A stretch of DNA of 35,777 bases from a virus (lineage: Duplodnaviria; Heunggongvirae; Uroviricota; Caudoviricetes): IMG/VR virus record IMGVR_UViG_2778261389_000005, positions 1 to 35,777 of that record, one strand, 5' to 3'. Below the pieces are notes generated by a model. It saw only the letters and a program-made list of their open reading frames with translations, did no database searches and was not told where the DNA came from. Both the position numbers and the translations under genes were made by a program. Below, piece after piece: positions 1 to 35,777 of this stretch. How positions within the stretch are numbered: the first letter of the stretch is position 1; every line of letters starts with the position of its first letter.

Positions 1-1194
1 ATGATCACCGACACAAAGCTCAGGAAGGCGCTCGGCAAGAAAAGAGATGATATCGAGATTATTTCTGATTCGCACGGGCTCAACGCCAGAATCAGCCAGG
101 CCGGAAAAATATCATTTTTCTATCGGTATCGCTGGGCCGGTAAAGCGGTAAAACTCAATGTTGGTGATTATCCTGCAATGAGTATCACCCAGGCAAGAGA
201 GCGTCGCCAACAATTCAGAAACTGGTTAACTGAGGGACTGGATCCGCGAGAGCAGGTGAAGCTGGATAAGCAGACCCGACAGGAAGCGATGTCCGTTGCC
301 GAAGCGTTCAATTACTGGATTGAAAGGCACTGTATCGCTAACGGGCTAGTTAAAGTCGATTACTATCGCCAGGTGTTTGAGAAACATATCGCCGAACCGA
401 TGAAGAATGTCAAAGTCGATAACACAGCGAAAATGCACTGGATCAACGTCTTCGATTCTATAGAAAGCAGGGTGATGGCTCATTACATGCTTTCGCTGTG
501 CAAACGGGCGTTTAGGTTCTGCGTTAACAGAAGTGTGATCGCCTCAAACCCACTCGAGGGATTACTGCCATCTGATGTCGGGCAAAAGCCTAAAAAGAGA
601 ACTCGCAGGATGGACGATGACGATCTGCGCAAAATCTATCAGTGGTTGAAAAGCCATATGTCGATAGAGTCCGTTTTCCTGGTGAAATTTATTATGCTTA
701 CCGGATGCCGTACGGCTGAGATTCGACTTAGTGAGAGATCATGGTTTCGATTGGATGATAATGAGTGGGTCGTGCCTGCGGGCAGTTATAAAACTCGGGT
801 ACATATTAGAAGGGGACTCTCAGACGCCGCCGTTAACCTGGTCAGAAATCACCTCAAGAAAATAAACACCAATCACCTGGTGACTTCACAACGTAAAATT
901 GATGGCGGGATCAAAGATTCGCCCGTTCATTCACCTGTGGCATCCAATTACGCCCGTTCTATTTGGAATGGAACAGGTATGGCAGAGTGGTCGCTTCATG
1001 ATATGAGGCGGACGATAGCCACAAATCTCTCTGAGTTAGGTTGCCCGCCGCACGTAATTGAAAAGCTGCTCGGGCATCAGATGGTGGGGGTTATGGCGCA
1101 TTACAACCTTCATGACTATATCGATGATCAGAAACACTGGCTCCGCGTTTGGCAGAGCCATCTTGAAGAGATCATCGGAGAGCCCTTCAGTTAA
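1..1194 (+). CDS. int: Tyrosine-type phage integrase (P4-like family)
   Basis: 397 aa; N-terminal region typical of P4-type integrases; C-terminal region with conserved R, H and Y residues (HDMRRT, LGH, MAHY) consistent with the tyrosine recombinase catalytic domain. Confidence 0.85.
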
Positions 1195-1433
1195 TTTATC
1201 TTCTTTTTATCCTCCCACTCTTTGATTGACTCAGAGCGCCAGCGGTTAGGGTTGCCGGGCCAGTCAGGGGGTGGGAACGGGCATACGAAGCCCCGAGGCA
1301 TTGTGTCTGCACTTTGCCATGACCAAAGGGTTTTGCGTGAAATTTTGTAGCGACTGGTCAGGTCTGACGTTACCAAAATATCATCCATAGCTCTCTCCAG
1401 TTGCCCGTTCGGGCCATTCAAAATCTTTTTCAA
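1191..1433 (-). CDS. xis: Excisionase-like DNA-binding protein (Xis/AlpA-like)
   Basis: 80 aa; W- and P-rich FPPP segment resembling lambda Xis; convergent with int, stop codons overlap. Confidence 0.6.
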
Positions 1434-1672
1434 CCAACCTGCCCGGGCAGGGAGCGGAGACGGCGCATGCCTGTCATCGCCGTGGCCACGTAGCTCGCCT
1501 TTCGGTTCACCACCTCCACCCAGACTTTCACGCCTTCAACCTTCACCGTATAAGTCTCTTTCATCTTGCTTCGCCCATAGTCGCCATATGTTTGCAAGTG
1601 AGCTGCCAGCGCGATGTCGCATGCTTGGCGAGCTAAAGGTGATTGCTTACTTCCTCGATTGATCAGTCGCAT
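1430..1672 (-). CDS. Hypothetical small protein
   Basis: 80-aa ORF overlapping xis start by 4 nt, same strand as the early-left operon. Confidence 0.4.
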   Translation of the reverse strand: MRLINRGSKQSPLARQACDIALAAHLQTYGDYGRSKMKETYTVKVEGVKVWVEVVNRKASYVATAMTGMRRLRSLPGQVG

Positions 1673-1710
1673 ATAATCTCCTTGAGGGAGGGTTACCCCT
1701 CCCGGTCTCG

Positions 1711-2832
1711 TCAGGCCACGTATTCCGGTTTCATATCCGCCAGGGTGATGCTGAACTTATCGTGCAGCTCATCGCCCAAGTGACGTTTGGCTGACGCCAG
1801 CACGCGCTCGACTTCCTCGAAGCGCTCGGCACCATCCGGTTCGCCGGGCTGCGGCAGGGAGTTGATTGCTGCCTCGACCCGGTTATACGCATCCACCAAG
1901 TGGTAACGCTTCACGGCCTTATTTTTCAGCTCGGTATACAGTGCAGAGCCCAAGGTGTTCTTGGCGCTTTCGATGTCGGCCCGAACTGCTTTGGCGTTAT
2001 CCACGTCCTGCGTCGCTTCAATACGATCCCGGAACTCATCGGCCATAGCGTCAATGTTTGCCGCCGATTCCTGCGCGCTGTGCGTTGTTGTTACGCTGTC
2101 ACTTTTGATATCAGACAGGCTTACGCGCTGGGCGGGGGCCGGGTTAATCTCCTTCTCGGTGCGCTGCTCCACTTCATCAGGTGTGTACACGCCCAGAACA
2201 ACTGCTGGGCAGTACAGGCGCGCCCAGTATTTGAGGGCCAGATACGCGATCTGCTGCTTCGGATTCGAAATCCACAGCGGAGAGTTACGCGTAATCACAC
2301 TGGAGAGGAACACCGGTTCGCCCCAGGTGATTTCGCTTTCGCCGCGAATGACGGCACCCACACGAACCGACAGGCCTTGCTCGTCGGCGCTGGTCCAGCC
2401 GCGTACCATTTCTTTCTTGTCGTACGTCCCGCCGCCTTTTGCTGGCTTCTTCACTATCTCTTCGCGGCTGCTGGCGCATTTCGACCAGTCACCCTCGTAC
2501 TCATAATGGAAGCGGCCCACAATGGCGTTAGAGCTGGAGATCACCGCGTTCACCAGTTGCGCTTCGTACCCCAGCACGCCGTTGACCAGGTGCGTTTTCT
2601 GCGCCACCGCGTACGGGTTCATGCCCCACTGCATAGCCTGCATGATGATGGCCATGCAGTCAGCTGGGTTGCCGCGAAGATGTTCAGGGACCGTTACGGC
2701 GGCCTGCGCCATCAAACCGGCAACTGCCTGCAGCTGGGTTAACGCCTGCACATTGAAGATGGCGTTGCTGGCAGAGATAGTGTTTGGAGCCTGCTGCTCC
2801 GCATTTACGATATTCATGTTTTCCATCGTCAT
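1711..2832 (-). CDS. RecT/Red-beta family single-strand annealing protein
   Basis: 373 aa; segment IIMQAMQWGMNPYAVAQKTHLVNG resembles the conserved core of lambda Bet and RecT; immediately downstream of the exonuclease gene. Confidence 0.75.
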   Translation of the reverse strand: MTMENMNIVNAEQQAPNTISASNAIFNVQALTQLQAVAGLMAQAAVTVPEHLRGNPADCMAIIMQAMQWGMNPYAVAQKTHLVNGVLGYEAQLVNAVISSSNAIVGRFHYEYEGDWSKCASSREEIVKKPAKGGGTYDKKEMVRGWTSADEQGLSVRVGAVIRGESEITWGEPVFLSSVITRNSPLWISNPKQQIAYLALKYWARLYCPAVVLGVYTPDEVEQRTEKEINPAPAQRVSLSDIKSDSVTTTHSAQESAANIDAMADEFRDRIEATQDVDNAKAVRADIESAKNTLGSALYTELKNKAVKRYHLVDAYNRVEAAINSLPQPGEPDGAERFEEVERVLASAKRHLGDELHDKFSITLADMKPEYVA

Positions 2833-2837
2833 TCCCC

Positions 2838-5501
2838 TTATGCCTGAGTACGCAGCGCTTCAAGGCGGCGCAGGTCGAAGTCGTTCAGTTCGTCGGTGTA
2901 GTCTTCGGTGATCGGCGCAGGCCAGCAGTTGGTGTCATAAGCCTTAGCCAGGGCGCGCATGGTTTTCTGATATTCCTCTCGGCCAAGCGCCAGCAGTTCC
3001 TCCGAAGCCTCAATGACCGCAACCCAGTGGTAACCCTCGTCTTTGTTAACGAAGATCCAGAAGAACTGATCAAAGTCAGCGACGCTGCAGTACATGCCCG
3101 CGCTGAGGTGGTAATCGCGGTCGATGATTTCCCGGTGCAGCTTGGCGCGCAGGCCTTCCTGCTTAACGCGGCCCATGCTGATCGTTTTCAGGTCAACGCC
3201 GATACGAACGCCGTTTATTTCAACCTCAAGGTCCGGGCGTACACGGACTTCAAGGCCAGTTTCGTCGTCCATACCGAAGTAACTGGTTTCGACTGAACGG
3301 GAAGGGTGGCGCAGTAGTTTTCCGGCCGATTCATGGTTAAGCAGGGCCTGCTGAATTGCCGTGGCCAGCGCCAACTGCTCACTGGACAGGATGGTTTTCC
3401 CGGCAACGCTATCTCGCCATTCCTGCTCGAACTCATCAGCGAAAATGGCATCCGGATTCACCGCGCGGATCGCCGCCTGCAGTTCCTCTTTCTTGCCTGT
3501 GAGCTTCAGTTGCTCGGCCTTTGGCTTATCCGCATTAAATTCGCGGATGAACGCCTTCATGGAGTCGGTAGTGGTAAATGCTCCCTCCGGAACGCCCGGG
3601 AACACCGCGAACTCTTCGTGAAGCTTTTCCGGTTCCAGTGCCATCGTGTGAGACAGGCTACCGAACGTCAGCGCCTCGCTGCTCTCGCGACGGATTGTCT
3701 TGGTCACGTGGCGACCGTGATAGAACATCAGGCTAACGCGCGCATCTTTCAACTGGGTGCTGCTGATCCCGTTCGCTGCGTGGTAAATGTTGTTCGGCAG
3801 GCCTTCATAGCGGCCCGGTTCGAAATAGGCAGGGTATTCCGGCGTGCTGGCGATTTCCTCCGGTGCTTCGGTGGTCATTTCCGGCTGTGAGTCGTTCGCC
3901 AGCTCCGGCGCCACGGCAGCCAGAACCTCAGCCGGGGTCAGGGAAGCTGTTTGCGGATCAGCTGCATCAGAGCTTTCGCCTGGTGGAACCGTGTTACCAG
4001 TTTCTCCTTCCGCCGGGTCAGTCTCTTCCATCTGCACATCGCTGGTGGTCTCCTCTGTAACCGGTGAACGGTCATCTGTTTGTGGTTGTTTTTCGCTCAT
4101 CAGGCCATCAATGGAGAACATGCCGCCGCCGAGGTTAGCGACCTGAGGCTGGCTATCAGTGGAGGTTGCTTCAATGTTTGCTGGGTGAAGCCTTTCATCA
4201 GCAGCGCGCTGGCGCATCAGATCCACAACAGAAAGCGCAGGTTCAGGTCGTTTTTGTTCACCGGCGTTCAACTCGCCATGAAACTCTTCCAACACTTCGT
4301 CAACCTTCTGCCATGCCGCATCTACCATTTCCTGGGTAACTACTTCCTGCTTATGCTCGCTATTGCCATAAATAGGCAGCAACTCAGTCGCAGCATTAAA
4401 TTCAGCCGTCATCGTCTGGTTTACGAACTCCAGATGAGCAACCGGCGTTAGGTGGATATTCTCAGGCGCGATGCGCACCAGGTTGAAGATGGCCGCGCGG
4501 TTAACAGCCAGAACGCCGGGCTGGTTGCGCAGGATTTTGCTCCATGATTTCCATGGTTCTTCTTTGTTCGCGACAATCTCCTTGGCGCGGCGGTGGATGC
4601 TGCCCGGGATTTCCAGATGGTTGAAGTCCATAGGCAGAAGGGCACATGCAATCTCTAAATCGAGAGTGTCAAGGGTATGGTATGCATCAGGTCCACGGTC
4701 AGTGACATAACCGCCGTTGGCATTGGTTCCGGAATCAGTACGCTGAACACTACTGATGTGATTACCGGCAGCCCATTCACGCGCCAGGATGCCACGGTCA
4801 ATGTAATCAGTCGCCGCCCACATTCTGGTGAAACGGAGTACCAGCGCGAGTTCGTGACGCTTGTCCTGGCTGAACACTTTGCGAATGGCATCGGTGTAGC
4901 GCCACAGGTCTTTGGTGTCGTAACCCTTCACTTCCGGGCAGTTCTCAGCAGCTAACAGCAAGTTCTGGACGTAACTGTTATCAGTGTCCATCTCCAGCGC
5001 GCCGATAGCTTCGTACTCTTCGCGGGTTACGTGGTGGCGCAGTTCGTCGGCGGTGAACTGGGAAAGCAGTTGCTTACGAAACGGCATCTGCACTACCGGG
5101 TAGAGGGTTGAGTCGTCGTCGTGTTCGTCCAGCGTGATGCCAGCGGTTTCTGGCAGCGTTGACTCAGTAGTTATGTGACTATCAACGGTCTGAGCCGTTT
5201 TCTCGTCAGAGTTTTCAGCTGTGACTTTTGGCAGCCAGGTGCGGTCATCGTTCTGCAGTTCGTAGCGTTCGCACCAGGTGTAATCCACTGCGCCTTCTTC
5301 CGGCAGGTCGTCATATACCGGGAAATCGGTGCGGATTGGTTTGGCATAATCTTTACCGCGGCCAGTTTCTTCAATTCCGGCTTCTTCCAGTGCCACATCG
5401 AGTTGGAGATTGGCGCGCGCTACACTTTTCGCAGTGAACCAAATCACTGCATCTTTCTTGCCAGACTTCTGACTGGCTTTTATCAGATGGAAAAATTCCA
5501 T
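2838..5501 (-). CDS. RecE-like exodeoxyribonuclease VIII
   Basis: 887 aa; long acidic low-complexity N-terminal region and a C-terminal domain with PD-(D/E)XK-like motifs (RPDLEV, GVDLKT); paired with the annealing protein. Confidence 0.65.
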   Translation of the reverse strand: MEFFHLIKASQKSGKKDAVIWFTAKSVARANLQLDVALEEAGIEETGRGKDYAKPIRTDFPVYDDLPEEGAVDYTWCERYELQNDDRTWLPKVTAENSDEKTAQTVDSHITTESTLPETAGITLDEHDDDSTLYPVVQMPFRKQLLSQFTADELRHHVTREEYEAIGALEMDTDNSYVQNLLLAAENCPEVKGYDTKDLWRYTDAIRKVFSQDKRHELALVLRFTRMWAATDYIDRGILAREWAAGNHISSVQRTDSGTNANGGYVTDRGPDAYHTLDTLDLEIACALLPMDFNHLEIPGSIHRRAKEIVANKEEPWKSWSKILRNQPGVLAVNRAAIFNLVRIAPENIHLTPVAHLEFVNQTMTAEFNAATELLPIYGNSEHKQEVVTQEMVDAAWQKVDEVLEEFHGELNAGEQKRPEPALSVVDLMRQRAADERLHPANIEATSTDSQPQVANLGGGMFSIDGLMSEKQPQTDDRSPVTEETTSDVQMEETDPAEGETGNTVPPGESSDAADPQTASLTPAEVLAAVAPELANDSQPEMTTEAPEEIASTPEYPAYFEPGRYEGLPNNIYHAANGISSTQLKDARVSLMFYHGRHVTKTIRRESSEALTFGSLSHTMALEPEKLHEEFAVFPGVPEGAFTTTDSMKAFIREFNADKPKAEQLKLTGKKEELQAAIRAVNPDAIFADEFEQEWRDSVAGKTILSSEQLALATAIQQALLNHESAGKLLRHPSRSVETSYFGMDDETGLEVRVRPDLEVEINGVRIGVDLKTISMGRVKQEGLRAKLHREIIDRDYHLSAGMYCSVADFDQFFWIFVNKDEGYHWVAVIEASEELLALGREEYQKTMRALAKAYDTNCWPAPITEDYTDELNDFDLRRLEALRTQA

Positions 5502-5641
5502 GTGAGATCCTCATTTTTGGGTGTTAGAATCCCCGGACCATTGATAGCGCCCATTGGGTTAACTTTGGTTTTAATGTTGTTTCCGGTGTAACTTTGGTCG
5601 GTGAGGCCGGACATGGCGGGCCCACTTCGGTGGGCTTTCGC

Positions 5642-5929
5642 TTAACTGACGGCTACGATCGCCTCATTCATAAAATCTTGCTTGTATGTACGGTAGGTTC
5701 CCCAGCCGGCGTAATCGCTATCGCTGATTTTTAGTGCCAGCAAGCTGATCTCCTCAATGGCGCAGTGCGGGCAATCAAACTTGCCAAGCACATAGCCACC
5801 GTCGAGAATGACTGTTGTTTCACCGTTTGTAGTTGAGTGAATAACGCCTGATACTTTCTTATCGCAGTTGAATGCAGCCACTTCTTTATTCACTGCTTTC
5901 AGGTTCATTTCGATTTTTACGATTTCCAT
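5642..5929 (-). CDS. Hypothetical early protein
   Basis: 95-aa ORF with GGAG ribosome-binding site 7 nt upstream of ATG. Confidence 0.5.
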   Translation of the reverse strand: MEIVKIEMNLKAVNKEVAAFNCDKKVSGVIHSTTNGETTVILDGGYVLGKFDCPHCAIEEISLLALKISDSDYAGWGTYRTYKQDFMNEAIVAVS

Positions 5930-6014
5930 AAAATCTCCAGTTGTTAAATTAAGGGTGTAAGAAGCCGCGCCAAATTAATGGCGAATTTTTCATTTCATAT
6001 TTCAGGACTGCTAT

Positions 6015-6173
6015 TTAACTTTCGTGCGCCATCTGGTCGTATTCAGCGCATTGCTTAGAGCAATATTCTTTTTCTTTCTGTGCCAGTTGCGAACCGTTGA
6101 GATAGAGCAAGGTGCTCTTTACTTCTGCGCCTTCTTCAACAGGCTTGTGGCAATAACCACATTCTTTTTTCAT
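6015..6173 (-). CDS. Small cysteine-rich protein (possible zinc ribbon), 52 aa
   Basis: Hand-translated as MKKECGYCHKPVEEGAEVKSTLLYLNGSQLAQKEKEYCSKQCAEYDQMAHES; AAGGA RBS 8 nt upstream; below the 60-aa ORF-track cutoff. Confidence 0.4.
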   Translation of the reverse strand: MKKECGYCHKPVEEGAEVKSTLLYLNGSQLAQKEKEYCSKQCAEYDQMAHES

Positions 6174-6206
6174 CACCTGTCCTTAAAGTGTTTTGGCAAC
6201 TCTCCG

Positions 6207-6413
6207 TTAATGGCTGAGGCCATTCCCCAGACCGTTCAGATAAACTTCAACCAGCAAATCCTTGGTGTAAGTCATTTCTACGCCGCGATGCAGATACAAA
6301 CGTCCGCGAGCGTTAGCTGATGCCGTCCAGGTTGAGTCTTTGTGTTTGACGAGCATCCCCGGCTGAACTGCGCCGCGGTTTACCGTCTGTGTACCGTAGT
6401 GCTGATGAACCAT
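6207..6413 (-). CDS. Hypothetical small protein
   Basis: 68-aa ORF; GGAG 4 nt upstream of ATG; same operon orientation. Confidence 0.4.
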   Translation of the reverse strand: MVHQHYGTQTVNRGAVQPGMLVKHKDSTWTASANARGRLYLHRGVEMTYTKDLLVEVYLNGLGNGLSH

Positions 6414-6803
6414 GATGTTCTCCAGTTTTCTGAGTGAACTTCGCTAGTGGCGCCGTGATGCTGATCTTCACAGTTGAGCGTTTTAACTCTGCAGTTCACC
6501 ACCGCGAAGCTCACTCTGTGCTTTGCCCTTGTCGCCAGGCTGGCGGAACGTTTCAAACCTACTGCGCGTTAATCTCACCACCTCATTCCGGTCTTCGTAT
6601 GCCCCGGACGGCTTCTTCGTGGGCGTCCTGCCTAGGTGGTTGTGTTGATGGAGTAAGTAAAACACCGCTTTACCATTAAGTCAAGTAATGCAGATTAAAA
6701 AGGTAAAGCATAGCTGTATGTTGGGCGAAATTTATCCAGATTAGAGATGATTGCATCAACTAAAAGTGTGTATGATGAAAAAAAACATCATTGAGGGTGG
6801 GAT

Positions 6804-6998
6804 ATGGAAAAGTTCTACGTGGGTTACAACGATGTATGTCAGGCGGTAGGTAGAGCGACGCTGAATCTGATATCACATGGAGACGCGCCCACTACTGAGG
6901 CGATCATTTCAATGCTGGAGTCGCTGGGGGATATTGAGCAGAACGATTTTTGGCGACAGGTGTTCAGGTTTGCTGCTGAGGAAGTGCGAAAAGGGTAG
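6804..6998 (+). CDS. Hypothetical small protein, opposite strand to surrounding early genes
   Basis: 64-aa ORF; GAGGGTGGG RBS before ATG; followed by hairpin at 7011-7028. Confidence 0.45.
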   Translation: MEKFYVGYNDVCQAVGRATLNLISHGDAPTTEAIISMLESLGDIEQNDFWRQVFRFAAEEVRKG

Positions 6999-7002
6999 GC
7001 AA

Positions 7003-7028
7003 AAGAAACCCCGGCGCGGTGGCCGGGT
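7003..7028. terminator. Bidirectional rho-independent terminator
   Basis: CCCGGC-GCGGTG-GCCGGG hairpin flanked by A-run upstream and T-rich tract downstream; lies between convergent ORFs. Confidence 0.5.
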
Positions 7029-7034
7029 TGGAGA

Positions 7035-7460
7035 TTATTTTCTAGATGATGTTGGGGACCAAGGTAACGTTATAGTATCTAACACTGTGTTTTTGAACAT
7101 ATTTTCAAAAACTGTTTTTGTACATACATATACATAATTTTCAAAAAACCAAGCATTTTCATTATAAAAATCCTCAGTTACTTCTTCATCGAGGTCACAC
7201 TCAAATGTTAGTGTCAAGGTAGCCTCTGCCTTGAACAATACATCCTCACCATCATCAAAATCTTTTTTATCGCGAGGGAAACCAGTTATCGATGGCTTAA
7301 CTTCAATAAAGAGCCAATTTCCATCTTCATCTTTTTGAGGAACAACGTGATGCTCAGAAAATTTTAAGCTATATTTTCCGCCTTCAGAATTATCACTGTC
7401 GTCGATAAAAAGGGAAGAACCCTCGAGATCAAATCCCTTAAAGCGAATTTTATCAAGCAT
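7035..7460 (-). CDS. Hypothetical acidic protein, third gene of hicAB operon
   Basis: 141 aa from ATG at 7458-7460, overlapping hicB stop by 1 nt (TGATG); ORF-track version starts at TTG 7496; followed by terminator; AT-rich. Confidence 0.45.
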   Translation of the reverse strand: MLDKIRFKGFDLEGSSLFIDDSDNSEGGKYSLKFSEHHVVPQKDEDGNWLFIEVKPSITGFPRDKKDFDDGEDVLFKAEATLTLTFECDLDEEVTEDFYNENAWFFENYVYVCTKTVFENMFKNTVLDTITLPWSPTSSRK

Positions 7461-7933
7461 CAATGTGGCACTCCGTTGTCTACTGAAACTTCCCAATAGG
7501 TCTCTTCTGTACGTCTACGGGATGAGAAGAAAGTAACTTCTCTAACATCCCTCGGTTTTTCAAAGTGGTAGTGAACCTCTTTTTTCCCATTAACTGACTC
7601 ACTGACAGCCTGTTTTACATAATCGTTTAAAGTCATATTCTTAGCTTTAGCAGCTAAATATGCTTTTTTATGCAGGGATTCACCTATCCGGATGTTAAAC
7701 GAACCACTCATTGTCTTATCTGGAGATTTTCCTATCTCTTCACAAGTGGAGAGGTAATCGTCCACGGCCTCCTCAAAGGCTGCACGGAGTTCTGCAACCG
7801 TTGCACCCTCATAAGTGACGAGATCATTTATACATTCGAGTTTTCCATGCATCACCCCATCTTCAAATGAAATGCTGGAGCTACCATAGTAACCTTTGTA
7901 TTTCATCAAGTTATTCATGATCATCAATCTCAT
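7460..7933 (-). CDS. hicB: HicB-family antitoxin
   Basis: Motif MKYKGYYGS...DG..HGKLECINDLVTYEG...EL..AFEEAVDDYL..CEE.G..P.K..SG.FN.R typical of HicB; likely true start at internal Met (7918 or 7906); about 40-aa C-terminal extension. Confidence 0.8.
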   Translation of the reverse strand: MRLMIMNNLMKYKGYYGSSSISFEDGVMHGKLECINDLVTYEGATVAELRAAFEEAVDDYLSTCEEIGKSPDKTMSGSFNIRIGESLHKKAYLAAKAKNMTLNDYVKQAVSESVNGKKEVHYHFEKPRDVREVTFFSSRRRTEETYWEVSVDNGVPH

Positions 7934-8165
7934 CTAACAGCTGTTTAACTTCTTCCAAGACGTACCTTTTGAGGGTGTTTTCAGGATGAGGCTCATGAAA
8001 AATGACCAATCTATCAACACGTTGGTTGTAAAATTTACGGCCAGAACCTCGTTTAGCATTCAAAAGCTTGAAGCCATACTGGTTCATGAGAGTAACGAAC
8101 TCATCCCAAGTAAAATTTTTGGGTAAGCCGTCTAACTTTGACTTTAGCTTTTCCTTTCTTCCCAC
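7911..8165 (-). CDS. hicA: HicA-family toxin (YcfA-like fold), non-canonical
   Basis: 84 aa, GTG start; aligns to HicA pattern (GF.L...RGS..KF....V..HEPHP) but with GSGR in place of the usual GSHH; overlaps hicB. Confidence 0.7.
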   Translation of the reverse strand: MGRKEKLKSKLDGLPKNFTWDEFVTLMNQYGFKLLNAKRGSGRKFYNQRVDRLVIFHEPHPENTLKRYVLEEVKQLLDEIDDHE

Positions 8166-8192
8166 GAAGGATACATCCTCTGTTAAAGGTAG

Positions 8193-8213
8193 TGCAACTG
8201 AAATCTAGTTGCA
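8193..8213. promoter_or_regulatory. Palindrome TGCAACT-N7-AGTTGCA upstream of hicA, candidate operator
   Basis: Perfect 7-bp inverted repeat 28 nt upstream of the hicA start. Confidence 0.35.
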
Positions 8214-8325
8214 AGCTATGCTATCTATAGACAAAATGTTTCATTGTTATATCAGAAGATACCCGATCTGTTTCACCTTCAACTACTATAATTTGTTATA
8301 AGCTATCAACCGGTGGAACTGCGAA

Positions 8326-8424
8326 TTAGCCGCTGGGTGTTGCGTATCCATCGATGATAAACCATGCCATAAACCCCATAGCTACGATGAACACCAAGAT
8401 CGGAAACACTATACCAATTCTCAT
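8326..8424 (-). CDS. Small hydrophobic peptide (32 aa), possible membrane peptide
   Basis: Hand-translated MRIGIVFPILVFIVAMGFMAWFIIDGYATPSG; AGGGA RBS-like sequence upstream; single predicted transmembrane helix. Confidence 0.3.
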   Translation of the reverse strand: MRIGIVFPILVFIVAMGFMAWFIIDGYATPSG

Positions 8425-8469
8425 GATTTTATCCCTGTCTACCCATGCTTCCTGGGCACCAGCGGCTCG

Positions 8470-8862
8470 TTACTCGGCATCGCCCTTAATCCGCCGCCCC
8501 ATATATTTGGCGTACAGATCGTCGAGTTCCTTCAGGCGCAGTGATACCGCCTTAAGAACTCCACCCTGATCCTCTTCGGGGAGTTGACGGAAAAGGCGTA
8601 AAAGCTCTTGCTCATTACTTTTTAATCCATCATTGGGCCCTATATCCTGCCCCAAAACCCAGGCTAAATTCACACCAAGCGCATCAGCTAGCTTAAGTGC
8701 GGAGTTTTTCCCAATAGTTCCCCTTACAAACCAGTTGTTAACCGACTGGGATGTTACGCCACAAATTCTGGCCAGATCTGCTTTTGAGAGATGTTTACTA
8801 TTCGTGATCTCATTGAGTCGTCTGACCTGTGGGTTATCTGATTCGTGTGTATTTTTTCTCAT
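8470..8862 (-). CDS. DicA-like HTH (XRE) repressor, paralog 2
   Basis: N-terminal HTH (LSKADLARICGVTSQSVNNW) and C-terminal LRLFRQLPEEDQ...LRLKELDDLYAKYM; about half identical to the upstream gene; alternative GTG start at 8877. Confidence 0.7.
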   Translation of the reverse strand: MRKNTHESDNPQVRRLNEITNSKHLSKADLARICGVTSQSVNNWFVRGTIGKNSALKLADALGVNLAWVLGQDIGPNDGLKSNEQELLRLFRQLPEEDQGGVLKAVSLRLKELDDLYAKYMGRRIKGDAE

Positions 8863-8881
8863 GTACAAGAGTATCACTTAG

Positions 8882-9265
8882 CTAATCAGCATCGCCCCTG
8901 ATTCTGCGATTCATGTACTTGGCATATAGTTCATCGAGTTCCTTCAGACGCAGGGAGAAGATCCTTATCATATTCTGCTGTTCTTCTTCCGGTAACTGTC
9001 TGTAGAGCTCCAGAATACGTTGTTCATCAGGCTTAAGACCATCCTTCTCTCCAACATCCTCACCAAGTAGCCAGGGGACGGACACCCCTGCAGCGTCAGC
9101 AACCGCTAATGCAGAACTTTTGCTGATTCTTCCTGTTTTGAACCAACTGGAAACAGCTTGCTTACTGACGCCAGCAACCCTGGCCATCTCTGTTTTAGAG
9201 AAACCTTTCCTGTTCAGTTCTGTAAGCCTGGAAATCAGCTCATTTGTCATTGTTTTTTCGCTCAT
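8882..9265 (-). CDS. DicA-like HTH (XRE) repressor, paralog 1, probable CI analogue
   Basis: 127 aa; HTH plus LPEEEQ C-terminal module resembling DicA; divergent from cro-like gene across operator region. Confidence 0.75.
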   Translation of the reverse strand: MSEKTMTNELISRLTELNRKGFSKTEMARVAGVSKQAVSSWFKTGRISKSSALAVADAAGVSVPWLLGEDVGEKDGLKPDEQRILELYRQLPEEEQQNMIRIFSLRLKELDELYAKYMNRRIRGDAD

Positions 9266-9363
9266 TTCATTAGTGTAAATGATCGCTTTACTGTCAGGTA
9301 GGCATTCATGGTTTGACTTTTATAGTAAAATGATGCTTTACTTTTGCCATCTAAGGAGGTCCT
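9266..9363. promoter_or_regulatory. Immunity-region divergent promoter/operator with two related palindromic sites
   Basis: GTAAA-TGATCGC-TTTAC at 9275-9291 and GTAAA-ATGATGC-TTTAC at 9325-9341; TTGACT -35-like hexamer at 9313-9318. Confidence 0.5.
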
Positions 9364-9588
9364 ATGACTGGTATTGAGAAAGCTATTCAAAAGTTCGGCA
9401 CAGGTGCGGCACTCGGAAGAGCGCTTGGATTTTCAAAAATGACAATTTCCAACTGGAAAAAAACTGGCATTCCGCCCGATCACATTCTCTCTGTTTTTGA
9501 GCTTACGGGGGTCACACCGCATGAGTTGCGGCCTGACTTATATCCAAATCCAACCGATGCCTTACCAGTGCAAGAAACGAGGACGTAA
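9364..9588 (+). CDS. Cro/YdaS-like HTH regulator
   Basis: 74 aa; HTH and GVTPHELRPDLYP segment resembling Rac prophage YdaS; AGGAGG RBS. Confidence 0.7.
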   Translation: MTGIEKAIQKFGTGAALGRALGFSKMTISNWKKTGIPPDHILSVFELTGVTPHELRPDLYPNPTDALPVQETRT

Positions 9589-9590
9589 AC

Positions 9591-10130
9591 GTGCAATCAC
9601 TATCACTTCATCAAAATAGCGGATATCAACCGGCTGCGATGATAAATCGCAATCAACCTGTCTCGGTAGATAAACATGACCAGATCCGCGATGCCGTTCG
9701 TGCGTGGGCGGGTGTAGATGGTCAGGATGTCGTTTCTGCTCTGATCATCGAAGAGTACCAGGCTCAAGGGGGAGACGAGATCACTTTCCCTGATGACCTC
9801 AGCCGACAGCGTCAGAAGCTTTTCCGCTTCCTGGATAACCATTTCAACAGCGAACGGTACCGTGAGAACGTTCGCCAGCTGACTCCGGCAATCCTGGCGG
9901 TCCTGCCGATTGAATACCGCAACCGTCTGCTACCAGAAGACAACGTTATGGCCCGCCTGGCTCGGCTGGAGAAAGAAACCAGCGAAGCGAAGATTGCCGT
10001 CGCAATGGATGCGCCACGCCATCAAAAGCTGAAAGAGTTGAGCGAGGGGATCGTGGAGATGTATCGCGTTGACCCTGGGTTAACCGGTCCACTGATGGAG
10101 ATGGTGCAGATGATGCTGGGGGCTATATGA
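9591..10130 (+). CDS. YdaT-like protein (cII-position regulator/toxin-like)
   Basis: 179 aa; LTPAILAVLPIEYRNRLL resembles Rac YdaT; immediately follows the cro-like gene. Confidence 0.6.
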   Translation: MQSLSLHQNSGYQPAAMINRNQPVSVDKHDQIRDAVRAWAGVDGQDVVSALIIEEYQAQGGDEITFPDDLSRQRQKLFRFLDNHFNSERYRENVRQLTPAILAVLPIEYRNRLLPEDNVMARLARLEKETSEAKIAVAMDAPRHQKLKELSEGIVEMYRVDPGLTGPLMEMVQMMLGAI

Positions 10131-10214
10131 CCGGTTCAAAAATGGCGAAAGCCGCGGTGCGCGAACACCAACGGCTTTCAGGTGCAAAAACAGTGCGTAA
10201 TTGCGGAGAACAGT

Positions 10215-11123
10215 ATGTCAAACACCGCTGAAATAATCAATTTCCCAAATAAAACCGAACAACCGGGAGGTCGTATGGCCGACCTGTCGAACGGGTATAC
10301 CAAGGTCGCTAACGAGATCCAACAGCTTAAGCCTCGCCTGAGACTGTCAGGCCGGGAATGGCAATGTTTTGAGGCGGTGATCTGGCTTACCTACGGCTGG
10401 AACAAGAAACAGGACCGCGTGACAAATACGGTTATTGCCGAGCTTACGGGCCTGAGCGATACGCATGTATCGGACGCGCTTAAGTCTCTCGCAGAACGCA
10501 AAATCATCTTTTCACAGAAGCAGGGCATGATGAAAATCGTCGGTGTAAACACTGACCTTTCAGCATGGATTTTAGACAAACCGGAAACGGGAAGAAAATT
10601 CCCGAAAACGGGAAAATCCTTCCCGAAATCAGGAATAACCTTCCCGAAAACGGTAGACACCCAATACAAAAACAAGAACAGTATTAAAAGATCTTCGTCC
10701 GAGAATTCTGACGAATCCTCTGACGCACGTCTGAAGAAATTTTTATCAACTCATCCTGAAGCTGCGGTCTACACACCATCCGGTGCGAAGTGGGGCTCTG
10801 CTGAAGACCTCGAGACAGCTAAGTGGATTTCCTCCAGGGTGAAGCTGATTAACCCAACCTGCAAAGCCCCGGACATGACCTCCTGGTCTAACACTGTTCG
10901 CCTGATGCGCCAGATAGACAACCGGTCGCACCAGGACATCTGCGCGCTGTATGACTGGGCTAGCAAACACCACTTCTGGCAGACCAACATCCTGAGTCCC
11001 GAAAGCCTGCGTAAGCAGTGGGACAAGCTGACAATGCAGCGTAACGCCGGAGGTGAGCAGCGCGCTGTCAAGCCAGATCTGGACTTCAACAACACTGACT
11101 GGGCCTATGGGGTGATCCGATGA
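10215..11123 (+). CDS. O: Replication initiator protein, lambda O-like
   Basis: N-terminus MSNTAEIINFP...ADLSNGY...LTYGWNK parallels lambda O; iteron-encoded PKTGKSFPKSG segment; ORF-track start 10182 is upstream. Confidence 0.8.
   Translation: MSNTAEIINFPNKTEQPGGRMADLSNGYTKVANEIQQLKPRLRLSGREWQCFEAVIWLTYGWNKKQDRVTNTVIAELTGLSDTHVSDALKSLAERKIIFSQKQGMMKIVGVNTDLSAWILDKPETGRKFPKTGKSFPKSGITFPKTVDTQYKNKNSIKRSSSENSDESSDARLKKFLSTHPEAAVYTPSGAKWGSAEDLETAKWISSRVKLINPTCKAPDMTSWSNTVRLMRQIDNRSHQDICALYDWASKHHFWQTNILSPESLRKQWDKLTMQRNAGGEQRAVKPDLDFNNTDWAYGVIR
10578..10700. repeat. Putative replication origin: four about 20-bp iterons plus AT-rich tract inside O gene
   Basis: Repeats CCGGAAACGGGAAG, TCCCGAAAACGGGAAA, TCCCGAAATCAGGAAT, TCCCGAAAACGGTAGA at 21-bp period, each with internal dyad symmetry, then A-rich sequence. 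Confidence 0.6.
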
Positions 11124-11809
11124 AATCTCTTGCAGAGCAGATGCGTAACCACGACCGCGAGCAGATGAGCCGCATGGCCCATAACCTGCCAGAGCAGTAC
11201 CAGGAGTGCGCGCCGGTCGAGCAGGTGGCGCAGGTATTCAACAAGCTGTTCAACGAGCTGCGCGCCGCGTTCCCGGCCAGCATGGCGAACTTCCGCACCC
11301 AGGAAGACCTGAACGAATTCCGCCGTCAGTGGCTGCTGGCGTTTCAGGAGAACGGGATCCACACCATGGCTCAGGTCGATGCCGGCATGCGCATTGCCCG
11401 CCGCCAGGAGCGCCCATTCCTGCCGTCGCCGGGCCAGTTCGTCGCCTGGTGCAAGCAGAGCGGCGGCGCGCTGGGCGTCAACGTTGACCAGGTGATCGCC
11501 GAATACTGGGACTGGCGTAACCGCTCGTTCGAATTCATCTCCAGCGAGCAATTTCCATGGTCGCAGCCGGTCATGTACCACATTTGCGTAGAATTGCGCC
11601 ACCGCAGCACCGAGCGCCAGTTAACGCATGGTGAACTGGCACGCGAGGCAGGCGATCTGCTGGACATGTGGGAAAGGCGCGTCACCGAGGGTAAGCCAGT
11701 GCCGCCGGTACGCCGGGCTATTGCCGCACCAGCTGCCGAGCAAGGGCCGACGCCGATCCAGCTGCTGCTGGCCAAGTACAACCGCAACAAGTCGAACGGG
11801 ATGGTGTGA
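11120..11809 (+). CDS. P: Replication protein P (helicase loader), lambda P-like
   Basis: Near colinear similarity to lambda P (MKSLAEQMRNHDREQMSRMAHNLPEQY..., RPFLPSPGQFVAWC); ATGA overlap with O. Confidence 0.85.
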   Translation: MKSLAEQMRNHDREQMSRMAHNLPEQYQECAPVEQVAQVFNKLFNELRAAFPASMANFRTQEDLNEFRRQWLLAFQENGIHTMAQVDAGMRIARRQERPFLPSPGQFVAWCKQSGGALGVNVDQVIAEYWDWRNRSFEFISSEQFPWSQPVMYHICVELRHRSTERQLTHGELAREAGDLLDMWERRVTEGKPVPPVRRAIAAPAAEQGPTPIQLLLAKYNRNKSNGMV

Positions 11810-11810
11810 C

Positions 11811-12155
11811 ATGAACATAACAATCCGTGAGCAGGTGCTGGCAGCCCTGCGCAACAACCCAGGGTTGAACAACGTCAAACTGGCAGGGCTTATCGGCATG
11901 GACACCAAAAAGATATCCGGAACGGTGAGCACGCTGCTGGCAGACGGCCTGATCCGCTGCGAAGGAAAATACGGCCAGCGCCTTTACAGCCTGACCAGCT
12001 ACGGAATGCGCTTCGCCCCTGACACGATACCTGGCATGAAGCAGGGTAAGTCGAAGTTAATTCAGCGGACGGACACAAACGTGATCTGCCAGGAGTGCCG
12101 CAACAGCGCGGCGATGAGAAGGGTATTGATGGTTTGGGGGAGGGTAGGGGTATGA
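11811..12155 (+). CDS. Hypothetical protein, possible winged-helix
   Basis: 114 aa from ATG at 11811, just after P stop; ORF-track version 11628 starts inside P. Confidence 0.45.
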   Translation: MNITIREQVLAALRNNPGLNNVKLAGLIGMDTKKISGTVSTLLADGLIRCEGKYGQRLYSLTSYGMRFAPDTIPGMKQGKSKLIQRTDTNVICQECRNSAAMRRVLMVWGRVGV

Positions 12156-12349
12156 AAATCGAAGATATCAAAAACGTTGCGGTGTTCTTCAATATGAACG
12201 GCAAGACAGTAGCGTTACGAATGGATGCTGAGCAGAAGCGGATCGTCGCATTAATGGCGCTTAACACGGCTGATGCTCGGGCAGAACTGATTGAAGTGCC
12301 GCACATGACTTTACCAGCAGACCCAGCCATGGAGGAGGCCGCCCAATGA
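12152..12349 (+). CDS. Hypothetical small protein
   Basis: 65 aa from ATG 12152 with G-rich RBS; overlaps neighbours by 4 nt. Confidence 0.4.
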   Translation: MKIEDIKNVAVFFNMNGKTVALRMDAEQKRIVALMALNTADARAELIEVPHMTLPADPAMEEAAQ

Positions 12350-12891
12350 GCAACATCGACAAACGTGGATTACGGGAAGCAGCGGAGAAGGCGACGAAAG
12401 GCCGGTGGGCTGTTGAGTTCGACGATGAGATTTACTCCACTGACGGCGTGAACCATGAGCAAATAGCCATGGTATTCAGTGAAAACGAAGCGCGTGATGC
12501 TGCATTTATCGCCGCAGCCAACCCCGCCACCGTGCTGGCACTGCTGGATGAGCTGGAAGCCGCAGAGAAGCGCATAGCAGAACTGGAGGCGCGTTCATTC
12601 AATCCAGCAATTCTGGATGTGGTAGCCGAACGTCAGCGGCAACAGTCGGTTGAAGGATGGACTCCTGAACATGACAACGCATATCAAAATAGCGAATTAG
12701 CAGATGCAGCGGCTTGTTACGCAATTCATGCGCACAACCAAGGTTTCTCCACTCCAGCACATTGGCCGTGGTCGCCTGATTGGTGGAAGCAATCAGGAGC
12801 ACGCTGCGACTTGGTAAAAGCTGGCGCTCTTATTCTGGCAGAAATTGAACGCATTGACCGCGCCGCTGGCATTGGCGTGAAGGGGGAATGA
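12346..12891 (+). CDS. Hypothetical protein, possibly Ead/Ea22-like
   Basis: 181 aa; coiled-coil-like LLDELEAAEKRIAELE segment; recollection-based family guess. Confidence 0.45.
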   Translation: MSNIDKRGLREAAEKATKGRWAVEFDDEIYSTDGVNHEQIAMVFSENEARDAAFIAAANPATVLALLDELEAAEKRIAELEARSFNPAILDVVAERQRQQSVEGWTPEHDNAYQNSELADAAACYAIHAHNQGFSTPAHWPWSPDWWKQSGARCDLVKAGALILAEIERIDRAAGIGVKGE

Positions 12892-12892
12892 G

Positions 12893-13096
12893 ATGTCAAA
12901 GTCACCAATGAAACTCATGCTACGGGCATGGAACAAAGAGCTTAAAAATCCAGAATGGGGCATGGGCAATCGTAAACACCGCAAAGCTTGTGCTCGTGAT
13001 TTTGCCGGAGCCAGCATAGAAACCGATGCTGATATCCCTAACCAAGCCGAAGCAGATGACCGCCTGGCGGAAGAACTTACTTACTGGACGGACTAA
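12893..13096 (+). CDS. Hypothetical small protein
   Basis: 67-aa ORF with GGGGGAA RBS. Confidence 0.4.
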   Translation: MSKSPMKLMLRAWNKELKNPEWGMGNRKHRKACARDFAGASIETDADIPNQAEADDRLAEELTYWTD

Positions 13097-13099
13097 CCC

Positions 13100-13549
13100 A
13101 TGACAACTAACCACCCGGCGCACGGTCATGTATCACTCGATCGCCTGCACCAGATACGCGAAATACTCAGCAACGCAGCAGCACAAAGCGACGGCGGTAA
13201 TCTCGGCTACGCAATGGCTGATGCTGTGAAGGTGATTGATGGAGTTCTGGAGTCGATGGCCCGTGAGCAAGTACGCCGTGAGCATGCTACATGGTCACAG
13301 GCTACTTTCGGCGATGTCGGTCCAGTTGGTCCGCTGAAGCACCTTTCCAAAGAAGCGCTCGAGGCGGCAGCTGAACCAAGTGACCTTACCGAATGGGCTG
13401 ACATGCAATTCCTGTTATGGGATGCGCAACGTCGTGCCGGTATCAGTGATGAGCAGATTACCCTGGCGATGGTAGAAAAGTTGGCGGTTAACAAACAGCG
13501 CGAATGGCCTGAGCCGAAAGATGGTGAGCCGCGTCTGCACATCAAGTAG
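13100..13549 (+). CDS. DUF550-like protein (possible MazG-like nucleotide pyrophosphohydrolase domain)
   Basis: 149 aa; C-terminal ...EWADMQFLLWDAQRRAGISDEQ...REWPEPKDGEPRLHIK resembles DUF550 proteins of enterobacterial prophages. Confidence 0.5.
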   Translation: MTTNHPAHGHVSLDRLHQIREILSNAAAQSDGGNLGYAMADAVKVIDGVLESMAREQVRREHATWSQATFGDVGPVGPLKHLSKEALEAAAEPSDLTEWADMQFLLWDAQRRAGISDEQITLAMVEKLAVNKQREWPEPKDGEPRLHIK

Positions 13550-13602
13550 ACTCTTATGGATAATTGAACCCTAATTCATTATGAACATAATAAGGAGTCC
13601 TT

Positions 13603-13923
13603 ATGTCTTACATAATGCCTGAAAAAGGCCAAATGAATGAATATGGAATTGAGGCTTTCGGGATCCCGCTTACCAGTAGGCATGGAGTTGCGATGGAACT
13701 GTCTCAAATGCTACGTTTTTCTTACTATGTAGCTTCAGTTGGGCTTGTAAAATGTATTGAAAGTGTCTTCTATGATTCAGGCTCTTGCTGCTGTAATTTT
13801 GAATTTATTCCCGGGTTTAATGAGTATTCGGAGGAGGCAGAAAAAATTAGACAGTGCGCGCTACGTTCGATTGGGCAATTTGAATGGTTCGGTATGATTG
13901 AACACGGCGACATCAACGGCTAA
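13603..13923 (+). CDS. Hypothetical protein in AT-rich island
   Basis: 106 aa; AAGGAG RBS; cysteine cluster SGSCCCNF; low GC relative to flanks; own terminator. Confidence 0.5.
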   Translation: MSYIMPEKGQMNEYGIEAFGIPLTSRHGVAMELSQMLRFSYYVASVGLVKCIESVFYDSGSCCCNFEFIPGFNEYSEEAEKIRQCALRSIGQFEWFGMIEHGDING

Positions 13924-13952
13924 GTGTTTAACTCCAATAGCAAACGAATAAA

Positions 13953-13976
13953 AGCCTCTAAGTTAGAGGTTTTTTA
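13953..13976 (+). terminator. Rho-independent terminator
   Basis: CCTCTAA-GT-TAGAGG hairpin followed by TTTTTT. Confidence 0.55.
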
Positions 13977-14000
13977 TGTCTGAAAGGTAGCATTACCAAG

Positions 14001-14150
14001 TCTATGGTTGCCTAGCTCAGTCAGGCTTGTATTTGGTTGCTTAGCAATCAACTCATGCGACATGAGCGGGATCTTTCTAATCATCATTTTCGGTAAATGA
14101 TTTTGGTTGCTTGGTTGACAAAATCGAGAAAATGCGAAAATATATGGTTT
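14001..14150 (+). promoter_or_regulatory. Promoter/operator region of accessory operon with repeated TGGTTGC motif
   Basis: TGGTTGC at 14005, 14034, 14104 plus TGGTTGA overlapping -35 TTGACA (14115-14120); palindrome TCATG-CGA-CATGA at 14053-14065; AT-rich -10-like sequence near 14139-14146. Confidence 0.4.
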
Positions 14151-14178
14151 ACGAATTCCAAAAAAAGCGAAACTTGAA

Positions 14179-14829
14179 ATGAGCGACAACCAGTTAGCAC
14201 CTTGTTGGGAATTTCAGCCTTACCTTGCTGAAAGCAATGTTCGTCAGTTGTTAGCGGAAATTGCTAATGTACTCGAGCAATTGTACTACCACAAACACAC
14301 ACTGGACAGTAACTGGTCCGAAGGTGTAAGGGCTTATGATTGGGTCAGAAATCATTTGATTCAAAGTGAAGGGACACTGCCGGGTCTGGAAATGGTTTCG
14401 AAGGGACTGGATTATGTGGTTGCGTTAAATAAAGTGCCGCTGCAGTTCTCCAAAGATTGCATTAATAACCCGAAGAAGAAGCATCGCCTTCTTCGAAATA
14501 GGGTGGAGCATGAGCAACTTTCATTGTTCGGTGAAACTGAAGCCGAGCAAGATATTACATGGCGGATCATCGCCGAACCATTTTTATCCGATGAAGAAGA
14601 TGGCGAGCTGGAATCAACATTGCCTCGCTGGGAAGTGGCTTTAGTTGGGTTTAACGCATATGGTGCCCAGATCAGTATGGTTTCACACCAATCTACTGCT
14701 TCAGCGCCGCTTATGTCTCTTGATACCAACACTCTTCCGGATGAAGCTGAGATTGGCAAAGCCTCTCTTCGCCGCCGTAAAAAAGATCAAGATTTGGATG
14801 TGAGCAGTAATGGAACATCAAGTGAATGA
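14179..14829 (+). CDS. Uncharacterised protein, partner of HTH-peptidase; candidate toxin/effector
   Basis: 216 aa, no domain recognised by eye; 3' end overlaps the next gene by 20 nt; acidic and basic C-terminal tail. Confidence 0.55.
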   Translation: MSDNQLAPCWEFQPYLAESNVRQLLAEIANVLEQLYYHKHTLDSNWSEGVRAYDWVRNHLIQSEGTLPGLEMVSKGLDYVVALNKVPLQFSKDCINNPKKKHRLLRNRVEHEQLSLFGETEAEQDITWRIIAEPFLSDEEDGELESTLPRWEVALVGFNAYGAQISMVSHQSTASAPLMSLDTNTLPDEAEIGKASLRRRKKDQDLDVSSNGTSSE

Positions 14830-15913
14830 CTTTGCTGAGTATCGTGGGGATAAGCTCAAATTAGCCAGAATGGCTGTTGGGCTCTCCTGCGAAGAGTTAG
14901 CGGAGAAAATTGGTAAAACAAAACAATTCGTTAGCAAATTGGAAAAAGGGTTTAAACCATCAGAACAGTTGTTAGAATTAATCTCATCTGCGCTGATGAT
15001 TAAATCTGATTTCCTATTTACTGAACGAAAATATGCTTTAGAAAGCGATGTTTGCCATTTTCGGAGTAAAAAATCGAGAACCCAAACATTAACCAATAGT
15101 GTTCTGGCAAGGGCGGAGATTCTTAACATTATAATCTCTGCCGTTGAGGGAGAAATCGAGTTTCCTGATGTTTTCATACCTGAGCACCCCGGTGCTGAAT
15201 TGCTGACTCCAAATGATATTGAACGTGTAGCGGAAGACTGCAGAAGAGCATGGAACTTAGGGCTGGGACCTATATCCTCAATGGTCAAACTGGCTGAGAG
15301 TTTGGGGGTTATTGTTGCTCATGTGACAGGAGTGGATGACCGCGTAGATGCTTTTACTGTTCATAACAACAGGCCAGTAATCATCCGAAATAACGTCAAA
15401 AAGAGTATATGCAGATTCCGATCAGATTTAGGTCACGAATTGGGGCACTTGGTTATGCACGAAGGTATAACCACAGGAGATAAAGTGACTGAATCGCAAG
15501 CGGATCGTTTTTCAAGCGCGTTGCTAGTTCCTCGATTGTCCTTTATTAAAGAGTTTCCCCGTATACGAGGAAGACAGTTCGATTGGAACGCCCTAGTTGA
15601 GTTTAAGCTTCGGTGGAAGATTAGTCTTAAAATGTGCATTTACCGAGCAACAACTCTAGGCCTGCTGACGCAGGAGCAGGCAAGAACAGGTTATATGCAT
15701 TTGAACTCTAAAGGATATACGAAAGTTGAACCAGGAGATGAATTTATTCGCCCGGAAGAACCGAGTATGTTAGCTGAGGCGATTGAAATGCTGGATGATG
15801 CAACATGGATGAGCATTCTCATGAAAACTGGTTTAAGCCAGGAGTTGGTTAGGGAGTTATTCTCGGTAAACCGCCCACTGTCAAATCCAAGAAATCTACT
15901 TCAACTGGTTTGA
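14810..15913 (+). CDS. HTH-XRE regulator fused to ImmA/IrrE-family zinc metallopeptidase
   Basis: N-terminal HTH (LKLARMAVGLSCEELAEKIGKTKQFVSKLEKG) and HEXXH motif (HELGHLVMHE) in a COG2856-like domain; 367 aa. Confidence 0.8.
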   Translation: MEHQVNDFAEYRGDKLKLARMAVGLSCEELAEKIGKTKQFVSKLEKGFKPSEQLLELISSALMIKSDFLFTERKYALESDVCHFRSKKSRTQTLTNSVLARAEILNIIISAVEGEIEFPDVFIPEHPGAELLTPNDIERVAEDCRRAWNLGLGPISSMVKLAESLGVIVAHVTGVDDRVDAFTVHNNRPVIIRNNVKKSICRFRSDLGHELGHLVMHEGITTGDKVTESQADRFSSALLVPRLSFIKEFPRIRGRQFDWNALVEFKLRWKISLKMCIYRATTLGLLTQEQARTGYMHLNSKGYTKVEPGDEFIRPEEPSMLAEAIEMLDDATWMSILMKTGLSQELVRELFSVNRPLSNPRNLLQLV

Positions 15914-15928
15914 CTCAAAGCTTGTAAT

Positions 15929-15952
15929 AAACCCGCTATATGCGGGTTTTTT
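15929..15952 (+). terminator. Rho-independent terminator
   Basis: CCCGC-TATAT-GCGGG hairpin followed by TTTTTT. Confidence 0.6.
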
Positions 15953-16076
15953 CTTTCTGGTAGCGCGCTGTGGTAACGCTGTGCCTCCAGCGCTCGCTGA
16001 GGCGCTGGTGCGTGCTAATTTGCCGGAGCTTTGTCAGCAGAAACAAATAGCGGCGTAATAAAACATTGCTAATTCA

Positions 16077-16103
16077 ACCCGCTACGGCGGGTTTTCTTTT
16101 TTT
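16077..16103 (+). terminator. Rho-independent terminator, second copy
   Basis: ACCCGC-TACG-GCGGGT hairpin followed by TTTTCTTTTTTT; similar to terminator at 15929. Confidence 0.6.
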
Positions 16104-16165
16104 AATACTGACAGAAAATTAACAATTTGTGCTCTTAAAACGTTGATCATTTCCGCGCATAGGTA

Positions 16166-16183
16166 TACTGTATAAAAACACAG
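16166..16183. promoter_or_regulatory. LexA (SOS) box upstream of dinI
   Basis: CTGTATAAAAACACAG matches CTGT-N8-ACAG consensus, about 20 nt before the dinI start. Confidence 0.6.
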
Positions 16184-16203
16184 TAAATGCAATGGGGGCC
16201 ATT

Positions 16204-16437
16204 ATGAAAGTTGAATTAACCATTGATCGCATGAAAGAACTTCCTAAAGGCGCAGTACCAGCACTGGAGAAAGAACTGCTTAAGCGCCTGAATGATCACT
16301 ATGACAATTGCAGGCTCACAATCCGCCGTGCCGGGGCCGATGGGTTAAGTGTTTTTGGTGGTGACAAGGACGATAAAAAGAAAATTGAATCAATCCTCCA
16401 GGATACCTGGGAAAGCGCTGACGACTGGTTTTATTAG
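16204..16437 (+). CDS. dinI: DinI-family DNA damage-inducible protein
   Basis: MKVELTIDR...AVPALEKEL...LSVFGGDKDDKKKIESILQDTWESADDWF closely parallels E. coli DinI; alternative ATG at 16192. Confidence 0.8.
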   Translation: MKVELTIDRMKELPKGAVPALEKELLKRLNDHYDNCRLTIRRAGADGLSVFGGDKDDKKKIESILQDTWESADDWFY

Positions 16438-16554
16438 AATTGCGCTTAAGGCTGGCGCGCATTTTTCAGAATACCGCAATTTGCGTAACCCTCTGATGCT
16501 GCTGCCGACAATCTTTAATCGCGTCTGTTAGTCGCTCGAAGGGAGAACATAAAT

Positions 16555-16803
16555 GTGAGTGATTCAGCTTTGCAAACGTCAGAAGACAACTGGTATGACA
16601 TTGTAAGAAGGTCTGACGGCTGCGTGGTGTTTAGCTTTCCTTCATCGGGCAGGCATCTAATTTATCGCGTCAATGGCATGGTTTCTATGCGGCCTTTGCT
16701 GGATGATGAAGAGGTCTTTACTCCTAATGGTTTTATGCAGTTTATTCACCGTCTCGGCTACCGGGTAACCCCACCTTCTGATAATATGAAATCAACGGTC
16801 TGA
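16555..16803 (+). CDS. Hypothetical protein
   Basis: 82 aa, GTG start with GGGAGAA RBS. Confidence 0.45.
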   Translation: MSDSALQTSEDNWYDIVRRSDGCVVFSFPSSGRHLIYRVNGMVSMRPLLDDEEVFTPNGFMQFIHRLGYRVTPPSDNMKSTV

Positions 16804-16837
16804 ACAACCGTAACCTACTGCGCCACGGAGAGAAACC

Positions 16838-17437
16838 ATGGCGCACGAACTACAACTCATCAAGCATTCCTCAGGAATCCTGATCCCCGCTACGCCGGAG
16901 ACCAGTGATTTACTGCAATCAAAAATCAAACTCGGCTCCGTACTGGTGGCTGAGTTCCGGCAGGTACGCAACCCGGCCTTTCACCGTCGTTTCTTCGCGT
17001 TACTCAATCTCGGTTTCGAATACTGGGAACCCACCGGCGGGGCAATCTCCTCCAACGAACGCAAGCTGGTAACCGGCTATGCCAAGTTCCTTGCCTCATT
17101 CGCGGGAAGTGAAGCAGCACTCCTGGATGCTGCTGAGCAATATCTGGACCGCATCGCCGATAAGCGCGCCGGTAGTATCAGCATCTGCAAATCCTATGAC
17201 GCATATCGTGCATGGGTGATCATCGAGTCTGGCCACTACGACGCCATACAGCTTCCCGACGGCACCCTTCGCAAACACCCCCGCAGCATTGCCTTTGCCA
17301 ACATGGACGAAACCGAGTTCCAGCAGCTGTACAAAGCCGCGCTCGATGTTCTGTGGCGCTGGGTATTGTCCCGGGCATTCAAGGACCAGCGTGAAGCGGA
17401 AAACGCCGCATCGCAGCTCATGAGCTTTGCGGGGTGA
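16838..17437 (+). CDS. DUF1367-like nin-region protein
   Basis: 199 aa; N-terminus MAHELQLIKHSSGILIPATPE resembles YbcN/DUF1367 proteins of lambdoid prophages. Confidence 0.5.
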   Translation: MAHELQLIKHSSGILIPATPETSDLLQSKIKLGSVLVAEFRQVRNPAFHRRFFALLNLGFEYWEPTGGAISSNERKLVTGYAKFLASFAGSEAALLDAAEQYLDRIADKRAGSISICKSYDAYRAWVIIESGHYDAIQLPDGTLRKHPRSIAFANMDETEFQQLYKAALDVLWRWVLSRAFKDQREAENAASQLMSFAG

Positions 17438-17643
17438 TGGCGATGAAATATTCCTGGTTCCACCATCACGAATGCACAACCGATCAGGCCGACGAGCTGG
17501 TGGCCAGTTACCGTCGTCGTGGCGCCACGGTAGAACGTAGCCTGAATCGCGACAACATCACCTGGACTATCAGCGCAAAATTGCCTGAATGCGAGCATCC
17601 GGCGCGTACACCAAGAACCTTTCGACAAAAGGTCTGGGGGTGA
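17434..17643 (+). CDS. Hypothetical small protein
   Basis: 69 aa, overlaps neighbours by 4 nt; His/Cys-rich. Confidence 0.4.
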   Translation: MMAMKYSWFHHHECTTDQADELVASYRRRGATVERSLNRDNITWTISAKLPECEHPARTPRTFRQKVWG

Positions 17644-17645
17644 TT

Positions 17646-18257
17646 ATGGCTAAGTTACCGCGCCGGAAGTGCGCCAACAAGGAATGCCGCCAGTGGTTCA
17701 ATCCAGTACGCGACACGCAGACCGTCTGCGGTTATGAGTGCGCCAGCGCCGTCGGGAAAGAGCAGACCAGAAAAGCCCGGGAGGCTGCACAACGCAAAGA
17801 GTCTGCCAAGCAGCGCGCCACTGAGAAGAAAGAACGTGCAGCCTGGCGCCAGCGTAAAGCTGCAGTTAAGCCGCTGAAGCACTGGATTGACCTGACGCAG
17901 CGTGCCGTAAATGACATTTGCCGCGAGACGGAGTTGGCGGAGGGGCGGGGCTGTATTTCCTGCGGAACTAAAACGGCGTTCGCCTGGCATGCTGGCCATT
18001 ATCGGACTACGGCAGCCGCTGGGCATCTGCGCTTCACTCGCTTCAACATCCATCTTCAGTGTGATGTCTGCAACGTCTACAAATCCGGGAATATCGAAGC
18101 ATACCGAGCCGCGCTGGTGGAACGTTATGGCGAAGAGCTGGTACTAGCGCTCGAGAACAATAACGCTCCGCATCGTTGGACTATTGAAGAACTGAAGGAA
18201 ATCAGACTGACCGCGCTGGCTGACCTGCGCGCGCTGAAAAAGCAGGAGGCAGCATGA
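17646..18257 (+). CDS. ninG: NinG/Rap recombination-associated protein
   Basis: MAKLPRRKCANKECRQWF...CISCGT...WHAGHYRTTAAA..LRF...HLQCDVCN matches lambda NinG; ORF-track start 17589 is upstream. Confidence 0.85.
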   Translation: MAKLPRRKCANKECRQWFNPVRDTQTVCGYECASAVGKEQTRKAREAAQRKESAKQRATEKKERAAWRQRKAAVKPLKHWIDLTQRAVNDICRETELAEGRGCISCGTKTAFAWHAGHYRTTAAAGHLRFTRFNIHLQCDVCNVYKSGNIEAYRAALVERYGEELVLALENNNAPHRWTIEELKEIRLTALADLRALKKQEAA

Positions 18258-18391
18258 CATTCGAATCCTATTTTGCCGATCACCTCCGCGTTCGTTGGCA
18301 ACGATTGCGCTTATACCACTTTCCGGGCTCCGTGCTGACGGATTACCGAATACTGAAGAACTACATCAAAACCATAGGCGGTGCAGTATGA
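18254..18391 (+). CDS. Small ORF between ninG and Q (45 aa)
   Basis: ATG overlaps ninG stop (ATGA) with strong AGGAGG RBS; stop overlaps Q start (ATGA). Confidence 0.3.
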   Translation: MTFESYFADHLRVRWQRLRLYHFPGSVLTDYRILKNYIKTIGGAV

Positions 18392-19077
18392 ATACTCAAT
18401 TTCTCGAATACGTGCGCCAGCAGTTGATGGTGGCCACCGCCGATTTAAGTGGTGCGACGAAAGGGCAGTTGATGGCGTGGCTTGAAAACGCGCAGTTCGA
18501 TACGGGAACGTTTAAACGTAAAAAGCCTCGAGTGCTGGATGAAGTGACCGGGGAAATGATTACGCTGGATAACCCGCCAATACCGGGCAAGCAGTCGCAT
18601 ACCAAGGGTTCGCATATTCCCCTGGTGCAGCCGGTTGAATACTCCAGCGCATCGTGGCGCCGCGCACTGATGTCACTCGAAGAACACCAGAAAGCGTGGC
18701 TGCTATGGAACTATAGCGAGAACGTGCGCTGGTGCTATCAGGTGGAAATCACTCAATGGGCGTGGGCAGAGTTCCGGGAGCAGCTCGGCGCGAAGAAGGT
18801 AGCCGGCAAAACGATGGAGCGCCTGAAGAAGCTTGTCTGGCTCGCGGCTCAGGACGTGAAAGCAGAGCTGGCAGGGCGTGAGACGTACGAATATCAGGCG
18901 CTGGCGTCGCTGGTTGGCGTAACGCCAAAAAACTGGTCAGAGACCTTTACTGACCGCTGGGTTGAGATGCGCAGCATCTTCCTGCGACTGGATAGCGGGG
19001 CTTTATTGCAGGTTACGCGATCACGTTCACAACAAAAGGCGACAAATTTAGACTCAAGTCTTGCAAAACTGGATTGA
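18388..19077 (+). CDS. Putative late-gene antiterminator (Q-like), assigned mainly by position
   Basis: 229 aa from ATG 18388; located after ninG and directly upstream of a promoter, terminators and lysis genes; sequence family not recognised with certainty. Confidence 0.5.
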   Translation: MNTQFLEYVRQQLMVATADLSGATKGQLMAWLENAQFDTGTFKRKKPRVLDEVTGEMITLDNPPIPGKQSHTKGSHIPLVQPVEYSSASWRRALMSLEEHQKAWLLWNYSENVRWCYQVEITQWAWAEFREQLGAKKVAGKTMERLKKLVWLAAQDVKAELAGRETYEYQALASLVGVTPKNWSETFTDRWVEMRSIFLRLDSGALLQVTRSRSQQKATNLDSSLAKLD

Positions 19078-19089
19078 AACGCATATATT
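19061..19089 (+). promoter_or_regulatory. Putative late promoter (PR'-like)
   Basis: -35 TTGCAA (19061-19066), 17-nt spacer, -10 TATATT (19084-19089), at the 3' end of the Q-like gene. Confidence 0.45.
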
Positions 19090-19143
19090 TCATGTAAATC
19101 TGATATCGTCGCCATAGCTTCGTAGGTCGACAAAGAATTAAGA

Positions 19144-19174
19144 GCCTCGCCATCGTGCGGGGCTTTTTTATTTG
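19144..19174 (+). terminator. Rho-independent terminator (tR'-like)
   Basis: GCCTCGC-CATCGT-GCGGGGC hairpin followed by TTTTTTATTTG. Confidence 0.55.
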
Positions 19175-19248
19175 CGGTACGCAGCACACAGAACCCACTA
19201 CCTGGGACCCTTCGGCCAGAGAGCCGACATTGCCTTACCCTCACATTG

Positions 19249-19275
19249 CCAGCCTGTCGCTGGCTTTTTTATTTG
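19249..19275 (+). terminator. Second rho-independent terminator
   Basis: GCCAGC-CTGTC-GCTGGC hairpin followed by TTTTTTATTTG. Confidence 0.5.
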
Positions 19276-19346
19276 CGATGTCCGGTCGTTGTTTCCTGGC
19301 ATCCTTCCACTCTACACAAACAGCACCCCGTTCCTTCGGAGGTGAT

Positions 19347-19664
19347 ATGGCAAAGCGTATGAATGACGACCACAAAATTGTAGGCCTGTCCTGGTTAGTC
19401 CTGCTCGGCATTGCATGCTGGGGCGGTTTAGTTCGCTACCTGATCGACGTAAAGCAGAATAAAGCGAAATGGAGCTGGATAAACGCGCTGGCACAGATCG
19501 CTGTCTCCGGCTTTACCGGTTTGATTGGCGGGTTGATAAGCGTGGAGAGTGGGTTGAGTTTTCACATGATCCTTGTCACGTCCGGCATTAGCGGGGCGAT
19601 GGGTTCAGTGGCTCTGACCTATTTCTGGGAACGCTTGACGGGGATGAAGAATGCAAACCAGTGA
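19347..19664 (+). CDS. Holin (three predicted transmembrane segments)
   Basis: 105 aa from ATG 19347 with GGAGGTGAT RBS; three hydrophobic helices; directly upstream of lysozyme. Confidence 0.7.
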   Translation: MAKRMNDDHKIVGLSWLVLLGIACWGGLVRYLIDVKQNKAKWSWINALAQIAVSGFTGLIGGLISVESGLSFHMILVTSGISGAMGSVALTYFWERLTGMKNANQ

Positions 19665-20091
19665 TAAAGGCATTGCCCTGATCAAAGAGTTCGAAGGTTG
19701 CAAGCTCACTGCCTATCAGGACAGCGTCGGCGTTTGGACGATCGGTTATGGCTGGACTCAGCCCGTCGACGGGAAACCAATCCGTGCCGGGATGACAATT
19801 AAGCAGGAAACGGCAGAACGCCTGCTGAAGACAGGAATGGTCAGTTACGAAAGTGACGTGTCACGACTGGTTAAAGTTGGCCTGACTCAGGGGCAATTCG
19901 ATGCCCTGGTGTCGTTCACGTATAACCTCGGTGCGCGGTCATTGTCGACATCGACTCTCCTGCGAAAACTCAACGCCGGAGATTACGCTGGTGCAGCCGA
20001 TGAGTTCCTGCGCTGGAATAAAGCTGGTGGGAAGGTGCTGAATGGGCTGACACGTCGGCGGGAGGCAGAGCGAGCTCTGTTCCTGTCATGA
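19651..20091 (+). CDS. Phage lysozyme (endolysin, glycoside hydrolase family 24-like)
   Basis: [30 protein letters not shown] motif typical of T4/P22-type lysozymes. Confidence 0.9.
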
Positions 20092-20558
20092 TTAGCGCAC
20101 TGGTTAAGCGTTACTGGCTGCAGTTGCTGGTGCTGGCGTTAATCGGCGCACTGGCTTTCTTCGTGAACCACTACCGCGACAACGCCATCACTTACAGAGA
20201 CCAGCGCGATAAGGCCACTGAGAAACTCCTCCTGGCGACCGCCACCATTAAAGACATGCAGACCCGCCAGCGTGATGTCGCTGCACTGGATGCCAAATAC
20301 ACCGGAGAACTGGCTGATGCGAAAGAAACCATTGAGCGTCTGCATAGCGATGTCATTGCTGGCCGTAAGCGGCTGCAGCTCAACGCAAACTGTCCCGCGA
20401 ACGGAACGACCAGCACCGGCGGCCTGGGCGATGTTACCGGCCCCCGACTTACTGACTCCGCTGAACGGGATTATTTCACCCTCAGAGAGCGAATCGTCAC
20501 AGTGACGAAACAGGTTGGATATTTGCAGGAATACATCAAAGAGCAGTGCTTAAATTGA
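20088..20558 (+). CDS. Rz-like i-spanin
   Basis: 156 aa with N-terminal transmembrane segment and coiled-coil body; follows lysozyme; contains embedded +1-frame ORF. Confidence 0.8.
20317..20505 (+). CDS. Rz1-like o-spanin lipoprotein embedded in Rz
   Basis: [22 protein letters not shown]: signal peptide with lipobox LAVSGC, proline-rich mature part; entirely within Rz in another frame. Confidence 0.75.
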
Positions 20559-20590
20559 TGTTAAATTAACCTTTTACATACGGAGGGGTT

Positions 20591-20995
20591 ATGCAAATAG
20601 ATCAAGAATACCTTAAAGGTTTGCTCGAGGCTTTCGAGGCATCGGATTCACCTGATACCGATATTATTCGATTAAAGGATTTAGGGTTCAATTGTGAAAC
20701 TGACACATTTGTGTTTCATATGCGTTTGCTTGAGGATAGAGGGCTGATTATCAGGAGTGATGGAGAGCCCGGCTTTGGTGCTATTCAGTCTTTAGACGGA
20801 ATGACTCACTGGGCTGTAATGCCCTTGCGATTGACCGCGATGGGGCATGACTTCTTGGATGCTCTCCGTAACAAAGAGGTTTGGGCAACATTAAAAACCG
20901 GATTCAAAGATGCCAGTATGGGCACGCTGATGACAGTTTCGAAGGAGCTGTTTAACCGAGCTCTAGCTAAGCAACTTGATAAAATGTTCGACTAA
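20591..20995 (+). CDS. Hypothetical protein
   Basis: 134-aa ORF with GGAGGGG RBS, followed by terminator. Confidence 0.5.
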   Translation: MQIDQEYLKGLLEAFEASDSPDTDIIRLKDLGFNCETDTFVFHMRLLEDRGLIIRSDGEPGFGAIQSLDGMTHWAVMPLRLTAMGHDFLDALRNKEVWATLKTGFKDASMGTLMTVSKELFNRALAKQLDKMFD

Positions 20996-21018
20996 CCGCC
21001 TACGGGCGGTTTTTTATT
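20996..21018 (+). terminator. Rho-independent terminator
   Basis: CCGCC-TACG-GGCGG hairpin followed by TTTTTTATT. Confidence 0.55.
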
Positions 21019-21071
21019 GTCAACTTTATGAGCAAACTGATCTTAATTACTGTAACTAGGTGGTCAATGAT

Positions 21072-21710
21072 ATGGCAACGCTTAAGGACCTTTCCAGTCA
21101 GTTAAGACAGCTGCAGAAGCAAATACCGTTTGCGACTGCCCAGGCTATGACTAAAGTGGTTCGCCAGATAGAAGCGGCCCAAAAAACAGCATTTGAGCGG
21201 AATCTGGATAATCCAACACCTTTTACAGTTAAATCGGTTGGGTCAGTTGGTGCCAGGAAAAACAGCCTTCGTGCGAAGGTGTTTGTTCGTGATACTGCTG
21301 CTGGTTACCTTGAACCCTTCGAGTTCGGCGGAGAGCACAAGCTTAATGGTAGTGCTTTGCTTAACCCGAAAGACATAAAGCTTAATAAATACGGCAACCT
21401 GCCGCGTAATAAGCTCTCTCAGCTCAAAGCAAAGGAAAATGTATTCGTAGGTGAGGTGGATGGCGTTAACGCTGTCTGGCAGCGTAAGAAACCGATGAAA
21501 GCTAAGAAGCGACGGGCCAAGCGCTCCGCTAATGGGACGCGAAGACCGAAACGTAAACAGCGTTCTCCAAAGCTTTTGATCCGGTTTGGTGATGCGCTAC
21601 CTGTGACTCCAGTGCTGGGGTATATGGATAGGGCCCGTACCATGGCGAACGCACTGCTACCGTCTGCTTTAAATCAGGCGATAGCAGAAGCCATCAGGAC
21701 GGCAAAATAA
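21072..21710 (+). CDS. Hypothetical protein with highly basic segment
   Basis: 212 aa from ATG 21072 (AGGTGG RBS); KKPMKAKKRRAKRSANGTRRPKRKQRSPK stretch. Confidence 0.45.
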   Translation: MATLKDLSSQLRQLQKQIPFATAQAMTKVVRQIEAAQKTAFERNLDNPTPFTVKSVGSVGARKNSLRAKVFVRDTAAGYLEPFEFGGEHKLNGSALLNPKDIKLNKYGNLPRNKLSQLKAKENVFVGEVDGVNAVWQRKKPMKAKKRRAKRSANGTRRPKRKQRSPKLLIRFGDALPVTPVLGYMDRARTMANALLPSALNQAIAEAIRTAK

Positions 21711-21720
21711 AAGCAGTAAC

Positions 21721-22224
21721 TTATAAGTTAATTTCGCAAGCTTTTATGAAGCTGTTTACTGCAGTTGTCGATCCAGAAACATTGGCTGACATGGAATGCT
21801 GGTTTCCGCCATCCTTTGTTTGCACACCAACTAACACTTTGGATTTCGCCCCCTGAAGCTGCTTAAGCACTGTTTTTAGTTGGTCCGCGTCATCCGATTG
21901 AATCTGGAGGCTCTGAACATTACGTCTTGAAAGGGTAGCATCGAGCTTCACTGCGGTATTCCCGTCGACCTTCATTATCAGGTCCATTGGTACCTCTGAT
22001 AGTGATTCGGTGCTTTTATCCATTTCAACGTATGCCGCCGATAGCTTTTCTTTAGTGCAGTCAAACACAATGGCGCCATTGTCGGATGAAACCTCGCCAA
22101 GCATCATTGCTTTCTTACCACCAGAGAAAAGGTCATCTTCAGTATTAGTTACCCACTGGGCATGAGCAATTGGTGATGCCAGCACTGCGGCTACGAAAGT
22201 TATTTTGATTATATTGTTACCCAT
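21721..22224 (-). CDS. Secreted protein of unknown function (signal peptide), opposite-strand accessory gene
   Basis: 167 aa from ATG 22224 with AAGGAG RBS; N-terminus MGNNIIKITFVAAVLASPIAHA-Q resembles a Sec signal peptide. Confidence 0.55.
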   Translation of the reverse strand: MGNNIIKITFVAAVLASPIAHAQWVTNTEDDLFSGGKKAMMLGEVSSDNGAIVFDCTKEKLSAAYVEMDKSTESLSEVPMDLIMKVDGNTAVKLDATLSRRNVQSLQIQSDDADQLKTVLKQLQGAKSKVLVGVQTKDGGNQHSMSANVSGSTTAVNSFIKACEINL

Positions 22225-22367
22225 TACATTCTCCTTGTATTGAATAGGAATAATCATAGTCGGAGCGAATGGTCGAAGCCATTAAAAAAATGGGTCCTTC
22301 CTGAGACTTTTGTAAGGTACGGGCATTGCGCGCCGCGGTGTTTTCCTAGCTACAACTTTCAGATTTG

Positions 22368-22515
22368 TGTCCCATGTCCCACCTCTGGCGATCATTACGG
22401 ACACCTCGCCAGCTCTGGCTATTCCAGTTTATTCCAGTGGGACATTCTGGTGGGACATGGCAAAAATGTCCCAGGCGAATGTCCCACCCCAGAAAATGTC
22501 CCAGGTGATGTCCCA
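22368..22515. repeat. Array of TGTCCCA / TGGGACA repeats upstream of the small terminase gene (cosB-like candidate)
   Basis: Direct copies at 22368, 22375, 22467, 22480, 22497, 22509 and inverted copies at 22438, 22451; last copy overlaps the start codon. Confidence 0.5.
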
Positions 22516-23084
22516 TGACCACGATGAACCAGAGTCAGTACGCACAACATTCAGGTGTGGATCGCAAAACAATTGGTCGGTGGATTAAAGCCGGGCGCTT
22601 CATTGTGATGGACGGAGACCTGATTGACGTAGAGGCCAGCGATGCGGCATTGAAGAAAAACCGCGATGGCAAAGACCCGCGCGCCTCGAACGCGAAGAAA
22701 AAGAAAACTCCCGTCGTTAGCGATAACGATGATGACGGTGATGAAATCAATAAAACTGTCCGCCAGATAATGCTCACTGAAGGAGCAGATCTTTCGAGAG
22801 AGGAAGCGGGACGTATCCGCGAGAATTACATGGCCCTGCAGGCAAAGCTGCAGTATGAAAAAGACAGCGGCCAGCTTATTGAGCTGACAGCAGCCGAGGA
22901 GGTTTTATTCAACGCCTTTCGCCAACAGCGTGATGCCTGGCTTAACTGGCCGTCCAGGGTGGCGCCGCTAATGGCTGCTGATCTGGATGTACCGGCGGAC
23001 AGGATGACAGAGGTGCTGATTGAACATGTCCACAAACACATCTCAGTCCTCGGAGAGCCAGAGTTTAACCCGGCAGAAGATTGA
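22515..23084 (+). CDS. Terminase small subunit (Nu1-like, HTH)
   Basis: N-terminal HTH (QYAQHSGVDRKTIGRWIKAG); position immediately upstream of large terminase. Confidence 0.6.
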   Translation: MTTMNQSQYAQHSGVDRKTIGRWIKAGRFIVMDGDLIDVEASDAALKKNRDGKDPRASNAKKKKTPVVSDNDDDGDEINKTVRQIMLTEGADLSREEAGRIRENYMALQAKLQYEKDSGQLIELTAAEEVLFNAFRQQRDAWLNWPSRVAPLMAADLDVPADRMTEVLIEHVHKHISVLGEPEFNPAED

Positions 23085-25149
23085 GCGTCTTGAATTAAGC
23101 GTCCGCAAAGGCTGGACACCCCCGCCGCGTATCAGTGTGCCGCAGTGGGCAGATGACTATCGTAAGCTGGCAAAAGAGGCTGGGAGCACTTCGGGAAACT
23201 GGGAAACATCGACGGTAGAAATTGCCCGCGGACCGATGCTTGCCGCGACGGAGTCCGGGGTTCATATCATCACTGTAATGTGCTGTACCCAGTTGATGAA
23301 GACAGCACTGCTGGAAAACCTTTTTGGCTATTTTGCCCACCTCGATCCTTGTCCGATACTGCTGCTGCAGCCGAAAGAAGAAGCCGCTGAACAGTTTTCG
23401 AAAGAGCGTATTAGCCCGCTGGTAAGGGTGACGCCGGTACTGCGTAAAATCATCGGTGATTCGAAACAGAAAAGCTCGAAAGAAACCATTCTTTACAAGG
23501 CATTCACTGGCGGATTTCTGGCGCTGGCGGGTGCTGGTAGCCCTGATAACCTTGCGCGTCGTCCGATTCGTGTCCTGCTGGCGGATGAAGTGGACAAGTA
23601 CCCGATAACCCGCGAAGGCGATCCAATTGCGCTGGCCGAAGAGCGTACAGCGACATTTGGCCTGACCTGGCTGTCTGTACGCGCCTGTTCGCCGACGGTG
23701 GAGGATGAGAGCCGCATTGCTGACAGCTACGCCGACTCCGATCAGCGCCGGGCATCTGTGGTTTGCCCGCACTGTGGCCACCGCCAGTTCCCCGACTTTT
23801 TCAAACACGTTCAGTGGCCGAAAGAGGGAGATAAACACCTGACTAAATCGGCGATGCTCTATTGCGAATGCTGTGGTAGTGGCTGGTCCGAAGGACAGCG
23901 CCTCAGAGCTCTGCACACTATTCGATGGCATCAGACGCGCCCATTTGAGTGCTGCGGGGAGCGGCACTCACCGCTGATGGATTATGACCTTGCCTGGCGG
24001 GCGGCAGACGAGGGCAGCGTTGAAAAGGTCTGGCAATGGTCAGAGTCGGAACGGCATGCGGTCTATCGCGCAATCTGCCCCTCCTGTGGAAAGGAGGCAG
24101 TCGATAACCACCACGCGGGGTACCAGGCATCCAAGCTTTTCAGCCCCTGGCAAAAAGATAAGCCGTCGGATATTGCGAAAAAATATATCGATGCGAAGGG
24201 CGATCCGGATAAGGAACAGGCGTGGTGGAATACCCAGATGGGGCTTCCGCACCGACCTAATCATGGGAAACAGCTCCCTGTTGATGTTCTGCTGGCGCGC
24301 CGGGAAATATTTCCGGCCGTCGTTCCGGACGGGGTGGCATTGTTAACAGCTGGAGTTGATACCCAGGACGATCGCTTCGAAATTACGATCACCGGCTGGG
24401 GGAGAGATGAAGAATCGTGGTCGGTCGCGCATGACGTTATTTATGGTGACCTTGAGACGGAAGAACCCTGGAAGCGACTGGATGCATACCTGAAACAGAT
24501 CTGGCGACGTGGTGACGGGCGCGGCCTGAATATCATGGCAACGTGCATGGACTCCGGTGGCCACCATACGCAGAAGGTATACGAATTCGCCAAAGAGCGT
24601 CTTGGCCGTCGTGTCTGGGCAATTAAGGGGGAGTCTGCACAGGGAGGTAAACGCAATCCTGTCTGGCCGACCAAACGACCATCATCGAAAAGCAAAGCCA
24701 GTTTCCGCCCTGTCATTCTGGGGGTTAACTCAGCGAAAGACGTGATACGCGGTCGCCTGCATCTTGAGCCACCCAAACCTGGCGCCGCCGCTGCGGGTTA
24801 TATGCATTTTCCTGACGATCGCGATCTCGGGTACTTCAATCAGCTGCTGGCGGAGCGACTGGTTTACAAAGTCATTTCCGGGCAGCGGTACAGTATCTGG
24901 GAAGCAATACCAGGACGAGCTAACGAAGCGCTTGACTGCCTCGTTTACAGCTATGCCGCGCTGTGCGGTCTCAAACATATGGGGTTAAAACTCAACGTCC
25001 GGGCCGCCAACCTCGAAGCCGATCCGGATAAGTTCCTGCCAGCGCCAGTTGGACAGGAAGAAAAAATCAATTACGAGCTGCCGGGTGCGGTTATTGAAGA
25101 ACCAGCGCCGGTCAAACGTAAGCGAATATCGCAACTCCTGCCGAAATAA
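23020..25149 (+). CDS. Terminase large subunit (lambda gpA family)
   Basis: 709 aa; colinear motifs with lambda gpA including ATPase region and C-terminal NEALDC; start overlaps small subunit gene. Confidence 0.9.
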   Translation: MNMSTNTSQSSESQSLTRQKIERLELSVRKGWTPPPRISVPQWADDYRKLAKEAGSTSGNWETSTVEIARGPMLAATESGVHIITVMCCTQLMKTALLENLFGYFAHLDPCPILLLQPKEEAAEQFSKERISPLVRVTPVLRKIIGDSKQKSSKETILYKAFTGGFLALAGAGSPDNLARRPIRVLLADEVDKYPITREGDPIALAEERTATFGLTWLSVRACSPTVEDESRIADSYADSDQRRASVVCPHCGHRQFPDFFKHVQWPKEGDKHLTKSAMLYCECCGSGWSEGQRLRALHTIRWHQTRPFECCGERHSPLMDYDLAWRAADEGSVEKVWQWSESERHAVYRAICPSCGKEAVDNHHAGYQASKLFSPWQKDKPSDIAKKYIDAKGDPDKEQAWWNTQMGLPHRPNHGKQLPVDVLLARREIFPAVVPDGVALLTAGVDTQDDRFEITITGWGRDEESWSVAHDVIYGDLETEEPWKRLDAYLKQIWRRGDGRGLNIMATCMDSGGHHTQKVYEFAKERLGRRVWAIKGESAQGGKRNPVWPTKRPSSKSKASFRPVILGVNSAKDVIRGRLHLEPPKPGAAAAGYMHFPDDRDLGYFNQLLAERLVYKVISGQRYSIWEAIPGRANEALDCLVYSYAALCGLKHMGLKLNVRAANLEADPDKFLPAPVGQEEKINYELPGAVIEEPAPVKRKRISQLLPK

Positions 25150-25157
25150 GGAAAATC

Positions 25158-25421
25158 ATGTTCAACCGGAACACCAGCCTGCTTGCCGGCGCAATGACTG
25201 ACGATCAGCTCAGGGATGCGCTTGCGAAAGCTCAGCAGGCGTACATTGATTTAGCAACCGGGAGCCACGGTGTTTCGTTTTCCTATACGCAGGGAGACGG
25301 GACGCGATCAGTGTCCTATCAGCAAAGCACCCTGGCTGATCTGCTGGCCCTGATTCAACTTCTGCAGGCGCAACTGGGGATTATCTCTCGTCCCCGGAAA
25401 CCAGCGAGGTTTAGATTCTGA
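25158..25421 (+). CDS. Head-tail joining protein (gpW family)
   Basis: 87 aa; size, position and C-terminal RPRKPARF resemble lambda W. Confidence 0.7.
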   Translation: MFNRNTSLLAGAMTDDQLRDALAKAQQAYIDLATGSHGVSFSYTQGDGTRSVSYQQSTLADLLALIQLLQAQLGIISRPRKPARFRF

Positions 25422-27058
25422 TGAATAAAGTACAGATACTGGGCTCTGATGGGCAGCCGTTGCGACAGCAGCGTCCCTCTATGCTGGTGGGGGGGAGCCG
25501 CGTACCTTATGACGCAGCTGACTCTTTCAGCGATCAACTGGCGAACTGGCAACCCGCGCTGTGGTCCCCGGACAATGAAATTAACATTTACCGGGATCGC
25601 ATCGTGTCCCGCGCACGCGATCTGGTCCGTAATGACGGCTGGGCAAACGGTGCGGTCACACGTCTGCTGGATAATGCGGTTGGTGCCAACTTCCGCCCCA
25701 TCATGAAACCCGATTACCGTGTTCTCAGAATGATCACCGGAAACAAGGCGTTTGATGCGTCCTGGGCGGAAGAGTACGGAAAAGCACTGGACGGGCACTG
25801 GCGGACCTGGAGTAACGATCCTGGCCGGTATTGTGATGTTGAACGAAAACTCACCGTGTCGCAGATGTTACGCCTGGGACTTCGTCATAAGCTTATTGAC
25901 GGGGATGCTCTGGCCATTCTCCAGTACAGAACTGACAGGCTTGGTCCCGGAAGAGGGCGTTACGCCACCACGGTACAGATTGTCGATCCTGACCGCCTCA
26001 GTAATCCTCAGCAGAATTTCGATATGCCAAATGTCCGTGGTGGCGTTGAAATTGATGCGGACGGTGCGCCGGTTGCTTACCACATCAGGGAGGCCCATAT
26101 CGGTGACTGGTGGAGCGGGGCTAAAACCATGACGTGGCAGCGTATCCCGCGTGAAACTGACTGGGGCCGCCCGCATGTGGTTCACGATTTTGATCATGAG
26201 CGTGGCGCGCAGCACCGCGGTAACGGCATCCTGACTCCGGTTATTCAGCGTCTGAAAATGCTGGTGAAGTATGACCAGAGTGAGCTTGAGGCAGCAATTC
26301 TTAATGCCATATTTGCCGCTTACATTGAGTCACCCTATGACCCTGCGATGGTTCAGTCTGCCCTGGGCGAGACCTATGACGAGTCGGAGTTAGGCACTTA
26401 TCAGGACGGGCGTGTTGAGTTCCATAACGATCGGCGTCTGACACTTCAGAATGGTGCCCGAATGCCCATTCTTTATCCTGGTGAGAAAATCACGACGGTT
26501 AACGCGGCGCGGCCCTACAGCAATTTTGAAGTCTTCGAATCTGCTGTTCTCCGTAATTTTTCTTCAGGAACAGGGTTGTCCCCACAGCAGGTCACCCAGG
26601 ACTGGTCTGACGTTAACTACAGTTCTGCACGCTCCTCGTTGCTGGAGGCATGGAAAACACTGACTCGCCGCCGGGACGATTTTTCTACCGGCTTCGCTCA
26701 GCCCATTCTCACCGCCTTTGTTGAAGAAGTTCACGACAATGAGGATTTACCCCTGCCCGCAGGCGCACCTGATTTTGTTGACGCCAGAGCCGCGTATTCT
26801 CGCGCGCGCTGGATGGGGCCAGGGCGCGGCTGGGTGGATCCGGTTGCAGAGAAAAAAGGCGCCATTCTTGGTCTGGATGCCGGACTTTCCACCCTCGAGA
26901 TTGAGGTGGGTGAAAACGTCGGTGAAGACTGGGAAGAAGTGCTTGATCAGCGCCAGAGAGAAATTGAGTCATGTCTTAAACGCGGATTACCGCTTCCGAG
27001 CTGGGCACAGGCTGACCAGTTTGCGAGCCAGACCATTACCGATCCGGAGGAAAAGTGA
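25421..27058 (+). CDS. Portal protein (lambda gpB family)
   Basis: 545 aa between gpW and the protease; start overlaps gpW stop. Confidence 0.85.
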   Translation: MNKVQILGSDGQPLRQQRPSMLVGGSRVPYDAADSFSDQLANWQPALWSPDNEINIYRDRIVSRARDLVRNDGWANGAVTRLLDNAVGANFRPIMKPDYRVLRMITGNKAFDASWAEEYGKALDGHWRTWSNDPGRYCDVERKLTVSQMLRLGLRHKLIDGDALAILQYRTDRLGPGRGRYATTVQIVDPDRLSNPQQNFDMPNVRGGVEIDADGAPVAYHIREAHIGDWWSGAKTMTWQRIPRETDWGRPHVVHDFDHERGAQHRGNGILTPVIQRLKMLVKYDQSELEAAILNAIFAAYIESPYDPAMVQSALGETYDESELGTYQDGRVEFHNDRRLTLQNGARMPILYPGEKITTVNAARPYSNFEVFESAVLRNFSSGTGLSPQQVTQDWSDVNYSSARSSLLEAWKTLTRRRDDFSTGFAQPILTAFVEEVHDNEDLPLPAGAPDFVDARAAYSRARWMGPGRGWVDPVAEKKGAILGLDAGLSTLEIEVGENVGEDWEEVLDQRQREIESCLKRGLPLPSWAQADQFASQTITDPEEK

Positions 27059-27921
27059 ATCTACCCCATCTGGCCCAGCGATTATTTAACACCCCGCTGG
27101 CGCTGCACCCGAGTAAAGCCGAAGTCATCATGGCATCCGTAATGGACCGATTTGGTATCAGTAAAATCGAATCTTCTCTTGCCATGGAGGATGACTGGTA
27201 CGGATATGACGATAACCGGGGACGTGAATCCCGTAGTGATCCGGGTTATGACAATGTGCTGGGTGTCGCCGTCATCCCGATATGCGGAACGCTGGTGCAA
27301 AAACTGGGCAGTCTGCGTCCGTACAGTGGAATGACAGGGTATGACGGCATTCGTCAGGCGTTTCTTACTGCGATGGAAGATCCCGACATTTCGGGCATTT
27401 GCCTGGATATCGACTCACCCGGCGGCGAGGTCGCTGGATGCTTCGATCTGGTTGATGTCATTTACGGCTCCCGGGGGAAAAAGCCTATCCATGCCATTCT
27501 GACGGAAAGCGCTTATTCCGCTGCGTATGCCATTGCCAGTGCAGCGGACCGGATTTCTGTTCCGCGCACCGGCGGAGTGGGTTCTGTGGGTGTGATCACC
27601 ATGCACCTTGACTGGACGCAGCGGATTAAAGATGACGGTCTTAAAGTTACGATCATCACCTATGGATCCCGCAAGGCTGAAGGTTCGCCGCTGAGAGAGT
27701 TGTCAGATGAAGCGCTGGCCGCCATCCAGCAGGACATTAACACCATGGGCGAATTGTTTGTGAACACTGTTGCCAGAAACCGGGGGATTAGCGCAAAGGT
27801 TATAAAAAGTACCCAGGCCGCCTGTTTTATGGCTGCTGATGGCGTTGAAATTGGACTGGCTGATGAGGTGTGTCCTCCTGACGCTGCGTTCAAAAACTTA
27901 CTTGAAAAAACAGGAGCCTGA
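27055..27921 (+). CDS. Head maturation protease (S49/ClpP-like, lambda gpC-like)
   Basis: GTG start with GGAGG RBS; peptidase S49 motifs (DIDSPGGEVAG, SAAYAIASAAD). Confidence 0.85.
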   Translation: MNLPHLAQRLFNTPLALHPSKAEVIMASVMDRFGISKIESSLAMEDDWYGYDDNRGRESRSDPGYDNVLGVAVIPICGTLVQKLGSLRPYSGMTGYDGIRQAFLTAMEDPDISGICLDIDSPGGEVAGCFDLVDVIYGSRGKKPIHAILTESAYSAAYAIASAADRISVPRTGGVGSVGVITMHLDWTQRIKDDGLKVTIITYGSRKAEGSPLRELSDEALAAIQQDINTMGELFVNTVARNRGISAKVIKSTQAACFMAADGVEIGLADEVCPPDAAFKNLLEKTGA

Positions 27922-27922
27922 A

Positions 27923-28513
27923 ATGGCAAAGAAAAAGACGTTTAGTTTTGCTCACCTCATTGGTCTTGGCCCTTCCGCTTCTGAGGAAGAAGAGGATAAA
28001 AAAGCCAAAAAAGCGAAAGCCCGTCGCGCGGAAGAGGACGAGCGCGAAGATGATGCCGATGATGATGAGCGCGACGACGACGCGGAAGAAGACGAACGCG
28101 ACGATGATGCTGAAGATGACGGCGATGATCCGGATGCGTCAGAAGATGATGATTCTGAAGACGACGGCGACGACGATCGCAAAGAGAGTAAGGCGGTAAA
28201 AAATGCACGCGCTGCTGAGCGTAAACGCTGCGCCCGTATTTTCGGCAGTAAGCATGCAGCTGCGAATCCTTCACTGGCCGCGTCACTGGCTTTCAATACC
28301 GGGATGAGTTCTGCGGCAGCAATTAATGTCCTAGCCTCTTCGGCTCCGGCCGCAGCCGCATCTCAGCCATCCCGTAAACGCTCTCTCGATCAGCGTATGC
28401 AGGAAAGCCACCAGGTCCGGCTTAATCCGGATAGCGGACAGAAAGAGACCGGAAAGTCTGCGCTGGTAAGTAAAATGACCGGCCTCTACAACTCCACAAG
28501 AGGAGAGAAATAA
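27923..28513 (+). CDS. Putative head scaffolding protein with acidic repeat region
   Basis: 196 aa from ATG 27923 (GGAG RBS); long Asp/Glu low-complexity repeat then Ala-rich C-terminus; between protease and decoration gene. Confidence 0.55.
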   Translation: MAKKKTFSFAHLIGLGPSASEEEEDKKAKKAKARRAEEDEREDDADDDERDDDAEEDERDDDAEDDGDDPDASEDDDSEDDGDDDRKESKAVKNARAAERKRCARIFGSKHAAANPSLAASLAFNTGMSSAAAINVLASSAPAAAASQPSRKRSLDQRMQESHQVRLNPDSGQKETGKSALVSKMTGLYNSTRGEK

Positions 28514-28917
28514 TGGATCAGTTTGGTCAGAATGCGTTTGCGCCTGGCATGAAGAGCGCGCTGTTTGTTCCGGATCAGCTTGTCGCTGGCACGCTCCAGC
28601 TGGTGACTGACACCGGGATCATTACGGGCGGTGCCTTTAAGCGTGGTACTGTCCTGGGCCTGGTGGCTGCCAGCGGGAAATACACGCAATGTGTGAAAAC
28701 GGCTGAAGATGGCAGTCAGTTACCCGTTGCTATTCTGGTTGATGATGTTGATGCATCGTCTTCCGATCAGAACGGCGGCCTGTATCTGATGGGGGAATTC
28801 AACCAGCACCGAATTATTTTTGATAACTCCTGGACGACCGCTGACCTGAAAAAAGCGCTCCGACCGCTGGCTATCTTCCTGAAAGACAGTGACCAGGCAC
28901 CTGTAACCACCTCCTGA
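28513..28917 (+). CDS. Head decoration protein (gpD-like)
   Basis: 134 aa immediately upstream of major capsid gene; pattern similar to lambda D. Confidence 0.6.
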   Translation: MDQFGQNAFAPGMKSALFVPDQLVAGTLQLVTDTGIITGGAFKRGTVLGLVAASGKYTQCVKTAEDGSQLPVAILVDDVDASSSDQNGGLYLMGEFNQHRIIFDNSWTTADLKKALRPLAIFLKDSDQAPVTTS

Positions 28918-29014
28918 TTTCCCCCACGGCTCTCCTGACGAATGCTTTAACCGGCAGGGGCTGGCTCGTTTAAATTTTTTGCCAGCTGCGGCTGGCACTA
29001 TCAAGAGACTGAAT

Positions 29015-30064
29015 ATGGAAAATATTTTTGATACCAGCGTGCTGGTGCAGGTTGTTCCTAACCTGAAAACCAGTCAGAACTGGCTGCTCGATCGCTTCTT
29101 CCCGAATGTCGTGACTTACGAGACTGAAGAAGTGGCGATTGATGTTGATGTCGGCCTGCGTCGTATGGCGCCGTTCGTCTCCCCGCTGGTGGAAGGTAAG
29201 CTGGTCGAATCCCGTAAATACCAGACCAATACCTTCAAACCGGCATACATCAAAGATAAGCGCGCGCCGGACCTGCGCAAACCTATCCGCCGCCAGATTG
29301 GTGAGCGTATTGGCGGGGAATATACCGCTGCCGAGCGCGAAATGCTGAACCTTCAGTTTGAAATGACTGACCAGATTGACATGATCAACCGTCGTCTGGA
29401 ATGGATGGCGGCGAGTGCGCTGGTGTCTGGGACCGTAACCGTCGCCGGGGAGGGCTATGAAACTCAGGTGGTGGATTTCGGGCGTGCTTCGGATCTGACC
29501 ATCACTCTTAGCGGCTCGGATAAATGGCCACTGACCGTTGCAGCTGGCGCTACCAATACCCAGCCATCAGATGACATTGAAATCTGGCAGACTACTTTCC
29601 TGAAAGAGTCCGGCTCTGTCGCCACGGATCTGGTCTTTACGAATAAGTCATGGCGTGCATTCCGACTGGATACCACCATCAAGGATAACGCCATTACATT
29701 CCCGGCGCTGAGCCCGTTTGGTAACCAGATTAACGCCGGCCCACAGGTAATGAAGGGCGCAATTTATAAAGGGCGCTGGGGTAACTTTGACCTCTGGTTA
29801 TATAACGACTGGTTTATTGACCCGCTGGACAACGTCGAGAAGCCTATGATCCCCGATGGCGCTGTCATTATGAGTGGTGCCGATCTGATGGGTACCCGCG
29901 CATTTGGCGTTATCCTGGACCCGGCTTTCAACTACGGTCCGCTGGCTTATGCGCCAAAATCCTGGGTGAAAGAAGATCCAGCCCAGCGTCTTATCCTGAT
30001 GCAATCCTCCCCGCTGGTTATTCCGAGCCGGGTAAATGCATCCCTCTGCGCAACGGTGGTCTGA
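29015..30064 (+). CDS. Major capsid protein (lambda gpE family)
   Basis: 349 aa from ATG 29015; segments PFVSPLVEGKLVESRKYQTNTFKPAYIK and C-terminal MQSSPLVIPSRV parallel lambda E. Confidence 0.85.
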   Translation: MENIFDTSVLVQVVPNLKTSQNWLLDRFFPNVVTYETEEVAIDVDVGLRRMAPFVSPLVEGKLVESRKYQTNTFKPAYIKDKRAPDLRKPIRRQIGERIGGEYTAAEREMLNLQFEMTDQIDMINRRLEWMAASALVSGTVTVAGEGYETQVVDFGRASDLTITLSGSDKWPLTVAAGATNTQPSDDIEIWQTTFLKESGSVATDLVFTNKSWRAFRLDTTIKDNAITFPALSPFGNQINAGPQVMKGAIYKGRWGNFDLWLYNDWFIDPLDNVEKPMIPDGAVIMSGADLMGTRAFGVILDPAFNYGPLAYAPKSWVKEDPAQRLILMQSSPLVIPSRVNASLCATVV

Positions 30065-30065
30065 T

Positions 30066-30446
30066 ATGGCAAAACAACCTAATACCGGGCTGGCTGATGA
30101 TCTGAATGCAGAAGGATCTGCCAAAGACGGCCTGAGCGTTGACGACCTGAATGCTGGCGATAACACCCAGAAAAAACAGCCTTTGAGCAAAACAGATGAT
30201 GCCGAATTGTCTGTTGATGACGATGGTGGTGACGAAAAATCCGGAGACACTGAATCGCAGGAGTATGTGGTGTTGAAAGGGAATTGCATTCGTCATGACG
30301 GGGAGATGTACCGCGAAAATATGCGCATCCCTGTAACCGGCAAAGATGCTGAGCGTCTTCTGCAGTCCGGCGTTATTGCTGATGTTGATGTGCTTCGTAA
30401 GCGAGTTCTTGCTTCTCAGCCATCAGTTTCAGTTACGACAGGGTAA
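30066..30446 (+). CDS. Hypothetical head-associated protein
   Basis: 126 aa, acidic N-terminal half; follows capsid gene. Confidence 0.4.
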   Translation: MAKQPNTGLADDLNAEGSAKDGLSVDDLNAGDNTQKKQPLSKTDDAELSVDDDGGDEKSGDTESQEYVVLKGNCIRHDGEMYRENMRIPVTGKDAERLLQSGVIADVDVLRKRVLASQPSVSVTTG

Positions 30447-30450
30447 TGAC

Positions 30451-30810
30451 ATGGGCGTGGACTGGGATTCTCATCTTCTGAGTCCGCTGCATGATGTCTT
30501 TGGCGATGAGCACGAGTACCGTCCACGTAACGGTACTCCTTTTACAATTAACGGGATTTTTGACCGTGGTTATGCGCAGGTTGCTGAAAACCTTGATGGC
30601 GATTCAGAAATTAACACCTCCAGCCCGATGTTGGGTGTGCGCGATGCTGAATTTCGCAAGCTGGGTAAATCGCAACCTGCTGTATCTGACCGGGTATTTA
30701 TAAAGACGGTCGGTGGTCACATCATCAATCAGTTATTTGTTGTGTCAAACGTCGAACCCGACAGTCATGGCGGATCTCGTCTTGTCCTCAATGTGGTAAA
30801 ACCGCGATGA
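30451..30810 (+). CDS. Putative head-tail connector/head completion protein
   Basis: 119 aa; assigned by position between capsid and tail genes. Confidence 0.4.
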   Translation: MGVDWDSHLLSPLHDVFGDEHEYRPRNGTPFTINGIFDRGYAQVAENLDGDSEINTSSPMLGVRDAEFRKLGKSQPAVSDRVFIKTVGGHIINQLFVVSNVEPDSHGGSRLVLNVVKPR

Positions 30811-31352
30811 ATTCAGCAGCGATACGGCAAATGGTTGTCACTGCACTAACCGGGACAACCAGCGCGGGCGACCGCGTATTCTCTCCACGCGACTGGTCAA
30901 CTTCACCAGATATGTATCCTGTGTTGTTGGTTCAGACGCCTTTTGAACAGAAAAAATCACAGGGGCGTAATACCCCTGCTTTTACCACCCTCACCACTGT
31001 CAGGATCACTGGGCGCGTTCAGGAGTATGACGGCGATACAGTGGATGATGGAGCCATGCGGGCAGAGCTGGCGCTTGAAAGCCTTCGCGAGCAGGTGGAG
31101 CGCGCGGTGATCAACAGCTACGAACTGACGCGGAATATTCAGAAATACGCGGAAGTTCGTTCAACCATCAATGTTGATTCAGAAGGAGAGGCCCATATGG
31201 GGCAGCTTCTTTTCGAGATCGACATAGAGCATTACCAGGGGCCGGAAGATTTTTATCCTGTCCAGTCGGTTCCCCTTGAGGGCATGGATATTGCGGTCGA
31301 CATGCCAGACGGCACAGTTAAACCGGGTATCAGCCTCAATCTTCAGGAGTAA
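30807..31352 (+). CDS. Putative neck/virion morphogenesis protein
   Basis: 181 aa; assigned by position. Confidence 0.35.
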   Translation: MNSAAIRQMVVTALTGTTSAGDRVFSPRDWSTSPDMYPVLLVQTPFEQKKSQGRNTPAFTTLTTVRITGRVQEYDGDTVDDGAMRAELALESLREQVERAVINSYELTRNIQKYAEVRSTINVDSEGEAHMGQLLFEIDIEHYQGPEDFYPVQSVPLEGMDIAVDMPDGTVKPGISLNLQE

Positions 31353-31355
31353 TCC

Positions 31356-31553
31356 ATGTTTGTTAAGCCGAACAACGGGCTCAGCGTTCGCTGCCCCGTC
31401 AAGGGCATCCCATTGCCTAAAGAGGGTGCTGAAGTACCTGACAATATTTTCTGGCGTCGCCGTCTGAGCGATGGGGACGTGATCCTCTCTAAAAAGGATG
31501 AGGGCGCGCCAGAGAAACAATCATTACCTAAAAAAGCGGGAGAAAATGAATGA
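31356..31553 (+). CDS. Small hypothetical protein preceding tail sheath gene
   Basis: 65 aa, ATGA overlap with sheath start. Confidence 0.4.
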   Translation: MFVKPNNGLSVRCPVKGIPLPKEGAEVPDNIFWRRRLSDGDVILSKKDEGAPEKQSLPKKAGENE

Positions 31554-33052
31554 CCGTACCTTTCGCTCGTGTTCCCGATAACCTGCGGGTAGGGCTTTTC
31601 TTCGTTGAGTTTGATAACTCAATGGCGAATAACGCCACTGCCACGCAGCGCACCCTGCTTATCGGTGGGATGCTCAGTACCGGCTCAACCCTCCCTGGTA
31701 TTCCGCAGCGAGTTTCCTCTTCGGATACCGTCGGTGAGCTGACAGGAAAAGGGGGAATTCTGCAGGCCATGATGGCGGCGTATCAGAAAAATGATACCGC
31801 AGCCGAAGTCTGGATCCTGCCGCTGGAGGAAGACTCCGATTCCATGGTGGCTGCAACCGGCACCATTAGAGTGAGCAGCGCACCGACGGCAACCGGAGTG
31901 ATCTCCCTTTATATTGCTGGTGAGCGCATTCAGTTGACCGTTGTAGCAACAGATACGGTGGCAGCGATCGCCACCTCTCTGGCCGCGGCGATTAACGCAA
32001 AAACCACGCTACCTGTAACCGCCAGTGCGACTACGGATACCGTAACCCTGACCGCGAAGAATCTTGGTGCTACGGGTAATGGGATCGACATTCGCCTGAA
32101 CTTCCTCGGCTTACCTGGAGGCGAGTCCACACCTGCAGGCCTGGAACTGACGATTACTGCTATGTCTAACGGAGTCGGGGCTCCGGATATTACCGGCGAG
32201 CTGGCAAACCTGCAGGATCGGACATTCGATTTCATCATCAACCCTTACGACGATACAACCTCGTTGAATGTGATGAAGGAGTTCCTGTCAGACACTGGCG
32301 GTCGCTGGGCATGGGACAAGCAGCTTTATGGCCATTCCTTTGGTACCACCACCGGGACTTACGCCCAGCTCGGTACCAAAGGTGAGCTGCGCAATAACCA
32401 GCATGAGACCCTGCTGGGCGTAAATAAATCGCCGTCCCCTTCCTGGGCATGGTCTGCAGCTTACACCGGCGCAGCTGCGGTGAGTCTGCGTAATGACCCC
32501 GGCCGCCCGCTACAGTCGCTCGCTGTTCAGGGGGTGCTTGCGCCAGAACTGCAGGATCGCTTTGAGCTGACCGAGCGTAACAATCTGCTGTACAGCGGCA
32601 TTTCGACATTTACGGTCGATGACGATGGCACGGTGCGCATTGAAAACCTGATCACCACCTACCAGAAAAACAGCTATGGCGATGCAGATGACAGTTATCT
32701 GGAAGTGGAGACGCTGTTCAGCCTGATGTTTGTGACCCGCTACCTGCGCACAGCGGTGACCAGCAAGTTTGGCCGTATGAAGCTTGCTGCGGATGGAACC
32801 CGATTTGCACCTGGCGCGGCGATCGTCACGCCAAACATTATCAAGGCCGATCAGATTGCCGAGTACCAGACTCTGGTATGGAACGGTTATGCGCAGGATG
32901 CGGAGGCATTCGCAAAAAATATCATCGTCGAGCAGAACGCCAAAAATCCGAACCGCGTCGATGTGCTGTGGCCGGGAACCCTCATGAACCAGTTGCGCAT
33001 TTTCGCGCTGCTCAATCAGTTCCGCACTCGGGCTGAATCAACAGGAGCTTAA
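31550..33052 (+). CDS. Tail sheath protein (contractile tail)
   Basis: 500 aa, size and position upstream of tube and frameshifted chaperone genes as in P2/Mu-type tails. Confidence 0.6.
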   Translation: MTVPFARVPDNLRVGLFFVEFDNSMANNATATQRTLLIGGMLSTGSTLPGIPQRVSSSDTVGELTGKGGILQAMMAAYQKNDTAAEVWILPLEEDSDSMVAATGTIRVSSAPTATGVISLYIAGERIQLTVVATDTVAAIATSLAAAINAKTTLPVTASATTDTVTLTAKNLGATGNGIDIRLNFLGLPGGESTPAGLELTITAMSNGVGAPDITGELANLQDRTFDFIINPYDDTTSLNVMKEFLSDTGGRWAWDKQLYGHSFGTTTGTYAQLGTKGELRNNQHETLLGVNKSPSPSWAWSAAYTGAAAVSLRNDPGRPLQSLAVQGVLAPELQDRFELTERNNLLYSGISTFTVDDDGTVRIENLITTYQKNSYGDADDSYLEVETLFSLMFVTRYLRTAVTSKFGRMKLAADGTRFAPGAAIVTPNIIKADQIAEYQTLVWNGYAQDAEAFAKNIIVEQNAKNPNRVDVLWPGTLMNQLRIFALLNQFRTRAESTGA

Positions 33053-33055
33053 ACG

Positions 33056-33427
33056 ATGGCAGGTGATACTACTAACCGCCTGGCGGGAACCGCCTATGTC
33101 ACTGTTAACGGTGTGACGGTAATGGTGGAGGGCTCGTTTAAATACCAGGCTGCCACCGTAAACCGTACCACCCTGACAGGGATGGATGGTGTGCACGGAT
33201 ATAAGGAAAAACCTGTGGCGCCATACATTTCTGCCCGACTGCGTGACAGTGGCGGAACGAATGTGCAGGGCTTTAACCAGCAGACGAACGTCAACGTGAT
33301 CGCCGAGCTGGCTAACGGGAAAACTATCATTGGCCGTTCACTCTGGACGGTCAACGTCCAGGAAGTGGAAAGCGAAGATGCAGTATTTGATGTTCGCTGG
33401 GAAGGCCGCGACGTAACGGAGAACTAA
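33056..33427 (+). CDS. Tail tube protein
   Basis: 123 aa directly after sheath gene. Confidence 0.55.
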   Translation: MAGDTTNRLAGTAYVTVNGVTVMVEGSFKYQAATVNRTTLTGMDGVHGYKEKPVAPYISARLRDSGGTNVQGFNQQTNVNVIAELANGKTIIGRSLWTVNVQEVESEDAVFDVRWEGRDVTEN

Positions 33428-33428
33428 G

Positions 33429-33707
33429 ATGGCTGAGATTGAACGCGTTAAAACCATTCCATTAACCGTAGCGCTGGATGATGCTGCGGAGAAGACCACT
33501 TATACGCAGCTGGAGCTGAAAGCACCCACGCTAAGCCAGGCTGAGCAGTTTTACGAGAAACAGGCTGCGTCAACGTCGCTCGCGGCGATGCGCCTGCTTA
33601 TTGCGCTGGTTTCCGGTACGCGTGAAAGCGTACTGCAGCCGATGGATTTTCTCGACTTCCGTAAGTGTGAGGAGTATCTGCTCAGTTTTTTGACCTGGAA
33701 GCCCTGA
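33429..33707 (+). CDS. Tail assembly chaperone (P2 gpE-like)
   Basis: 92 aa ending just after slippery heptamer T TTT TTG (33686-33692). Confidence 0.6.
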   Translation: MAEIERVKTIPLTVALDDAAEKTTYTQLELKAPTLSQAEQFYEKQAASTSLAAMRLLIALVSGTRESVLQPMDFLDFRKCEEYLLSFLTWKP

Positions 33708-33856
33708 CAACCTGGCAGGAAATGGCCGCTGACGTCACCTTCTATTTCCGCTGGTCTGAGGACAGGGCGTGGGGAATGACCCGCGCCCGGCTGAAATGGT
33801 GGGTGTCGCAGGCATTCCGGATAAACAAGCTTAGGAAACCTGAAGACGATGAGTAA
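33429..33856 (+). CDS. Frameshift-extended tail assembly chaperone (E+E'-like), predicted -1 frameshift
   Basis: -1 frame after TTTTTTG stays open for about 55 codons (DLEALTTWQEMAADVTFYFRWSED...) to TAA at 33854-33856, overlapping tape-measure start. Confidence 0.5.

Positions 33857-35777: not shown

What the first reader, a model, noticed from the sequence alone, without database searches (positions are those of the whole stretch)
22258..22520. Dense array of TGTCCCA/TGGGACA repeats upstream of the small terminase gene
At least six direct and two inverted copies of a 7-8 bp motif occur within 150 bp, the last overlapping the terminase small-subunit start codon. This resembles cosB-type binding sites for the HTH small subunit, and the DNA packaging cut site (cosN) is probably nearby. 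A regulatory operator for the adjacent opposite-strand secreted-protein gene is an alternative.
Basis: seen in the sequence. Interest (0 to 1): 0.55.

Follow-up and report, generated by a model that had tools for sequence, protein, structure and literature searches.

The report
Terminase docking repeats beside cos site
The eight TGTCCCA repeats are very probably the docking sites (cosB) where this prophage's small terminase subunit recognises its own DNA and positions the cut at a lambda-like cos site 34 bp upstream; this is a familiar kind of element in an undescribed, repeat-rich and swappable form.

Summary
Eight perfect TGTCCCA copies (six direct, two inverted) lie in 22368-22515, against 0.017 expected by chance, and the last one overlaps the terS ATG.

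- Thirty-four bp upstream, at 22323-22334, sits GCATTGCGCGCC. This is identical to the experimentally mapped 12-nt cohesive end of Serratia phage BZS1.
- That 12-mer is preceded by lambda's cosQ heptamer GGGTCCT at the lambda distance.
- Measured from cosN, the copies lie at +46> +53> | +116< +129< | +145> +158> +175> +187>, with the terS ATG at +193. This matches lambda's R3(+54) / inverted R2(+114) / R1(+156) / Nu1 ATG(+191).
- Across about 210 loci that share this cosQ-cosN block, the heptamer differs (TGTCCCA, GGTAACA, TTCACAC, TGTCCGCA and others). It changes strictly together with the TerS recognition helix, not with the TerS C-terminus or with neighbouring genes.
- Against one relative, homology breaks exactly around the array plus the terS 5' part (22360-22890).
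- The opposite-strand gene is a lineage-specific insertion, so the operator alternative fails.

Binding itself and this prophage's virion ends remain untested.

Verdict: a new variant of lambda-type cosB. Moderate interest.

The parts
22292..22298 (+). cosQ-like heptamer GGGTCCT. The conserved block is GGGTCCTTCC, 22292-22301.
   Evidence: It is identical to the heptamer at the same distance (about -30) from the lambda cohesive end. It is invariant in all related loci. The homology shared with other prophages starts here.
22323..22334 (.). cosN: the predicted 12-nt 5' cohesive end, GCATTGCGCGCC. The nick positions are uncertain by 1 nt.
   Evidence: It is identical to the annotated cosL of phage BZS1, which was mapped by PhageTerm plus PCR (PMC7556043). 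The alignment with lambda would place the nicks 1 nt to the left, giving GGCATTGCGCGC.
22335..22367 (+). Conserved cosN-proximal spacer (CGCGGTGTTTTCCTAGCTACAACTTTCAGATTTG) of fixed length between cosN and the first repeat.
   Evidence: It is 73-93% identical even to prophages of another heptamer class. It aligns with lambda CGCGGGTTTTCGCTA.... It contains a one-mismatch IHF-like match at 22353-22365 on the - strand, which is at chance level.
22368..22381 (+). Proximal doublet: two abutting TGTCCCA copies at +46 and +53 from cosN. This is the R3 equivalent.
   Evidence: The position is invariant (+45 to +49) in every heptamer class. The lambda R3 core lies at +54.
22382..22437 (.). 56-bp spacer between the proximal and distal repeats. 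Its sequence is not conserved. It includes a TATTCCAGT x2 direct repeat at 22420-22438.
   Evidence: No IHF consensus was found in it.
22438..22457 (-). Two inverted TGTCCCA copies (22438-22444 and 22451-22457; +116 and +129). This is the R2 equivalent.
   Evidence: The lambda R2 core is inverted and lies at +114. The same inverted pair occurs in GGTAACA-class loci.
22467..22515 (+). Four direct TGTCCCA copies (22467, 22480, 22497, 22509; +145, +158, +175, +187). These are the R1 equivalent. The last copy overlaps the terS ATG and the third abuts the Shine-Dalgarno sequence.
   Evidence: The copies are conserved while the flanks between them diverge.
22515..23084 (+). terS, the small terminase subunit (189 aa). 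Residues 1-50 form a winged-HTH DNA-binding domain, with the putative recognition helix DRKTIGRWIKAG at residues 16-27. Residues 51-92 are a disordered linker, and the C-terminal part is helical.
22360..22890 (+). Exchangeable specificity cassette: the cosB array plus terS codons 1 to about 125.
   Evidence: Against the GGTAACA-class prophage L007, identity is 73-93% in 22281-22359, 23-65% in 22360-22890 (mostly 25-55%), and 75-98% from 22892 on (mostly 80-98%). The TerS C-termini of GGTAACA-type proteins are nearly identical to the window's.
23020..25149 (+). terL, a gpA-type large terminase. The RefSeq start corresponds to 23026.
   Evidence: Pfam GpA_ATPase 2.8e-64 and GpA_nuclease 2.2e-78. 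RefSeq annotation of an identical prophage.

Best explanation
The array is the cosB subsite of a lambda-type cos site. On replicated concatemers, the winged-HTH N-terminal domains of the small terminase (TerS, 22515-23084) bind the TGTCCCA heptamers.

The proximal doublet sits at a fixed distance (+46/+53) from cosN. It anchors the TerS-TerL holoenzyme so that the gpA-type TerL nuclease makes staggered nicks at 22323-22334, producing 12-nt 5' cohesive ends.

The inverted pair and the four direct copies (+116 to +193) are the counterpart of lambda R2 and R1. They would stabilise a bent or wrapped nucleoprotein complex that stays on the terS-side end, docks on the portal and starts packaging rightwards (terS, terL, portal...).

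cosQ (22292-22298) together with cosN serves termination at the next cos.

The heptamer sequence and the TerS recognition helix form the packaging-specificity pair, and they are inherited and exchanged as one cassette (22360-22890).

Shown here: the repeats, their statistics, cosN/cosQ identity with a mapped phage end and with lambda, the lambda-like geometry, the co-variation, the mosaic boundaries, and the TerS DNA-binding-domain fold.

Inferred: physical binding, the nick positions in this prophage, bending or wrapping, and the roles of individual copies.
For: (1) Eight perfect copies in 148 bp against 0.017 expected.

(2) The 12-mer at 22323-22334 equals the mapped cohesive end of phage BZS1. 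GGGTCCT and the cosN flanks align with lambda.

(3) Geometry. The copies lie at +46> +53> +116< +129< +145> +158> +175> +187>, with the terS ATG at +193. In lambda the GTTTCC cores lie at +54>, +114< and +156>, with the Nu1 ATG at +191. Published lambda cosB is R3-I1-R2-R1 with R2 inverted, and the cosN-R3 distance is critical (PMC4669245; PMC9026076).

(4) Co-variation. In 120 viral and 92 genome loci with the same cosQ-cosN block, the heptamer in register at +46 differs and tracks the TerS helix:
- TGTCCCA with [DN]RKT[IV]xRW[IVM]K
- GGTAACA with SRKTVTxWKxRG
- TTCACAC with SRRSFYNWES
- TTGACAC with SRQALYNWE
- TGTCCGCA with CDEKQVRR
- TGTTCGCA with CSDxLVRR
. HTH identity to the window is 60-100% within the class and 36-52% in the GGTAACA class. 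C-terminal identity overlaps completely between the two (10-100% versus 11-98%).

(6) The mosaic breakpoints enclose only the array and the terS 5' part.

(7) Phylogenetic footprint. Among diverged TGTCCCA-class loci the heptamers are kept while the spacers and flanks diverge.

(8) BZS1 itself, which has mapped ends, carries 9 GGTAACA copies in its first 303 bp and none in the next 2.7 kb.

(9) A 17.5-kb integrase/primase element without terS or capsid genes keeps a 259-bp cosQ-cosN-TGTCCCA-array segment. It is 97% identical to a phage contig and ends at the terS ribosome-binding site.

(10) TerS is PHROG 57. The N-terminal domain of the model matches solved TerS DNA-binding domains best of 48,164 chains.
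Against: - There is no direct binding or virion-end data for this prophage.
- TerS has no Pfam Nu1 match. Its profile similarity to lambda Nu1 is weak: hhalign E 0.0043, probability 8%. Foldseek hits are all E >= 0.4.
- No IHF consensus lies in the spacer where lambda has I1.
- The two proximal copies abut at 7-bp spacing, which is awkward for two HTH domains side by side.
- The lambda alignment and the BZS1 end disagree by 1 nt on the nick position.
- The element that keeps the array without terS has a second cos block and pseudogene fragments nearby. Its TGTCCCA cos could therefore be a phage remnant rather than a working satellite site.
- The distal copies overlap the terS Shine-Dalgarno sequence and ATG, so an added regulatory role cannot be excluded.
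Confidence: 0.85

Rival explanations
1. The repeats are mainly a regulatory operator for terS and the late operon. TerS or another phage regulator would bind them to throttle transcription read-through or terS expression, and packaging recognition would lie elsewhere.
For: The last two copies overlap or abut the terS Shine-Dalgarno sequence and ATG. The <<>> quartet is palindromic like an operator and is predicted to form a stable hairpin, z = -3.7.
Against: - No sigma-70-like promoter or terminator is found in 21600-22700.
- The proximal doublet keeps a fixed distance to cosN, not to terS. In BZS1-type phages the terS ATG is at +75 and the distal copies lie inside the gene.
- One lineage (L058) has the last copy about 30 bp away from its terS start.
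- An element without terS keeps the array next to cosN.
Confidence: 0.06
2. The repeats are an operator or promoter region for the divergent, opposite-strand secreted-protein gene (21721-22257).
For: The array lies in the intergenic region upstream of that gene's start.
Against: - The gene is a lineage-specific insertion. Relatives with the same array (L004, L005) or the same cos block (L007) lack it, and homology starts at 22291.
- The nearest repeat is 110 bp from the gene start, with cosQ and cosN in between.
- The heptamer co-varies with TerS, not with upstream genes.
Confidence: 0.02
3. The repeats are bound by a different DNA-binding protein, for example as replication iterons, a partition or centromere-like site, or sites for a host factor.
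For: Arrays of short direct and inverted repeats are typical of iterons and centromeres. The fold hits of the TerS N-terminal domain also include RacA, BldC and Xis.
Against: - The only coding sequence that is swapped together with the array is the terS 5' part.
- The upstream p72-like gene stays about 70% identical across heptamer classes.
- Replication genes are more than 8 kb away.
- The array position is locked to cosN in all classes.
Confidence: 0.03
4. This is a chance or low-complexity repeat with no function.
For: None beyond the shortness of the motif.
Against: The enrichment is about 470-fold, and none of 100 shuffles reaches the window total. The motif is conserved across diverged prophages in many genera while its flanks diverge.
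Confidence: 0.01

Closest known systems
Phage lambda cos (cosQ-cosN-cosB with R3-I1-R2-R1) and gpNu1
   Same: - The cosQ heptamer GGGTCCT is the same and lies at the same distance.
- The cohesive end is a 12-nt 5' overhang, and the cosN flanks are homologous.
- TerS sites lie at about +50 (direct), about +115 (inverted) and +145 to +190 (direct), and the TerS ATG is at +191/+193.
- TerL is gpA-type, followed by gpW and a lambda-family portal.
- TerS has a winged-HTH N-terminus.
(PMC4669245, PMC9026076)
   Different: - The cohesive-end sequence is GCATTGCGCGCC rather than GGGCGGCGACCT.
- There are eight perfect 7-8-bp copies grouped 2+2+4 rather than three roughly 16-bp R elements.
- No IHF consensus lies between the R3 and R2 equivalents.
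- TerS is not matched by Pfam Nu1, and its profile similarity to Nu1 is only weak.
Lambda versus phage 21 packaging specificity (chimeric TerS hybrids)
   Same: cosQ and cosN are identical while the cosB repeats and the TerS recognition helix differ. Specificity resides in a segment of about 600 bp comprising cosB plus the 5' end of terS, and the TerS C-terminus is matched to TerL (PMC4669245). The natural mosaic 22360-22890 has the same boundaries.
   Different: Here at least 12 heptamer classes share one cosQ-cosN block across three classes of Proteobacteria. The cited paper itself compares three packaging specificities (lambda, 21 and N15).
Phage N15 'simple' cosB with rR2 inside the TerS gene
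   Same: BZS1/phiNP-type relatives of this cos family have the proximal site just before the terS ATG (+75). Their first distal copy is inverted, at about +217, inside terS. This matches N15's R3 plus an inverted rR2 about 200 bp away within the TerS gene (PMC4669245).
   Different: The window itself has the 'complex', fully intergenic form. In the BZS1 type five further direct copies follow the inverted one and are translated as a (Gly-Asn-Lys)n linker.
Serratia phage vB_SspM_BZS1 and Citrobacter phage phiNP cos regions
   Same: The cosQ-cosN block and the mapped 12-nt end are the same. The gene order is the same: p72-like gene, cos, terS, terL, gpW, portal.
   Different: The heptamer is GGTAACA. 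TerS is 33% identical. The authors reported the cohesive end but no TerS-binding repeats.
Gram-negative PICI cos sites and Rpp redirection
   Different: The published PICIs have no repeated R-like sequences and use Rpp. The satellite-like elements seen here either carry a copy of a phage-type heptamer array or carry their own TerS with a private array.
Phage P1 pac site (clusters of TGATCA/G hexamers); SPP1 pac boxes
   Same: Several short repeated elements in two clusters recognised by the packaging enzyme (from my own knowledge, not tested here).
   Different: Those are headful systems cut between or near the clusters, without cohesive ends. Here TerL is gpA-type and a relative has mapped cohesive ends.

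Membership tests
lambda-type cos site (cosQ-cosN-cosB) | A cosN nicking site giving 12-nt 5' cohesive ends | tested here: met
   22323-22334 is identical to the PhageTerm/PCR-mapped end of BZS1, and its flanks align with lambda cosN. This rests on homology only; the virion ends of this prophage were not measured, and the nick position is uncertain by 1 nt.
lambda-type cos site (cosQ-cosN-cosB) | A cosQ heptamer about 30 bp upstream of cosN | tested here: met
   GGGTCCT at 22292-22298 (-31). The same heptamer lies at -30 in lambda. It is invariant in about 210 loci, but this follows from the construction of the search pattern.
lambda-type cos site (cosQ-cosN-cosB) | Repeated TerS-binding elements to the right of cosN, the first at a fixed distance and the middle one inverted (R3 > R2 < R1 >) | tested here: met
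   +46> +53> | +116< +129< | +145> +158> +175> +187>, compared with lambda cores at +54>, +114< and +156>. The first site lies at +45 to +49 in all classes.
lambda-type cos site (cosQ-cosN-cosB) | An IHF site (I1) between R3 and R2 | tested here: not met
   No WATCARNNNNTTR match with one mismatch or fewer lies in 22382-22437. This is a consensus-level test only. N15-type cosB also lacks I1 (PMC4669245), so the feature is not universal.
lambda-type cos site (cosQ-cosN-cosB) | The repeat sequence co-varies with the TerS recognition helix (the specificity pair, as in lambda versus 21) | tested here: met
.
lambda-type cos site (cosQ-cosN-cosB) | TerS physically binds the repeats, and this binding is needed for accurate cosN nicking | not testable with these tools
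   This requires EMSA or footprinting and packaging assays.
lambda-type cos site (cosQ-cosN-cosB) | An adjacent gpA-type large terminase | tested here: met
   Pfam GpA_ATPase 2.8e-64 and GpA_nuclease 2.2e-78.
gpNu1 small-terminase family (Pfam Phage_Nu1) | A match to the family HMM | tested here: not met
   No Pfam family at E <= 0.01. PHROG 57 'terminase small subunit' matches instead, at 4.6e-36.
gpNu1 small-terminase family (Pfam Phage_Nu1) | Sequence-profile homology to lambda Nu1 | tested here: inconclusive
   hhalign aligns residues 4-61 with Nu1 residues 3-61 at 28% identity, E 0.0043, but with probability only 8%.
gpNu1 small-terminase family (Pfam Phage_Nu1) | An N-terminal winged-HTH DNA-binding domain | tested here: met
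gpNu1 small-terminase family (Pfam Phage_Nu1) | A separable C-terminal domain matched to TerL | tested here: met
   GGTAACA-type TerS proteins (P0091, P0099, P0114) share a near-identical C-terminal half with the window's TerS. DNA identity resumes at 22892 and continues into terL. The TerL binding itself is inferred.
Operator of the divergent gene 21721-22257 | The repeats are inherited with, and positioned relative to, the regulated gene | tested here: not met
   The gene is absent from loci that keep the array.
Headful pac site (P1/SPP1 type) | A headful-type terminase, with no unique cohesive ends | tested here: not met
   TerL is gpA-type, and the relative BZS1 has defined 12-nt cohesive ends.

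The most novel reading that the evidence does not exclude
The TGTCCCA array plus the TerS N-terminal domain is one allele of a large, freely exchangeable packaging-specificity cassette system. At least 12 heptamer/recognition-helix alleles (general form nGTnnCA, in register at +46) sit on one nearly invariant cosQ-cosN block in phages of Alpha-, Beta- and Gammaproteobacteria. Phage satellites would exploit the system in two ways: by copying a helper's array without terS, or by carrying their own TerS and array pair while relying on the helper's TerL. If so, the array sequence would define packaging-incompatibility groups and predict helper-satellite pairings. The natural allele series would also give a readable recognition code for this winged-HTH domain.
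Probability: 0.45. Interest if true: 0.6.

Novelty: new variant of a known kind. Interest (0 to 1): 0.42.

Why it matters
- It gives a function to a gene that the RefSeq and other source records examined here name 'hypothetical protein' (the small terminase). It also locates the cos site of a widespread family of enterobacterial prophages with lambda-like heads and contractile tails.
- It lets prophage ends, and hence transducing potential, be predicted from sequence alone.
- It extends the lambda/21/N15 packaging-specificity paradigm to a much larger natural allele series, in which short perfect heptamers make the DNA side of the code unusually easy to read.
- The same series points to satellites that share cosQ and cosN but differ in cosB. 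This bears on how phage-inducible islands hijack cos phages.
- For cosmid-like vector or phage engineering, the 530-bp cassette suggests orthogonal packaging signals that use the same TerL.

Tried and rejected
- Megablast of 21700-23100 against 50,697 phage records found no match. Relatives had to be reached through the TerS protein and through the cos pattern.
- A sequence search of TerS against the PDB gave only spurious repeat-driven RecA-fusion hits.
- hhalign against lambda Nu1 was weak, so membership of the Nu1 family is not claimed.
- An IHF consensus scan found nothing in the spacer and only a chance-level match near cosN.
- A promoter and terminator scan of 21600-22700 found none.
- Rfam found no RNA family in the region.
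- The spurious ORFs across the array (for example 22240-22518, 92 aa) are explained by the repeats themselves.
- Iterons, a centromere and an operator of the divergent gene were considered and rejected (see the rival explanations).
- The terS-less element carrying a TGTCCCA array was first read as a clean satellite 'deletion experiment'. This was downgraded after a second cos block and pseudogene fragments were found in it.
- A full-text search for the heptamers together with terminase or cos found no paper describing them.

Full report
OBSERVATION

The intergenic region 22258-22514 contains eight perfect TGTCCCA heptamers. Six are on the + strand (22368, 22375, 22467, 22480, 22497, 22509) and two on the - strand (22438, 22451). 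The other 35.6 kb of the window holds only two copies. Shuffles give 4.09 +/- 1.82 copies per window, and none of 100 reached 10. That rate gives 0.017 copies per 148 bp, so eight is about 1e-19 by Poisson (hand calculation). No degenerate one-mismatch copies occur in or near the array. Seven of the eight copies are preceded by A. The last copy ends on the A of the terS ATG, and the seventh abuts the AGGTGA Shine-Dalgarno sequence. Copies 3-6 form a 22-nt imperfect palindrome.

CONTEXT

The ORF 22515-23084 (189 aa) has no Pfam hit, but it matches PHROG 57 'terminase small subunit' at E 4.6e-36. It is followed by a gpA-type large terminase (GpA_ATPase 2.8e-64, GpA_nuclease 2.2e-78), gpW and a lambda-family portal. 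The window runs from an integrase (1-1194) through recET-like genes, lysis genes, this packaging module and head genes to a 500-aa ORF and a partial 642-aa ORF. From their size and position, and by analogy with the myovirus BZS1, I take these last two to be tail sheath and tape measure; this was not tested. The window is an E. coli prophage. The 1.4-kb region is at least 99% identical in 34 complete E. coli genomes, where terS is annotated 'hypothetical protein'. No phage record matches at the DNA level.

THE CUT SITE

The nearest phages by TerS protein (33% identity) are Serratia phage vB_SspM_BZS1 and Citrobacter phage phiNP. The linear BZS1 record begins with an annotated 12-nt left cohesive end, GCATTGCGCGCC, and terS starts at base 75. 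The authors obtained that end with PhageTerm and confirmed the joined cos in the lysogen by PCR and sequencing (PMC7556043). The same 12-mer is at window 22323-22334.

Aligning lambda's joined ends with the window shows homologous flanks. The cosQ heptamer GGGTCCT lies at -30/-31. AGGTTACG matches AAGGTACG immediately left of the end. CGCGGGTTTTCGCTA matches CGCGGTGTTTTCCTA immediately to the right. The lambda alignment would put the nicks 1 nt to the left of the BZS1 end, so I give cosN as 22323-22334 +/- 1.

GEOMETRY

[quoted passage not shown] In lambda the GTTTCC cores of R3, R2 and R1 are at +54 (direct), +114 (inverted) and +156 (direct), and the Nu1 ATG is at +191. Published work describes lambda-type 'complex' cosB as R3-I1-R2-R1 with R2 inverted. 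It places the TerS contacts of R3 at bp 55-63. It also shows that even a 3-bp change in the cosN-R3 distance is severely deleterious (PMC4669245; PMC9026076). The array is thus superimposable on lambda cosB, with each R element replaced by two, two and four heptamers.

COMPARATIVE TEST

I searched for the cosQ-cosN block (GGGTCCTTCC N14-24 GGGCATTGCGCG). It was also found in 92 contigs of species-representative genomes from Enterobacterales, Burkholderiales, Neisseriales, Xanthomonadales and Alphaproteobacteria.

Most of these loci carry a multiply repeated heptamer in the 330 bp after cosN, but its sequence differs between loci. A minority (for example L028, L134 and L136) show no clearly repeated 7-mer. 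Read in register at +46, the heptamers found are TGTCCCA, GGTAACA, CGTTACA, TGTCCGCA, TGTTCGCA, TGTTTGCA, TTCACAC, TTGACAC, GGTAACG, GGTTAACA and others. Each class has its own TerS recognition-helix signature:

- TGTCCCA with [DN]RKT[IV]xRW[IVM]K
- GGTAACA with SRKTVTxWKxRG
- TTCACAC with SRRSFYNWES
- TTGACAC with SRQALYNWE
- TGTCCGCA with CDEKQVRR
- TGTTCGCA with CSDxLVRR

. No discordant case appeared among the classes with clear repeats.

HTH identity to the window's TerS is 60-100% inside the TGTCCCA class and 36-52% in the GGTAACA class. Identity of the C-terminal 60 residues overlaps fully between the two (10-100% versus 11-98%). Klebsiella and Raoultella proteins with a GGTAACA-type N-terminus have a C-terminal half almost identical to the window's.

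At the DNA level, the window compared with a GGTAACA-class E. coli prophage (L007) is:

- 73-93% identical over 22281-22359 (cosQ, cosN and spacer);
- 23-65% identical over 22360-22890, mostly 25-55% (the array plus terS codons 1 to about 125);
- 75-98% identical from 22892 into terL, mostly 80-98%.

This is the natural equivalent of the lambda/21 and lambda/N15 hybrids, in which roughly 600 bp (cosB plus the terS 5' end) carries packaging specificity (PMC4669245).

Within the TGTCCCA class, diverged loci from Morganella, Hafnia, Yersinia, Ewingella and others keep the proximal doublet, the inverted copy or copies and the direct copies. The spacer and the inter-copy flanks diverge.

TerS STRUCTURE

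ALTERNATIVES

The opposite-strand gene 21721-22257 (signal-peptide-like N-terminus, PHROG 19473) is absent from relatives that keep the array or the cos block, and homology starts at 22291. The array is not its operator.

A purely regulatory role for terS is unlikely for three reasons. The array is locked to cosN rather than to terS. In BZS1-type phages the terS ATG is at +75 and the distal copies lie inside the gene. No promoter or terminator consensus is present. An additional autoregulatory effect of the copies over the Shine-Dalgarno sequence and ATG cannot be excluded.

Binding by some other protein is disfavoured, because only the terS 5' part is co-swapped with the array.

WHAT REMAINS OPEN

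- No IHF consensus lies in the 56-bp spacer, and that spacer is not conserved. It is unclear what bends the DNA, if anything does.
- The abutting 7-bp doublet is sterically puzzling for two HTH domains.
- Two geometries exist: a distal cluster at +116 with terS at +193, and a distal cluster at +217 with terS at +75.
- Binding and virion ends are untested.

COMPARISON AND NOVELTY

In function and architecture this is a lambda-type cosB. It differs in four ways: the cohesive-end sequence; the use of many perfect heptamers (2+2+4) instead of three 16-bp R elements; a TerS outside the Nu1 Pfam family; and the absence of a recognisable I1 site. The BZS1 paper reported the end but not the repeats. 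A full-text search found no paper linking these heptamers to terminase. I rate it a new variant of a known kind, of moderate interest. The larger point is the allele series of at least 12 cosB/TerS cassettes on a single cosQ-cosN block, and its apparent use by satellites (see the items noticed in passing).

Noticed in passing
window 21721-22257 (- strand): A 178-aa protein with a signal-peptide-like N-terminus (PHROG 19473, unknown function). Its gene is inserted between the conserved p72-like gene and cos. It is absent from related prophages, so it looks like a moron or cargo gene.
   Followed up: partly
window 21060-21710 (+): A homologue of BZS1 p72 (PHROG 1924, 'minor tail protein'). It lies immediately upstream of cos in the window and in each relative whose upstream region was examined (BZS1, phiNP, L005, L007). 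A 3' fragment of it even survives next to cos in satellite-like elements. The BZS1 authors also remarked on this conserved position. Its function is unknown.
   Followed up: partly
L001 (phage BZS1) 246-303; also L002, L011, L018 and others: In phages where terS starts at +75, the five to eight distal GGTAACA repeats (12-nt spacing) lie inside terS. They are translated as a Gly-Asn-Lys/Arg repeat in the TerS linker. The protein's own binding sites are thus written into its coding sequence.
   Followed up: partly
L133 (E. coli VG1046-3E9, next to hpt); L053, L135, L155, L157, L158, L191, L200, L223: Loci of the TTCACAC and TTGACAC heptamer classes have their own terS. None has a terL downstream (0 of 5 loci with at least 2.5 kb of downstream sequence available). 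In L133 the context is a small primase/SSB/Icd element with no structural genes. These are probably cos-type phage satellites that bring their own TerS and cosB pair.
   Followed up: partly
L132/L226 (E. coli 2015C-4136CT1, thiM-rcnR, about 17.5 kb): An integrase/primase/SSB/PerC element without terminase or capsid genes carries two cos blocks. One has a TGTCCCA array that is 97% identical over 259 bp to phage contig L092 and ends at the terS ribosome-binding site. The other, 5 kb away, has TTTACAC repeats followed by a small non-TerS ORF. Whether this is one satellite, two, or a satellite plus a phage remnant is unresolved.
   Followed up: partly
loci L134-L225: The cosQ-cosN block, including the exact first 10 bases of the 12-nt end, is shared by prophages of Alpha-, Beta- and Gammaproteobacteria (Acidocella, Rhizomicrobium, Paraburkholderia, Variovorax, Chromobacterium, Dyella, Xenorhabdus, Yersinia and others). 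This is unusually broad conservation for a cohesive end.
   Followed up: no
window 19093-19166 (+) and 5543-5640 (+): Rfam matches above the gathering threshold. One is to the Salmonella island sRNA isrJ (68.7 bits), just upstream of the holin gene. The other is to isrB (38.2 bits).
   Followed up: no
window 22437-22487: The two inverted copies and the first two direct copies form a 22-nt imperfect palindrome with a 7-nt centre. Folded as a single strand, the array is more stable than its shuffles (z = -3.7). The same <<>> arrangement recurs in GGTAACA-class loci.
   Followed up: partly
L131 (E. coli KFu022, kch-yciI): In this strain the same prophage is decayed. RecE and Q are truncated and fused, and IS1 and IS3 insertions follow the head genes. 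The cos-terS-terL-portal segment is nevertheless kept at 98.8% identity.
   Followed up: no
window 22515-23084 and homologues P0002-P0120: This small terminase is named 'hypothetical protein' or 'uncharacterised protein' in nearly every named NCBI or UniRef entry among the 120 homologues listed. One UniRef entry calls it 'Terminase small subunit'. None has a precomputed Pfam domain. This is an annotation gap for a widespread enterobacterial prophage family.
   Followed up: yes
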